A DNA stretch of 64,000 bases from Atribacterota bacterium (GTDB lineage: Bacteria > Atribacterota > Phoenicimicrobiia > Phoenicimicrobiales > Stramentimicrobiaceae). Below are positions 1 through 64,000 of this stretch, one piece after another (the stretch's first letter is position 1; each line of letters opens with the position of its first letter). A program made the translations under genes and the position numbers. The stretch covers positions 32,001 to 96,000 of the forward strand of contig JAXGNR010000006.1 of the NCBI GenBank assembly GCA_040767965.1, written 5' to 3'. A model generated the notes under the pieces. That model saw only the letters and a list, made by a program, of their open reading frames with translations. It was not told the DNA's origin and searched no databases.

Positions 1-595
1 TACATAGAATATAAGATCCTATTATCACAGTTAAAATGGCATCAATGTAATATATTTTATAAAAATAGATTAAAATACCAGCAATTACAATTGTTAATGA
101 ACTCAGGGTATCACTTAATAAATGTAAGTAAGCTGACCGAATATTTAAACTGTGCTGTGACTCAGGATGGAGGAGAAAAACACAAATCAAATCAGCAATC
201 AACCCAAAAAAACCAACTCCGATCATTAAAGAAATGCTAATCTGCTGTGGATTCATTAAACGGAAATAAGACTCCCTGAAAAGAAAAAAAGCTATCACTA
301 TAATGACAGAAGAATTAAATAAAGCAGCCAGTATCTCGGCTCTCTTATAGCCAAATGTCATTTTTAAATCAGGAGAACGCATACCAATTTTTCGTGCCAG
401 ATAACTGATAAAAATAGCCATCCCATCACTAAAATTATGAAAAGCATCCGCGATTAAAGATAGACTACCGGCTAATATCCCTCCGATTATTTCCACTATA
501 CAGATTAAAAAATTTAGAATAATGGCAAAAAATATTCTTCTATTATTAGAGTTATGCTGATGAATGTGATTATGCATTTCTTTTTCCTCAAGCAT
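1..595 (-). CDS. Cation diffusion facilitator (CzcD/ZitB-like) transporter, runs off the window edge
   Basis: Not in the ORF track. Manual translation from ATG 595: MLEEKEMHNHIHQHNSNNRRIFFAIILN...SLSLIADAFHNFSD...MTFGYKRAEILAALFN, which are CDF TM2/TM3 signatures plus a His-rich N-terminus. Confidence 0.9.
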   Translation of the reverse strand, partial: MLEEKEMHNHIHQHNSNNRRIFFAIILNFLICIVEIIGGILAGSLSLIADAFHNFSDGMAIFISYLARKIGMRSPDLKMTFGYKRAEILAALFNSSVIIVIAFFLFRESYFRLMNPQQISISLMIGVGFFGLIADLICVFLLHPESQHSLNIRSAYLHLLSDTLSSLTIVIAGILIYFYKIYYIDAILTVIIGSYILC

Positions 596-666
596 TTTAG
601 AAATTATTTAGCCGATAGCGCTTTCTTTATTTTTGTTCCAGTTAAAACCTTCTTAAATTATAATAA

Positions 667-1644
667 TTACTTTTTATTTATTTTTTCTTCACTGCGATCT
701 GTTGCAACTGGCGGACTCACAGATAATGAAGATATTTCTTCATACATCGTAGGGTTCATTTCTACTTCCAAAGAAGCGAGCACCTGTTCTAACTGATCAA
801 GATTTCTGGCTCCAATAATTGGAGCAGTAATTACAGGATTATACATTACCCATGCTACTGCCAGAGCAGCAGGATTAATATTTTTTTGCTCAGCATAATC
901 TGCAAAATTCTCAGCAACTTTGTAATAGACAGAATCAGCATAACGATTAGCATACATTTTGTTTTCATTAATTCTGCCTTTGGCAGCTTCTTTCTCCTTA
1001 TATTTTCCTGTTAACATGCCTGCACCTAAGGGGCTGTAACTAATAACCCCGATATTTTCTTCTTTAGCTAAAGGCAATATCTCAACCTCTACTTGTCTTT
1101 TTATAAGACTATACATAGGTTGAATGCACTCAAAGCGAGCAAGTCCTTTCCTTTCAGAAATTCCCAATGCTTTTGCAATTTGCCAGGCAGACCAGTTGCT
1201 GACACCTAAATAAAGTATTTTGCCCTGTCTTTGTAAATCATCCAGGACAGATAAGGTTTCTTCAATAGCTGTATCTGGATCATAGATATGTAAAAAATAC
1301 AAATCAATATGATCAGTATTCAGTCTTTTTAAACTTTTTTCAATGGATTGTCTAATATGATATCTGGAAAGTCCTTTATCATTGATATTTTCACTCATCG
1401 GGCTTCCTGCTTTAGAAGTTAGCACAATTTCATCCCTGCAATTTGCGATGCACTTTCCCAATATTGTTTCTGATAAACCAAAGCTATACAAATCAGCTGT
1501 ATCAAAAAAATTTATACCAGCTTCACGACACCTGTTAAACATTTTAATTGATGTTTCTTCATCTGCTTCTTTTCCAAAAGTCATTGTTCCGAAACAAAGC
1601 TTAGAAACTTTCAATCCGGTTTTACCTAATATTCTATAATCCAT
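667..1644 (-). CDS. Aldo/keto reductase
   Basis: LGKTGLKVSKLCFGTM, FFDTADLY, IDLYFLH, LGVSN and YSPLGAG motifs; GGAGG SD. Confidence 0.93.
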   Translation of the reverse strand: MDYRILGKTGLKVSKLCFGTMTFGKEADEETSIKMFNRCREAGINFFDTADLYSFGLSETILGKCIANCRDEIVLTSKAGSPMSENINDKGLSRYHIRQSIEKSLKRLNTDHIDLYFLHIYDPDTAIEETLSVLDDLQRQGKILYLGVSNWSAWQIAKALGISERKGLARFECIQPMYSLIKRQVEVEILPLAKEENIGVISYSPLGAGMLTGKYKEKEAAKGRINENKMYANRYADSVYYKVAENFADYAEQKNINPAALAVAWVMYNPVITAPIIGARNLDQLEQVLASLEVEMNPTMYEEISSLSVSPPVATDRSEEKINKK

Positions 1645-1722
1645 TTTCTAAATACCTCCTGAATGATATTAATTGTTTACGAATATAAGCAATACAATAA
1701 GTATTTTTATATATAATCTATA

Positions 1723-2008
1723 GGTAATCCTATACTTAAGTTGCACTTAGAATCTTAAAAAACTGTTGATAAATAAGTATATTCAAAGGATAAAAATAGC
1801 TGCTTATTGCAGCATATATTTTAGTAAACACTTAAGAAATATTTTTCTGTTTCTATTTAATGTAAACAATAACACGATGAACCTAAAAAGCTTATTAAAT
1901 AAGACATATTGTCTTTTTAGAATTAAATTTAAATGTTTTAAAGATTGCTAAATTAATAAATTTATATTTCAAAGATCAAATTTAGTGCAACTATGGTTAT
2001 GCATTACC
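1723..2008 (+). mobile_element. Degenerate IS1-family remnant / MITE-like element (286 bp)
   Basis: Imperfect terminal inverted repeats GGTAATCCTATACTTAAGTTGCACTTA and (reverse complement) GGTAATGCATAACCATAGTTGCACTAA. Flanks TAATCTATA/TAATCTAAT resemble a 9-bp target duplication. Internal LKSLLNKTYCLF resembles the InsB C-terminus. Confidence 0.6.
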
Positions 2009-2123
2009 TAATCTAATTATTATAATAGCAGGAAATTATCATTTTTTGTCTTTAGATTTTATAAAAATATTTTTCATAAAATAAATTTCTCTCTTAGTGT
2101 AGAAACTTTTTCTGATAAAAATT

Positions 2124-2613
2124 TTACCTCAACATAACATCCAGTATAGCCTGATCTGTAACAACCATTCCGGGATCACAGATATCACCTAAATTGTTAA
2201 ATAATTGTTTAAAATCAGGGCTGACTATTCCATCATTTTTATTAATAATTGCACCATGATAAGATAACAGCGCACTTTGTACTGCCCACCCGGCTGACAT
2301 GGCTAGCTTATAGGAACATCCCTCTTTGGCCCCATCGCAAATAATCCCTGAAACTGAACCAACCATATTGTAAAGAGAACCTAATATTTTATCTATTTTT
2401 CCACCTAAGAGATATACTACTCCTGCGCTTGCTCCGGTTCCTGCTGCTACCCCGCAACCACACATAGCAGATAGAGGTTTAGTATAGGATTTTATAAAAA
2501 ATGTAATAAGATTAGTTAATGCTAATGCTCTTAATAATTTTTCTAAAGAAATATGTTGCAGGCGATATCCCCTCTTTTAAAAGAGCAAGTAATATTTCTT
2601 CATTTTTTATCAT
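2124..2613 (-). pseudogene. YhaM/CyuA-like L-cysteine desulfidase (serine dehydratase alpha-like) with a large internal deletion
   Basis: SD plus ATG 2613 gives MIKNEEILLALLKEGISPAT, joined out of frame at ~2553 to ISLEKLLRALALTNL...LSAMCGCG...IICDGAKEGC (family C-terminus). Confidence 0.8.
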
Positions 2614-2875
2614 TACAAATCTCCTGTTAAGTTTTGTTTATGAGAAAAAATCTCTCTTGTCTTTATTGAATATAAATTATTATACATCTATAAAAATGTA
2701 GATAACAACTTCTAAAAAAATTTCTTTAAGGGCAAATTATTAAATTTATTTTGTGGAAATATTTCCTGAAGTAACAATAAATTTGGAATTCCTTCATAAA
2801 TTAGATAAAAATGCTTGCAAATATTTTTTTTCCTAGTATTCTATTGAAGTATATGCATAAAACAAGGAAAAAATA

Positions 2876-4066
2876 ATGTTTCGACGAAAAAAAGATTTTC
2901 AACTAAAAATGATTTTACTAGGGCATTCCTATAATGATATTTACCTTTTTATAATTCCATTACTGCTTCCTTTTTTTCGTATGGAATTTTCTTTCAGCTA
3001 TTTTCAATCAGGGATTATCATGGCTATCCATGTTGCTCTTCGTTCAATTTTCTCTCTTATCTTTGGGTTTATAGGAGATAAATACAATCACAAAAGTATT
3101 TTTATTGCTACAGGGTTTGTGGTATCTTCAATTCTTTTAGGGGTGATTGTCTTAATAAACAGATTTTCATTGATAATAACTATCCTTTTGCTTATGGCAA
3201 TTAGTGTTTCCACTTTTCATCCTTTAGCAACGGCTATATTGGGAGAAAAAACAAAACCCGGAAAACAGGGCAGGAATTTTAGCTTGTTTAATGCGGCAGG
3301 AACTTTCGGTCTGGTAATAATGAGCTTATTATTTGGCTGGCTTGTCCAATTCTGGGGATGGAAAATCGCCTGTTTGATTATCTCGATACCGGGCTTTTTA
3401 CTGTCCTGGTTTTATTTTAAAGTAAAAAAAGAACCTGGAAAAAAAATTATTGCAGCAGAAAAAACTGATTTCACCAACAAAATCATGTATGCAAATTATT
3501 TTATAAGTCATGGCTTATGCAGTTTAGGTACCTGGGCTATATTATCTTTTCTTCCTATTTATGCAACAGAATATATAGGTATTAACCCTAATATATCAGC
3601 CTGGTTTTTAACTTTGTTTTGCCTGTTTGAACTTTCAGGAAGCTTGTTAATGAGCAAGATACTTGACAGAAATCAGCCTTTAAAATTTATTATATTTGCT
3701 ACAATTACAATTTCTTTCTTACTGCTTGCGCTCACCTGGGTAACTGTACCGGTAATTTTAATTTTAATTGTTGCTGGCTTGGGTTTAATGCAATCTTTTT
3801 ATTATCCATCACAACACACCTGGATAACCATGGCTACTCCCAACCATATTCACGGAAAAGTTTTTGGTTTCATATTTTTTGTGGAAGGCTTGTCAGCTAC
3901 CATTGCACCTTTTCTATATGGATTAATAGCAGACAATTTTGGTATTGTCTTTGCTTACCGAATGGCTGCTGTACCTTTTTTTGCAGGTTTCCTGCTCTAT
4001 TTATATTTACACACTTCTACAGAGAATGCCCAATCAACAAAAGTCAATACTGTACCAATCCAATAA
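2876..4066 (+). CDS. MFS transporter (Fsr-like)
   Basis: About 12 hydrophobic segments; GHSYND, FGFIGDKY, FHP and GLIADNFG motifs. Confidence 0.9.
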   Translation: MFRRKKDFQLKMILLGHSYNDIYLFIIPLLLPFFRMEFSFSYFQSGIIMAIHVALRSIFSLIFGFIGDKYNHKSIFIATGFVVSSILLGVIVLINRFSLIITILLLMAISVSTFHPLATAILGEKTKPGKQGRNFSLFNAAGTFGLVIMSLLFGWLVQFWGWKIACLIISIPGFLLSWFYFKVKKEPGKKIIAAEKTDFTNKIMYANYFISHGLCSLGTWAILSFLPIYATEYIGINPNISAWFLTLFCLFELSGSLLMSKILDRNQPLKFIIFATITISFLLLALTWVTVPVILILIVAGLGLMQSFYYPSQHTWITMATPNHIHGKVFGFIFFVEGLSATIAPFLYGLIADNFGIVFAYRMAAVPFFAGFLLYLYLHTSTENAQSTKVNTVPIQ

Positions 4067-4217
4067 TTTTTTATTTCCTTATCCTCTATCCTCTGCTAAA
4101 TAAATTATGTTTACTTGAAAAAGTATTGATACTTTTAATTGGAATTAATTTTTACCACTTCTTGGCATAAATATGACATTTTGCTATACTTTAATAAAAA
4201 GAAAAGGAGTATTTTTT

Positions 4218-4541
4218 ATGATAAATGTATTAAAAGATATACCTTATAAAGACGAAGGCATGGGGAATAGAAAAGTAACTGATGAAAAATACGTACAAAT
4301 TATGCAAATTGCTTTAAAGCCAAATCAGAATGTGCCTCAACATAAAGCAAACTCCAATGTTAATTTGCTTGTTTTAAAAGGAATTATTTCAATAAACCTT
4401 GATGGAATAGATCATCATATTGAAAAAGGAGATTTACTTCCTGTAAAATTTCAGACAACTATGAATATAAAGAATACCGGACAGGAAGACGCCACTTTTC
4501 TGGTAATAAAAACTCCCAATCCATCTGAAATGATTAAATAA
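4218..4541 (+). CDS. Cupin domain protein
   Basis: AAGGAG SD before ATG 4218; LKPNQNVPQH...VLKG...KGD cupin pattern. Confidence 0.8.
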   Translation: MINVLKDIPYKDEGMGNRKVTDEKYVQIMQIALKPNQNVPQHKANSNVNLLVLKGIISINLDGIDHHIEKGDLLPVKFQTTMNIKNTGQEDATFLVIKTPNPSEMIK

Positions 4542-4596
4542 TCTCTGATTAATTAAAAATTTATGGTAATTCTATCCAACAATGGAGGATTTTAAT

Positions 4597-5712
4597 TTGA
4601 AAATAACTGATATTAAAATGCATATCCTTTCTGTTCCCTTAACAAAGCCCCAAAACCTTTCATTTGCAAAAATGCAATCTCGCAATACTCTTATAATCGA
4701 AGTAATAACCAATAAAAATATAATCGGGATAGGAGAATCCTGGATTAATTTTCCACCATGGGGAGGAGTTGAAAGAAAAGCAACTTTGGAGCAGGGCTTA
4801 TTTCCTCTACTTATCGGGGAAAATCCTTTAGAGATCAATCATATTCACCAAAACTTATTGAACAAACTAACAGGAGTAGGCAGACAATGGGGAGCATTGG
4901 GAATAATATACCAGGCAATAAGTGCAATTGATATTGCTCTTTGGGATATTTTGGGAAAAGAAACAAACTCTCCTATCTATAAAATTCTTGGAGGTGGCTC
5001 TGCCAAACCTGTGCCCATTTATGCAAGTGGAATTGAAACTTCAATGGGAGAAGAGATAATTTTAAAATGGCTAAAAAGAGGAGTGAAAGCCTTTAAGGTA
5101 AAAGTAGGAATAAAAAGCGCAAAAGAAGAAATTCATTATTTACAAAAAATAAGAGAAATAATTCCAAATGATTCAAAGTTAATGATTGATGCTAATCAAG
5201 GCTGGGATTTTAAAAAAGCATTGGATTTTCTAAAAAAAGCCAAAGATCTTAATCTTTTTTGGGTAGAAGAACCCCTTCCATGTCATGAATATAATGAAAT
5301 GCATTTAATCCAGAAAAAAACCGGTATTCCTGTTGCAGCTGGTGAAAACCTTTATGGGCATAAGGAATTCAGAGAGCTATTAGAAAAAGACGCGGCAACT
5401 GTTATCCAGCCCGATCTGACTAAGGCGGGTGGAATAACTTCCGCTAAAGAAATTATTACTCTGGCTCGTGCCTGGAATAAAAGTTTTGCTCCACATGTCT
5501 ATGGATCGGCAATAGGTTTGACTGCTGCACTTCACCTTACAAGTGCAATTCCTGGAGGGATAATATTAGAAGTAGACAGCACGGAAAATCCATTACAAAA
5601 AGATCTCCTTGAAGAAACCTTTGAAATAAAAGATGGCTGTATTATTCCTTCTGTAAATGCTGGTTTAGGAATTAATCTTAATTATGATTTTATTGAAAAA
5701 TATTCTGTTTAA
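4597..5712 (+). CDS. Mandelate racemase/muconate lactonizing (enolase superfamily) enzyme
   Basis: KxK (FKVKVG); metal ligands IDAN, VEEP, AGEN; QPD/APH dyad. Start reassigned to TTG after GGAGG. Confidence 0.92.
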   Translation: MKITDIKMHILSVPLTKPQNLSFAKMQSRNTLIIEVITNKNIIGIGESWINFPPWGGVERKATLEQGLFPLLIGENPLEINHIHQNLLNKLTGVGRQWGALGIIYQAISAIDIALWDILGKETNSPIYKILGGGSAKPVPIYASGIETSMGEEIILKWLKRGVKAFKVKVGIKSAKEEIHYLQKIREIIPNDSKLMIDANQGWDFKKALDFLKKAKDLNLFWVEEPLPCHEYNEMHLIQKKTGIPVAAGENLYGHKEFRELLEKDAATVIQPDLTKAGGITSAKEIITLARAWNKSFAPHVYGSAIGLTAALHLTSAIPGGIILEVDSTENPLQKDLLEETFEIKDGCIIPSVNAGLGINLNYDFIEKYSV

Positions 5713-5762
5713 ATTAGTTGATATTTGATAAATCTGAAAAGAATTGAACAATTTTGATATAA

Positions 5763-5792
5763 AAGGCTCACCCATATTAAAAGGTGAGCCTT
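5763..5792. terminator. Hairpin between convergent genes
   Basis: AAGGCTCACC-N10-GGTGAGCCTT. Confidence 0.7.
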
Positions 5793-5927
5793 AAAAAGAG
5801 ATTTTAGTATATTATTTTTGTATGGGGTTGCCTGTTAACTCTTATTTTAACATATCAGAACAAAAAAACAATTGGAATTTTATTGAGAAACATTTTGCCT
5901 TAAAGGCAAACACTTTTCCAAACCTGA

Positions 5928-6602
5928 TTATACGTAATCATCTGAAGAAAAATTCAAAATGGCTATGGCCCGGCAAGGGGAACCATCTCTTCCTTGTAAC
6001 TTTAATGGTAAGGCGCTAACCCAGAAATCTTCTTTTTCGGGGAGAAGATGTAAGTTTTTTAAATTTTCCACGATAGGTATTCCTGCCCCCAATAATTGTT
6101 GATGCCTGGGATTACTTTTATCCTTATAAAGATCAACAGCAGTGGCATCAGTCATAAAAGATTTGACATTTTTACTAATCAACCAATCCACAAGCTCTTT
6201 AGAAGGGCTGGGGAATATTTCATTATACTGTTTGGTCTCTGCATATTTCCAGATACCGGTTTCCATTATAAAAATATGGTTTTCTTTCATTTCAAACCCA
6301 GAAGAAATTACCTCTTCTAAAGTGATTTCCTGACCATATAGTTTTTTGTTATATCTAAAGATGCAAGTCTTCCCAAATAATCTATTTAAAGAAACTTCAT
6401 CAATACATTGAACATCATCCAAAAAATGTTTTGGTGCATCAACATGAGTACCGGTATGTGTAAACATACTAAATTTAGTTGCATTTATACCTTCTGAATT
6501 AATTCTTTTTATCCATTGGAAGACAGGTCTTTCATTTCCTGGAAAAACCAGCATATCGCTTTTGAAAGTATAGCTTAAATCTATAATTTTTACTTTTTCC
6601 AT
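5928..6602 (-). CDS. Cyclase-family (kynurenine formamidase-like) metallohydrolase
   Basis: IIDLS, HTGTHVDAP, IVENL and DGSPCRAIA motifs. Confidence 0.92.
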   Translation of the reverse strand: MEKVKIIDLSYTFKSDMLVFPGNERPVFQWIKRINSEGINATKFSMFTHTGTHVDAPKHFLDDVQCIDEVSLNRLFGKTCIFRYNKKLYGQEITLEEVISSGFEMKENHIFIMETGIWKYAETKQYNEIFPSPSKELVDWLISKNVKSFMTDATAVDLYKDKSNPRHQQLLGAGIPIVENLKNLHLLPEKEDFWVSALPLKLQGRDGSPCRAIAILNFSSDDYV

Positions 6603-6654
6603 TTTATCCTCCTATTTTTCAACTATAAATAATATTGTCTTCTACTTAAAATTA

Positions 6655-7641
6655 TTATTCTATATAAAAATTCTTTTCAAATTCGTAATGAATTTGTTTG
6701 ATAGAAAAACCTGCAGACAATAATACCAAAAGTTTTATTCTGGCTTTTTGAGATGAGAGATCCTCTCCAAAGATAACACCTAATTTGCGCAGATGTGTTT
6801 CGCTTCCGATAAATCCATAGGTATTAGTCATAAATCTACCTATGGAAACCCTGGATGTAAGCACAACCGGTATTGAGGCTTCGATTGCCTCTTTTATGCC
6901 CGGGATCATATTTTCTGGTATATGCCCTGCCCCTAATCCCTGTAAAATAATACCATCTGCTCCTTCTTTAATGCTGTTTCGGAGCATACTTGAATCTGCC
7001 CCCAAATAACTTGGAATTATATCTACTTTGTTTCTTTTAAAATAATTAAAATTGTAATTATCATGAATTAAAGGAGTTCTGTGCCATAGGACATGGTTGT
7101 TGTCAACAGTACCAATTGGTCCATATTCTATACTTTTGAAAGTATCTACTCTTGTACGATGTATTTTAGTGGCCTCTCGAGCAGTTAAAATTTCTGAAGA
7201 AAATACAATTAAAACTCCCTTTTCTGATGCATAATCATCGGCTGCTGTCAGAACAGAATCTACAATATTCAGCTGAACATCAGAGCTTATAGCAGAAAGG
7301 TTTCTTTGAGCCCCTGTTAAAATTACTGGAATTTTTAATTTTACGGTTAAATCTAAAAAATAAGCAGTTTCTTCCAAAGTATCTGTACCATGGGTTATAA
7401 CTATACCAGCATAATCTGAATTACTCAGCTTAATTACTTGGTTCTTTAATTCAGTTAAATTTTCTAAAGTCATGTGTGCACTTGGAATATTTTTAAATTC
7501 AATACCTTCCAGAAGGATATCTTTTCTGAAAGAACTGATTAATCCAATTAAACCATCAGCTCCGACTGCTGGTACCGCAACTCCATTTTTATTTTGCATG
7601 GCAATGGTTCCGCCAGTTGAAAGCAAAGCAATCTTTTTCAA
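6655..7641 (-). CDS. L-asparaginase-family amidohydrolase
   Basis: STGGTIAM, HGTDTLEETA and TGAQR motifs. Likely TTG start after an AAGGGG SD. Confidence 0.92.
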   Translation of the reverse strand: MKKIALLSTGGTIAMQNKNGVAVPAVGADGLIGLISSFRKDILLEGIEFKNIPSAHMTLENLTELKNQVIKLSNSDYAGIVITHGTDTLEETAYFLDLTVKLKIPVILTGAQRNLSAISSDVQLNIVDSVLTAADDYASEKGVLIVFSSEILTAREATKIHRTRVDTFKSIEYGPIGTVDNNHVLWHRTPLIHDNYNFNYFKRNKVDIIPSYLGADSSMLRNSIKEGADGIILQGLGAGHIPENMIPGIKEAIEASIPVVLTSRVSIGRFMTNTYGFIGSETHLRKLGVIFGEDLSSQKARIKLLVLLSAGFSIKQIHYEFEKNFYIE

Positions 7642-7697
7642 TTTTATTCCCCTTTCCTGGGTATTCATGTTTTGTATTCGAACAATATTATTTAAAA

Positions 7698-8363
7698 CTA
7701 ATCCTCTAAAGCAATTACTCTCAATGGGAATGAATCCAGCCCTTTAACCGCTAATGGGAATGCATATATTTGAATACGATTTCCTGATATACTATCCATG
7801 TTGCACATGTTTTCTATTAATGGAATACTATTTATAAAAAGGGTATAATGATTAACATGCTCTTCGCTTGCCGGCAATTCAACTCCTGAAGTATCTACTC
7901 CCATTAATTTCATGCCTTTCTCTATTAACCATTCAATTGATTCTGTAGAAAAATATGGATTATTTTCATATTCCGGTTTTCCGTAATATTTTGAAAAACC
8001 TAGATTGCATAATACTATATCTCCCTGCTTAATATCCCCTGCTTCTTTTGCAGCTTTTTGGATACACTCTATTGTGATACTGCTTCTGGGCAACACTTCT
8101 TTGAGATTCAATATTACTGCTTCACCACATAGCCTATCAAGGGAAATCTGAGATACGTCCTTGCCATTTTTCAATAGATGAAAAGGTGCTTCGATATGTG
8201 TTCCTATATGATTAACCATAGAAATATTATGCATAATGTACCATTGATTTTCTAATCTTATTACATTTGGGTTTATTTCGTCTGCACCAACCATCTCTAT
8301 TTCAAACTTTCTTCCCGCACTGTTTGGAATAATAGTATGAGATAAATCTATTAATCTAGCCAT
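7698..8363 (-). CDS. Cyclase-family metallohydrolase (variant HIGTHIEAP)
   Basis: LIDLSH, HIGTHIEAP, MGVDT, LIENM and DSFPLRVIA motifs. Confidence 0.9.
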   Translation of the reverse strand: MARLIDLSHTIIPNSAGRKFEIEMVGADEINPNVIRLENQWYIMHNISMVNHIGTHIEAPFHLLKNGKDVSQISLDRLCGEAVILNLKEVLPRSSITIECIQKAAKEAGDIKQGDIVLCNLGFSKYYGKPEYENNPYFSTESIEWLIEKGMKLMGVDTSGVELPASEEHVNHYTLFINSIPLIENMCNMDSISGNRIQIYAFPLAVKGLDSFPLRVIALED

Positions 8364-8537
8364 TTTTATCCTCGCTTTTTATTCTTAATTATATTAAAAA
8401 TGCTATATAAAAACATATTCCATAAATATTCTAACATAAATCCATATAGAAAATGTACAGAAAAAATTATCCTAGACTACAGTCTATTTTAATGTTGGCA
8501 ATTAATTAATTTTTAATTCACAATCTGAAAATTTCTC

Positions 8538-8586
8538 TTGACAAATTAAAATAATATCAATAATATATCATATATAATACTATATG
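8538..8586 (+). promoter_or_regulatory. Sigma70-type promoter and putative PadR operator
   Basis: TTGACA-17-TAATAT (8538-8566), followed by palindrome CATATA-N6-TATATG (8569-8586). Confidence 0.55.
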
Positions 8587-8626
8587 TATATTGCATATAT
8601 ATTATTTACACATAAAGGGGTGTTAT

Positions 8627-9016
8627 ATGAAAAAAGAACAAGATCAGTTCTGCAAAGGGAAACCACATAATATGGAAAGGTTTATGGAAATATGCCTGCT
8701 ATTACTTTTATCTCAAGAAAATAGCCATGGTTATACTTTAGCAGAAAAATTAATCTACTTTGGATTTTCTAAAGAAGAGTTGAATCTTGGATCCTTATAT
8801 AGGACATTAAGAAAAATGGAGAAAAGTAATTATGTTGCTTCTAATTGGCAAAAGGGAGGCCCTGGACCAAAAAAAAGGGTATATCAGATTACAGAAACAG
8901 GGAAGGATATGCTGGATCAATGGATTCAAATTCTAAAAAACAGAAAAAAAAGAATTGAAAAGTTAATTAGCAGCTATGATTTATTAAAAAATAAATTTAC
9001 TGAAGAGGAAAAATAA
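8627..9016 (+). CDS. PadR-family transcriptional regulator
   Basis: SHGYTL, GSLYRTLRKME and GPKKRVYQITETG motifs. Confidence 0.92.
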   Translation: MKKEQDQFCKGKPHNMERFMEICLLLLLSQENSHGYTLAEKLIYFGFSKEELNLGSLYRTLRKMEKSNYVASNWQKGGPGPKKRVYQITETGKDMLDQWIQILKNRKKRIEKLISSYDLLKNKFTEEEK

Positions 9017-9018
9017 AA

Positions 9019-9651
9019 ATGAAAAAACTTTTTATAAATATATCAAGAATATTATTCTTGGGAATTTTTCTTTGGCTAATTTCTAAAGGAGCAATGATAT
9101 TGTGGTTAGGAATATTCGGAGTTACTGTAATTTTAGCACTAATATTAGGCAGAGTATTCTGTGGATGGATATGCCCCATGAATACTGTAATGATACCGGC
9201 AGAATGGCTTTCCAAAAAGCTTAATATACAAGCAGAAAACAGTCCCAGCTGGTTAAAATCTAAAGTAATTCCCTGGTTAATGTTATTTATAATGCTAGGC
9301 ACTATGATCTTCGCAAAAAGGTTTTTAGGTATCCAAATGCCAGTATTGCTATATTTAGTAATTCTGTCGTTTATTATTACTCTAAGATACAAGCCAGAAA
9401 TTTTTCACAATTACATCTGCCCTTTTGGTCTTTTGCAAAGTTTGACAGGAAGATTTGCTCTATTCACTGAACAGGTAAACCATGATAAATGTATCGGGTG
9501 TAAATTGTGTGAAACTGTTTGCCCTTCTGAAGCTGTTAAGGTTTCAAAAGATACAAAAAAGGCTGATATCAAACCTGTGTTATGCCACCAATGCTTTAAT
9601 TGTCAACTGGTATGTCCAAAAAATGCTATCAGTTATGGAAAAAAAATATGA
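9019..9651 (+). CDS. Membrane 4Fe-4S binding protein (NapH/MauN-like)
   Basis: GRVFCGWICP, YICPFG and two CxxCxxCxxxCP motifs. Confidence 0.9.
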   Translation: MKKLFINISRILFLGIFLWLISKGAMILWLGIFGVTVILALILGRVFCGWICPMNTVMIPAEWLSKKLNIQAENSPSWLKSKVIPWLMLFIMLGTMIFAKRFLGIQMPVLLYLVILSFIITLRYKPEIFHNYICPFGLLQSLTGRFALFTEQVNHDKCIGCKLCETVCPSEAVKVSKDTKKADIKPVLCHQCFNCQLVCPKNAISYGKKI

Positions 9652-9740
9652 GATAAAAACCCCTATAAATTTTTCAAAAATTACAAATAATCAATCGAGA
9701 TGTATTTAAATTAAAACTGAATAAAGAGGAGTGATTATAG

Positions 9741-10220
9741 ATGATTACTATTGTTGTAATATATAGTTTATTAATATTTTCTCTACTATTATCTTTCTGG
9801 AAAAACCGACAAAAAACTTTGAAATCTTTTTTAATTGCCGGAAGGGCTTTTCTCAAAACAGCACCCAGTTTGTTGACCATATTGGGAATTGTAGGTTTAA
9901 TTTTAGGAATTTTAACCCCGGAAACCATTTCTAAACTAATAGGTTCTGAGGCTGGATACTGGGCTACAGGTATAGCTGCAATATTAGGTGCCATTACCTT
10001 GATTCCTTCGCTGATTGCTTTTCCTTTAGCTGGATCTTTGTTGCGTTCAGGTGCAACAATCATGACTATATCAGCATTTATTACAACACTGGTCATGGTC
10101 GGCGTGGTAACCGCCCCTATGGAGATAAAATCTCTGGGGAAAAAATTTACCATTTTACGTAATAGTTTAAGCTTTGTTGGAGCTTTGATTATTGCTGCGA
10201 TAATGGGGGTAATTTTATAA
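9741..10220 (+). CDS. Half-size permease (DUF318/ArsP-related)
   Basis: Hydrophobic; AFPLAGSLL..GA and PMEIKSLG pattern. Confidence 0.75.
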   Translation: MITIVVIYSLLIFSLLLSFWKNRQKTLKSFLIAGRAFLKTAPSLLTILGIVGLILGILTPETISKLIGSEAGYWATGIAAILGAITLIPSLIAFPLAGSLLRSGATIMTISAFITTLVMVGVVTAPMEIKSLGKKFTILRNSLSFVGALIIAAIMGVIL

Positions 10221-10741
10221 TGACTTCTTTAAATAAATTCAAATTTCCTATTTTTCTCGGAGTGGTTTATCTAATTTTAATCTTTTGGCTTCCAAATGCG
10301 GCTGAAAGATCAATTTCAGTAGCGATTGATTATGCTAAAGAAATGGCTCTTATTATGCCTGCAGTATTTGTATTAATGGGGCTGATGGAAGTGTGGATTC
10401 CTAAAGATAAGATCCAGAAATGGCTAGGGAAAAGCTCTGGAATAAAAGGTATCCTTATTTCCTTTTTTATGGGAACATTACCAACCGGACCATTATATGT
10501 TGCCTTTCCATTAACTGCCTCTTTGTTAAAAAAAGGTGCCAGTATTACTAATATGGTTGTATTCTTAGGTTCCTGGGCTGCTTTGAAAGTACCCCAATTA
10601 TTATTGGAAATTAAATTTCTGGGAAGCTCTTTTACTCTGTTACGATTTATATTAACTTTTACAGCAATAGTATTGATTGGCATTGTAATGGAGTTATTTC
10701 TTAAAAAGAATACTGATAAAGTTTGGTTAAATTACGAATAA
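10220..10741 (+). CDS. Half-size permease (DUF318/ArsP-related), translationally coupled to the previous gene
   Basis: GPLYVAFP...LLKKGA and LEIKFLG motifs; TAATG overlap. Confidence 0.78.
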   Translation: MTSLNKFKFPIFLGVVYLILIFWLPNAAERSISVAIDYAKEMALIMPAVFVLMGLMEVWIPKDKIQKWLGKSSGIKGILISFFMGTLPTGPLYVAFPLTASLLKKGASITNMVVFLGSWAALKVPQLLLEIKFLGSSFTLLRFILTFTAIVLIGIVMELFLKKNTDKVWLNYE

Positions 10742-10854
10742 ACTTCTTTCTTGCTGTTAAAACCAGAAAAAAACTTATTTTTACAAAAAAAAGTGAATGT
10801 TTAATTATTCCAAATTTTTAGTTGTTTAATGTCAGCTTTTTAAGTTTATGGTAA

Positions 10855-12237
10855 TTATGTTAAACGAGTAAAAAGTAAGGTTGCAATTGCAAAATATATT
10901 GTTAAATTAATTACATCATTTATAGTTGTTATGAAAGGGCCAGCAGCGATGGCAGGATCAATCTTGAGGCGGGTAAAGATGATAGGTAAAAGAGTACCGG
11001 TAGTGGCTGCAAGTATTGCAGTAATAAAAGCAGATAATCCGATAGTGATCGATAGAATATAATTTCTCTGCCAGATGTAGGTAAATGAAAATATAATAAT
11101 ACTGGTTAGAAGACCTATAAAAAACCCAGTTCTGGTTTCTGCCCAAACGTTTCTCCACAGTTCATCCGTACTAAGCTGCCCGGTTGCCAGGCCTCTAACA
11201 GTAATTGTAGAAGATTGGGAGCCAATATTCCCTCCCATATCCATAATAATTGGGATAAAAAAAGCCAGGGCTATTACAAGTTGTAATATTGTAGTATTAA
11301 TTTCGATAACCTTTCCGGAAATTATTTGTCCAGCTACACAAACAAGTAGCCATGGCAAGCGGGCTTTTGCCCTTTGCAGAGAGGTTGCTTTGATTAGTCT
11401 ATCTTCATAAAACTCATTTGAACCAACCATCTTGTGAATATCTTCAGTTACCTCTTCTTCCAAAACATCGATAATATCATCTACAGTAATTATTCCAACC
11501 ATTTTCCCCTGTTTATCAACAACAGGTATAGCCAGCAAGTCATAATCAGAAATAACTTTTGCAACTATCTCCTGATCTTCTTTATCTGTTACGCTTATAA
11601 CATTTTCTTCCATAATTTCTGTAATATTTTTTTCAGGGTCAGCTACAATCAAATCTCTTAGAGACAATACTCCTATCAAGCGCTTTCTTTTGTCCAAAAC
11701 ATAAACATAATAAATCATTTCGGCTTCTAAGCTCATTTCCCGAATAAGTTTAATTGATTGTTCTGCAGTAAAGCTTTCCGGAATGGCTACAAATTCATTA
11801 TTCATGATACTCCCGGCAGTATTTTCTTCATAATGCATTAGCTGTTCAATTTCGCTAGCCTCTTCTTCAGGCATTAATTCCAGTAACTGTCTCGATTCTT
11901 CAGGAGTAATCTCAGTCAACAAATCAACAGCTTCATCTGTATCCATCTCTTCCAGGATTGCAGAAGCTTGTTTTTGATCCATTAATTTCAGCAAGTCAGA
12001 TTGTAATTCAGGAGAAAATTCAGCAATATATTCAGCTATTATCTCTGAATCTTCTATAATCTGGAATATTCTGATAATTTTTTCAGCAGAAAATTCTTCA
12101 ACAATTTCCCTGAAATCATTAGGGTGAAGATCTCCAATTAATTCTTTTATTTCTTCAGATTTTTGTTTTTCCAATAATTCTTTTATTTTTTGAATATAAA
12201 ACTGTTTTTCCATTTTTATCATCCTGGATAATGTCAA
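10855..12237 (-). CDS. mgtE: Magnesium transporter MgtE
   Basis: Acidic N-domain, tandem CBS domains, RLPWL, GGNIGSQS, DPAIAAGPFITTIND. True start is probably an ATG a few codons downstream. Confidence 0.96.
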   Translation of the reverse strand: MTLSRMIKMEKQFYIQKIKELLEKQKSEEIKELIGDLHPNDFREIVEEFSAEKIIRIFQIIEDSEIIAEYIAEFSPELQSDLLKLMDQKQASAILEEMDTDEAVDLLTEITPEESRQLLELMPEEEASEIEQLMHYEENTAGSIMNNEFVAIPESFTAEQSIKLIREMSLEAEMIYYVYVLDKRKRLIGVLSLRDLIVADPEKNITEIMEENVISVTDKEDQEIVAKVISDYDLLAIPVVDKQGKMVGIITVDDIIDVLEEEVTEDIHKMVGSNEFYEDRLIKATSLQRAKARLPWLLVCVAGQIISGKVIEINTTILQLVIALAFFIPIIMDMGGNIGSQSSTITVRGLATGQLSTDELWRNVWAETRTGFFIGLLTSIIIFSFTYIWQRNYILSITIGLSAFITAILAATTGTLLPIIFTRLKIDPAIAAGPFITTINDVINLTIYFAIATLLFTRLT

Positions 12238-12536
12238 ATAAATTTAATTATAACATCAATAATATTATAAACAAAATTCTAACTCTTGTATGTTAACTGG
12301 ATAATCTTTATTGTTCAATGATGCTTGGTAGTTTAAAAGTAAAATATTTTTTTGTTTTTCATGATCGATTTGTGGAGAATTTTTCTATGAATAATAAGTA
12401 TAATGAATAGTTAAGAAAATACTATTGATATGTTAAGATTGGAAACCGCTTTTCCTCAAGTCAGGTAAAAATTATTGCAGATAAACTTAAAGCTTCTAAG
12501 TTCTTAGATTGACTAATAAATAGAATGTTTTTAAAT

Positions 12537-12579
12537 TTATCCAGCCAATTCCTGCTATTAGTAGGGATTGGCTGGATAA
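12537..12579. terminator. Long stem-loop, probable terminator
   Basis: TTATCCAGCCAATTCCTGCTA / TAGTAGGGATTGGCTGGATAA inverted repeat. Confidence 0.6.
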
Positions 12580-12641
12580 TATCTCATGGTAATAATCCTA
12601 ATTTCAGTTGATTTTTTATAAAACTTTTTTGCTAATATCTC

Positions 12642-13172
12642 TTATTTTTTTCCTGTAAAAATTTTCCAATAATATTTTACATGCCATAGGGCGTGAAAGA
12701 TACCAACGAGACCCATGGCAATAGAAAACTCAACATGCCAGAATTTCCTTTCCCTTGTCGGGCTGATTTTCAAATTACTTGCCAATAATTTTCCTCCAAG
12801 GTATAAAAAAACAATAGCAAGACTAATTTCGATTAAATAGTAATGATTGATAGTTTTTTTCTGTTCGGAATTAACATCTACTTCCTGTTGTTCAGAAGCA
12901 TTGGCATTGATGAAAAATGTATTACTTATTGGCCCTGGATTATTCTGAGTTTGGTTATCTGCCCTCTCCACAGGTTTTGGTTGAGATAAATCACATATCC
13001 CGTCATTGTTTGTATCAGTATATCTACCACAATCACCTGGATAAAGGCAATCTTCTTCGCCAAACGGACACCTGTTCCAGGGTTGTGTGGTTGCCACAAA
13101 AGTAACTGAAAATAGAAAAATAAGCAAGGTAATAAAATAAAAATATAGCTTCTTCTTTTTAAATAATTTTAT
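12642..13172 (-). CDS. Membrane protein with Cys-rich/EF-hand-like N-terminal motif and a DUF4405-like His-containing C-terminus, possibly internally deleted
   Basis: CPFGEEDCLYPGDCGRYTDTNNDGICD and WHVEFSIAM...FHALWH. The frame is open up to ATA 13172 after an AAGGAAGGGA SD. Confidence 0.6.
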   Translation of the reverse strand: MKLFKKKKLYFYFITLLIFLFSVTFVATTQPWNRCPFGEEDCLYPGDCGRYTDTNNDGICDLSQPKPVERADNQTQNNPGPISNTFFINANASEQQEVDVNSEQKKTINHYYLIEISLAIVFLYLGGKLLASNLKISPTRERKFWHVEFSIAMGLVGIFHALWHVKYYWKIFTGKK

Positions 13173-13349
13173 CGAAATCCCTTCCTTATAAAAATTATTG
13201 TTCTAACAATTCCAATAAATAATACGAAAAAATTATCATTTTTCTTTCATATTGGTAAGATTTTAAGGAATCTTGAAATTGGAATGGCTCGTACAGAGAA
13301 GCAAAGAAGAAAAATAATGATAAAATTTGACCCGGATGGCAATACTACA

Positions 13350-13790
13350 TTCAAATCTTTTATAAAGAGATCTTATAGTAATTTCAACAGCAATAAAATA
13401 AGCAAAAAGTATTATTAATATCAACGCAATCACAACTGCTGGCAACTTCACAAATTCAAAATATTGTTTGCCAAAAGAAGTATTAATAAGAAATACTACA
13501 ATGACAGCTATAAATAAGAATATTGGAAATAACAGCTTGCTTGGCCTACTTTTGACAAAAAATAATCTTGTCCGTATGGAAAAGGTAATAAATATCTCAG
13601 ATAAAACTGTTTCACAAAACCATGCTGTTCAGAATATATGCGGCTCAACCCTTAAAATTAAAATCGATGGAATGATCAACGCCAATCAAAAAATATATAT
13701 TATCATATCTCAAAATACAGAATAAATTATGATATGAACCTTATATTCCAATATCCTGGTTTTATTAGAAATTTCTCATCCAATAATCTA
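13350..13790 (-). pseudogene. mgtA: C-terminal remnant of an MgtA-type P-type ATPase
   Basis: Manual translation DEKFLIKPGYWNIRFIS*FILYF...F*TAWFCETVLSEIFITFSIRT...KSRPSKLL...YFIAVEI, with stops and a frameshift. Confidence 0.75.
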
Positions 13791-14273
13791 TCAATAAAAA
13801 ACAGAAGATATCCAAACCCCGGCATAATGTGTTAGAATTATCACTATTATAGCAACAACCAGATGCTCCAGAACTACATTCCAGGCATTTGAATCTTGCT
13901 TACGGGATAACAAATAGCTTAATATAGATAACAAAGAAAGGCCTAATATCACACTAACGATTACGGCTGTTGGAAGATCAAAATATAATACAGGCAGAAT
14001 AAATAAAGAAGCAAAAATAAATTTAGCTAAAAAAGTGAAAATTGTTGATTGCCATATTTCTCTATCTGTATGCTTCCCCTCTGATTCTTCCGAGATATGA
14101 ATTCCTAAAGCATCTGAAAAGGAATCTGCTATCGCTATAGTTAGTATGCCACCAATAACTGTAACCTTGGACTGTGTCCCAGAACTCAACCCCACTATAA
14201 GACCTAATGTGGTAATAATACCTGAGGTAATTCCAAAAGAAAAACCTACTTCAAATGAATGTTTATTGATCAT
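13791..14273 (-). CDS. VIT1/CCC1-family membrane protein
   Basis: FGITSGIITTLGL and AIADSFSDALGIHISEESE motifs. Confidence 0.85.
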   Translation of the reverse strand: MINKHSFEVGFSFGITSGIITTLGLIVGLSSGTQSKVTVIGGILTIAIADSFSDALGIHISEESEGKHTDREIWQSTIFTFLAKFIFASLFILPVLYFDLPTAVIVSVILGLSLLSILSYLLSRKQDSNAWNVVLEHLVVAIIVIILTHYAGVWISSVFY

Positions 14274-14512
14274 ACAAATCCTTTATATATTTTTAATACA
14301 CAAGATATAAAATTAACATTATAGAAAATTTTTTGTAAACCAATTTTCTTTTATCTAACATCCTATTATATCTGCATTTTAATAATACACTATTTTTTTC
14401 AGCCTACAAAAATTAATTGTCTAATAAGTTTTTTATCTTCAAAGAAATTCATTACTGGATATAAGTCATTGTTAAAATAAACTGAACCTTAAATTTAAAT
14501 TACACTTTATTT

Positions 14513-15682
14513 TTAACTTTTTAAAAATAAACCTTTTGTCTTCCTGCATACTGATACCAGCATCAGCATAACCGGAACTTCAATTAAAACACCAACCACT
14601 GTTGCTAATGCAGCACCGGAAGCCAAACCAAAGATCATAGTAGCAGTAGCAATCGCTACCTCAAAATGATTGCTGGCACCGATTAGTGCTGAAGGAGCAG
14701 CATCTTCATAATTAAGCTTTAGTAATCTGGCTAACCCATAAGTAAGGAAAAAGATTAGATTGGTCTGAATGAAAAGCGGAATAGCGATCCATAAAATCGT
14801 CAGAGGCTGAGTTAAAATCACATCTCCTTTAAAGGAAAATAATAATACCAGGGTAAAAAGCAAGGCAATGATCGATACAGGAGTAAGTGTATGTAAAAAT
14901 TTCTCTTTGAACCATTGCTCCCCTTTTCTTCTGATTATCCATTTGCGGGAATAGTAACCTGCTACCAGGGGCAAGGCTACATAAATACTGATGGAAAGAA
15001 ATAATACCTGCCAGGGTACCGGCATCTTTCCTACTCCAAGTAAGAAGCCACCTAACGGACCATATAAAAATAACATGGAAAGAGAATTAATGGCTACCAT
15101 CACCAGGGTATGCCCGTCATTTCCTTTGGCCAGATAGCCCCATACCAGCACCATGGCTGTACAGGGAGCAATGCCCAGGAGGATACATCCGGCAAGATAA
15201 CTTCTCCAGAGAGGGATTTCCAGCATCCTGATACTTTCACTTAAGACAACGGTTCCTGCCCCATGTACCGAACCGACTGTCCAATCTACTCCCGGAGGCA
15301 GTTTCACCAGATCTGTTGCATCAACTCCAATCAGGTTTCTAAAAAGAAAGCCTAAAAAGAAGTAGGCAATCAGATACATGGTAAAAGGCTTGATAGCCCA
15401 GTTGGCAAAAAGAGTCAAACCAACCGGCTTGGGGGATTTTCCTGCCCTCAGCACTTCTGCAAAGTCAATCTTGACCATAATCGGATACATCATAAAAAAT
15501 AGGCAAATAGCAATGGGAATAGAGATGACCGGTGCACCGTTGATATATATCGCAATTCCATCCAGAAACTGAGCAGCCCCGGGAGCTACTTTACCAAAAA
15601 TAATGCCTGCTACAATACACAACAAGACCCAAACTGTTAAATATTTTTCAAAGATATTCAATCCGCCTTGATTTTCTTTCAC
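14513..15682 (-). CDS. acr3: ACR3-family arsenite efflux transporter
   Basis: [37 protein letters not shown] and GVLIEVP motifs; GTG start. Confidence 0.96.
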
Positions 15683-15697
15683 GATACAGTTCCTCCT

Positions 15698-16399
15698 TTA
15701 AACACTCCAGATTAAATAAATTCCACCTAAAACAACTAAAACACCGCATATTTTTTTCACTATGACCATACTCCGCGAATCCTTATTCCAATTAAGATAT
15801 CTTTGAATTAACCTGGTAAAGGTTCCGGCAAAGACAATGACTGAACAGTGGCCAAACCCGTAAAATAGCAGCAGTAAAACTGCAAAAAGTAATTGCGTAG
15901 CTGATAAGGTAAAGACAATTCCTAACATAGGTGCCATATAGGCAAAAGTGCAAGGCCCCAGGGCAACACCAAAAATGAGTCCTAAAATAAAAGCAGCCAA
16001 GATTCCTTTTTTTTGGAACACCGGCTGATTGGTTTTCCCAATAAAGGGTATTTCAATAACTTCCAGCAAATGAAGACCTATTACAAAAAAGATTAATGCT
16101 ACAAAATAATTCCCGTAAACACCAACATCTCCCAGCATACGACCCATCAAACCGGTTATAAGGCCGATAACACCAATAGTTATTAATATTCCTACCGAAA
16201 AGGAAGTTGACAGCCAAAAAGCCCTTCTGGTAGTCATACGCCCTTGCTCTCCTATAAAAGCTACAATTAGCGGAATACTGGCCAGATGGCAGGGACTAAG
16301 CAATATACTCAAAATCCCCCAGACAAAAGAGGCAATTAAAGCAAAAAGATAACTGGATTGGAGTAAATTATTTAGCCATTCAAAGATTATTACTGACAT
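15698..16399 (-). CDS. ccdA: CcdA/DsbD-type membrane electron transporter
   Basis: LSPCHLASIP and LGPCTFAY Cys motifs. Confidence 0.9.
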   Translation of the reverse strand: MSVIIFEWLNNLLQSSYLFALIASFVWGILSILLSPCHLASIPLIVAFIGEQGRMTTRRAFWLSTSFSVGILITIGVIGLITGLMGRMLGDVGVYGNYFVALIFFVIGLHLLEVIEIPFIGKTNQPVFQKKGILAAFILGLIFGVALGPCTFAYMAPMLGIVFTLSATQLLFAVLLLLFYGFGHCSVIVFAGTFTRLIQRYLNWNKDSRSMVIVKKICGVLVVLGGIYLIWSV

Positions 16400-16821
16400 T
16401 ATTTAACACCCTGCTGTTGCAAAACCTTAACTACTTCTTCTTTAGGAAAAAATCCAAGATGACGGAAATATTCATTGCCGTCTTGATCCAGAAATACCTG
16501 AGTAGGTATCGCCCTGACCTTGTATTCCTGGACATAGGGTTTGCCTTCAGGTGTTTTAACGTCATGGAATACCACCTCTACCTGTCCTTTGTATTCTTCG
16601 GCAATCTCTTCCAGAATAGGTTGCATTTTATCACAAGGAATACATCCAACAGAGCCTAATTCCAGAAAAGTTACTTTTACCTCGCTATCTGATGAAATTT
16701 TTTCTTTCTGACTAATTTCTTTTGTTTCGCTGGGGCTATTGTTAAAAATTGTTTTGAATCCAAATATTGCCAACGAAATTAAAACTATGGATAGTATTAA
16801 AATAAGTTTTTTATTTTTCAT
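16399..16821 (-). CDS. Membrane-anchored/exported thioredoxin-family protein
   Basis: N-terminal signal/anchor; CIPC and IPTQVF motifs. Confidence 0.9.
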   Translation of the reverse strand: MKNKKLILILSIVLISLAIFGFKTIFNNSPSETKEISQKEKISSDSEVKVTFLELGSVGCIPCDKMQPILEEIAEEYKGQVEVVFHDVKTPEGKPYVQEYKVRAIPTQVFLDQDGNEYFRHLGFFPKEEVVKVLQQQGVK

Positions 16822-16897
16822 ATATTACACCTTTATTACACCTTGAACAGAAATAATTAAGTCTTGTTTTTGATTTACTACAATAACCTTCTTCCAT
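16811..16897 (-). pseudogene. 28-codon ORF with its own SD; probable stub of a DGC-type Cys-rich protein
   Basis: AGGAG-N6-ATG, MEEGYCSKSKTRLNYFCSRCNKGVIYEK*; contains an 11-bp tandem repeat at 16823-16844. Confidence 0.5.
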
Positions 16898-16917
16898 TTT
16901 AATCTCCTATTCATTTA

Positions 16918-17157
16918 TTAATTAGTTTTTTTAATCCAATCCTTAATTTCTTCTTTGCCGGGAATTTTGCCTGTCACTTTTACTTCTCCATTAATCACCA
17001 AAGCCGGGGTCATCATTACCCCATATTCGGTAATCTTATCCAGGTCTTCTACTTTTATGATTTCTGCCTCTATTCCCAGCTCTTCAACTGCCTGCTGGGC
17101 ATTTTGAAATGTTTTCTTGCATTTTGGGCAACCCATCCCTAAAATTTCTATCTTCAT
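16918..17157 (-). CDS. Small redox-active disulfide protein (thioredoxin-like)
   Basis: MKIEILGMGCPKC and YGVMMTPALVING motifs. Confidence 0.93.
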   Translation of the reverse strand: MKIEILGMGCPKCKKTFQNAQQAVEELGIEAEIIKVEDLDKITEYGVMMTPALVINGEVKVTGKIPGKEEIKDWIKKTN

Positions 17158-17184
17158 AATTTTTCTCCTTTAATCTTTATGAAT

Positions 17185-18366
17185 TTATTGAATTATATTT
17201 CCATAGACCATGCCACTTATCGTGGCCATAATAACAACTAAAGCAACATAAACAATGGTTTTCTTTGTGCCAACTACGCTGCGGATAACCAACATATTAG
17301 GTAAACTTAATGCCGGTCCGGCAAGTAATAGTGCCAATGCGGGACCCTGCCCCATACCTGAACCAATTAACCCTTGCAGTATTGGAACTTCTGTACAGGA
17401 AGCAAAATACATAAGAGCTCCAACAAAAGAGGCATAGAAATTCGCACTAAGTGAATTGCCTCCTACTAAAGAAGCAACAAAACGGGAAGGTATCAACCCT
17501 TCCTCTCCCGGTCTGCCTAAGAAAAGTCCGGCAAAAAAGATACCTAAAAAGAGCAAAGGCAATATCTGCTGGGTAAAACTCCAGGAGGATTCCAGCCAGG
17601 GTGCAATCTCCTGTTTTTGAAACCAGTTCATCAGGATATAGATGAATAAGAGAACAAAGGTAACTGCAAGATACCACTTGTACTGGAATATCAGAGCCCA
17701 TAAGCTCTGGTCTCCTGCCTGAGGCCTTGCCCAGTTGGCAAAGACCATAAAGCCAATCATGGATACAAAATAGAGAATATTCTGCAGACCCGTTCTTCCG
17801 TCAGTTTCACTTTTGCTCACACCAAACTTTAATTCTCCATTGGCTTGCCTTTCTTTTTCTTCGGAAAGAAAGATAAAATGCATACACAAGCCAATAATCA
17901 CACTGAAAATAATAGCTCCGATCGCTCTGGCTAAACCTATCTGCCAGCCTAATACCCGGGCAGTTAGGATAATGGCCAGGACATTTATCGCCGGGCCTGA
18001 ATAAAGAAAGGCTATGGCAGGGCCTAAACCTGCCCCTTTTTTATAGATGCCTGAGAACAAAGGTAATACTGTGCAGGAACATACTGTTAATATAGAACCT
18101 GAAAGAGATGCCACAAAATAAGCCAAAACTTTATTGGTTTTGGCACCCAGATATTTTAGAACTGCATTCTGATCCAGAAACTGATAGATGGCTCCGGCAA
18201 TCAGGAATGCCGGAATCAGACTGAAAATCACATGTTCTCTCGCATACATGTTCAGCATTGCCAGTGCTTCGAAAATCGGATTGCGGAATCCAAAACTATT
18301 CAATGGTAAAAAGTAGAAAAGTAGGAATCCACCTATTATTAAAAAAATTTTTAATTGATTTTTCAT
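17185..18366 (-). CDS. Permease (DUF318/ArsP-related) of the ars operon
   Basis: REHV, VCSCTVLP, SGPAIN and LAGPALSLP motifs; start reassigned to ATG 18366. Confidence 0.9.
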   Translation of the reverse strand: MKNQLKIFLIIGGFLLFYFLPLNSFGFRNPIFEALAMLNMYAREHVIFSLIPAFLIAGAIYQFLDQNAVLKYLGAKTNKVLAYFVASLSGSILTVCSCTVLPLFSGIYKKGAGLGPAIAFLYSGPAINVLAIILTARVLGWQIGLARAIGAIIFSVIIGLCMHFIFLSEEKERQANGELKFGVSKSETDGRTGLQNILYFVSMIGFMVFANWARPQAGDQSLWALIFQYKWYLAVTFVLLFIYILMNWFQKQEIAPWLESSWSFTQQILPLLFLGIFFAGLFLGRPGEEGLIPSRFVASLVGGNSLSANFYASFVGALMYFASCTEVPILQGLIGSGMGQGPALALLLAGPALSLPNMLVIRSVVGTKKTIVYVALVVIMATISGMVYGNIIQ

Positions 18367-18465
18367 TATTCTTTTACTCCTGTATCCCTTCTTACTGCTA
18401 ATAAAAACATAATTAGAATAAAAATTGTTTATATTTATAGCCATCAAGCTATCTAACAATAAAAA

Positions 18466-18816
18466 TTATCTTGTAAGTTTTTTGCAAAGAAACTCGCGGC
18501 AAGCTTGTTCAGCTTTTTCCCTATCTTCAATAATCACCGGATCTTCATTAATCCATCCGCTTAAAAGACCCATTAGTATTCTAGTATATTCATCCCCTTT
18601 GCGGTTAATAAAATATTCATTCCATAATCCATCCTGACGGCTGTCAATCAATCCTGTTTCTTTCATTTTTCTTAAATGCCTGGAAACGCTGGGCTGGCGA
18701 ATACCAAGTACATAAGTTAATTCACAAACACACATAGGTTTGTATTCCAATAACTTCAGGATTCTGAGCCGGTTTTTATCGGATAACATATCATGAATCT
18801 GGGATAATTTTTCCAT
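18466..18816 (-). CDS. arsR: ArsR/SmtB-family repressor
   Basis: MCVCEL...QPSVSRHL; AAGGAG SD before ATG 18816. Confidence 0.93.
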   Translation of the reverse strand: MEKLSQIHDMLSDKNRLRILKLLEYKPMCVCELTYVLGIRQPSVSRHLRKMKETGLIDSRQDGLWNEYFINRKGDEYTRILMGLLSGWINEDPVIIEDREKAEQACREFLCKKLTR

Positions 18817-18834
18817 AAATATACTCCTTGAATG

Positions 18835-18879
18835 TATAGCATGTTGGCTATATAGTAGCACTAAAATATTTTTTGTCAA
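18835..18879 (-). promoter_or_regulatory. ars promoter with probable ArsR operator
   Basis: TTGACA-16-TACTAT on the minus strand; palindrome TATAGC-N6-GCTATA at 18835-18852 just downstream of the -10. Confidence 0.65.
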
Positions 18880-19176
18880 TAGTAAATAGTAAATAAAATA
18901 TTAGCAAAAAAAACAAAATCAAAAATAATTTCAATGATCTTCTGTTTTGTTACTTTATAAATAAAGGCAAAAATAAACTCAAAAATAATTTTTCTTATTA
19001 TTTTAGTTGATTCTTATTCTGTTCAATAAACCTATTGTTATTGCATATTGCAGCAACTCAGGAAGAATAAATATGGGTTAAAACAGTTTAAGAGGAAATC
19101 TTTATTTTCAATCTGCCGATAACATATTAATCCTGAAGAATAATTATCACCTAAATTGAATAAAATCGATACAGGC

Positions 19177-19212
19177 AATACTCCCTATTTACAAAATTAA
19201 ATAGGGAGTATT
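19177..19212. terminator. Stem-loop closing the MarR operon
   Basis: AATACTCCCTATTT-N8-AAATAGGGAGTATT. Confidence 0.7.
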
Positions 19213-19268
19213 ATTTTTTGATAATTTCTCTGTGTTGTTGGGCTAAAAAATTCCTTCTACTTTTTTAA

Positions 19269-19708
19269 TTAACAGCACTGATTAGAATCACAACCACAAC
19301 TGCAATTTGATTGGGTCTTTGGTTTATTATTTTCGATACCCAGAATTTTATATACTGCTTCCTGATTGCTTTTGCCGGTACTTCCTCATACTCCTGACCA
19401 TCATAAATCACAGTACGACAGTAGGTTTCTGCCTCCAGGCAAGTTGAACATGATTCACAGTAATTTTCTGAAATCTCAATATTTAAAATATCTTCAATAG
19501 GAATTCCATTGAATAAAATTGTATTTGACTGTGGGATCTGAGTATCATCAAGTTTGGTTTCAAACCACTCTATATTAATACCTTTAGGTTGCAGTATTCT
19601 GTTTAATCTTTTAACTTCCTGATTAAGGTTCTCCCCTGTATCATAACAACGATTGCAGGTCTCTCCTTCTATATCAAGATGTTTCCATTCAATTTTAAGT
19701 GTTTTCAA
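19269..19708 (-). CDS. DUF2703-like thioredoxin-fold protein with one frameshift near 19360
   Basis: AGGAG plus TTG 19708; LKIEWKHLDIEGETCNRC, CESC, YCR. The shifted frame continues AVYKILGIE...SNCSCGCDSNQCC*. Confidence 0.75.
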
Positions 19709-19802
19709 TTTTTTTCTCCTTATATTTATATTAATCTCTTTTGTTTGTAAATCTCCCATAGAAAGTATTGAAAGGTTACAACTTTTTTCAATTAAAAACT
19801 TA

Positions 19803-19964
19803 TTAACAACAAGATTTTCCTTTATCTTTTGGTGAATCTTTTTCATTTTTATTATCACTTTGATTTTCAGTTATCTCTTCAATTTCTAAATTACAGCAAC
19901 ATGATTTTTTTTCTTTGCTGCTAAAAATACGACCAAACAGTCCTTTCTTTTCTATATTTTTCAT
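19803..19964 (-). CDS. 53-aa Cys-rich microprotein (not in the ORF track)
   Basis: AAGGAG SD, ATG 19964: MKNIEKKGLFGRIFSSKEKKSCCCNLEIEEITENQSDNKNEKDSPKDKGKSCC*. Confidence 0.75.
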   Translation of the reverse strand: MKNIEKKGLFGRIFSSKEKKSCCCNLEIEEITENQSDNKNEKDSPKDKGKSCC

Positions 19965-19999
19965 TTCACAACTCCTTATTTTAAATTTATTTTTTATCT

Positions 20000-20893
20000 T
20001 CAGATTGCATTAAAAATATAACCACCTGTTACAGCAGTCAAGAATATGACTATCACTATGGCAATTACTAACTTTTTCTTGAAAATGGCTGCCAGCATAC
20101 TCATCTCCGGGATAGCCATTCCCGCGCCACCGATAACCAATGCTATGACTGTCCCAATATTCATCCCCTTCTGCATCAATGAAATGCCAATAGGCAAAAC
20201 AGTTGATGCTCTAACATAAAAAGGTATTCCAATTATCGCAGCAACCGGAACAGCAAACAGATTATCAGGTCCAGCATATTTCAAGACAAACTCCTGAGGC
20301 AAGTAACCATAAATAATTGCTCCTACTCCTACCCCGATAAACAGATACGGCAATACTCTTCTAAAATCACCCCAGGCTTTTAGAAATGAAATCTTTAATT
20401 TTTCCTTAAAAAGCACTGGTATTACCTCATTTTGATACCTTTCTCCTTTTAAACGAACTCTTTTAATTAGTTTAGAACCACCTGTTTTTTCCAGAATAAT
20501 CCCGAAGACAATAGCAGCCAGAAATACGATAATAAAATATAAAACTGCTGCTTTTGTTCCTAATAACAAGATCATCATTCCAATGATAATGGGATTCAGT
20601 AAGGGTGAGGAAATAACAAAGGACATCACAGCACCAAAAGGGATACCTGCTTCCAGAAAACCCAGGGTTAACGGAATGGTTGAACAGGCACAAAATGGGG
20701 TAACAGAACCAATGATAGCTCCAAAGATATTGCCAATGATTCCTTTCCCGTTCATCCAGGTTTTTATTTTTTCTTGGGGCAAATACATAAGGAGTAAGGC
20801 AACAAAAGTGCTAATACCTAAAAAAAGGATAGTAAGCTCCAATGTTATAATAATGAAATATTGTAAAGTATTGATTAAAGTATTCAACAGCAT
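20000..20893 (-). CDS. arsP: ArsP-like permease (DUF318)
   Basis: TPFCACSTIP, SPLLNP, GIPFY and GAGMAIPE motifs. Confidence 0.88.
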   Translation of the reverse strand: MLLNTLINTLQYFIIITLELTILFLGISTFVALLLMYLPQEKIKTWMNGKGIIGNIFGAIIGSVTPFCACSTIPLTLGFLEAGIPFGAVMSFVISSPLLNPIIIGMMILLLGTKAAVLYFIIVFLAAIVFGIILEKTGGSKLIKRVRLKGERYQNEVIPVLFKEKLKISFLKAWGDFRRVLPYLFIGVGVGAIIYGYLPQEFVLKYAGPDNLFAVPVAAIIGIPFYVRASTVLPIGISLMQKGMNIGTVIALVIGGAGMAIPEMSMLAAIFKKKLVIAIVIVIFLTAVTGGYIFNAI

Positions 20894-21360
20894 TCTCCTT
20901 TCAAGTCATCTTCTAATGCTGGTTTTGATTCCTTATTTTCCTGTAAAGCACTCACTAAAGTCTCTAAGGCAATTTTGATATCTTCTTTTTTTTCAGATGT
21001 CAAATGTTTTAATATATTTTCCAGTTGTATTGTCTGATTTTCAACAATTCTTGATATTATAGCTATTCCTTTATCTGTAATGGAAACACAACAGAAACGT
21101 CCATCTCGGGGAGAAATTTTCCGAATGACATATCCTTTCTTTTCCAGGCGATTGATAATCTTTGTGGCTCCGCTTTTAGTAAAGTTTAAAGCATAGCCAA
21201 TAAACTGTATGGTCGACTGCTGGTTTTCATACACTGTTTTTAAAGCAGTATATTCTGCAAACGAAAGATCTTCACAGCATTTCTCACTGATTCCATGATT
21301 ACCATAATGCCAGGCGGTTTGTTCAAGTAAACTGCAAATTGCCACGATTCTTTTATTCAT
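20884..21360 (-). CDS. MarR-family regulator with three Cys-Cys pairs
   Basis: TKSGATKIINRLEKKGYV...DGR winged HTH; KCCE, FCCV and terminal GECC. Confidence 0.9.
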   Translation of the reverse strand: MNKRIVAICSLLEQTAWHYGNHGISEKCCEDLSFAEYTALKTVYENQQSTIQFIGYALNFTKSGATKIINRLEKKGYVIRKISPRDGRFCCVSITDKGIAIISRIVENQTIQLENILKHLTSEKKEDIKIALETLVSALQENKESKPALEDDLKGECC

Positions 21361-21424
21361 GTTTTTTCTTACCCTTCTACCTCGGTCTATTTAGAAATTC
21401 TTAAATAAAATATGTAACAGAAAT

Positions 21425-21454
21425 ATATTAACAGCAATGGTTGACACTGTCAAC
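21425..21454 (-). promoter_or_regulatory. marR promoter overlapped by a perfect palindromic operator
   Basis: GTTGACA-C-TGTCAAC (21440-21454); minus-strand TTGACA-17-TAATAT. Confidence 0.7.
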
Positions 21455-21602
21455 TATTAGTATTTCAAAATAAAATTCTATAATTTTAAAAATATTTTAA
21501 AAATTTTTTATTTTTTTGAAAGAAACTTTCTCTTTATTGCGTATAAGTAGATGAAAGCAAAAAACAAAATTCATTTTTAATGAAAAGAAAGGAAGATAAA
21601 AG

Positions 21603-22208
21603 ATGAATAATAAAAAGATACTCGTTATTTTATTAATCGCAGCACTTGCTTTGACAATGGTAAGCATCAGTTCATTTGCTTATGGTCCAAAACAGGGAAA
21701 CTTTTCAGGTGGCACTGAAACCTCTAATCGATTTGCCGGTCAAGGACAAGGACCTGGAGGACAAAACATTAATCCACCTGCACAGAACAGCACCCCCAGA
21801 GGAATGTTTAACCTGGAACTAACAGCAGAACAGCAAGCCAAAATGAGAGAAATGATGTTTAGTTTTCAGAAGGAATCTTTAGAGCTTAGAAATCAGATCC
21901 AGGTAAAACAACTGGAGATGAGAGAGTTAAGGCTGCAAGACCCGGTAGACATTGAACAGATTAGAACCAAATTAGAGGAAATTTCTCAATTGCAGGTGGA
22001 AGTTAGAATGAAAGCTATTGAAAGACAGATTCAATTTAGAGAATTGCTAACTCCCGAACAATTGGAGAACTGTTCTGCAGGATTTCAGATGCAAAGATTC
22101 AACATGGGGAATATGGGTAATGTCAGCATGAACAAAGGTTTGAACCAGCAGTCTGATTGTGATACATGTGGTATGGCAAACCGCGGTAACCGTGGAAATC
22201 GCTGGTAA
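21603..22208 (+). CDS. Periplasmic Spy/CpxP/ZraP-like protein
   Basis: Signal peptide, LTAEQ and LTPEQ motifs, coiled coil, C-terminal CDTC. Confidence 0.82.
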   Translation: MNNKKILVILLIAALALTMVSISSFAYGPKQGNFSGGTETSNRFAGQGQGPGGQNINPPAQNSTPRGMFNLELTAEQQAKMREMMFSFQKESLELRNQIQVKQLEMRELRLQDPVDIEQIRTKLEEISQLQVEVRMKAIERQIQFRELLTPEQLENCSAGFQMQRFNMGNMGNVSMNKGLNQQSDCDTCGMANRGNRGNRW

Positions 22209-22237
22209 CTTGTGACTTTTTGATTAAGGAAATCAGC

Positions 22238-22275
22238 AAAAAGGAGAAGGGGGAACCTTCTCCTTTTTATTTTTT
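22238..22275 (+). terminator. Rho-independent terminator
   Basis: AAAAAGGAGAAGG-N5-CCTTCTCCTTTTT plus T-rich tail. Confidence 0.85.
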
Positions 22276-22309
22276 CCGATTTATCTTTTTATCAATTCAT
22301 TGTTTTGTT

Positions 22310-22420
22310 AAAAACCCTTCTTGGCTAAATATTTTTCAAGAAACAGAGATGTAATAATCATAGGAACTGGTATTATTTAAAACAATACAATAAATTCAAA
22401 CCCAAGAAAGCTTTTCTCTG
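22310..22420 (-). pseudogene. C-terminal remnant of a half-size permease
   Basis: EKSFLGFEFIVLF*IIPVPMIITSLFLEKYLAKKGF* resembles the end of 10220..10741. Confidence 0.4.
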
Positions 22421-22491
22421 TTTTCTTATTAAAATAGAAAAACCCCTTATTTTCAAAATAAGATGGCTGTTTAGTTATTAATTTTTTAAAT

Positions 22492-22629
22492 ACAATACCC
22501 ATAACAATCGTTTTCTTTTGTCTAAAACATAAATATAATAAACCATTTCGGATTCTAAACTTATTTCCAGAATTAGTTTAATTGATTGTTCTGCAGTAAA
22601 GCTTTCTGGAAGGGCTACAAATTCATTAC
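22492..22629 (-). repeat. Partial diverged copy of the mgtE CBS region (~11664-11800)
   Basis: NEFVALPESFTAEQSIKLI...YYIYVLDKRKRL; 32-nt identical core AGTTTAATTGATTGTTCTGCAGTAAAGCTTTC. Confidence 0.9.
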
Positions 22630-22824
22630 CCCGGTTAACAGGTCCTGCTCTTTCTAATTTATTTATTTGTTTCATTACTATGCTTTGTAAACTGTCAGTT
22701 AGAAAACCGCAACAAAAGGAAAATCAAAAAAGAAAAAGACAAGTAAATTTCAAATTAAAACAATGAAGATTTGCACAATAAGTTATATTAAAATATTTGA
22801 AATTAGGAATACATCTAAAGGATA

Positions 22825-23244
22825 TTAATCTATCTTTTCTAAAAGAAAATTAATATGTTCTCTATTAGCCCTATGAGCTATGGACATCAATCTGGCAATG
22901 TATTCAAAATGGACTTCTTTATCAGCATAAACTTGAATAGCTTCTGAAAATTCAACAGGATTTTCTTCCAAATAGACTGGTAGCTCGTCCCAGGAAATAT
23001 ATTTACCCTCAATTTGAATCATTCCGTTTTTATCAAGATATATAATAAATATATCTCTGTTTGTATTCCTGGTTTGTCCCGTATCCACTTGCGGTATTTG
23101 GATCGTTGCCTGAATCTCTTTGTCTGCATCCAGAGAAGAAGCAACCATAAAAAAAATTAACAATAGAAAGACCACATCGATAAGAGGTGCCAGATTCATC
23201 TCCAGATCCAGTTTTCTAATCCTGTACCGGTACATTTTTTTCAC
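22825..23244 (-). CDS. exbD: Biopolymer transporter ExbD
   Basis: NLAPLIDVVFLLLIFFMV and ADK motifs. Confidence 0.93.
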   Translation of the reverse strand: MKKMYRYRIRKLDLEMNLAPLIDVVFLLLIFFMVASSLDADKEIQATIQIPQVDTGQTRNTNRDIFIIYLDKNGMIQIEGKYISWDELPVYLEENPVEFSEAIQVYADKEVHFEYIARLMSIAHRANREHINFLLEKID

Positions 23245-23845
23245 CTAATTTCTGAATATAATGAATAAGTTCTAATTCTCTTTTTTCAGTGTGTTTTACA
23301 ACATATTCTGCCTTATTCATAAAATAGTAATAGGCTGCTAAAGCAGGGATAGATATTATCATCCCAAAGGCAGTTGTAATTAAAGCTTCTGATATACCCT
23401 GAGCTAATTGTTGTGATTCAACATTAAGTGATAAAAAATGAAAAGTCTTAATCATTCCAATAACCGTGCCTAATAAACCCAAAGATGGGCTCATTTTTCC
23501 AATAAAATGAAGCATAGCCAAATACTTTTCCATTCTTGGAAATTCAGCCATTTTTGCATCACTCATAACTCTCTCCATCTCTTCAAAACCTTCTTCCCAA
23601 ACTAGAATACCTTCTAACAAGATTCCATACATGGGGTCGCTGGGCTTTTTTAGTAATTTTACAGCTTCCTTAGTCTTCCCTCTTTTTAGATTTTCTTTAA
23701 CCAGATAGATTATTCTTTCTGGGATTTCCCTTCTGATTCTTATATAATAGTAAAATCTTTCCAGAATTATAGCTAACGATATAATTGAAGCAGCCAGAAG
23801 AGGGTAAACCACAACCCCTCCCTGTTCTATCAATGTATTGATCAT
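23216..23845 (-). CDS. exbB: ExbB/TolQ/MotA proton channel
   Basis: SPSLGLLGTVIGMI and GISEALITTAFG motifs. Confidence 0.93.
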   Translation of the reverse strand: MINTLIEQGGVVVYPLLAASIISLAIILERFYYYIRIRREIPERIIYLVKENLKRGKTKEAVKLLKKPSDPMYGILLEGILVWEEGFEEMERVMSDAKMAEFPRMEKYLAMLHFIGKMSPSLGLLGTVIGMIKTFHFLSLNVESQQLAQGISEALITTAFGMIISIPALAAYYYFMNKAEYVVKHTEKRELELIHYIQKLGEKNVPVQD

Positions 23846-23867
23846 AAAAATATACCTCTTTCCAGTA

Positions 23868-24716
23868 TTATTTCAATTTAAAAATCACAGGGATATAAAC
23901 CCAGCTGGATCTTTTAATGTTATTTAATTTAGCCGGTTCAAATTTCCACTGTAAAACTGATTTAACGGCAGCCTGATCAAAATCCTGATAACCTGAAGAA
24001 TGATTAATGTGTGTTTCCACCACATTGCCTTCTATATCAATTAAAACTTTTAATTGAACTTTTCCTTCAATGTTTCTTCTCTGTAAACCGGGAGGATATT
24101 CGGGAGAATGAAAATGGATTATCGTTGGTTCAATAACCTGTTGATCTATAATCCCTGTTTCGGTAAAATCAAGAGGAAGACTCTCCAGTAGTTGCACTTC
24201 TTCTAACTCCTCTTTCTGTTTTAATGGTACTTTTTCTGTTATTTCAGATTCAGGCAACATATTTTCAATCTCTACAGGCAGATCCTTTTTCAATGAATGG
24301 TCATTGCCCGGAGTTACCTGCTGTTCTTTTTGATTATTCTCCACCACAACTTCTTTAACATCAGGCTGAACAGACATTTTTATTTTTTCCAATAAATCAT
24401 CTGCTTCATTTTCTTTTTGTATATTCTCATCTTCCTTTTTTAGAATTTTTGTTTCTTTATTTTGTTCCATTTCTTTCGCATCTGTGACTTCAGCAGTTAT
24501 CCCGATTAAGCTGTCCTGGATATCTGCAGGTTGTTCAATATATTCTTCAACGGTTTGAATAACAGAGGTAGAGATGAATTCAATTTTGGCTGATAAAATT
24601 GGTTTCTCTTTTATTTCCGGATAAGAAAAATCAAAAAAATCATCTAATATCTGCAGGACCCAAAAATGGAGCAACAATGAAATTATAATTGTGATAAAAA
24701 ATATTTTATTCCTCAT
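23868..24716 (-). CDS. tonB: Energy transducer TonB
   Basis: N-terminal SLLLH anchor; PEYP...EGKV...SSG...DQAA...WKFEPA. Confidence 0.93.
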   Translation of the reverse strand: MRNKIFFITIIISLLLHFWVLQILDDFFDFSYPEIKEKPILSAKIEFISTSVIQTVEEYIEQPADIQDSLIGITAEVTDAKEMEQNKETKILKKEDENIQKENEADDLLEKIKMSVQPDVKEVVVENNQKEQQVTPGNDHSLKKDLPVEIENMLPESEITEKVPLKQKEELEEVQLLESLPLDFTETGIIDQQVIEPTIIHFHSPEYPPGLQRRNIEGKVQLKVLIDIEGNVVETHINHSSGYQDFDQAAVKSVLQWKFEPAKLNNIKRSSWVYIPVIFKLK

Positions 24717-24740
24717 TATTTACTTCTCATGACTTATATA

Positions 24741-24774
24741 AAACGGGATGCAATTAATATTATCCATCCCGTTT
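24741..24774. terminator. Intra-operon stem-loop between the receptor gene and tonB
   Basis: AAACGGGATG-N14-CATCCCGTTT. Confidence 0.6.
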
Positions 24775-24783
24775 AAAATTTAT

Positions 24784-26682
24784 CTAAAAATTAGTACTGA
24801 CTCCCAACAAAAAAGTTCTTCCCTGAATTGGAAATCCACTGGCTAATTCAGGTTTCTGATCAAACAGGTTTTTGATAGAAAGGCTTAATTTAATGATTTT
24901 GTTCTTTTCTTTATTAACAGTAAAATCTCTATTCATATTGGTATTGAAAAGATAATATTCAGCAAGACTATCAGGTCTACCTGATACTAAATAACCATCT
25001 AAACTTATTGTAAAATCATCTTTGTTTTTTCCAACCTGATTTAAATAAATTAAACCAAGTCCATACTTATGTTTTGGCTTTAATTGGCTACCCATATCCA
25101 GATCTATAGCATTCAGATAAGTGTAATTTATACATCCGGTAAAATTTTCATTCATTTCTTTCTTTAGAATTATTTCTGCTCCATCTATCTGTGCTGAGCC
25201 GATATTGGAAGGACGCCAGACTCCTTCTGAATCAGCTGCCCAATGAATTAAATCGCGGACATTGTTTCGAAAAATATTTAATTCAGCCTGCATATTTCCT
25301 TTTTTATTATTAAAACGTATTCCTGCTTCATAAGCCCAGGCAGTTTCCGGAACCAGATCAGGATTACCACCAACATAACCATCTTCCGGCCAATAAAGAT
25401 CATCATAAGTAGGTGTGCGATAAGCTCGACTTATGGAGGTATGAAAACTAAGCCCATCCTGCAAACGATAGGAAATTCCTACACGAGGGTTAAACTGTCC
25501 ACCAAAGATTTGGTGGTAATCATAGCGTAAACCTGCAGTCATGCTTAGCTTTACTAATTCTGCCGGCTGCCAGACATCCTGAATAAATACTGCACCGTTT
25601 AGATCTTGTTGTTTACCGATATCTGTACTGTCTAACCAATGGTATTTTATATCTCCACCCCAGGTTAAAGTATGGTCACTTTCTATATTGTCATCATCAA
25701 AACTGAAGTTATAACGAGTGCTATCAAAAGATAGCCCTGTAGTATGGATATTATGAATACTGGCCCCGGTATGTCCCCATTCATCCGGATTATCATAATA
25801 AAGACGATGAAAATCATACCAGGCTAATATATTAATATCTTTATCCTCTTCTTTCTTCTGCCATTTTAAATTCAAATTAAAATTCCGGTCATTTTGCAGG
25901 GCATTGAGAGTAGGATAATCAAGAGAACCAGGCAAACCTCTTTGATAATCATGGTAACGAATAGCTAAACCCAATTCTGTTTGCTGATCTATCTTTTTAG
26001 AAATCTTCCCCATGAAAGAAACTTTATCTAATTGGCTGTTTTCCCGATCTCCTTCTGTTTTGTAATATTCAGCTGTAAAAAAATATCCCATATCATTACT
26101 TTTATTTTGATAGGAAGCTACATATTTCTGAGTTGAATAATTTCCGTAATAAACTCCAACAACTGTCTTTTTCTCTTCTTCTCCACTTTTAGTTATTATG
26201 TTGATTGCTCCGCCTAATGCATTTGCTCCATATAGTGCTGAAGCAGGCCCCCGGTAGATTTCAATTTTCTCTATAATATTCGCCGGGATCAACCCTAAAT
26301 CTATTTTGCCGGTCTGCGGGCTATTTACTACCTGGCCGTCTATCATGATTAAAACCTGTTCAGGAGAAGAACCACGAATACTGGCTGCTTTTATGTCTCC
26401 CTGACTTCCATAATCTACAATCTCGATACCAGCTATTGCTTTTAATATTCCGGCTAAATTTTCAGATTGATTATTGGTTATTTCTTCTTCAGATATCATT
26501 TCCACACTAGAAATTGAATCTATTAATATCTGAGGATATTTAGATCCTATGACGATGACTTCCTCTAAGGTAAAAAACTCTATGGGCTCCATCGCCCAGA
26601 CAGAATTCCCAAATAGAGAAACACTGCTAAAAAGAAACAGCATAAAAAGAAACAAATAGAATTTTTTTGATAAAGATGACAT
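24784..26682 (-). CDS. btuB: TonB-dependent receptor, probably for cobalamin (BtuB-like)
   Basis: TonB box EEVIV, plug motif IEKIEIYRGPASALYGANALGGAINIITK, C-terminal Phe; upstream cobalamin riboswitch. Confidence 0.88.
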   Translation of the reverse strand: MSSLSKKFYLFLFMLFLFSSVSLFGNSVWAMEPIEFFTLEEVIVIGSKYPQILIDSISSVEMISEEEITNNQSENLAGILKAIAGIEIVDYGSQGDIKAASIRGSSPEQVLIMIDGQVVNSPQTGKIDLGLIPANIIEKIEIYRGPASALYGANALGGAINIITKSGEEEKKTVVGVYYGNYSTQKYVASYQNKSNDMGYFFTAEYYKTEGDRENSQLDKVSFMGKISKKIDQQTELGLAIRYHDYQRGLPGSLDYPTLNALQNDRNFNLNLKWQKKEEDKDINILAWYDFHRLYYDNPDEWGHTGASIHNIHTTGLSFDSTRYNFSFDDDNIESDHTLTWGGDIKYHWLDSTDIGKQQDLNGAVFIQDVWQPAELVKLSMTAGLRYDYHQIFGGQFNPRVGISYRLQDGLSFHTSISRAYRTPTYDDLYWPEDGYVGGNPDLVPETAWAYEAGIRFNNKKGNMQAELNIFRNNVRDLIHWAADSEGVWRPSNIGSAQIDGAEIILKKEMNENFTGCINYTYLNAIDLDMGSQLKPKHKYGLGLIYLNQVGKNKDDFTISLDGYLVSGRPDSLAEYYLFNTNMNRDFTVNKEKNKIIKLSLSIKNLFDQKPELASGFPIQGRTFLLGVSTNF

Positions 26683-26762
26683 TCTCTTCTCCTTCTATAG
26701 AGATTTAACTTTTTCTCTTATTACTCCTTACTGGTTATCAATATCCCCCTTCCCCGCCATTC

Positions 26763-26802
26763 AAACAAAAAAGCTGCCTCCTATAAATATAGAAGACAGC
26801 TT
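26763..26802 (-). terminator. Riboswitch expression-platform terminator
   Basis: Minus strand AAGCTGTCTTCTATA-TT-TATAGGAGGCAGCTT followed by TTTTGTTT. Confidence 0.75.
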
Positions 26803-26835
26803 AATAAACTTACCAAAAAATTTATTCCTGCTCTT

Positions 26836-27020
26836 CCTCTATGTCGGAGGTTTTTAAGGCAGACAATTATGGCAAGTCTTCTGGCTCCCAGACCCTTTTT
26901 AATATTATCCTTCCCACCTATCGGGCAGTGGATAATATCGGGATTGCTCTGGTTACAGATGCGACAACAGCAACGGCCTTTACCGTTTTCCTTTTTAATC
27001 ACATTGAACCACAATTGTTT
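26836..27020 (-). ncRNA. Cobalamin riboswitch
   Basis: P1 ACAATTGTGG/CCATAATTGT, GGTTC..TTAAAAAGGAAA, GCATCTGTAA, CCACTG..GGGAAG, B12 box GAGCCAGAAGACTTGCC, P13 CCTC-CGACATA-GAGG. Confidence 0.92.
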
Positions 27021-27231
27021 GATTGCGTTATTTTATTTTCAAATATAGTATGACTGAAAAAATCATTTTCAATTAAAATTAGTTTATCTCTTATAAAGAA
27101 AAAAGCAATACTTCCAGGCTATTCTTCTTTTAGTTGTTGTTTCAATGTATAACTTTGTTGAACCATACAAACACTAGACACTACAGTGTATCTTTATTTA
27201 AGAAAATCCTTGCTTTTGTTTAAATACTTTT

Positions 27232-28845
27232 TTATGATACTTTTACTTTTTTTTCTTTAGGTTTTGCTTTTACAATTAAAGATCTTTTATTACCGGATTT
27301 TTTTTGGAATATCCCTAAAATTGTCTTAGCTTCCTTGAAAGGTACAGTTATAAAAGAAAATTCATTATAAACCTCTATTTGATCAATAACTGATTTATTT
27401 ACTCCGGTATTCTCAAATACGAATTTCACCAGTTTTGCAGGTGTTATTTTATCTTTTTTACCCATTGCCACAAACAGCCTGGTTGTACCTGGTAATTCTA
27501 TTTTCCTGTTTTTTTCAGATAGTTCCTGGATTTCATTATACAAACCCGGATTTAATTTATCATCAAAGCTATAACTAAGTATCTTAGCCAGTATTTCTGT
27601 GCCATTATCATTTTCTAAAAGTCTTTTTGCCCAATTAAAATAATTACTGTCAATGTTTTGGCTATTAATAGCAGCAAGATCATCATTTATTTTTTTAGTT
27701 TTGGCTTTAATAATCTCTCTCACATTAGGTATTTTTAGTCTCTTAATATCGGTTTTTGCTTTTCGTTGTATAAACATTAACTTATGATATTCACTAGGAG
27801 TTACAAATGTTATTGCTGTTCCTTCATTCCCTGCTCTTCCGGTACGACCAATCCTGTGTACATAAGATTCAGAATCATGAGGAAGAGAATAATTAATAAC
27901 ATGAGTCAGATTACTAATATCCAATCCGCGTGCTGCCACATCAGTTGCTACCAAAATGTTGCTATGTTTTTTCTTGAATTTGTTTAGTGTTTTTTCCCTT
28001 TGGCTTTGTGAAATATCTCCATGGATAAAATCTGCATCATAACCTCTTTCAATTAGATGACTGGTAACTTCATCAACATCATTTTTTGTCCTGCAGAAAA
28101 CTAAACCATAAAAATTTTCTTCAATATCTATAATTCTACATAAAGCCTCAAATTTATCAGAAGGTCTTACTTCATAATAAATCTGTTCTGTAAGACTGAC
28201 AGTAGGATTTTGTTTGTCAATAGTTATAAATTCATAATCGCCCATATAATTTTTTGCCAGCGCCTTTATCCTGGCTGGAATAGTGGCAGAAAATAATAGA
28301 ATCCTCTTCTGGGGATTGGTATATTTCATGATTTCTTCTACATCATCAATAAAGCCCATGTTAAGCATTTCGTCAGCTTCATCAAGAATAAGATATTCTA
28401 TATCTTTTAGATTAAGGGTTTTTCTTTTTAAATGATCGATCACTCTGCCAGGAGTGCCTACTACAATATGAACACCTTTTTTCAAACGTCTAAGCTGTTG
28501 ATCAATTGATTGCCCTCCATAAACAGGAATAGTTTGAATTCCTGATTCCCCTTTTAAAGAATTTATTTCTTCAGAAACCTGTATAGCAAGTTCTCTGGTA
28601 GGGGTAATTATTATGGCGTGGACATTTCTTTCTTTTGTATCAATCATCTCAATTAATGGCAAACCAAAGGCAGCAGTTTTCCCCGTACCGGTTTGAGACT
28701 GTACAATTATATTACCATTATCGTTAAACATTTTTGGTATTGTTAAAATCTGAATAGGGGTTGGCTCTTCAAATCCTTTCTTGGAAATAGCAGCAATAGC
28801 TTCTTCCGAAAGACCTAATTTTTTAAATTTTTCAATATCTGTCAT
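27232..28845 (-). CDS. DEAD-box RNA helicase (DeaD/CshA-like) with DbpA-type C-terminal domain
   Basis: Q motif, TGTGKT, PTRELA, DEAD, SAT and HRIGRTGR. Confidence 0.96.
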   Translation of the reverse strand: MTDIEKFKKLGLSEEAIAAISKKGFEEPTPIQILTIPKMFNDNGNIIVQSQTGTGKTAAFGLPLIEMIDTKERNVHAIIITPTRELAIQVSEEINSLKGESGIQTIPVYGGQSIDQQLRRLKKGVHIVVGTPGRVIDHLKRKTLNLKDIEYLILDEADEMLNMGFIDDVEEIMKYTNPQKRILLFSATIPARIKALAKNYMGDYEFITIDKQNPTVSLTEQIYYEVRPSDKFEALCRIIDIEENFYGLVFCRTKNDVDEVTSHLIERGYDADFIHGDISQSQREKTLNKFKKKHSNILVATDVAARGLDISNLTHVINYSLPHDSESYVHRIGRTGRAGNEGTAITFVTPSEYHKLMFIQRKAKTDIKRLKIPNVREIIKAKTKKINDDLAAINSQNIDSNYFNWAKRLLENDNGTEILAKILSYSFDDKLNPGLYNEIQELSEKNRKIELPGTTRLFVAMGKKDKITPAKLVKFVFENTGVNKSVIDQIEVYNEFSFITVPFKEAKTILGIFQKKSGNKRSLIVKAKPKEKKVKVS

Positions 28846-29089
28846 TTTTTCTCCTGATAATTTTTAAAATATCTATTTCCGCAATTGCTCTTGTGGACTG
28901 GAGACATTGTTGGTCATTGAAAAATGAACATATTATCCAGATGATGAAGGAGTTTGAACACATGAAAACTAAAAGCTATGTGATATCTTTTCCCCGTAAT
29001 CAGACAAAAGCAGAATAAGCTTTACTATTATAACATAAATGTCAAGAAAATAATTTTATAATTCATAATAAACTACAATTTTTAATATT

Positions 29090-29974
29090 TTACTTTTTTA
29101 TCCCGGCCAAAATAATAAAGTCTGCAGTTATTTTATTAATTTGACAATAATTATCTTCTGAGACTTTTTTTTCTTTTATCCTCCAGGAAAGAGGAGTCAT
29201 TTCAATAAAAGGCAGAATATCATTATTATTTATTTCCTGCTGATAGGAAAAGTGCTGTTGATTGATAATTTTAAAGTTTTTTTGAAAAAGATTAATTATT
29301 TCCTTATTGGAAGAGGGTTTTCCCTCAGATTTGGGAGAAAGTATTTTTCTAATTTCCTGTAGATAAAAAACTCCGGGAATAACCTTTATTAAAAAACCAT
29401 TATCCTTCAATATCCTGTTGAATTCAAAGTAGTTAGCTGGAGAAAGGATATTTATAATGAAATCAAACTGCTTGTCATTCAACGGGCTATTAGCCAGGTC
29501 AGCAACACTCCAGATGTGTCCCGGGAATTCCCTGGAAGCGATATGAATTCCTTCTCTGGGAAACATTACCAAGTCTTATTCTAACAGGAGTTCTTGCAAT
29601 TTTGAATGTCGACGAATATATTCAACAAATTTACCAGATTTGTACCTTCTCCGCAGCCGGCATCTAATATTTTGGAATCTTTGATTTTGTATAATGCTTC
29701 TCTGTTTGCAACATAAAATTACCAATCTCAGTTATTAATTTTTCAAAAATCCATTCTGGAGAACAGTTTTATGGTGAATAAATCATTATCATATTTTGAA
29801 TGAATAGTATTTTAACAGATTAATATAGCCATTTCTGGATAGATCAAAACAGTGGCCTGTTGTGCAAATTAGAGATTTTTCTTGCAATAGCATCTTCTGT
29901 CTACAGACTGGACATCTGAATAAATTCAAATTATCTTCAATTAATTTTTTGGTTATCTCTATCTTTTTTTTCAT
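29090..29974 (-). pseudogene. rlmA: RlmA-like 23S rRNA m1G methyltransferase, multiply frameshifted
   Basis: FRCPVC...C..GHCFDLSRNGYINLL zinc finger; ILDAGCGEG fragment; EMTPL C-terminus in a separate frame. Confidence 0.85.
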
Positions 29975-30004
29975 AAGATCCTGTTTAATTAAAGTTATAC
30001 AATT

Positions 30005-31264
30005 TTAGCTTAATAGCAAATTTTTTGCTAATTTTTAAGCAGTAAAATAGTTAGAATCGGCATGCTCGGAGACTTTGGTAAAACACTAGCATCACAAACA
30101 TAAAGATTTTCAATTCTGTCTGTAAATTATCAACAATTTTACCAATTAACGTTCCTCCAGTGATGAGCTCCTGAATTTTAGAAAATAATATTGGACCATT
30201 AAAATCTCTTTTGCAATAGCTGATCCTTTCTTTAATCTTTGCCGATCCTTTTCGGTAATTGGTTTAGAAATTGTACTATTTGGATAAACATGGCCATTAG
30301 CTTCGTCACTAGTTTTGTTCATTATTCCAATCAGCCGGTTTATAGGTAAAGTAAGTCCTTTGGCTCCCAGTCGATATGAGCCTGACCATCGGATTAACAT
30401 TTATATATGTTGATAAAATAAAACCCTGTTTTTCATGAAATTCACTGCAAATTAAGGTCATAGCAGGTTCATCTTTTTGACTAATATTGGAAGTAACTCC
30501 ATAAGTATTAATGAACAAATCGACAAAGAGCCCTGATCCCGCTTTTAGAATTCCAGAATTTTGCAGTATAATCGGCGAACCTAAACCGCCAGCGGTCAGA
30601 ATAATTATATCGGCAAAATAATCTTTACTTCCGTTTTGCCCTATTGCCCTTACTCCTGTCGCTTTACCATTCTTTGAAAGAACCTGTTCTGCTGAAACAT
30701 TATATTCAATTTTAGCCCCATGTTCTAATGCTTGATCCAGATAATTTAAAGCTGTCCATTTAGCATCTTTAGTACAACCAAAGAACATTGGCCACATTTT
30801 TTGCATTTTTCAGGATCAACAAATTTCAGCATTGGTTGCATCTTATAGCCTAAAGTTTTTGCTGCTTTCATTATACTATTTGAACCTGTTGTTAAATATT
30901 TTTCAGGAAAAGGATTGATATTCATTTCTTTTTCAGTTTCAATAAACTCATCTTCCAGATCTAATCCCATATCCAGAAGTTCTTTTGTAAACAACGAGTC
31001 CTATTTCCGCAAGAAAAACCAAAGTAGATCCTCCAGCCATAATAGTCCTCCAGATAATAACACCTTCTTTTGATTTTTTAGGAATTCTTGTTAATCTGTT
31101 TACATCATAGAATCGAAGGGAATCCTGAAATGAACCTAATTTTTTTCATAGTTACCTTTTTCCAGAATAAATACTGAATGACCTTTCCTGCTCAACTCTT
31201 TTGCTATAGTTGATCCTCCAGCACCAGAGCCAATAATTAAAAAATCCCACCTTTTCTTTGTCAT
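30005..31264 (-). pseudogene. GMC-family FAD oxidoreductase, multiply frameshifted
   Basis: IIGSGAGG, CKKCGQC..GC, AGGLGSPIILQNSG and NLYVCDASVLP, spread across several frames. Confidence 0.85.
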
Positions 31265-31320
31265 AAAACAAAACCTCTTTTGTAAAAAATTTCAAGGAGT
31301 AGATCAAAATTTTCTAGTTT

Positions 31321-32260
31321 CTAGTAAGAATTATTTCTTTTTTTACCATAAGCATATACAACATTAAGAGTCAGTTTATTAACATTATTTTCCTTGTGTA
31401 ACATTTTTTTTTATTTTTTCCATAATAACAGGCAAATCTTTAACTGGAATTGAGGCTGACCAAAAATTAGCAGATGAAGATGCTGTAAAATTAAACATTT
31501 CAGATCCATTCCTGTGGCAGTCTTCCCAGGTTGATTGTTTTGTTATTATTTCTGTCAACTCTTCGTTTTGATAAAATTCAATCATTTGTGAACAAGTTCT
31601 AGGCCAAAAAGCTACCCTATAACCGAGAATATATTTTTTTGGAACAATATCAACTATTGTTTTGATAAATTCCAGATAGTGTTTGGGACCATGAGTTGCT
31701 AAAGCAATAATACCTCCCGGCTTAACCAATCTGACTATTTCTCTAAGCATTCTCTCCTGGTTTGGCACTAGACCAAATACCATGCTGGACAAAATAATAT
31801 CAAAAAAATTATCCTCAAAAGGAAGATTTTCAGCATCAGCCACTTTGTTTCAATTAAATTTAAAGGATAGCCATTAGTCTGAATTTTTTTCTTTTCAAAT
31901 CTCTATCATAAATTCAGATATATCTACTGCTGCTATTTTTTAGCTCCACCTGCTATTAACATCATGGATAAGATCCTTTAAGGCAACCTAAATCTAAAAT
32001 ATATTTATCTTTAATGTTAATGTTTTCTAATAATTCTCTTGCTATTTTATTGTAATGATTAAAAGCATACAGATCATAATATTTGACATCTTCTGTTATT
32101 TTTCCATTATAAGAATCTTCTGTTCTTTCTTTCATTATTGAAGTATTTTTAATACTTCCATTGATAAAGGAAAAATATTACTTATGTTTAAAATAACTCT
32201 TTCCAGTAATGGCAATTCTCCAGTCCAAAAATATCCGGGGTTTTTCTTATATTTTTTCAT
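31321..32260 (-). pseudogene. Class I SAM-dependent methyltransferase, fragmented
   Basis: ADAENLPFEDNFFD and RLVKPGG motifs; upstream ILDLG and AVDISE pieces broken by indels. Confidence 0.78.
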
Positions 32261-32683
32261 TGCAATATATTTCCTTTTTGTATGTAATAATATTTTAATT
32301 TTCTGGCTTTGAATGTTTAAAATATAGTTTTTCTTTAATGGGTTATCTTAATCCTTGCTTAGGAATTTAATTAAAATAAATTAAGAAAAATCTTTTAAAT
32401 ATTACAAATATTACAAAGAACTATTTATTTTATTGGTGTAGAACATATTTTTAATTGTTAAGGTATTATATGTAGAAATTAGTGTAGTGGAAACATTCAG
32501 CCATTAATTCAAAATAGACAAAATTTATTTGAATATTTTTTATTAATTATACCATAATGCTAATAAGATTATGCAAATTTCTCATTAAAAACAAACAGAA
32601 TATTTTGTTCAATACATTTTAAAATAGTAAAATAAAAAAAGAGGTCTAAATAAAAATATTAAAAACAGATAGGAGTTCATAAA

Positions 32684-33324
32684 ATGAAAAATAGAAATTG
32701 GTTGGTTACCAGTTTATTTCTCTTCTTTTTTCTTTCATAGCACTAATATTTACCGTCTCATTAGCAGCACAGGAGTTTTCTTCCCAGATTAAGATTACTC
32801 AACCAAAGGAAACATATTTATATAATTATTTTGTAAAAGATCATCTATATCGGCTGGAGGGTGAAGACAGCAGTGGGGAACCTATGGTTATAATCGCTAA
32901 CCGACAATAGGATTCTTATTTTGGCTTGCATCCGATTATGAAGTTTTATATGGGATTTACCAGAGAAGAAATTTTCTTATTCAATCCTATAATTGGATGG
33001 GAAATGATCACTGAGGGATATCATGAAGAAAAAGTTAGCTCAGAAATGCTAAATGGTTTGGAATGTGAAAAATATATCTATTCCAGGGAGGGAATGGAAG
33101 GGATTATTGAGTCCTGGTATTCACCTGAATTAAAACAACAGGTAAAAGTCATTATTCCTTTAATGCATTCTGAACAAAGCACTTTTGAATTACTCAACAT
33201 ACAAGTGGGAACTCAGGATGAAAAATATTTTATCATACCTGATGATTATATTGAATTATCATCTATGGAAGATGCAGAAAAACAAATTCAAACCGAAATA
33301 GGTATCGAGGAAAGTGCTTCATGA
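32684..33324 (+). pseudogene. Exported DUF4412-like protein with a frameshift in the signal peptide and an in-frame TAG
   Basis: SD plus ATG 32684; TAG at 32908-32910 joins same-frame ORFs; E.LNGLECEKY..W and F.IP.DY pattern. Confidence 0.65.
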
Positions 33325-33681
33325 ATTTGGATACATTTGAAGAAAAAGATTCTGATTCTGAATGAATACTATCTTTTTGTTAAATTATTAAAAAATAAAT
33401 TGAACATTAGATTGATTTTGCATCACAACACTTTTGCCTTATAATATAATTATAAGAATTACATTGTAAATAAGATAATAATAATTTGTAAGAATTAACT
33501 TATTGAATTTATACTTGACTTTTAATTTTTTGCTTAATAAAATATAGCTATTAAATTTGAATTAATATATTTCTAGATATATTTGAAATTATACATAAAC
33601 ACCACACCAATGTAGCCCAATCAAAACAACTTGCAATTTTCTAAAATATTCATACGAAAAGAAAATAGGTAAAATTATAAA

Positions 33682-33966
33682 ATGACAAATAAAAAAAAGA
33701 AGTTTGATATTTATCAGGAAGCTCCTTCAAATGAAAAATATTTTTATTTAAACAACAAGATACCATTAAAAAATCTGGCAGAGTTAATAGAGCAGCTTAC
33801 AAAAATTGATCAAGAAACAATTAAATGCCATGTTAATAAAAAAAATAATGATTTTGCCAAATGGGTGCGTGATGTATTTGGAGAAAAAGAACTGGCAAGG
33901 AGAATGAAAATGTCTCGCTCTCCACAGGGAATGCTAAAATCTATTACAAAATTTTTAGAAGGTTAA
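33682..33966 (+). CDS. DUF5752-like small protein
   Basis: LKNLAEL...HV...NDFAKWVRDV...ELA pattern; lies upstream of the glg cluster. Confidence 0.7.
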   Translation: MTNKKKKFDIYQEAPSNEKYFYLNNKIPLKNLAELIEQLTKIDQETIKCHVNKKNNDFAKWVRDVFGEKELARRMKMSRSPQGMLKSITKFLEG

Positions 33967-33997
33967 TTATTAATATAAAATAGAAGGGATTTTTCAA

Positions 33998-36001
33998 ATA
34001 AATAATTTAAAAGACTTTAACGGGAAACAAAGAGTTGTAATTGAAAATGTGCAACCTGAAATTAATAACGGAAAATTCAATATAAAAAAAACTGTTGGTG
34101 AAAGTGTTATTGTTTCTGCAGATATTTACGCTGACGGACATGATCAACTTCTGGCAAATTTACTTTTTCGAAAAAATGGAGAAAAAAAATGGCAGAAAAT
34201 AAGAATGGAACATCTGGTAAATGATCTCTGGCAGAGTGAATTCAAAGTTATACAACCGGGCCTTTATGAATATTCCCTGGAAGCAATGGTTGACCAACTC
34301 TCAACATGGTGGCATGATATTCAAAAAAAAGTTGCTACCGGGACTAATATCCTGGTTGACATAAAAAGCGGGCTTCCCATTCTGACTGAATCAATGAAAA
34401 AAATAAAGGAGTCTGACAAAAAAACAGCAATCCAGGAAATCTTAGCTCTTATTCAACTCGATAAAGAGCAAGATATTTTAATTAAAAAATTAGAAAATCT
34501 TTTAACTGTTGAATTTATACAAAAATATTCAGTCCCAAATGACATTACCTGTTATCATAACATACTAAAGGTAACTGTTGATCGCAAAAGGGCCGGGTTT
34601 AGTGCCTGGTATGAAATATTCCCTCGCTCCTGCTCAAACAAGACCGATCAACATGGCAATTTTGATGATTGTTTACAAAAAATACCGGAAATTTCCCAAA
34701 TGGGTTTTAATGTATTATATTTTCCTCCGATACACCCTATTGGAATTACTCATCGCAAAGGAAAAAATAATTCTATTGTTGCAGAAAAAAATGATCCGGG
34801 CAGTCCATGGGCTATTGGAAATAAATCAGGAGGACATATGGCTTTACATCCGCAGCTGGGAAGTTTTTCTGATTTTCAAAAAGTTGTACAAAAAGCAGCC
34901 CAATTTGGAATGGAAATCGCTCTGGATTTAGCTTTTCAGTGTTCTCCCGATCATCCATACATCAAAGAACACCCTGAATGGTTTCGCTGGCGCGTAGATG
35001 GGACAATTCAGTACGCCGAAAACCCTCCCAAAAAATATGAAGATATAGTTCCCTTTAATTTTGAAACAGAAAACTGGCAGAGTCTATGGGAAGAATTAAA
35101 GAATATTGTTGTTTTTTGGATTAAGCAGGGAATTAAAATATTCAGAGTTGATAATCCTCACACTAAACCTTTTCTTTTTTGGGAATGGCTAATTAATTAT
35201 ATCAAAAAAGATTACCCGGAAGTAATATTCCTGGCTGAAGCATTTACTAGACCTAAAATTATGTACAGATTAGCTAAACTTGGATTCAGCCAGTCTTATA
35301 CTTATTTTACCTGGCGAAACACCAAACAGGAGCTAATAGAATACCTTACTGAATTAACTCAGTCTCAGGTAAAAGATTTTTTCCGTCCTAATTTTTGGCC
35401 AAATACACCTGATATCCTTTCTGAGTATTTACAAGCTGATGGAAAACCTGCATTCATAATTAGATTTATCCTTGCAGCTACACTTTCATCAAACTATGGT
35501 ATTTATGGACCACCTTATGAAAGATTTATCAATAAGGCTATCAGTGGCAAGGAAGAATATTATAACTCAGAAAAATATGAACTTAAAAACTGGCCATCAG
35601 AAGAAGTAAAAGAAAATGTTCATGATTTATTTGCCAAAATAAATAAAATCAGGGAGGAAAATCCTGAATTTCATAAAACGAATAATATTTTATTTTTACC
35701 AGTTGAAAACAATCAACTACTTTACTATGCAAAATTTAACGAGCAAAACACCGATGCTATTCTGGTTATTGTTAATCTTGACCCTAACTATACCCAGTCC
35801 GGTTGGATAAAAATACCGCTTGCTGAGCTGGGTATCTCAGCTGATCAGTCTTTTCTGGCTCATGATTTATTAGGCGGAGGACAATATATCTGGCAAGGTG
35901 AGTTCAATTATGTAGAATTAAATCCATATGTACTGCCTGCCCATATAATTAAAATTAAAAAATACTTAAAAAAAGAAAATCAATTTGATTATTTTAACTA
36001 G
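33998..36001 (+). CDS. glgE: Alpha-1,4-glucan:maltose-1-phosphate maltosyltransferase
   Basis: WYEIFPRS, YAENPPKKYEDI, FRVDNPHTKP and NTPDIL motifs. Start uncertain (ATA 33998 or GTG 34049). Confidence 0.95.
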   Translation: MNNLKDFNGKQRVVIENVQPEINNGKFNIKKTVGESVIVSADIYADGHDQLLANLLFRKNGEKKWQKIRMEHLVNDLWQSEFKVIQPGLYEYSLEAMVDQLSTWWHDIQKKVATGTNILVDIKSGLPILTESMKKIKESDKKTAIQEILALIQLDKEQDILIKKLENLLTVEFIQKYSVPNDITCYHNILKVTVDRKRAGFSAWYEIFPRSCSNKTDQHGNFDDCLQKIPEISQMGFNVLYFPPIHPIGITHRKGKNNSIVAEKNDPGSPWAIGNKSGGHMALHPQLGSFSDFQKVVQKAAQFGMEIALDLAFQCSPDHPYIKEHPEWFRWRVDGTIQYAENPPKKYEDIVPFNFETENWQSLWEELKNIVVFWIKQGIKIFRVDNPHTKPFLFWEWLINYIKKDYPEVIFLAEAFTRPKIMYRLAKLGFSQSYTYFTWRNTKQELIEYLTELTQSQVKDFFRPNFWPNTPDILSEYLQADGKPAFIIRFILAATLSSNYGIYGPPYERFINKAISGKEEYYNSEKYELKNWPSEEVKENVHDLFAKINKIREENPEFHKTNNILFLPVENNQLLYYAKFNEQNTDAILVIVNLDPNYTQSGWIKIPLAELGISADQSFLAHDLLGGGQYIWQGEFNYVELNPYVLPAHIIKIKKYLKKENQFDYFN

Positions 36002-36010
36002 GAGGTATAG

Positions 36011-39000
36011 ATGATCAGTCAGGACGATTTTGCTGAAAACCCTTTATGGTATAAAGATGCGATTATTTATGAACTGCATGTAAAAACGTTTTTTGACAAA
36101 AATGGTGATGGCATTGGTGATTTTAGAGGATTAACTGAAAAACTTGATTATCTGGAAAACCTGGGGATTAATACCATCTGGTTATTACCCTTTTTTCCTT
36201 CTCCCCTCAAAGATGACGGGTATGATATTTCAGATTATTACAGCATTCATCATCATTATGGCAATATGCGCCATTTTAAAAACTTCTTAAATGAAGCCCA
36301 TAAAAGAGAAATGAAAGTCATTATTGAATTGGTCTTAAACCATACTTCTGACCAGCACCAATGGTTTCAGAAGGCTCGTAAAAAAGATGCTCCTAAGAAA
36401 TGGCGGGATTTCTATGTCTGGAGTGATAACCCTAACAAATATCAGGATGCCCGTATAATCTTTCAGGATTTTGAAACTTCTAACTGGACCAGAGATCCGG
36501 AAAATAATAAATATTTTTGGCATCGTTTCTACTCTCATCAACCTGACCTTAATTATGACAATCCCGATGTTCAAAAAGCTATTTTAAAAGTAATTGATTT
36601 CTGGATGAAGATGGGTGTTGATGGAATGAGATTAGATGCAGTCCCTTATCTTTTTGAAAGAGAAGGTACTAATTGTGAAAATCTGCCTGAATCTTTAGAG
36701 TTTTTAAAAAAAATGCGTGCACATTTAGATAAAAATTATAAAAATAGAATGATTCTGGCAGAAGCTAACCAGTGGCCTGAAGATGCTATTCGCTATTTTG
36801 GAGATGGAGATGCTTGTAATATGGCTTTTCATTTTCCATTAATGCCTCGTATGTTTATGGCCTTAAGAATGGAAGATCGTTTTCCAATTGTCGATATTCT
36901 AGAACAAACGCCGGCTATTCCGGATAACTGCCAATGGTCATTGTTCCTCAGAAACCATGATGAATTGACTCTGGAAATGGTTACAGATGAAGAACGGGAT
37001 TATATGTATCGAGTCTATGCCAGAGATACTTCTGCCCGTATTAATTTAGGTATCAGGAGACGTTTAGCTCCATTACTGGAAAATCATCGCCGAAAAATGG
37101 AGATAATGAAAATATTACTCTTTTCCCTGCCTGGCACACCTACAATTTATTATGGAGACGAAATTGGTATGGGAGACAATCATTTCTTAGGTGATCGTGA
37201 TGGTGTCAGGACTCCAATGCAGTGGAGTCCTGACCGTAATGCTGGTTTTTCCCAGACTAATCCCCAAAGGCTTTATTTGCCGGTGATAATTGATCCAGCT
37301 TACCATTATGAAACAGTAAATGTGGAAAATCAGGAACAAAATCAAACTTCTTTTTTCTGGTGGATGAAAAGAGTTATCAATATGCGTAAAAATTACAAAG
37401 CATTTGGTAGAGGAAGTATCAAATTCTTACAACCTGATAACCCGAAAATACTTTCTTTTATCCGCAAATATGAAGACGAAATAATTTTAGTTGTTATAAA
37501 CCTTTCTCGTTTTTCTCAAGTGGCTGAAATAGATTTATCTGAATATGCCGGATATCACCCAATAGAAATATTCAGCAAGAATCAATTTCCTACTATCCAG
37601 GAGAAGCCTTATGTAATGACCATGGGTTTTTATGATTATTTCTGGTTTACATTACAAAAAGAAGAATCCTCTTCCTCGGAAAAAACCGGAAGGCAAATTC
37701 CAGTAATTAAAACAAAAAAAGAATGGACAGAACTCTTTGACAATAGGGCAAAATCAAGAATTGAAAATCAAATTCTACCTAGATTCCTGAAAGAGCAAAG
37801 ATGGTTTGCCAGCAAATCTCAGAAAATACTTAAAGTCAACATCACAGAAACCATTCCTATTAAAAATAGAAAAGGATCTTCTTTAGTACTGCTTGTTAGG
37901 GTTAGTTATACTTCGGGACCAGAAGAGTATTATCATTTACCACTATCTTTTTTAGGAATTGAACAAGCAGTAACATTATTACAGGAAAAGCCGAATTTTA
38001 TCTTATTTCAATATCAATCTCCAAATGCTGATGGGGTAGTTTATGATGCAGTATTAGATGAAAATTTCCATCAAACAATCCTTCAGCTGGTGGCTAAACA
38101 AAGAATTATAAAAACTGCTGAAGGAAAACTAAATTCCTACCCGGGTAAATATTTTAGAAATATCCGGAAAATGATAAGCTCTTTTGAACGTTCCAATCTT
38201 TTAGGTGCAGATCAAAGCAATACTTCAATTTTATATGGACATGAGCTAATCTATAAGTTATTCCGAAAACTTGATGAAGGAATAAATCCGGATTTGGAAA
38301 TAGTGAAATATATTACTGAAAAAACTGATTACCGAAATGTACCTTCTTTTGCAGGAGCAATAGAATATCAGAAAAAAGATGGTTCTCTGGTAACTTTAGG
38401 CATTCTCTATCCTTTTGTACAAAGTGAAGGCAACGCTTGGGATTATTCACAAGATTATCTTATCAGATACTATGAGAGAGTTCTATCAAAAATAACTCAA
38501 ATTGAGAAAAATCCTTCTCTTCCATCATCTCTTTTTGAAAAATTGGACGAAGACGTACCGGAAATGATGCAGGAGCTTATTGGTGCTCCATTTCTGGAAA
38601 TGTCTCATCAATTGGGGAAAAGAACTGCTGAATTACATCAGGCACTAGCACAACCTACTCAGAACTCTGCTTTTAAGCCTGAATCTTACTCATTGCTTTA
38701 CCAGCGTTCAATTTATCAGTCAATTCAAAGTCTGGTAAAAAGGACTTTCTTAATCTTAAGAAAAAATAGCAATCAGTGCCCTGAGAATATTCAGGAAGAC
38801 CTGAAAGAAGTACTATCTTTGGAGTCAACTATTATCAATCATTGCAGGAAGGTTTTATCTAAAAAGATTAAAACCAAAAAAATCAGAATACATGGTGATT
38901 ACCACCTGGGCCAGGTTCTTTACACAGGAAACGATTTTTATATAATTGACTTTGAAGGTGAACCTGCCAGACCTCTGGGAGAAAGAAGATTAAAACGCTC

Positions 39001-39349
39001 ACCACTGAAAGATGTAGCGGGAATGCTCCGTTCTTTTCATTATGCTGCCTTTGCACCGTTGATGCAAAATAAAATTGCTGGAGAATATGAAGATCTGGAA
39101 TACTGGGCAAAATTATGGACATATTATGTTAGTAAAACTTTCCTCAATGCCTATCTGAAACATATTGAATCTTCAGAAATTATACCTGAAGAGAGAGAAG
39201 AAATAAGCAAACTGCTTACTATTTATTTGCTGGAAAAATCAGTTTATGAGGTAGGATATGAAATAAACAATCGACCTAACTGGCTGTCAATTCCTTTAAA
39301 AGGAATACTATATGAGATAGGGGCTATTAATAATGAAGAAAAAGAATAA
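36011..39349 (+). CDS. treS: Trehalose synthase-maltokinase (TreS-Mak/Pep2) fusion
   Basis: RLDAVPY, AEANQ and FLRNHDELTLE motifs; C-terminal QRWF, QSNTS, IHGDYHLGQVL and DFEGEP. Confidence 0.96.
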   Translation: MISQDDFAENPLWYKDAIIYELHVKTFFDKNGDGIGDFRGLTEKLDYLENLGINTIWLLPFFPSPLKDDGYDISDYYSIHHHYGNMRHFKNFLNEAHKREMKVIIELVLNHTSDQHQWFQKARKKDAPKKWRDFYVWSDNPNKYQDARIIFQDFETSNWTRDPENNKYFWHRFYSHQPDLNYDNPDVQKAILKVIDFWMKMGVDGMRLDAVPYLFEREGTNCENLPESLEFLKKMRAHLDKNYKNRMILAEANQWPEDAIRYFGDGDACNMAFHFPLMPRMFMALRMEDRFPIVDILEQTPAIPDNCQWSLFLRNHDELTLEMVTDEERDYMYRVYARDTSARINLGIRRRLAPLLENHRRKMEIMKILLFSLPGTPTIYYGDEIGMGDNHFLGDRDGVRTPMQWSPDRNAGFSQTNPQRLYLPVIIDPAYHYETVNVENQEQNQTSFFWWMKRVINMRKNYKAFGRGSIKFLQPDNPKILSFIRKYEDEIILVVINLSRFSQVAEIDLSEYAGYHPIEIFSKNQFPTIQEKPYVMTMGFYDYFWFTLQKEESSSSEKTGRQIPVIKTKKEWTELFDNRAKSRIENQILPRFLKEQRWFASKSQKILKVNITETIPIKNRKGSSLVLLVRVSYTSGPEEYYHLPLSFLGIEQAVTLLQEKPNFILFQYQSPNADGVVYDAVLDENFHQTILQLVAKQRIIKTAEGKLNSYPGKYFRNIRKMISSFERSNLLGADQSNTSILYGHELIYKLFRKLDEGINPDLEIVKYITEKTDYRNVPSFAGAIEYQKKDGSLVTLGILYPFVQSEGNAWDYSQDYLIRYYERVLSKITQIEKNPSLPSSLFEKLDEDVPEMMQELIGAPFLEMSHQLGKRTAELHQALAQPTQNSAFKPESYSLLYQRSIYQSIQSLVKRTFLILRKNSNQCPENIQEDLKEVLSLESTIINHCRKVLSKKIKTKKIRIHGDYHLGQVLYTGNDFYIIDFEGEPARPLGERRLKRSPLKDVAGMLRSFHYAAFAPLMQNKIAGEYEDLEYWAKLWTYYVSKTFLNAYLKHIESSEIIPEEREEISKLLTIYLLEKSVYEVGYEINNRPNWLSIPLKGILYEIGAINNEEKE

Positions 39350-41258
39350 AATATTTTATACAGATTCTATTCTAAGTAAAGATGATGTTTTTCTTTTTAA
39401 TGAGGGAACACATTATCAATTATATAAGCACCTGGGAGCACATCCTGGTAATATAAATGGTAGAAATGGTTTTCATTTTGCGGTTTGGGCTCCTAATGCT
39501 GAATCTGTTTCGGTGATTGGCGATTTTAATAACTGGAAACCCGACATTCATAAATTACAGCAGCTGCATACTGGAAGCGGTATCTGGGAAGGTTTTGTCA
39601 CCGATTTGGAGATTGGGGAAAAATATAAATATCATATCCAATCCAAACATCAGCAATATTGCGTAAATAAGAGAGATCCCTATGCTTTTTATGGTGAAAA
39701 ACCACCCTTAACAGCATCCTTGTTATGGGAATTAAAGTATCAATGGCAGGACCAGATCTGGATGGATAATAGAAAAGAAATAAACAGATTAGATAAACCA
39801 TTTTCAATATATGAAGTGCATATTGGTTCCTGGAGAAGAAAATTAAAACCGGAAAATGATTTTCTTAATTATCGGGAATTAGCTGTAGAACTATCCCAAT
39901 ACTGCAAAGAATGTGGTTTTACCCATATAGAGCTTTTGCCGATAATGGAACACCCTTTTTATGGATCCTGGGGGTATCAAACTGTTGGATACTTCTCCCC
40001 TACCAGCCGTTATGGCACACCACATGATTTCATGTATTTTGTTGATTATATGCATCAGCAGGGAATTGGCATTATCTTAGATTGGGTACCTTCCCATTTT
40101 CCAGGAGATGAGCATGGCCTGGTATATTTTGATGGCACCCATTTGTATGAACATGCTGATCCGAAACAGGGATTTCATCCTGACTGGAATAGTTATATAT
40201 TCAATTATGGCAGAAAAGAAGTCCAATCATTTTTAATCAGCAATGCCCTCTTCTGGCTGGATAACTATCATATAGATGGATTAAGAGTTGATGCTGTGGC
40301 CTCAATGCTTTATCTGGATTATTCCCGGGAAGAAGGAGAATGGGTACCAAATCGTTTTGGTGGAAGAGAAAATTTAGAAGCTATTTCTTTTATTAAGAAA
40401 TTAAATGAAAATTGTTATTCTTTTTTCCCTGGTATACAAATGATTGCTGAAGAATCCACTGCCTGGCCAATGGTTTCCAGACCTACCTATCTGGGGGGCC
40501 TTGGTTTTGGAATGAAATGGAATATGGGCTGGATGCATGACACTCTTTCTTATATTTCCAGAGATCCAATTTATCGAAAATATCATCATCAGGAGCTTAC
40601 TTTCAGTTTAATATATTCATTTAATGAAAATTTTGTCCTTTCTTTATCTCATGATGAGGTAACCCATGGTAAAAAATCATTACTGGAAAAGATGCCTGGA
40701 GATGATTGGCAAAAATTTGCTAATTTACGTCTTCTATCAGGCTATATGTTTGCTCATCCAGGGAAAAAACTTCTGTTTATGGGAGATGAATTTGGACAGA
40801 GACAAGAATGGCAACATGACTATTCTCTGGACTGGCACTTGCTTGAAGACCAAAAGCACGCTGGATTATTAAAATGGATTCAAGACCTTAACCATCTTTA
40901 CAAGGAAGAAAAATCCCTGTATGAAGTGGATTTTGAAAGTTCAGGTTTTCGATGGATAGAGAGTAATGACTGGAATAATAGCGTACTGGTTTTCTTGAGA
41001 AAAAGCAAATCCGATAAAGAAAAAATAATAGCCATCTGTAATTTTGTCCCTACCGTCTGGTACAATTATCGTATTGGAGTGCCTGAAAACGGAACCTGGA
41101 AGGAAATTCTCAATAGCGACGCCTTAATATATGGAGGAAGTGGCCAAGGGAATATGGGTGAAGTTTTAGCGACGCCTATACCTATGCATGGTTCTGATTT
41201 TTCTATCAATATAACTATACCACCTCTTGGTATTATATTTTTAAAAAAAGGAAAATAG
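39333..41258 (+). CDS. glgB: 1,4-alpha-glucan branching enzyme
   Basis: VWAPNA, YEVHIGSW, RVDAVASMLY, AEESTAW and SHDEV motifs. Confidence 0.97.
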   Translation: MKKKNKIFYTDSILSKDDVFLFNEGTHYQLYKHLGAHPGNINGRNGFHFAVWAPNAESVSVIGDFNNWKPDIHKLQQLHTGSGIWEGFVTDLEIGEKYKYHIQSKHQQYCVNKRDPYAFYGEKPPLTASLLWELKYQWQDQIWMDNRKEINRLDKPFSIYEVHIGSWRRKLKPENDFLNYRELAVELSQYCKECGFTHIELLPIMEHPFYGSWGYQTVGYFSPTSRYGTPHDFMYFVDYMHQQGIGIILDWVPSHFPGDEHGLVYFDGTHLYEHADPKQGFHPDWNSYIFNYGRKEVQSFLISNALFWLDNYHIDGLRVDAVASMLYLDYSREEGEWVPNRFGGRENLEAISFIKKLNENCYSFFPGIQMIAEESTAWPMVSRPTYLGGLGFGMKWNMGWMHDTLSYISRDPIYRKYHHQELTFSLIYSFNENFVLSLSHDEVTHGKKSLLEKMPGDDWQKFANLRLLSGYMFAHPGKKLLFMGDEFGQRQEWQHDYSLDWHLLEDQKHAGLLKWIQDLNHLYKEEKSLYEVDFESSGFRWIESNDWNNSVLVFLRKSKSDKEKIIAICNFVPTVWYNYRIGVPENGTWKEILNSDALIYGGSGQGNMGEVLATPIPMHGSDFSINITIPPLGIIFLKKGK

Positions 41259-41340
41259 AAGGCTTAATAATGATATAATTCTAAAAATCTATAATTTCTT
41301 TTGGAAGAAACTATAGAAAAAAGGAGAAAATAGCTTATAA

Positions 41341-43770
41341 ATGAAAAAGAATAAATATATTTGCATTCACGGGCACTTTTATCAACCTCCAAGGGAAAAT
41401 CCCTGGCTTGAAGATATCGAACTGCAGGACTCAGCTTACCCCTTCCATGACTGGAATGAAAGAATATCAGAGGAGTGTTACAAAACGAATACTGCCTCTC
41501 GTATTCTGGATAAGGAGGGCGATATAGTTAGAATCATCAATAATTATACCAGTATCAGTTTTAATTTTGGCCCAACTTTACTCTCCTGGATGAAAAAACA
41601 TCAACCGGAAATATATCAGGCAATCCTGGATGCAGACAAAGCAAGTCAGGAAAAATTCAATGGACATGGATCAGCAATTGCCCAGGCTTATAATCATATG
41701 ATTATGCCTCTGGCCAATGAAAAAGACAAATATACGCAGGTATACTGGGGAATAAAAGATTTTCAGCATCGTTTCGGACGTTATCCGGAAGGAATGTGGC
41801 TTCCTGAAACAGCAGTAAACTATAAAACCCTGGAAACCCTGGCTGAATTAAACATCAAATATACCATTCTGGCACCTCATCAGGCAGCAAAAGTGAAAAA
41901 AATAAATGAAGATACTCAATGGCAAGAAGTAAAAGAAGCCAATATAAATTTCAGACAACCATATTTATGTAATCTGTCATCAGGTAAATCAATTAATATT
42001 TTTTTTTATAACGGAGCTCTGGCTCATGAAGTAAGTTTCGGAGGTCTATTACGTGACGGCAAAAAATTTGCCGATAAACTGTTAAGTAATTTTTCCCATG
42101 ATGAACAGAAACCTGAAATAGTGCATATAGCTACAGACGGAGAAACATTTGGGCATCATCATCGCTTTGGAGATATGGCCCTATCTTTCTGTTTAAATCA
42201 TATTGAAGAAAATAAACTGGCCAAAATCACCAATTATGGAGAATTTCTGGAACTGCATCCGCCGGTTTACGAAGTACAAATTGCTGATAATACTTCCTGG
42301 AGCTGTGTCCATGGTATTGAGCGCTGGAGAAATGACTGTGGTTGTCACACTGGCATGAATACCAATTGGCATCAAAAATGGAGAAAACCATTGCGGGAAA
42401 CCATGGACTGGTTAAGAGACAAATCAATCAGTATTTTCGAAAAAGGTGCTTCCGCCTACTTTCAAGATGTATGGCAGGCAAGAAATGAATACATAAAAAT
42501 ATTATTAAGCCGAACAGATGAAAATCTTGATAGTTTTTTCAACCAATTTACCAGTCACCCTCTTGAACATGAAGAAAAAATTAATGCATTAAAGTATCTG
42601 GAAATGCAAAGGAATGCTATGTTGATGTATACCAGCTGCGGCTGGTTTTTTGATGAAATTTCAGGAATTGAAACAACCCAGGTTATGCATTATTCAGCAC
42701 GCTGCATGCAATTAGTTAAAGAATTGTATGCTCTTGATTTGGAACCAGAATATGTAGAAAGAATAAGTCAAGCTTCCAGCAATGTTCGTAAATATGAAAA
42801 TGGGGCTAAAATATATGAAAAAATAATATACCCGGCAAAAATTGATTTATTAAGAGTTGGCGCTCATTATGCTGTTTCAACTTTATTTAACGGAAAACAA
42901 AAAAATATATATTCTTACCAGATCCTGGAAGCTGATATAAAGCGTTGTGAAAATGGACAATTAAAATTAGCCATAGGCCAAGCGATTATCAAATCTGACA
43001 TTACTATGGAACAGGACAAAATCAGCTTTGCCGTTCTTCATTTAGGAGATCATAATGTAAACGGGGGAGTGAGGCGTTATCAGGATGAACAAACTTATCA
43101 AAGCATGGTTCAAGAAATAAAAACAGGGTTCAGCCAGGCTAATGTAGTAGATATTATTCGATTAATGGATAAATATTTTGAAACTAACAGTTATTCTTTA
43201 TGGTATCTGTTCAAGGATGAACAAAGAAAAGTTATTCAGAAAATAATGCTTCCTAATAAAGAAAAAGCTGAAAGAAATATAAAACAAATATATATGGAAA
43301 ATTATTCAATAATGAATTTTTTAAAGCAATTAAATATCCCTATTCCTCAATCATTGTTAATTATTACACAACAAGCCATCAACCTTGAATTAAATAATAT
43401 TTTTCTTGAAACCTATATTGACCTGGAAAGATTGGAAAGCCTGATAGAAGAAATTCAAGGCTGGTCTATTAAATTAGATAAAAATACACTGGCATTTAAT
43501 ATTGAAAGATGGATTAATGATTCAATAGCAAATTTACAAGCTCAATATAGTAATGTTGAATATATCCAATCTATAACTGCTACTGTCAATATGCTGGAAA
43601 AATTAGAAATTGCCTTCTTCCCATGGAAAGCTCAAAATATTTACTTTCAGATGAAACAAGAATTAATCCCTGTGTTTCAGGAAAAAGTCAGTCAGAGAGA
43701 TGAAAATGCCAGTTTATGGCTGGAAGAATTCAAAAAACTGGGAGTAATGCTCAATGTAGGAGTATACTGA
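41341..43770 (+). CDS. GH57 / DUF3536 glycoside hydrolase
   Basis: HGHFYQPPRENPW, WLPETA, ATDGETFGHH, SWSC.HG and MYTSCGWFF motifs. Confidence 0.92.
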   Translation: MKKNKYICIHGHFYQPPRENPWLEDIELQDSAYPFHDWNERISEECYKTNTASRILDKEGDIVRIINNYTSISFNFGPTLLSWMKKHQPEIYQAILDADKASQEKFNGHGSAIAQAYNHMIMPLANEKDKYTQVYWGIKDFQHRFGRYPEGMWLPETAVNYKTLETLAELNIKYTILAPHQAAKVKKINEDTQWQEVKEANINFRQPYLCNLSSGKSINIFFYNGALAHEVSFGGLLRDGKKFADKLLSNFSHDEQKPEIVHIATDGETFGHHHRFGDMALSFCLNHIEENKLAKITNYGEFLELHPPVYEVQIADNTSWSCVHGIERWRNDCGCHTGMNTNWHQKWRKPLRETMDWLRDKSISIFEKGASAYFQDVWQARNEYIKILLSRTDENLDSFFNQFTSHPLEHEEKINALKYLEMQRNAMLMYTSCGWFFDEISGIETTQVMHYSARCMQLVKELYALDLEPEYVERISQASSNVRKYENGAKIYEKIIYPAKIDLLRVGAHYAVSTLFNGKQKNIYSYQILEADIKRCENGQLKLAIGQAIIKSDITMEQDKISFAVLHLGDHNVNGGVRRYQDEQTYQSMVQEIKTGFSQANVVDIIRLMDKYFETNSYSLWYLFKDEQRKVIQKIMLPNKEKAERNIKQIYMENYSIMNFLKQLNIPIPQSLLIITQQAINLELNNIFLETYIDLERLESLIEEIQGWSIKLDKNTLAFNIERWINDSIANLQAQYSNVEYIQSITATVNMLEKLEIAFFPWKAQNIYFQMKQELIPVFQEKVSQRDENASLWLEEFKKLGVMLNVGVY

Positions 43771-43883
43771 TGAAAATTCCTTTGCTGAGTTACTATTCTC
43801 AATTTAATTCTTTTATTAGATTTAAAAAAATAAAAAACTTAAAAAAACATTATTGCATTTTGGAATACAAAATTCAATATTAA
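43770..43883 (+). pseudogene. treY: N-terminal vestige of malto-oligosyltrehalose synthase
   Basis: TGATG-coupled ORF MKIPLLSYYSQFNSFIRF..., resembling the TreY N-terminus (M.IP.ATYR.QFN..F.F). Confidence 0.55.
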
Positions 43884-43899
43884 CAAAAGGGGCTTTAAA

Positions 43900-45423
43900 T
43901 TGAACAATTATCGCAGTAGCGGGGTATTATTGCATATTTCCTCTTTGCCTTCCAGGTTTGGCATCGGAGATCTGGGGCCAACAGCATATTATTTTGCAGA
44001 ACTTCTAAAGCAAAATAAACAACATTTCTGGCAAATATTGCCTTTAAATCCCACAGAATTAAAACATGGAAATTCACCTTATTACTCTTATTCAGCATTT
44101 GCAGGAAATCCGATTCTCATCAGCCCGGAGTTGCTCAATCAGGATGGGTTGCTCTCTAAAAATGATTTAGAAAACTTATATCTTCCAGAGAAAACCCATA
44201 TCAATTTTCCCGACATCTACCCTTTAAAAGAAAAAATGCTTGTTAGGGCATGTGAAATATTCATAAGAGAAAACAAATTTCAAGATGAATTTGATAGTTT
44301 TTGCCGAAAACAAGCCTTTTGGCTGGATGACTACGCTCTTTTTAAGGTGATTTATAATCAGTTTCCTGCTTTAAAATGGAATGAATGGCCAGAAGAGATA
44401 AAGAATGGCAGAAAAAAAACCCTAAAATCATTAACTATAAAAATGGAAATAGGGATTAAAAAACAGAAGATTATTCAGTTCTTATTTTACCGGCAATGGG
44501 GTAATTTTAAAAAATATTGCAGAGTAAATAAAATTAAGATAATTGGAGATATGCCTATTTATATTACCCATCACAGTGCAGATGTCTGGTCTAATCCTGA
44601 ACTATTCAAATTAGATAAAAACAGAAATCCCTCTTTTGTTGCTGGAGTGCCTCCTGATTATTTCAGCAAAACAGGACAGTTATGGGGAAACCCGGTTTAT
44701 AAGTGGCCTGCGCATCGCAAGCAGGATTTTATCTGGTGGAAAAACAGAATTAACCATAACTTATCAATGGTAGATTTTTTACGAATTGATCATTTCCGAG
44801 GATTGACAGCATATTGGGAAATTCCGGCAGTTGAAAAAAATGCAATTAAAGGAAAATGGGTACCCGGAGGTGGAATTACCTTCTTTAAAATGTTAAAAAA
44901 GAATTACCCGAATTTGCCTTTTATTGCTGAAGATTTAGGAATAATTACCGAAGATGTAGTAAAAATCATTCAAAAATTAGGACTTCCAGGGATGCGGGTA
45001 TTGCAGTTTGGTTTTGATGAAAATAATTTTCCCCATAATATCCACCTTCCTCATAATTACATAAAAAATTGTATAGTTTATACCGGGACTCATGATAATA
45101 ACACTATTCAAGGATGGATACAAAATGAATTAACTGCGATACAACAAAATTTGCTTAAAAAATATTTGGGAATAGATTTTCAGTTGAAAAATGTTCATTG
45201 GGAATTGATTAGATTGGCTCTGGCATCTGTGGCACAATTAGCAATTATGCCTGTTCAAGATATTCTCGGGTTAGGATCTGAAACCAGGATGAACTTCCCT
45301 TCTCATACCGATTGCAACTGGCAATGGCGGTTAACAAATAAAAATATGCTAAATATCAAAGAAAATGCCCTTCCAAAACTAAATAAACTAGTAAAAACTT
45401 ATGGAAGAGACAAAGTAGATTGA
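43900..45423 (+). CDS. malQ: 4-alpha-glucanotransferase (amylomaltase)
   Basis: GVLLHISSLP, GVPPDYFS.TGQLWGNP, RIDHFRG, AEDLG and GTHDN motifs. Confidence 0.96.
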   Translation: MNNYRSSGVLLHISSLPSRFGIGDLGPTAYYFAELLKQNKQHFWQILPLNPTELKHGNSPYYSYSAFAGNPILISPELLNQDGLLSKNDLENLYLPEKTHINFPDIYPLKEKMLVRACEIFIRENKFQDEFDSFCRKQAFWLDDYALFKVIYNQFPALKWNEWPEEIKNGRKKTLKSLTIKMEIGIKKQKIIQFLFYRQWGNFKKYCRVNKIKIIGDMPIYITHHSADVWSNPELFKLDKNRNPSFVAGVPPDYFSKTGQLWGNPVYKWPAHRKQDFIWWKNRINHNLSMVDFLRIDHFRGLTAYWEIPAVEKNAIKGKWVPGGGITFFKMLKKNYPNLPFIAEDLGIITEDVVKIIQKLGLPGMRVLQFGFDENNFPHNIHLPHNYIKNCIVYTGTHDNNTIQGWIQNELTAIQQNLLKKYLGIDFQLKNVHWELIRLALASVAQLAIMPVQDILGLGSETRMNFPSHTDCNWQWRLTNKNMLNIKENALPKLNKLVKTYGRDKVD

Positions 45424-45610
45424 AAATTATCTTATACTTATTGTGTCAGACTCTTTAAATTATATTAATTAAACTATAATATTTGATTTACGATAATAGG
45501 TATCAAAGAGAAGATAGTAGTAGAAATATTTTAAGATATTTTGATATCATACATATTTATGGAATATTGAATAAAAAATACTTTAAAATGCCTTAGAAAG
45601 CTGTGGTAAA

Positions 45611-46357
45611 ATGAAAAATTTATTAGAAATTAAAGACTTATCTCTATCTCTTAACGGGAAACTTATTTTAAAAAATATAAACATGGAAATCTGGCAAGGT
45701 TATGTTCATGCAATTGTAGGCCCAAATGGCGCTGGAAAATCAACTTTGGCCTCTACCATCATGGGCTTGGAAGGATATCGGCAGTATACAGGTAATATTT
45801 ATTTTAAGGGACAGAATATTAGTAATCTTACTATCGATGAGCGCGCACGCCTGGGAATTACTTTTGGCTGGCAAGAACCAGCACGCTATGAAGGATTATT
45901 GATTAAAGATTTCTTGAAAGCAGCTGCGAGAGATAAAAATAGTAACTTTATATTTGAACAATTAGAAAAGTTGGGCTGAACTCCAAAGAATATGCCAATA
46001 GGGCAGTTGATAAAACTTTTAAGTGGCGGGGAAAGGAAAAAAGTTGAATTAGCTTCAATCCTGGTAATGGATCCTGATTTAGTATTGTTAGATGAACCGG
46101 ATTCCGGAATAGACGTGGAAACTCTCGACAAGATGTTTGAAGTTATTAAGGAGCAGAAAAAAAAGAAAAAAACTATTGTTCTGATTACTCATAGTCTTGC
46201 AGTACTGAAACAAGCAGATCATGCTTTTATGCTTTGTAATGGAGTAATATTACAAAAAGATAAAGTGGCTAACATAATCCCTTATTTTAAAAATAAATGT
46301 ATTCCCTGTGAACATAAAAATATTCCAAGTCCCAGTTATGAAGGAGTTACAGCTTGA
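45611..46357 (+). pseudogene. sufC: SufC-like ABC ATPase (SmsC type) with two compensating indels
   Basis: GPNGAGKS, QEP, LSGGERK, LDEPDSGID and C-terminal CIPC. The alternate frame over ~45970-46020 reads GLNSKEYANRAVDKT. Confidence 0.85.
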
Positions 46358-47287
46358 ATAATACAATTCTTACAAAACAACTTTCCCATGCAACAGATAC
46401 CGAAGATATCTTTAGCAGATCTGATATTGCTCACATCTTTATTCATCATCATAAAGTAATCCAATCTCATTTATTACCTGGATTAAAAGTTGATGTTAAA
46501 GAACTTGGAGACCATATAGAAATAAAAACCATTGTAGAAAAAAATGTACAAATTGAAAAACCAGTCCATATGTGCTTTGGTATGATTCCGGAAAATGGAA
46601 TCCAAAAAATGGTAATAAATACAGAAATACAGGAAAACGCTTCAGCCTCCTTCCTTGCACATTGCGCTTTCCCAAATGCAGTTGACATTCAACATATCAT
46701 GGATGGCAATATCAGAATAGGCAAAAATGCCTCTTTTAAATATCTGGAAAAACATACTCACGGACTCCATGGAGGAGTGAAGGTTTACCCTCATGCTACT
46801 ATTTTTCTTGATTATAATGCCCATTATTATTCCGAGTTTGAATTACTTAAAGGAGCGGGCAGGTGTTATTGATATTAATTACGAAGCAACATGTGAAGCA
46901 GGAAGTGTCTTAGAAATGATATCAAGAATTAGCGGTAAAGAAAACGATCTTATAAATATTAAAGAAATTGGCCACCTGATTGGTGAAAAAGCTCGTGGAT
47001 TGCTAATTTCAAAAGTAGCAGCCACCGGAAATACAAAGGTAGAAGTTTATAATAAACTAACAGCTTCTGCTGCTTATGCCAGAGGACATGTAGACTGCAC
47101 GGAAATAATTAAAGATAATGGTATAGTTAGTGCAATCCCTGTTGTTGAGGTAAGCCATCCAAAAGCACATATAACACATGAAGCAGCTTTGGGCAGTGTT
47201 GATTCCAAACAATTACAAACCTTAATGGCAAGAGGTTTAGATGAAAATATGGCTACTGATCTGATTATTCAAGGTTTATTAAGTTAA
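46354..47287 (+). pseudogene. sufB: SufB/SufD-like Fe-S scaffold (SmsB type), one frameshift near 46855
   Basis: PVHMCFG, AHCAFPNA, ARGHVDCTE, THEAALGSVD and LMARGL motifs. Confidence 0.88.
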
Positions 47288-47327
47288 CTTTATTAAATAG
47301 ATTGTATTTTCGTTAGGAGTGTTTTAA

Positions 47328-47882
47328 ATGAAAAATAAGAATACATTCCTGGGAATAGCATTAATAATCATTGGAATTGCCTGGACTTTGTCTAATTTAT
47401 ATATTATTAATGGACATTGGGTACTCCCTTTTATTGGTATTATACTCCTCATAATTTATCAATATCGAGGAGGAACACAACAAAAAGAGACAATAGGGTT
47501 TTTGATTGCCGGATGTATCATATTTATGATAGGTATTTTCGCAGCTATCAATGATCTTTTTTACCTGGGATTCCTGGAAGGTCCCCTCTTCTTCTTTTTT
47601 CTTGGAGCTGCTTTCTTACCGGTTTATGCCTTGCACACTCGTCATTTTCCCCAAAAAGAATCAGGAAAACATAATTGGCCTATTTATACCGGATTTATTC
47701 TAATAGCTTTTGGCTTGTTTATTCTTCTAGTTGAAACATTTAAAATACCGGAAGTACAAAATTTATCGCTACTCTGGCCTGTAGTCTTGATTCTGCTGGG
47801 TTTATATATTATATTTGGAAAAGTAAAGAAAAATAAAATTTGTTATTATTGTTGTCATAATCTAAACCACTACTTTGAATAA
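47328..47882 (+). CDS. Membrane protein (LiaF/DUF5668-like TM repeats)
   Basis: GIALIIIG...WPVVLILLG hydrophobic repeats. Confidence 0.6.
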   Translation: MKNKNTFLGIALIIIGIAWTLSNLYIINGHWVLPFIGIILLIIYQYRGGTQQKETIGFLIAGCIIFMIGIFAAINDLFYLGFLEGPLFFFFLGAAFLPVYALHTRHFPQKESGKHNWPIYTGFILIAFGLFILLVETFKIPEVQNLSLLWPVVLILLGLYIIFGKVKKNKICYYCCHNLNHYFE

Positions 47883-47923
47883 ATAAATTTAATAATATAA
47901 GTTTGTAATTAGAGGGTAATAAG

Positions 47924-48184
47924 ATGAAAAAAATCTATAGGTCAAGAAAAGACAGTAAAATTGCTGGAGTATGTGGTGGGATCGCTGAATATTTTAAAGT
48001 TGACCCCACCATCATAAGGCTTTTAGCTGTACTGACAGTTTTCTTTGGAGGCGGAGGAATCGTTGCCTATATAATTGCCTGGATTATCATTCCCCTGGAG
48101 CCTTTAGAAGAAAACACTTCTAGTTTTAAAAAAACTGAAAACACAGTTGATGCTGAAATTATTGATGATGAAGAACAAAAATAA
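47924..48184 (+). CDS. pspC: PspC domain protein
   Basis: [27 protein letters not shown]. Confidence 0.93.
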
Positions 48185-48186
48185 AC

Positions 48187-49372
48187 TTATTTATTTTTGT
48201 CTAGAACATATTGGGCCAATACTGCAATACCATACGGTAAGGCATCATCATCAAAATTAAATCTATTGCTATGACCAGGCATCACTTTATTTCCAGGAGC
48301 GGTAACACCCAGTCTCAACATAGCTGATTTAGAAACTTTTTCCATAAAGAAAGAAAAATCTTCTGAGCCCATTCTGGGAGTTGGCAATTCAACTATATAG
48401 CCCTCTCCTAAAGCTTTGTTAGCTGCATCAGTTAACTCTTTTATCGTATCAGGATGGTTTACGGTACTGGGAACACCGAAGATATAATCAAATTCATAAT
48501 TACACCCAAAAGCTTTAGAAATATTTTTAATGATTTTTTCCATTTTTGCTCCTACTTCTTCTCTCACTTTGGGATTATGACATCTTACAGTACCTTGTAA
48601 GAGTTATTTCTTCTGGAATAATATTAAAAGCAGTTCCTCCATGTATAGTACACACAGAGATTACTATACTATCAAAAGCATTTATCTGTCTGCTAACTAT
48701 TCCCTGTAAAGCAACTACTAACTGTGAGGCAGTTAAAACAACATCATTTGTTTGATGAGGTAGTGCACCATGACCTCCATTTCCGGTGATTTTAATATTG
48801 AATTTATCTCCAGAAGCATGAAATGTACCAATCCAGGTGCCTATTTTCCCTGTGTCCAAATAAGGATCTGCATGCAAAGAAACTATATTATCCACTTCCG
48901 GATTTTCTAACACTCCTGCTTCTACCATTACTTTTGCTCCAGTTAGTATTTCCTCAGCTGGTTGAAATACAAACTTTACAATACCAGAAAACTGATCCTT
49001 CATTGAACTTAACAGCTTGGCTATTCCCAACAATATGGCAGTATGTCCATCATGGCCACATGCATGCATAACACCTTTGTGAACAGATTTATAAGGAATG
49101 TCATTTATTTCCTCTATCGGGAGTGCATCTATATCTGCTCTAATTGCTGTTACCACAGGAGAACCTTTTTTATTTCCTTTTAGAACTCCTAAAACGCCAG
49201 TCTCCATATCAATAGGGACAATTTCTACTCCAAAACTTTCCAGTTCTTTTTTTATAAGTTCAGCAGTTTTATATTCTTTCATTCCAAGTTCTGGATGCTG
49301 ATGAAGTTCTCTGCGTATTTTTGTCGAATAATCCTTTAATTCTATTGCTTTTTGAAAAATATCATTTCCCAA
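48187..49372 (-). pseudogene. M20D amidohydrolase, one frameshift near 48595
   Basis: RRELHQHPE, RADIDALP, MHACGHD, FQPAEE and GSEDF motifs; TTG start after GGAGG. Confidence 0.9.
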
Positions 49373-49508
49373 TTGAAACTCCTCCAATCTTTTTTATAAA
49401 TATTTTTTATTAAATAATATATTTTTTTATTATAGCTTAATTTAGTTATTATTAAAAGAATATCTTCTTTTTATGGTTTATATGCTTTTTAAAAAAATAT
49501 ATTCCCCT

Positions 49509-51215
49509 GTTAGTGTAAAATTTACTGGGGTACTTAAAGATACTTTAAACTTGCTTACTAACATAAAAAGGTGTAGACTTACCTAAATACCCATCAAGAA
49601 GTATCCTTTAAATAAAGGAGGTAAGACTACACCTATGGATATTGATATGATAACCATAACTTTTCCCCAAGTCCGAGTAGAAATTCCAATAAAGGATCTC
49701 ACCTTTGACACTCTAGAAGACATGATCTTTGACATGATGCAAAAATTGCCCAGATGGTCTTTACCAAAGTGCTCTCTGATATTGATGACTACCTGCGCAA
49801 GAACAGAAGACGTGGAAAACTGAAAAATACCGGTAAAAGAAGCAAAACCTTCTTAACCCGTTTTGGTGATGTCTCCTTTTTCCCGCACCCGTTACCTTGA
49901 GAAGACCGGTAAAGCCCAATACCTGTTGGATGAGGCTCTTTCTACCATCAAAAACCAGCGGATCAGCCTTTCCCGTGCCATGACCGAGTGTTTACTTGCC
50001 AGCTTATCTTCCTACCCGCGGGAAGTGGTAGGCCAAACCAAGCTTTACTGGGTCATACCCGCAGCCATGAGTCTATACGCAAAAACGTACTATACAGGCT
50101 AGGCTGATCATCGAACATGAAAAAAGAGACTACAGCAGCTGGAGGAATCTGGATATTTCCGCAAAAGAAGCACCGGATGTTGTCTATACCGAAGCTGATG
50201 CCACCTATCTCAAACTACAGAAACCGGAAAAAGACAAAAAGCTGGAAGTCAAAATCGGGATCGGTTATTGTGGTAAGGAAAAATCGTTATTCCAGCGGTA
50301 ATTCCCAAAGACTGAAAGAAAAGTTCCTCTACCTGGGTACCGGCAAGAATTTTATGTATAACTTTAGCCTAAGAGCAGAAGAACTAAACATCTCCCAATC
50401 TAAAAAGCAGTACTTCAGGGCAGACGGAGACAAGTGGATCACCTCGGAATCCGTGACTACTTCCCTTCTGCCACTTATCTGCTTTGCCGTTTTCACCTGA
50501 ACAAACGCCTCGAGAGCTCTTCCGGGCAATAAGACCCAGCAGAAGCTGATCAAGAAGCTTACTTTTATCCGAGCCGGATTGATGAAGCCCTAGCCAGGAT
50601 TGACAATCTCTTGGTAGTCTCTTCTGAGCCAAAACAGAAAAAGCTTTTGGCAGACTTTACTCCTATATAGCGAACAACCGCCAGGGGATCAATCAGGCAA
50701 CTCTAAAGGACAAGGACATCGCCAAAACAGGAGCGATTGAGTCAATGTCAAACTGGCCATTGCTAACCGCTTTAAAAAGCGGGGCAGAAGCTGGAGCAAA
50801 AAGGAGCATTCTCTTTACTGAAGGTAAAAAAACCATTCAATGGCAAGTGGGGATTCCTGGTGGGGCAAAGAACCATCCTATCAAGATAACACCACTTAAA
50901 CCACCCTTATCAGCATCTTCTTTTACCAAAGAAGTTTCTTCTTCCCAGTAATCCAGGCTAAGATCCCGGCCTTGGATGGACCGAATCGGGATAAACCCTG
51001 GGTAGGTGTTTAAAGTAATACCAATTAGAGCTTGTGTAATTAAATGAAAAAATTTAAAAAAGCATATTTCGTATTTATGACTGTAAATTAAATAAAAGAA
51101 GGGTATTTGATGTGTATTAAAACTAATATAGTCTTTTCAAATCTGTAGGTAGCTCTGCCTTAAACCATAAACATTTTGGCAGTGGAAAAAGTACCTACAA
51201 GAATTTGACACAGAC
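49509..51215 (+). mobile_element. ISLre2-family (UPF0236) insertion sequence with a fragmented transposase
   Basis: 9-bp direct repeat TATTCCCCT at 49500-49508 and 51216-51224; imperfect TIRs GTTAGTGTAAAATT..GGTACTT / GTCTGTGTCAAATT..GGTACTT; higher GC; T.FG, EADA, DGDKWI, C.FH and GAIES fragments. Confidence 0.88.
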
Positions 51216-51231
51216 TATTCCCCTGAAAGAC

Positions 51232-51259
51232 TTGACATTATAATTAACAATGTTATAAT
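51232..51259 (+). promoter_or_regulatory. Consensus sigma70 promoter with extended -10
   Basis: TTGACA-16-TATAAT with TG at -15/-14. Confidence 0.8.
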
Positions 51260-51265
51260 ACTATC

Positions 51266-51354
51266 TGGTTTGATGAAAATAAACCATTAAATATTCTTTT
51301 CATTTTTATACCTCCTTTCAAACCCGCTTTGTTTTAAAACAAAGCGGGTTTTTT
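51266..51354 (+). ncRNA. Candidate ~90-nt small RNA with an anti-SD/anti-AUG segment
   Basis: Promoter, 5' hairpin TGGTTT/AAACCA, TTTTCATTTTTATACCTCCTTT, then a terminator; no sense-strand ORF. Confidence 0.6.
51320..51354 (+). terminator. Rho-independent terminator
   Basis: Perfect palindrome AAACCCGCTTTGTTTTAAAACAAAGCGGGTTT plus T tail. Confidence 0.85.
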
Positions 51355-51478
51355 AATTTCAATTAAAATCAAACGTATCTATGGAAAGTTTTTCTTAAAT
51401 TGTTGGAAATAATTTGATGATAAAAAATAAAATTATTATATGAAGATATTTTATAGGATATTCTAAAGAAAATTATTT

Positions 51479-52432
51479 TTACTTTTTTCTTAAAATACTA
51501 TTTATCCAGTTAAGAATAACATCAAAAACAGGGTGATCCGTTTTACCCAGATCATAATCAATTGAAACATGATTCTCTTCAGAGAAATAATGGATATTTA
51601 CATTGTAATTATATTTATGTAGATTGTTATAAAAAGCCTTGTTGACATTTTTAGAAACTTCCCGATCGCCAGCTACCAATAAAAAAAATGAAGGCGGAGT
51701 TAGCCCTTCTTTGATGTAGTTTATAGGAGATGCGCTTTCCAAATCCTGTATTTTATCACCAAAAACCCATGAAAATAAAAACTGGTTTTCTGGCTCGGCT
51801 GCAAATAATGAAGGAAGATGATATGCTGCACTGTCCAGACCAATTACTCCAGCAATATCTGAGGGAATTAAATCAAATTCAGCAAGATATTTTTCATTTA
51901 AAGCAATTAAAGCGGCTAAATGCCCTCCCGCTGAATGTCCAAGAATAAATATCTGCTTTGGATTTCCACTATAATAATTGATATTTTTCTTAACCCAGTA
52001 AAATGCACGGGCAACATCAACAGCTTGGGCGGGAAATTGATTATCTGGAGAAAGTCTGTAGTTTATACTTACATAAATAAAATTATTGTCAGTAAAAGCC
52101 TTAGCCTTATGGCCTGGAATCCCTTTGTCACCCAATGCCCAGGATCCACCATGAACATAAATTACAACAGGGCAAGAGTGACAGTTTTCTGGTTGATACA
52201 AGTCTAATAAATGACTGCTATGCTGATATTTCTTGTGTTCTTCTTTATTATAAAATTCATCAAAATAGCTGATATCCTGATGAATTTTTATATTATTCCA
52301 TACTATTTCTTGAGAAAATACAGGTAATGTAAAAATAAAGAAAAACAATATGCAGAATATTTGCAAAAAAACAAATAATTTACCACAGGCAGAATTAGTT
52401 TCCACCTGTGGTAAAAAAATATTATTCTTCAT
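51479..52432 (-). CDS. Alpha/beta hydrolase (HSL-like esterase) with an N-terminal hydrophobic segment
   Basis: HGGSW, NYRL, GHSAG and catalytic His region ENHVS. Confidence 0.9.
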   Translation of the reverse strand: MKNNIFLPQVETNSACGKLFVFLQIFCILFFFIFTLPVFSQEIVWNNIKIHQDISYFDEFYNKEEHKKYQHSSHLLDLYQPENCHSCPVVIYVHGGSWALGDKGIPGHKAKAFTDNNFIYVSINYRLSPDNQFPAQAVDVARAFYWVKKNINYYSGNPKQIFILGHSAGGHLAALIALNEKYLAEFDLIPSDIAGVIGLDSAAYHLPSLFAAEPENQFLFSWVFGDKIQDLESASPINYIKEGLTPPSFFLLVAGDREVSKNVNKAFYNNLHKYNYNVNIHYFSEENHVSIDYDLGKTDHPVFDVILNWINSILRKK

Positions 52433-52802
52433 ATTTCCATAATTTATGAATATTACAATATTCTCTAACCTTTTTTATCCCTTCAGCATCCTTAAATTCT
52501 GCTTCAGGAGGATCACCAGGTTTTAGGAATTTTTTACATGAACCCTTGTCGGTGATAACCTGTATCCACTCTATATAATGTTTTTCTTCCATTGGATGCA
52601 AGGTGGAACCTACAGTCACTTTAATACCTTTTTCTGTTTTTTGAACTACAGGAACATGCTTTTCAGTAGCCTGTTCAGCAGTTTGTTCTTTCATTAATTC
52701 CATGGGCTCACCACAACAAACCAGTTCACCCTTGCCACCGTGTAAAACTTCTATAATGTTTCCACAAATATCGCATTTATAAATTTCATATTTTTCAGCC
52801 AT
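52422..52802 (-). CDS. dfx: Desulfoferrodoxin (superoxide reductase)
   Basis: YKCDICGN..CCG, EKHVP, HPM..KHYIEWI and YCNIH motifs. Confidence 0.96.
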   Translation of the reverse strand: MAEKYEIYKCDICGNIIEVLHGGKGELVCCGEPMELMKEQTAEQATEKHVPVVQKTEKGIKVTVGSTLHPMEEKHYIEWIQVITDKGSCKKFLKPGDPPEAEFKDAEGIKKVREYCNIHKLWKYEE

Positions 52803-52877
52803 TTCCCTACTCTCCTTTTGATTTTTTCTACAGAACAATAAGTCAGAATATTTAAAATCTCGCTTAGCATATTTTTT

Positions 52878-53375
52878 TTAATGTATATCGTATATAGTTT
52901 CCATATCTTCAAATAAAGCTTCCAGATCATCTTCATGCTCTACTTCATCTTTTAAAATTTCCAAAACTATTTGGTAAGTTATAGGATCTTTGTCTTTAAG
53001 ATGTTCTGATAGCTTTTGATATACATCTATTGCACATTGTTCACCTTTAATATTCTGTTCTAATAAAGTTTTCACATTTGGGTCACTGGGTGCTTCATAT
53101 CCGCAATTAGTAACTTTATACCATTCCTCAGGGCTCAGAACAGGAGTTCCGCCTAATTGCAAAATTCTTTCTGCCAGCATATCAGCATGTCTTAATTCAT
53201 CATTAGCATGTTCTATTAACTCAGCCACTACTGCACCTCTCATAGTACCTTTTGCAACTTTGGCACCTAACCAGTATTGATAATAAGCAAGCCATTCATC
53301 AGCTAGAGCTTTGTTGAGCTCTTTAACCAACTCGTTGACATCCATTCCTACTAATTTTTTTCCTTTTGTACCCAT
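52878..53375 (-). CDS. Ferritin-like (DPSL/bacterioferritin-related) protein
   Basis: ADEWLAYYQY, DELRHA, GEQCAI and DEVEHE diiron motifs. Confidence 0.9.
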   Translation of the reverse strand: MGTKGKKLVGMDVNELVKELNKALADEWLAYYQYWLGAKVAKGTMRGAVVAELIEHANDELRHADMLAERILQLGGTPVLSPEEWYKVTNCGYEAPSDPNVKTLLEQNIKGEQCAIDVYQKLSEHLKDKDPITYQIVLEILKDEVEHEDDLEALFEDMETIYDIH

Positions 53376-53416
53376 TTTAATCCTCCTTTTTTTTAAATAA
53401 ATTAAAAATGTTATTT

Positions 53417-53869
53417 TTAATTGTCTTTATTTTTTTCTTTCTCTAAACATTCCAGGCATACACCCTCTAAGATAATTTTCTTCCTTAAAACATGAAACTT
53501 ATCGCTTATATCTTCAGGTATATTAATATTATCATATTCTATGCATTCAAAATCAATTATTTTCTTACATTTCAGGCAGCGGAAATGATAGTGCTGTTTT
53601 AAATTAGCGTCAAAATGCCTGGCACCATGACCGCCTTCTACTATTTTAATCAATCCCTTTTCCAATAAAGATAAAAGTGTTCTATTTACGGTGTCGAAAG
53701 ATATATTAGGAAACTCTTTTCTTACCCTTCTATAAATAATTTCAGCAGTCGGATGTGATTTTGAATCAACCAAACAACAAAAAACACTCAGACGCTGAGG
53801 GGTAATCCTAAAATTATTTTTTTCTAATTTTTCTTTACAATATAAAAAAGTATTTCTCATTTGAATCAT
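53417..53869 (-). CDS. perR: Fur-family regulator, PerR-like
   Basis: RITPQR, HPTAE, HYHFRCLKC and CLEC motifs; upstream of oxidative-stress genes. Confidence 0.85.
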   Translation of the reverse strand: MIQMRNTFLYCKEKLEKNNFRITPQRLSVFCCLVDSKSHPTAEIIYRRVRKEFPNISFDTVNRTLLSLLEKGLIKIVEGGHGARHFDANLKQHYHFRCLKCKKIIDFECIEYDNINIPEDISDKFHVLRKKIILEGVCLECLEKEKNKDN

Positions 53870-53921
53870 CTGCTCTCATAATTTTAATATATTAAACAAA
53901 GTAAGAAGTATTGTATTTTTT

Positions 53922-53950
53922 ACTATATAGTAATAAATACTATTTGTCAA
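53922..53950 (-). promoter_or_regulatory. Promoter overlapped by a PerR-like box
   Basis: TTGACA-17-TATAGT; imperfect palindrome AATAGTATTTATTACTATA (53926-53944). Confidence 0.6.
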
Positions 53951-54146
53951 GAATTACATCTAAATCTTATTTTTCTGACTTTCTTAAACTCCTTTATAAA
54001 TCATTGTTTGGTCATAAAAAAACTGTTTTTAAATTTACTCAAATAAAAAAATATATTGCTAACCGAAATATTACCTAAAGCTGTTAAAATATAATATAAT
54101 ATAATAATATAGTATTTTAATTGCATTTTAAAAAATGGAGAATCCT

Positions 54147-55424
54147 ATGAGCAATAAAACTTTTTTTATTAGCAATACTAAAAAAAGCATCTTACTACTA
54201 CTTTTAATAATATCAATTTTTCTAAACTTTTCAACAATTATAGTTTATTCAAACAATCAATCAACTGAAGATCTTTATTTTCAAGGTATCAATTACTTAA
54301 AAAATGAAAATGATTATGATAAAGCGCTTGAAATATTCAGAGAAATATTGAATGTTAACCCAAATTACGCTGAAGCTCATTTTCAAATTGGTGAAATCTA
54401 CAGGCTGACAGAAGAGTATAAAAAAGCAAAAATTTACTATCAAAATGCAATTAATTTAAAAGAAAATTACCTTTCCGCTTATTATAATTTGGGATTAGTT
54501 TCCTTAGAATTAAAGGAATACAATAATTCTTTAAATTTTTTTAAAGAAACAATCAGAATAGACCCAAATTTTTCTAATGCTCATTATGGTTTGGGACTGA
54601 GTTATTTAAAATTAGAAAATTACAACCAGGCTATCAATGCTTTTCAACTGGTAACATATTTAAATCCAAATGACTTTCAGGCATTTTACAGATTAGGTAT
54701 AAGTTTCAAGAAAGTTGGTGACGATTTAAAGGCTGTTGAATTTTTTAAGAAAGCTTTGGAAATTAAACCCGACTTTGGAGAATCTTTCTATGAGTTGGGA
54801 ATTATTTATTACTCACAAAAAAAATATGAAGAGGCTATTACCTATTTGGAAAATGCAGCTGATTTTCTTCCAGAACAGGCTGATCAGATCTATTTTCAAA
54901 CAAGCATACTAATGCAGGAATTGGGTGATTATGATTCTGCAATTGAATTATTAGAAAAAACAATTCATATCAACCAACAATATACTGAAGCTCATTACTA
55001 TCTTGGTTGGCTTTATAGCCAAACAAAAAAATTTGAGCAGTCAATTGAGGCATATCAAACAGTTATTTCCTTAAATCCAAACTATGATTCTGCTTATTAT
55101 AATTTAGGCTGGGCTTTTATTGAAAAAAACCAATTACCTGAAGCTGTAGAAACTTTTGAACAGGCAATAGCAAAAAACCCTGATGACGCAGATTCTTATT
55201 ATTCTCTGGGGTGGACTTATGGAAAATTAGAAGAATATATGTCAGCAAAAGATGCATTTCAAAAAACTATCCGGATTCAGCCTAAACATATCTATGCTCA
55301 TTATGGATTAGGGGTTGCACATTTAGCTTTAGGAGAGAGGACTCTGGCATTAGAAGAATATGCAATATTAAAAGATCTTGATAGCACAATAGCAGAATTA
55401 TTGTTTGAACAAATTTATCCATAA
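54147..55424 (+). CDS. Exported tetratricopeptide repeat protein
   Basis: N-terminal hydrophobic signal; about 11 34-aa repeats (A.Y.LG...A...P). Confidence 0.9.
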   Translation: MSNKTFFISNTKKSILLLLLIISIFLNFSTIIVYSNNQSTEDLYFQGINYLKNENDYDKALEIFREILNVNPNYAEAHFQIGEIYRLTEEYKKAKIYYQNAINLKENYLSAYYNLGLVSLELKEYNNSLNFFKETIRIDPNFSNAHYGLGLSYLKLENYNQAINAFQLVTYLNPNDFQAFYRLGISFKKVGDDLKAVEFFKKALEIKPDFGESFYELGIIYYSQKKYEEAITYLENAADFLPEQADQIYFQTSILMQELGDYDSAIELLEKTIHINQQYTEAHYYLGWLYSQTKKFEQSIEAYQTVISLNPNYDSAYYNLGWAFIEKNQLPEAVETFEQAIAKNPDDADSYYSLGWTYGKLEEYMSAKDAFQKTIRIQPKHIYAHYGLGVAHLALGERTLALEEYAILKDLDSTIAELLFEQIYP

Positions 55425-55562
55425 AAAAATTTCTCATATATAAATGTTTCTGCTCGTAATTTACTGATTTTTTTTATTCTATTTTAGTAACCTGTTTAAC
55501 TTTTATATCAAACTTAATTAAAAAATATATTTATAGATAAATAAGAAAAAAGGAGGAGCATA

Positions 55563-56630
55563 ATGATCAATAATTTTTTTCAAGAAGTTTATTTTCACAA
55601 TCGAATTATTGATTATATTTCTGCAATTGCTATTTTTTTATTAGCAGTTTTAACTATAATCATTTTGAAAAACTTCCTTATTAAAGCCCTGCAGACTTTC
55701 GCCAGAAAAAAATCAACTACCATAGATAAACGCTTTGTAGATAATTTTCAAAACAAAATGAAACCTTTTGTCAACCTTCTCTATTTTGGAAGTTTTTATC
55801 TTGGTTTTTATCAACTAAATATACCTTCTTTTTTAGAAAAAATAGTAAATATATTTATTGTTGCTTTGTTGGTATTTTATAGTGTACGCTTCATCCTATC
55901 CATTATTTCTTACTTTCTGGAAAACTACTGGATTAAAAAAGAAACTGACTCAACACGTATAACTGCAATTCGAGGCGTAGAAACCTTCTTAAAGGTTATC
56001 TTATGGTCAATTGCTGTAATAATATTGTTAGATAATATGGGAGTACAAGTATCAGCATTGGTTGCAGGTCTTGGTATTGGAGGTATTGCAATTGCCCTGG
56101 CAGCCCAAAACATTTTAGGAGATCTGTTCAGCTATTTTATAATTTATTTCGATCACCCTTTTGAAATAGGAGACTTTATAACTATTGATAGCTTTTCTGG
56201 TACCATTGAAAATATTGGAATAAAAACAACTCGTATCAGAAGTTTAGGCGGAGAAGAAATCATCTTCTCTAATACTGATTTAGTAAATTCTCGCTTGCGT
56301 AATTATAAAAGAATGAGAAAAAGAAGAATTTTATTTAATTTTGGAGTTATTTATCAAACTTCAACTGAGCAGTTAAAAAATATTTCTGCTGTTATAAAAG
56401 AAATATTTAATAGAATAGATGGAGCAAGTTTGGATCGTGTTCATTTCTCTGCCTATGGTAGTTTTAGCCTTAATTTTGAAGTGGTTTATTATGTAAACAG
56501 CAGGGATTATAATAAATATATGGATATTCAACAGGAAATTAACTTTCAAATGAAAGAAGAGTTTGAAAAGTATAATGTTGAATTTGCCTATCCTACTCAA
56601 ACTCTTTTTCTGTCTAAAGAAAATAACTAA
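55563..56630 (+). CDS. mscS: Small-conductance mechanosensitive channel
   Basis: AGLGIGGIAIALAAQ, PFEIGD and IGIKTTRIR motifs. Confidence 0.93.
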   Translation: MINNFFQEVYFHNRIIDYISAIAIFLLAVLTIIILKNFLIKALQTFARKKSTTIDKRFVDNFQNKMKPFVNLLYFGSFYLGFYQLNIPSFLEKIVNIFIVALLVFYSVRFILSIISYFLENYWIKKETDSTRITAIRGVETFLKVILWSIAVIILLDNMGVQVSALVAGLGIGGIAIALAAQNILGDLFSYFIIYFDHPFEIGDFITIDSFSGTIENIGIKTTRIRSLGGEEIIFSNTDLVNSRLRNYKRMRKRRILFNFGVIYQTSTEQLKNISAVIKEIFNRIDGASLDRVHFSAYGSFSLNFEVVYYVNSRDYNKYMDIQQEINFQMKEEFEKYNVEFAYPTQTLFLSKENN

Positions 56631-56657
56631 ATAGCCAATATTTTTATGGAGGTAACA

Positions 56658-57575
56658 ATGAAAGGTTGGATTCTTTTTGACTATAAAGATGAAACTTTAA
56701 AAAGCGAACATAGGGAAATTGAAAGATTTTTAGAAACTGCAAAAAAAAGAAATATTGAGATTGAAGTATATGAACCTCAGCAGTTTGACTTAATGGTAAA
56801 TAAGCAGGCCAGTGACAGCATAATGATAAATGATAAGCCAACCTCATTGCCTGACTTTATTTTACCCCGAACAGGAGCCAGTACAACATATTACTCATTG
56901 GCTATTATCCGCCAATTAGAACGAATGGGAATTCCTAGTTTTAATACTGCTCAAAGTATTGAAACAGTGAAAGATAAACTATTTACCCAGCAAATACTTG
57001 CCTCCAGCAATCTTCCGGTCCCAAGAACATTATTGGCAAAATACCCTATAAATGCTGATTTGGTAGAAGAAAAACTGGGTTTTCCGGTAATAGTTAAAAC
57101 ACTATCCGGATCTCAAGGTAGTGGTGTTTATTTAAGTAAAACCAAAGATGGATTTGCCGGGTTAATGCAATTGATTAATGCCGCAAAAACTTCCAGCAAT
57201 ATTATAGTGCAAGAATTCATACAGAGTAGCGAAGGAAGAGATCTTCGTGTTTTTGTTATTGGAGGAAGAGCAATTGCTGCTATGCAGCGCATTGCCCAGG
57301 AAGGGGAATTTCGTGCAAATATCTCCAAAGGCGGTCACGGAAAACTTTTCCCTCTCAATTCTGAGATTGAATGGCTGGCTATTGAAAGTGCAAAAATATT
57401 AGGACTGGATGTTACGGGAATTGATCTCCTTTTTGATGGTGATCATTTTAAGATTTGTGAAGCTAACTCTTCACCTGGATTTATTGGATTTGAAAAATAT
57501 TGTAAAATAGACATACCTAATGAAATATTTAACTTCATATCAGTTCGTCTTGGGTTTTTTAAAAATCATTCTTAG
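56658..57575 (+). CDS. RimK-family ATP-grasp ligase
   Basis: KDKL, GSQGSGV, VQEFI, DLRV, FRAN and EANSSPG motifs. Confidence 0.9.
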   Translation: MKGWILFDYKDETLKSEHREIERFLETAKKRNIEIEVYEPQQFDLMVNKQASDSIMINDKPTSLPDFILPRTGASTTYYSLAIIRQLERMGIPSFNTAQSIETVKDKLFTQQILASSNLPVPRTLLAKYPINADLVEEKLGFPVIVKTLSGSQGSGVYLSKTKDGFAGLMQLINAAKTSSNIIVQEFIQSSEGRDLRVFVIGGRAIAAMQRIAQEGEFRANISKGGHGKLFPLNSEIEWLAIESAKILGLDVTGIDLLFDGDHFKICEANSSPGFIGFEKYCKIDIPNEIFNFISVRLGFFKNHS

Positions 57576-57614
57576 CTAGCAAAGAATTTACATTATAATA
57601 ATCTGGAGGAAATT

Positions 57615-57890
57615 GTGCAAATATATTTATTTACCGCAGCTCTTATAGCTATAATGGCAGTAATTTTCGCCTTACAAAATGCAATACCTATTACTGTTAG
57701 TTTTTTAATCTGGAAAGTAGAAAGTTCTCTGGCTTTGATTCTTATAATCGCATTTGTTGCAGGATTAATAACCAGTTTCCTTTTTAATGCTATTTCTCGG
57801 CTTCGAAAAACTACTACTATTCCTATTTTTAAAAAAAATGATGAAAACACAATAACAAAGAAATCTTCAAATGATAATGAAAAAGAGTAA
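57615..57890 (+). CDS. LapA-family membrane protein
   Basis: IFALQN..ITVSFL.W...SLAL; GTG start after GGAGG. Confidence 0.8.
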   Translation: MQIYLFTAALIAIMAVIFALQNAIPITVSFLIWKVESSLALILIIAFVAGLITSFLFNAISRLRKTTTIPIFKKNDENTITKKSSNDNEKE

Positions 57891-57940
57891 AATAAAAAAT
57901 AGAATAAGTCTAAATATTTTTTGAAAGGAGTATATCCAGA

Positions 57941-59005
57941 TTGCCAAAATTGCTTAAAAAAAGAAGTAAATCTGCTGGTCTCACTCCAGGAACATTAATT
58001 CATATTGGCGAAAGATTGATGGATATTCCTAAGATTTCTATTATTGATTACACAGCTTCTGATTTAGAGGAAAAGATTATAAAAAATATTGAAGAATGTT
58101 GTGTGTACCAGGAAAAAAATTCAATAACCTGGATTAATATAGACGGTATCCATCAATCTAATATAATAGAACAAATTGGCAACTTATTCCATATACACCC
58201 TCTAACCCTTGAAAATATTATGAATACAGACCAGAGACCTAAAATAGAATATTTTCCAGGTTATATTTTTATTGTTTTAAAAATGATTTATTGGAATGAG
58301 ATCAAACAAGAAATTGAGATTGAACATATCAGCCTTATTCTGAAAGATCGGATTGTTTTGTCATTTCAGGAAAAAGAAGGAGATATTTTTAATCCTATCA
58401 GAAAAAGAATAAAGACTAAAAGCGGTAAAATAAGGATGAAGGGTGCAGATTATCTGATATACGCTCTTTTAGATGCAATTGTGGATCAATATTTTTTAAT
58501 TTTAGAAAAATTAGGGGATAAAACAGAATTACTGGAAGATTCTTTAATAAACCAACCTTCCCCTGAGAATCTACAAACTATTCATCAAAATAAAAGAAAT
58601 TTAATTTTTATAAGAAATGCTGTCTGGCCTTTGAGAGAAGTTATTAATAAACTTGAAAAAGATGATTCTAAATTAATCCAAAAAAATACTAAAATCTTTT
58701 TAAGAGATGTCTATGACCATACAATACAGATAATTGAAACAGTAGAAACTTTAAGGGATATGGTTGCTGGCTTGCTTGAAATTTATCTGTCTAGCTTAAG
58801 CAATAAAATGAATGAGGTAATGAAGGTACTTACAATTATTGCAACAATTTTTATTCCATTAACTTTTATTGCAGGTATTTATGGGATGAATTTCCACTAT
58901 ATGCCTGAATTATCATGGAAGCTGGGATATCCTATGGCAATTGGGGGAATGTTTATTCTTGGTCTGATTATGCTTCTCTTTTTTAAAAAGAAAAAATGGT
59001 TATAA
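57941..59005 (+). CDS. corA: Magnesium/cobalt transporter CorA
   Basis: HPL..E, QRPK, NEVMKVLT and YGMNF..MPEL motifs. Confidence 0.96.
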   Translation: MPKLLKKRSKSAGLTPGTLIHIGERLMDIPKISIIDYTASDLEEKIIKNIEECCVYQEKNSITWINIDGIHQSNIIEQIGNLFHIHPLTLENIMNTDQRPKIEYFPGYIFIVLKMIYWNEIKQEIEIEHISLILKDRIVLSFQEKEGDIFNPIRKRIKTKSGKIRMKGADYLIYALLDAIVDQYFLILEKLGDKTELLEDSLINQPSPENLQTIHQNKRNLIFIRNAVWPLREVINKLEKDDSKLIQKNTKIFLRDVYDHTIQIIETVETLRDMVAGLLEIYLSSLSNKMNEVMKVLTIIATIFIPLTFIAGIYGMNFHYMPELSWKLGYPMAIGGMFILGLIMLLFFKKKKWL

Positions 59006-59060
59006 TGATACATTAAATGTAATAATTTTTTATTAAGTTGTTTATTTGTCAGGATTTATT

Positions 59061-59783
59061 TTATTTCTTATCCTTTTTAGAGGTCTTTTTCTGACAATTT
59101 TTTGAATTTTTGCTCTTATCTTCTTCTGAAGATTTAAATTTTGTAATTAATTGATCAATTTTTTTGTTTTCTCCTACCAAAATAAGATTTTCATTTTCAT
59201 TAACAGTATGTCTTTCAGTAGGCGAAAAAGTAAATTGGTTACCTCTGCGAATAGCTAATAAAGTTACTCCATATTTTCCTGGTAAATCAAGCTCTCCAAG
59301 AGTTTTTTCACAAAAAATGGGTAATGCTGCAATCTCGATAAGACTGTATTGCTGGGACAATTCCATATGGTTTTTAATATTTGGCATAATCAAACTTCTT
59401 GCAATTCTTATCCCTTCATCTCTTTCCGGATATACCACTCGATCTGCACCTATTTTTTCCAATACTTTCCCGTGTAATAAACTATTGGCTTTTGTGATAA
59501 CCTGTTTTAACCCCATCTCTTTTAACATGATTGTAATTAATATGCTTGCCTCCAGATCAGTTCCCAGGCTGACAATAGCAGCATCAAAATTTTTAACTCC
59601 CAGTTCTTTTAAAACTTTTTCATCTGTTATATCGACTTTAACTGTTTTTGTTATAATATCTTTTAGCAAATCTACCTTTTCCATATCATTATCTACCCCT
59701 AAAACCTCATGACCCAGTTCAACTAATGTGGTAGCAACTGCTGAACCAAAACTGCCCAAACCAAAAATTACAAATTGCTTCAT
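59061..59783 (-). CDS. ktrA: Potassium uptake RCK subunit KtrA/TrkA
   Basis: GLGSFG and IGADRVVYPE motifs; TrkA-C domain. Confidence 0.92.
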   Translation of the reverse strand: MKQFVIFGLGSFGSAVATTLVELGHEVLGVDNDMEKVDLLKDIITKTVKVDITDEKVLKELGVKNFDAAIVSLGTDLEASILITIMLKEMGLKQVITKANSLLHGKVLEKIGADRVVYPERDEGIRIARSLIMPNIKNHMELSQQYSLIEIAALPIFCEKTLGELDLPGKYGVTLLAIRRGNQFTFSPTERHTVNENENLILVGENKKIDQLITKFKSSEEDKSKNSKNCQKKTSKKDKK

Positions 59784-59816
59784 TTCTTTTTTCCTTCTTC
59801 TTTCTAAAAATCAGAT

Positions 59817-61169
59817 TTACCCCACCATAATATGTCCTTCAGGGTATTGAATTGATTCCGGATGTCTATTTATGATTAATGATAAAGCCAATGAAAGAGG
59901 TCCCAGTCTACCTAAAAACATAGTTAAAATAATGATAATTTTCCCTGCTGGAGATAACTGGCTTGTTATTCCTGTGGAAAGTCCCACTGTACCAAAAGCA
60001 GAAATAATCTCAAAAAATAATTCAATAAAGTCAAACTTCTCATAATAAGAAATCAATAAAGTCATCATCAAAGTCCAACTCAGGGAAAGCATCAATATCG
60101 CCCAGGCTTTGTTCATTATTGTGCTTGATATCTGCCTGCAAAAAAGATAAAGATGCCTTCGGCCTTTTAAGGTATAGTACATCCATAAAAAAGCGATAGA
60201 AAATGTTGTTGTCTTGATACCACCTCCGGTAGAGGTAGGGGATGCACCAATAAACATCAATATTATTAAAAAAAACAAGGTGGAATTCCCTAATTGCTCA
60301 ACAGAAATGGTATTAAATCCTGCTGTTCTGGCAGTAGTAGATTGAAATAAAGATGTAAGTATCCTGCCTTTCAATAACATTGGCTGTAAAGTAGCACTAT
60401 TGTTTTTTTCTAAAAGATAAATTCCGACCGCCCCGGTAATCAGCAAAACTATGGTTACTACTAATACTAATTTACTGTGTAGCGAAAGCCTGTGCTTTTT
60501 AGGAAATTCAAAAAGTTCAACTAAAACTAAAAACCCAATTCCACCGAAAACAATCAAAATTAAAAAGATTAAATTTATTCCAATATTTAAATTAAATTGC
60601 TCCAAACTGTCGCTAAATAAAGAAAAACCTGCATTACAAAAAGCGGATACTGCATGAAAAAAAGAAAGAAAAAGATGGTTATGAACACTAGTCAGGTTAC
60701 TCCAATTAATATATAAAAGCAATGTCCCCAATCCTTCAAAAAAAATAGTAAAAACTATAATATACTTAGCTAATCTTACTAATCCTCCAATTGAAAACTG
60801 ATTTAGTGATTCCTGGATAAGAAGGCGCTGCCGTAAAGATATTTTTCTTCCCAGCAGAAAAGCAAACATGGTGGAAAAAGTCATAATTCCCAACCCGCCA
60901 ATCTGGAAGAGAATCAATATTACCCATTGGCCAAAAAGAGAAAAATCTTTCCCGGTATCCAGCACAATTAATCCGGTTACACAAGTAGCTGAAGTGGCAG
61001 TAAAAAGAGCATCAAGTAATTCAATTGATATGCCACTACTGGAAGATATTGGATGTTGCAAAAGGTATGTCCCGATTGAAATAATACCTAAAAATCCCAG
61101 TACTAGTATCTGGTTTGGAGTTAACTCTTTTTTCTTTTTAAACAAGGGATGCCCTGATTTTGTTTTCAA
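59817..61169 (-). CDS. ktrB: Potassium uptake membrane subunit KtrB/TrkH
   Basis: TCVTGL, FCNAGF, RTAGF, TGGGIK and FGTVGLS motifs. Start set to TTG 61169 because the track's longer start lies inside the IS. Confidence 0.94.
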   Translation of the reverse strand: MKTKSGHPLFKKKKELTPNQILVLGFLGIISIGTYLLQHPISSSSGISIELLDALFTATSATCVTGLIVLDTGKDFSLFGQWVILILFQIGGLGIMTFSTMFAFLLGRKISLRQRLLIQESLNQFSIGGLVRLAKYIIVFTIFFEGLGTLLLYINWSNLTSVHNHLFLSFFHAVSAFCNAGFSLFSDSLEQFNLNIGINLIFLILIVFGGIGFLVLVELFEFPKKHRLSLHSKLVLVVTIVLLITGAVGIYLLEKNNSATLQPMLLKGRILTSLFQSTTARTAGFNTISVEQLGNSTLFFLIILMFIGASPTSTGGGIKTTTFSIAFLWMYYTLKGRRHLYLFCRQISSTIMNKAWAILMLSLSWTLMMTLLISYYEKFDFIELFFEIISAFGTVGLSTGITSQLSPAGKIIIILTMFLGRLGPLSLALSLIINRHPESIQYPEGHIMVG

Positions 61170-61203
61170 TTTATTACCACAATTATATAAATTTGGCTTT
61201 ATA

Positions 61204-62406
61204 TGTATTATTTTCAAGATGTGTTTACACATCCAAGTTCTTTCCTATAGAAATAGGATACTATTTATCCGGGCTCCGGTAAAGCCAATTTACGCTTACC
61301 ATCAATAAATTTCTGGTAAGGTATCTTACCTTTTAGCCGGTAACCCTGATTCGTTCTTTTAAAATTGTAATAGTAGATAAACTTATCCAGATCATCCTGT
61401 AACTGGTTTAAACAGGTATAGACTTTCTTGATCATGGCAACCTGGTAGAATTCTTCTAACAGTGTTCTGTTAAAACGTTCTACTATCCCATTACTCTTGG
61501 GACACCTGGGCTTAATTCGGCTATGTCTGATACCACATCTGTCCAGGAATATCTCATAGTCATGTTTGCCGTTCTTCCAGTGAGTGGTATATTCTTTGCC
61601 ATTATCAGTCAGGATGCGATCTAGCCGAATACCAAACATCTCATAGACCGGTATTACTTTGGTCTTCACAAAGTCAATGGCACTTTCTGCTTTCTTATCA
61701 ATATAGACCTTGGCAAAGCCGAAATTACTGTAGGCATCAATACCGGTCTGTTGATAGATTCTACTAATCCCTTGATGGTACCCACATAGAAGGTATCCTG
61801 ACAGAAGAGGTATCCGGGATAAAAGCCTTGATATGACTTTCATTCTTCTTTGCTGCCTCTCTGAGATAGCTCTCGGTGATGACTGGATTATCCGAGTGTT
61901 CCTGGGCATAAAAGAGCCTGTCCAGACGGTGATTTAATCTTTTCTCTTTAAGACATTATAGATACCGCTGGGGCTGATGATAATACCCTGTTCTTTAAGC
62001 TCATTGGCAATTCTGCCAGGTCCATGGGTCGGATAGTTCACTATGTAATTGTAAATGACCTGTTCCTTATCAGGTTTGATCTGATTAGGCATTTTCGGTT
62101 TGGATTTTTCTCTATAGAGCAAACCCGGATAACCGAATTGGCTGAATCTTTTAATCCACTTGTAATAGACGGTTCTGGAAAGATTAAAGATTCTACAGGT
62201 ATCAGCAATATTCTTGTGTTTATATGCATGTTGCAGTACACTATACTTGTAACTGGCAATGAAATCATCTTTGGTCATGTGTGCTGTTCTCCTTCCTATT
62301 TAGAATTTGTTTTATCAACTACATTCTATAGGAAAGACAACATGCATGACCAATTTTTTTTAAGTTATTTTAAGTCAAAGTGTAAACAGTACTCGAAAAT
62401 AATTGC
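61204..62406 (-). mobile_element. IS481-family insertion sequence with a frameshifted transposase (61265-62278)
   Basis: LTDNGKEY, NGIVERFNRT and YN..R.NQG motifs; TIRs TGTATTATTTTCAAGATGTGTTTACAC / GCAATTATTTTCGAGTACTGTTTACAC; flanking repeat TTTATA (or GCTTTATA). Confidence 0.88.
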
Positions 62407-62584
62407 TTTATATAATATATACCATATTGTTTTATTATAAATCAATTTCAAAATGTTTTTCTATGCTATTTTGGTTAATTGTTGCAAAACTAATTTACTG
62501 TAACTAAAATAATATTAAACCCTGTATTGATTATTATTTGAACTGTTCGAATATTTTTAATTGCTGATAAGGAGAATATTATAG

Positions 62585-62952
62585 ATGATAAAACCTGTAT
62601 TGTTAATTTATATTGTAAATCAAATATCCTTTATTATTATTATTGTATGAAGTTTAATATGTATAGAATTTGTAATTATTATATTTATTGATTTAATAAA
62701 ATTAGAGATTAGGAGATTTAAAGGATTAAGACCATATTATGAACGTACTATTCTACGTCATCGTTTTGGCTCATATTTACTTCTAGGTTTAGAATTCTTA
62801 ATTGCAGCTGATATTATTCTAACTATTAGCCAGCCAAGTCTGGAAGAAATTATTATCCTGGCCGTATAGTTGGAATTAGGACAGTTATCAGTTACTTCCT
62901 TGATAAAGAGATGTCCAGTTCAGACAAAAACAAAAAACTAAAAGAAAAATAA
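62585..62952 (+). pseudogene. DUF1622 membrane protein, fragmented
   Basis: RHRFGSYLLLGLEFLIAADIILTI..P and IRTVISYFLDKE in different frames. Confidence 0.8.
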
Positions 62953-62971
62953 TAAACATCTTCAATATTAT

Positions 62972-64000
62972 TTAATATACAAAACGAGTAATTGTTGCCA
63001 ATAAAAAAGCAATAAGAAAAGTGAAAATAATTGTAAATATGGTTCTTTTGCTTCCAATTTCTTTGATCAAAACAGCTATTGTTGCCACACAGGGGACATA
63101 AAAGTACAAAAATAGTAAATGTCATTATTTGAGTGGAACTCATTACAGTACTAACATCAGCAACTCCCAGGGCTTGAACTAACATAACCATAGACAATTC
63201 TTTTCTCAGTACGCCAAAAATGAGGGTTACACCTACTGCTACAGGCAATCCTAATAATAAAGTAACAGGTGATATTATTTTATTAATAAATGCCTCTAAA
63301 TGCCAGTGTTTCAATAAACTTAAAATAATGCTGCCAATAATTAATAGGCCAGGCAACTACAATAAATTCTTTCATTCTTAACCAGACTTTGGATAATAAT
63401 ATTTTTATCGAAGGCAAGTGGTACGCAGGTATTTCCAGAATCATACCAGGAGTTATCTCTGGCATAATCTTAGAAAGAATTAATCCGGCAATTGCCACAA
63501 CAATAATATTAAAGATAAAGACAAACATAGCTGCTTTCGGTCCGAGATAAAAAGCAACTAATCCAAAAATAATAGTTATACGGGCAGCACAGGGAATCAT
63601 AGTTGTTAATACAGAGGTAATGAAACGATCTCTTTCTGATTCCAAAATTCTGGTAGCCATTACCGCCGGTACTGTACATCCATAACCTAGTATAAGAGGA
63701 ATAATTGCTTTCCCATGCAATCCGATTTTATGAAGGAAAGCGTCCATTAAGTAAGCAACTCTGGGTAAATATCCAGTGTCTTCCAAAAATGCCAATCCAA
63801 ATAGAAAGGGAAAAAGGAAAGGTAAGACAATCGCAATACCTCCAGCCAGACCCTGTACAACACCATTTACAATATGGTATAGCAAAGTATCAGCACCTAA
63901 AACATGTTCAGCATATGGTAAGAACTGATAAAAGAAATCAAGTAAAGGCTCTTCCAGTAATGCCCCTACATAAAATACAAAATTAAAAAAAAGATATAAA
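62972..64000 (-). pseudogene. feoB: Ferrous iron transporter FeoB, C-terminal part with frameshifts; runs off the window edge
   Basis: LEDTGYLPR, GLHGK, GYGCTVPAVMATR, IPCAAR, EIPAY, GVLRKE and Y.PCV motifs. Confidence 0.92.

Follow-up and report, generated by a model that had tools for sequence, protein, structure and literature searches.

Comparative sequence analysis strongly supports the presence of an unannotated small-RNA gene, here called sRNA1, at positions 51232-51357 of the plus strand of the window, i.e., the whole 64,000-nt stretch of DNA that was analysed. The designation as a small-RNA gene follows from a plus-strand promoter that is conserved among relatives, a core that is invariant, a terminator whose helix covaries, and flanks that are not conserved. 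The window holds a single copy of the sRNA1 family. On balance, we favour a role for sRNA1 as a trans-acting, Hfq-independent repressor of strong translation initiation regions, probably of many of them, with a bias towards those of exported proteins.

Anatomy of the sRNA1 unit

The features of the locus are listed in Table 1. A first-pass annotation of this DNA had described a consensus TTGACA-16-TATAAT promoter with an extended TG, pointing into some 90 nt that carry a 5' hairpin, a segment antisense to a translation initiation site and a terminator with a U tail, and had found no protein on the sense strand. Each of these points held. By consensus scan, the promoter (51232-51259) is a 12/12 match to sigma-70, the hairpin, core and terminator can be read in the sequence, and the plus strand contains a lone AUG frame of five codons, situated within the hairpin loop and missing from aligned orthologues that have a different loop. 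The scan returned 26 promoter-like sites in 6 kb, as against 22.4 ± 4.8 in shuffled sequences, and the sRNA1 promoter was the sole 12/12 match amongst the 26. On both strands of the 2.33-Mb assembly, a perfect TTGACA-N16-18-TATAAT occurs at 28 sites, only three of which have the TG. The promoter of sRNA1 is probably a constitutive, near-consensus sigma-70 promoter and, judging from its position, transcription would start at approximately 51266-51267. We infer that the unit is transcribed, and likewise the ends of the transcript.

Table 1. Features of the sRNA1 locus (positions refer to the window)
Feature	Position	Strand	Remarks
sRNA1 unit	51232-51357	+	promoter, ~90-nt predicted transcript and terminator, read from sequence
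Promoter -35, TTGACA	51232-51237	+	12/12 sigma-70 match (consensus scan)
Promoter spacer and TG	16-nt spacer; TG 51251-51252	+	extended -10, TGnTATAAT 51251-51259
Promoter -10, TATAAT	51254-51259	+	read from sequence
5' hairpin	51266-51286	+	arms UGGUUU 51266-51271 and AAACCA 51281-51286; 9-nt loop
Core, UUAAAUAUUCUUUUCAUUUUUAUACCUCCUUUC	51287-51319	+	predicted single-stranded; 33 nt
Anti-AUG CAU within core	51301-51303	+	read from sequence
Anti-SD CCUCC within core	51311-51315	+	read from sequence
Rho-independent terminator	51320-51357	+	stem 51320-51351, 14 pairs, 6 G-C, 4-nt loop
16-codon frame, MKRIFNGLFSSNQIVL	51303..51253	-	behind AAAGGAGG-N7-ATG; judged a non-gene
ISLre2-like insertion sequence	~49509..51215	+	transposase frame broken; context, outside the RNA gene
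Target-site duplication, TATTCCCCT(G)	left 49500-49508/9, right 51216-51224/5		9-10 bp
PspC-domain gene	47924..48169	+	Pfam PspC, E = 2.9e-27

The predicted RNA folds at z = -5.8 relative to shuffled sequences. Past the terminator stem, the T run of the plus strand reaches 51354; only UUUG follows the hairpin on the minus strand. With its own promoter and Rho-independent terminator and no conserved open reading frame, sRNA1 has the appearance of an independent transcription unit.

The predicted mean unpaired probability of the core is 0.65. The 5' hairpin is the minimum free energy (MFE) structure in just eight of 18 sequences from the family of the source genome (f1). In 10 of the 18 orthologues, the MFE fold covers part of the core through a competing structure, in which the A-rich hairpin loop pairs with the core bases UUUUC(AU), so that the accessibility of the core is not assured. 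This closed fold may be an artefact of A/U-richness or a self-masking state.

The insertion sequence (IS) had been placed just upstream of an intact -35 box by the first-pass annotation, and this proved correct. It ends at 51215, 16 bp ahead of the -35, and is bounded by a clean target-site duplication, with the sRNA1 unit whole. The duplication indicates that the IS landed at this point and displaced the former A/T-rich upstream tract. At least four further copies of the element, with 92-97% identity, span the equivalent of window positions 49508-51215; an intact copy, at L010:1643-3067, scores 192.7 bits against the NCBIfam ISLre2 transposase model, the cut-off of which is 200. The complementarity between sRNA1 and the ribosome-binding site of the transposase is generic, as had been suspected.

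Conservation among relatives

A segment spanning 51216-51480 was used as the BLAST query against 40 related genomes. Matches to sRNA1, at 78-88% identity, were obtained in 18 of the 21 other f1 genomes, which represent nine genera. The conserved stretch runs from the -35 box to the U tail and little beyond, and both flanks of the unit are unalignable among the relatives. In 17 aligned sequences TATAAT never varies, at least 90% retain TTGACA and at least 90% the TG, and the promoter spacer is constant in length and variable in sequence.

The 33-nt core is identical, or differs at one to three positions, in the 18 orthologues, and the pattern AU.CUUUUCAU..UUAUACCUCCUUU is invariant in 29 sequences from f1 and a sister family, f2. 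This extent of invariance exceeds the 8-15 nt that are usual for a seed and could reflect a protein or ribosome partner. The arms of the 5' hairpin are kept in the orthologues, around a loop of either 9 nt or 15-16 nt, and f2 has a counterpart, UUG(C/U)UU...AAGCAA, in the same place. The case for the 5' hairpin lies in kept complementarity and in the different stem of f2, as opposed to counted covariation.

Covariation could be counted in the terminator helix. In the first alignment, four of 13 pairs had changed on both sides and 99.5% of cells were paired, compared with 26-57% in slid controls. In the 29 sequences from f1 and f2, both sides had changed at six of 10 pairs, with 98.3% paired. 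None of 500 shuffles reached the observed covariation score in either alignment. The compensatory substitutions include CCCGC/GCGGG to CUCGC/GCGAG.

These comparisons bear directly on whether the unit has any function. It might instead be a chance promoter beside the terminator of a neighbouring gene, together with a decayed gene start that was cut by the IS; AT-rich DNA does yield many promoter-like sites (26 versus 22.4 expected in 6 kb), and the IS adjoins the unit. Set against this are the 78-88% identity of the unit in 18 genomes of other genera, where the flanks are unconserved, the fact that none of those 18 genomes was seen to have an IS at this site, and a target duplication that is clean and lies outside the unit. 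We consider such an origin exceedingly improbable, and the reading of the unit as a product of chance is refuted by the BLAST conservation, the alignment and the distribution of covariance-model matches described below.

The opposite-strand frame

The reverse complement of the core is a canonical initiation region, AAAGGAGG-N7-AUG, and the first-pass annotation had offered the antitoxin of a type I-like pair as one of two explanations. By this account, sRNA1 would act in cis, as an antisense RNA of the type I toxin-antitoxin or SymR kind, and shut off production of a small protein from the minus strand. On that strand, an ATG lies 7 nt from a perfect SD and begins a frame that is open to the -10 box, and in some relatives the encoded sequence is hydrophobic (MKRIFNGFCFFILNQRIL; MKKIVLLFVALV in f2). 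The frame is, however, not kept. Among 20 sequences, 13 place the ATG 44/50 nt from the complement of the -10 box and seven place it at 43/49 nt, so conservation does not follow the minus-strand frame; the resulting peptides range from 9 to 37 aa, with frames of 16-18 codons in some sequences and of 20-37 codons, or with a stop at 9-12, in others. An open frame of 16 codons is estimated to arise by chance in approximately 29% of cases at the given base composition.

In the first seven opposite-strand codons not one of the three positions varies, and this points to constraint at the RNA or DNA level and not at the protein level. The transcription signals that relatives retain, namely the promoter and the U tail, are those of the plus strand. 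No conserved minus-strand promoter was present in the alignment of relatives, in which the region past the terminator is unconserved and the sole conserved signal beyond it is the plus-strand promoter of pgsB. In the paralogue sRNA3, introduced below, the opposite frame has just 6-7 codons, which excludes a membrane toxin for that RNA. Together, the failure to maintain the frame and its shortness in sRNA3 speak against either a peptide or a toxin of type I, and we regard a cis-antisense role as highly improbable. Of the conditions that the first-pass annotation named as refuting it, two could be computed, namely conservation along the minus-strand frame and absence of the element from close relatives, and both tests spoke for its reading.

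Paralogues and phylogenetic range

The unit had been called an orphan; this description no longer applies, as BLAST, a covariance model and the existence of paralogues all place sRNA1 in a conserved multicopy family. A second unit, sRNA2, lies on the minus strand at C12:50523-50629 in the source genome. It was traced through the second-best BLAST match in nearly every genome and was present in all 15 loci fetched. Its promoter, TTGACA-16-TGnTAAACT/TACAAT, is followed by a GUUUG/CAAAC hairpin, a CA-rich tract (CAAACCAACCAACCAACAAAUAA), CUUUUUCAUUUUUAGACCUCCU and a terminator. Relatives differ by indels of 1, 3 and 4 nt within sRNA2, and the opposite frame is therefore again not kept.

A covariance model built from 29 sequences was run on 86 genomes of the phylum. 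It matched 44 of these, comprising 20 of 21 genomes in f1 and 23 of 30 in f2, and none of the 34 genomes from five other families of the phylum. The one f1 genome with no match is 68% complete. There are 2-5 paralogues per genome, with five in G024, and the matches revealed sRNA3, a third type in f1, as well as further types in f2. All types share the same plan, i.e., a promoter with TTGACA, a 5' part that is either a hairpin or CA-rich, the core and a terminator, with a common core of CUUUUUCAU-N7/8-CCUCC. They occupy unrelated genomic contexts and differ in their 5' parts, as would be expected of siblings that serve different sets of targets. A regular-expression scan of the source genome for further promoter/CAT-N-CCTCC/terminator cassettes gave two weaker candidates, at C13:21888 and C14:22677, which the covariance model does not recognise.

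A 20-base core pattern was scanned over one genome per prokaryotic species; the figures that follow concern the matches listed and are not a census. Amongst 120 listed loci, 22 matched over the whole unit, and all of these 22 bear the name Atribacterota/Atribacteria, that of one of the candidates Sediminicultor, Oleihabitans and Stramentimicrobium, or 'TA06 32_111'. The other 98 listed loci, from many phyla, matched in the core only or not at all, and are strong ribosome-binding sites of the ordinary kind, located on the opposite strand. The core pattern, being common to generic ribosome-binding sites, is thus too unspecific to map the family. By the distribution of matches, the range of the sRNA1 family is one order of Atribacterota.

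Across sRNA1, no Rfam 15 family reached its gathering threshold, RsaE/RoxS, LhrC and RybB included, in keeping with an unannotated RNA. The best scores were those of PK-repBA (25.4 bits; threshold 45), Trp_leader (24.1; 41) and RybB (22.9; 40), and these sub-threshold matches appear to be driven by the terminator. The sRNA2 locus likewise gave no Rfam match. Full-text literature searches returned no paper on small RNAs of Atribacterota/Atribacteria.

Genomic neighbourhood

In the usual f1 arrangement, a pspC gene, sRNA1, and pgsB/capB-like and capC genes follow one another on one strand, with 24-33 nt between pspC and the sRNA1 -35 box in most relatives and 70-140 nt between sRNA1 and pgsB. 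Genes for an esterase, desulfoferrodoxin and Dps then come on the other strand. The order pspC, sRNA1, pgsB-pgsC on one strand was found in eight of the 18 non-duplicate loci examined; in three more (L025, L026 and L116) pgsB is downstream and the upstream neighbours differ. Domain searches bore out the gene assignments. In the source genome, pspC and sRNA1 are separated by the IS and by an M20 peptidase gene with a frameshift, and by tblastn pgsBC lies at C6:187926-189493, approximately 105 kb away on the same contig.

This arrangement raises the question of whether the unit is a cis-acting part of a neighbouring operon, either an attenuating leader of pgsBC or an element of the pspC 3'-UTR. 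Besides the shared order in eight of 18 loci and the downstream pgsB in three others, pspC in most of these loci ends 24-33 nt from the -35 box and lacks a separate terminator, so that its mRNA probably ends at the sRNA1 terminator. Nevertheless, in 11 of 11 loci a separate conserved promoter of pgsB, TTTACA-17-TA(G/A)(C/T)AT, lies past the sRNA1 terminator, indicating that sRNA1 is not a leader of the pgs genes. The linkage is also variable: sRNA1 is found intact with no pgsBC downstream in the source genome, in G015 and in f2, and this survival through rearrangements fits an independent gene. No antiterminator alternative appeared in the computed folds, so that none of the features of an attenuator or leader for the downstream operon was found. 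The paralogues, moreover, sit in unrelated contexts, and the pspC initiation region pairs with sRNA1 at -14 to -23 kcal/mol, i.e., average to good. We therefore judge a cis-acting role improbable.

Public RNA data

Among the public RNA runs listed, none carries 51226-51420 of the window. Of three metatranscriptome runs from one study, two had no match and one contained a matching contig, which is 356 nt long, has a depth of 2.9 and over part of its length is identical to 51281-51312. Beyond this match, the contig carries the long-loop hairpin of a relative and then at least 255 nt more. As it extends past the matching part, we attribute it to DNA or RNA of a relative in the library, and do not take it as evidence of sRNA expression.

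Predicted targets and proposed mode of action

Under the mechanism that we favour, the near-consensus promoter would yield an RNA of about 90 nt with a 5' hairpin, an open pyrimidine-rich segment and a Rho-independent terminator. The open segment is antisense to a complete initiation region, consisting of an extended SD GAAAGGAGGU, a 7-nt A/U spacer and the AUG, and the complementarity continues into codons of the AAA AGA AUA type (AAA AGA AUA UUU for sRNA1). Being antisense to the extended SD, the RNA carries ACCUCCUUUC, which resembles the 16S tail. In the siblings, the corresponding downstream codons are AAA AAG (U/C)UA UUU GUU... or AAA AAG AUU GUU UUG..., which are those of an MKK(L/I)(F/V)-type signal-peptide start. 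sRNA1 would pair with mRNA sites that combine a strong SD with an MK(K/R)(I/L)-type start, occlude binding of the 30S subunit and thereby repress translation, with no need for Hfq. We infer pairing, repression and target identity alike. Neither Hfq nor CsrA was found in the source genome, which is 98% complete, and this is compatible with long, chaperone-independent pairing.

Candidate targets were sought with an ungapped scan for complementarity, the top sites of which were then folded as duplexes; the statistics rest on 2081 crude gene calls and on a home-made hydropathy rule for signal peptides. For these 2081 genes, the mean duplex energy with the core was -13.4 ± 4.2 kcal/mol for initiation regions versus -8.7 ± 3.3 kcal/mol for gene interiors. 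Signal-peptide-like N-termini were encoded by 34 of the 106 genes in the best-pairing 5%, compared with 292 of the remaining 1975 (Fisher p = 1.3e-5), a modest enrichment of signal-peptide and lipoprotein genes, about two-fold on crude gene calls.

No site in the source genome has near-complete trans complementarity to sRNA1 or sRNA2, and each of the two, apart from its own complement, finds its best genomic partner in the antisense strand of the other. Among real initiation regions the top one, at -27.8 kcal/mol, falls in the tail of a continuous distribution and is not an outlier. The best candidate target of sRNA1, at C4:182874, encodes an exported protein and has UUGAAAGGA and AUGAAAAGAAUA in common with the complement of the core; its orthologues pair at -17 to -26 kcal/mol and are not consistently extreme. 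Further predicted target initiation regions include those at C9:20086, C4:773351 and C10:15867. In other genomes, the best matches, which are short BLAST hits of high identity, fall at the starts of different genes. Neither pspC nor C4:182874 was retained as a standout target, since pairing in their orthologues is not consistently outstanding. Thus, of the proposal that the locus encodes an unannotated translational-repressor sRNA, the sRNA gene is upheld by the comparative evidence, whereas no single target stands out and repression is put forward here as the probable consequence of pairing.

The lack of an outstanding mRNA target also features in a different explanation, according to which sRNA1 is a housekeeping-type RNA that acts as a decoy or sponge, its core being a binding site for the ribosome or for a protein such as S1, an RRM-type RNA-binding protein or an initiation factor. 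The invariance of 33 nt across genera goes beyond the needs of seed pairing, the promoter is one of the three in the genome that look strongest and shows no conserved operator, and the genome encodes small RRM proteins (MEGNKLYVGNLNY... and MQGSKLYVGNLNY...). Yet in every paralogue, for all the differences elsewhere in the RNA, the core is exactly antisense to an initiation region and preserves the native register of SD, spacer and AUG; pairing predicts this register and a protein-binding site does not obviously do so. We consider a protein- or ribosome-binding role the leading alternative, although an unlikely one.

Another possibility, to which we attach limited credence, is that the family constitutes a constitutive and abundant 'initiation-site mask' and not a set of gene-specific regulators. 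The RNAs would imitate the two contacts that the 30S initiation complex makes with an mRNA, the anti-SD tail of 16S rRNA and the initiator anticodon CAU, spaced as they naturally are. They would thereby vie with ribosomes for the strongest initiation regions, chiefly those of exported proteins and lipoproteins with an MK(K/R)(I/L)(F/V) start, and the choice of signal-peptide codons to be covered would be adjusted through the sibling copies. If true, this would amount to a global, titratable brake on translation of the secretome in an Hfq-less, uncultured phylum.

Significance and relation to known small RNAs

Atribacterota, JS1-type lineages among them, occur in large numbers in anoxic sediments and digesters and are almost uncultured. 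The sRNA1 family would be their first well-supported regulatory RNA family, and combines an order-wide range, multiple copies, a top-ranking promoter and an unusually long invariant region antisense to a ribosome-binding site. The covariance model can seed a new family for annotators, and sRNA1 offers a handle on post-transcriptional regulation where, as in this phylum, Hfq and CsrA are lacking. Were its targets to be the mRNAs of exported proteins, this would tie in with the adjoining envelope genes, i.e., pspC and those for poly-gamma-glutamate synthesis. We place sRNA1 as a new family within a known kind, the anti-SD trans-acting sRNAs, from whose other members it differs in being unrelated in sequence, in having a single long, linear stretch antisense to an initiation region where they have short C-rich loops, and in its consensus promoter of constitutive appearance.

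RoxS/RsaE of Bacillota and NfeR1 of rhizobia use short C-rich motifs (CCCC, CCUCCUCCC) in hairpin loops to repress many mRNAs in trans, at the ribosome-binding site. RoxS/RsaE and alpha-r14/NfeR1 resemble sRNA1 in having their own promoter and terminator and anti-SD motifs; unlike those loops, the anti-SD of sRNA1 is a linear segment that continues through the start codon. The Rfam families of RoxS/RsaE and alpha-r14/NfeR1 gave no match to sRNA1 at E values up to 10.

In the Sib/Ibs type I pairs of E. coli, the RNA has an antisense geometry and the Ibs peptides are shorter than 20 aa. SymR/SymE (PMC1891008) resembles the present locus in that a small RNA with a strong promoter is fully antisense to the SD and start codon of the opposite strand. 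In both systems the toxin has a conserved frame and a promoter; the sRNA1 locus was tested for these features and has neither.

By function, the closest of the described systems is the LhrC family of Listeria. LhrC1-5 of Listeria monocytogenes are multicopy sibling sRNAs that do not need Hfq; their CU-rich single-stranded sites bind the mRNA of a cell-wall-associated protein and impede its translation, and their expression is tied to cell-envelope stress (PMC4132741). The sRNA1 family is likewise multicopy and has a C/U-rich site that may be single-stranded, and it would also act independently of Hfq. The envelope link of LhrC has as its parallel in sRNA1 the circumstantial points of a pspC neighbour and predicted targets of the signal-peptide type. 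There is no sequence or Rfam relationship between the two, which come from different phyla. Moreover, LhrC has three short, redundant CU-rich sites and is induced by LisRK, whereas the sRNA1 family has one stretch of about 30 nt, antisense to the SD, spacer, AUG and first codons, and a promoter that looks constitutive.

A further parallel concerns gene arrangement, in that sRNA1 in most relatives lies directly behind pspC on the same strand, probably shares a terminator with it and has exported proteins as its predicted targets. MicL is a 3'-UTR-embedded sRNA with its own promoter that represses the lipoprotein mRNA lpp. The sRNA1 promoter differs in being situated after the stop codon and not inside the open reading frame, and it is not of the sigma-E type. 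In contrast to embedding of the MicL kind, the link between sRNA1 and pspC has been lost in the source genome and in three of the relatives examined, L025, L026 and L116.

The second sRNA gene and other paralogues

Besides sRNA1, the genome from which the window derives (G000) carries another conserved sRNA gene, the paralogue sRNA2, which was found in all 15 family loci fetched. Its promoter reads TTGACA-16-TGnTAAAAT; downstream come the CA-rich tract CAAACCAACCAACCAACAAAUAA, then the core CUUUUUCAUUUUUAGACCUCCU and finally a terminator. The genes on either side of sRNA2 encode a membrane protein and a DEAD-box helicase.

On the strand opposite sRNA2, approximately 60-110 nt from the sRNA gene (about 1610-1680 in locus L003), a promoter-like region of divergent orientation (TTTTTGATTTTTT ... 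TATAAT/TATGAT) is conserved in L161-L175. In the same loci, a near-perfect 16-bp palindrome, GCAAACATATGTTTGC, follows this region upstream of the helicase gene; it looks like an operator for a regulator.

sRNA3 and other paralogue types share the promoter/core/terminator plan of sRNA1 and were found in related genomes G013, G010, G008, G001, G005, G009 and G007 (L185-L191), as well as in G024 and G040 (L180, L183, L184). The covariance model gave five matches in G024 and four in G040. Two of the G024 copies (L178, L179) have kept the core and terminator, with no consensus promoter seen upstream of either, and may be decayed. G000 itself also contains two cassettes that combine CAT-N-CCTCC with a promoter-like site and a terminator, but neither cassette was recognised by the model; the one on C13 has a four-codon frame, ATG ATG TTA GAG TAA, on its opposite strand.

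Features of G000 by contig (C) or window position
Feature	Position	Strand	Remarks
M20 peptidase gene	window 48187-49387 (48575..49387 and 48187..48567)	minus	two ORFs in different frames
ISLre2-like IS copy	window 49509-51215		
sRNA2 gene	C12:50523-50629	minus	outside window; loci L003, L175
Cassette	C13:21800-22010	minus	
Cassette	C14:22540-22780	plus	
pgs genes	C6:187926-189493		relocated
RRM-type protein gene	C10:101781-102059 and C4:769463 region		two small RNA-binding protein genes (MEGNKLYVGNLNY..., MQGSKLYVGNLNY...)

Predicted partners of the sRNA core

In the prediction of pairing partners for the sRNA core, both small RRM-type protein genes ranked among the best. No Hfq was found in the G000 genome, in which the two proteins are candidate RNA chaperones.

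Surroundings of sRNA1

An M20 peptidase gene stands between pspC and sRNA1 only in G000, and its split form probably reflects either a frameshift that made it a pseudogene or an error in the assembly. In the IS copy of the window, the transposase frame is fragmented into five or more pieces; contig C7 (L010) has a copy that is intact, at 474 aa, and the assembly holds at least four near-full copies of this element plus several fragments. The pgsB/capB-capC operon promoter, (C)TATTTACAA-N-TATAGCATTA, is conserved 20-90 nt beyond the sRNA1 terminator in 11/11 loci (L024-L038, L116) and is absent from the window; the pgs genes of G000 have been relocated.

Contig C25 (4958 bp), which carries a sufD-like gene, a membrane protein, pspC and then the IS, within which it ends, is a near-duplicate of C6:78.3-82.4 kb. 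It likely represents sequence of a second strain or a second haplotype that was collapsed into the bin, the contamination of which is 3.9%.
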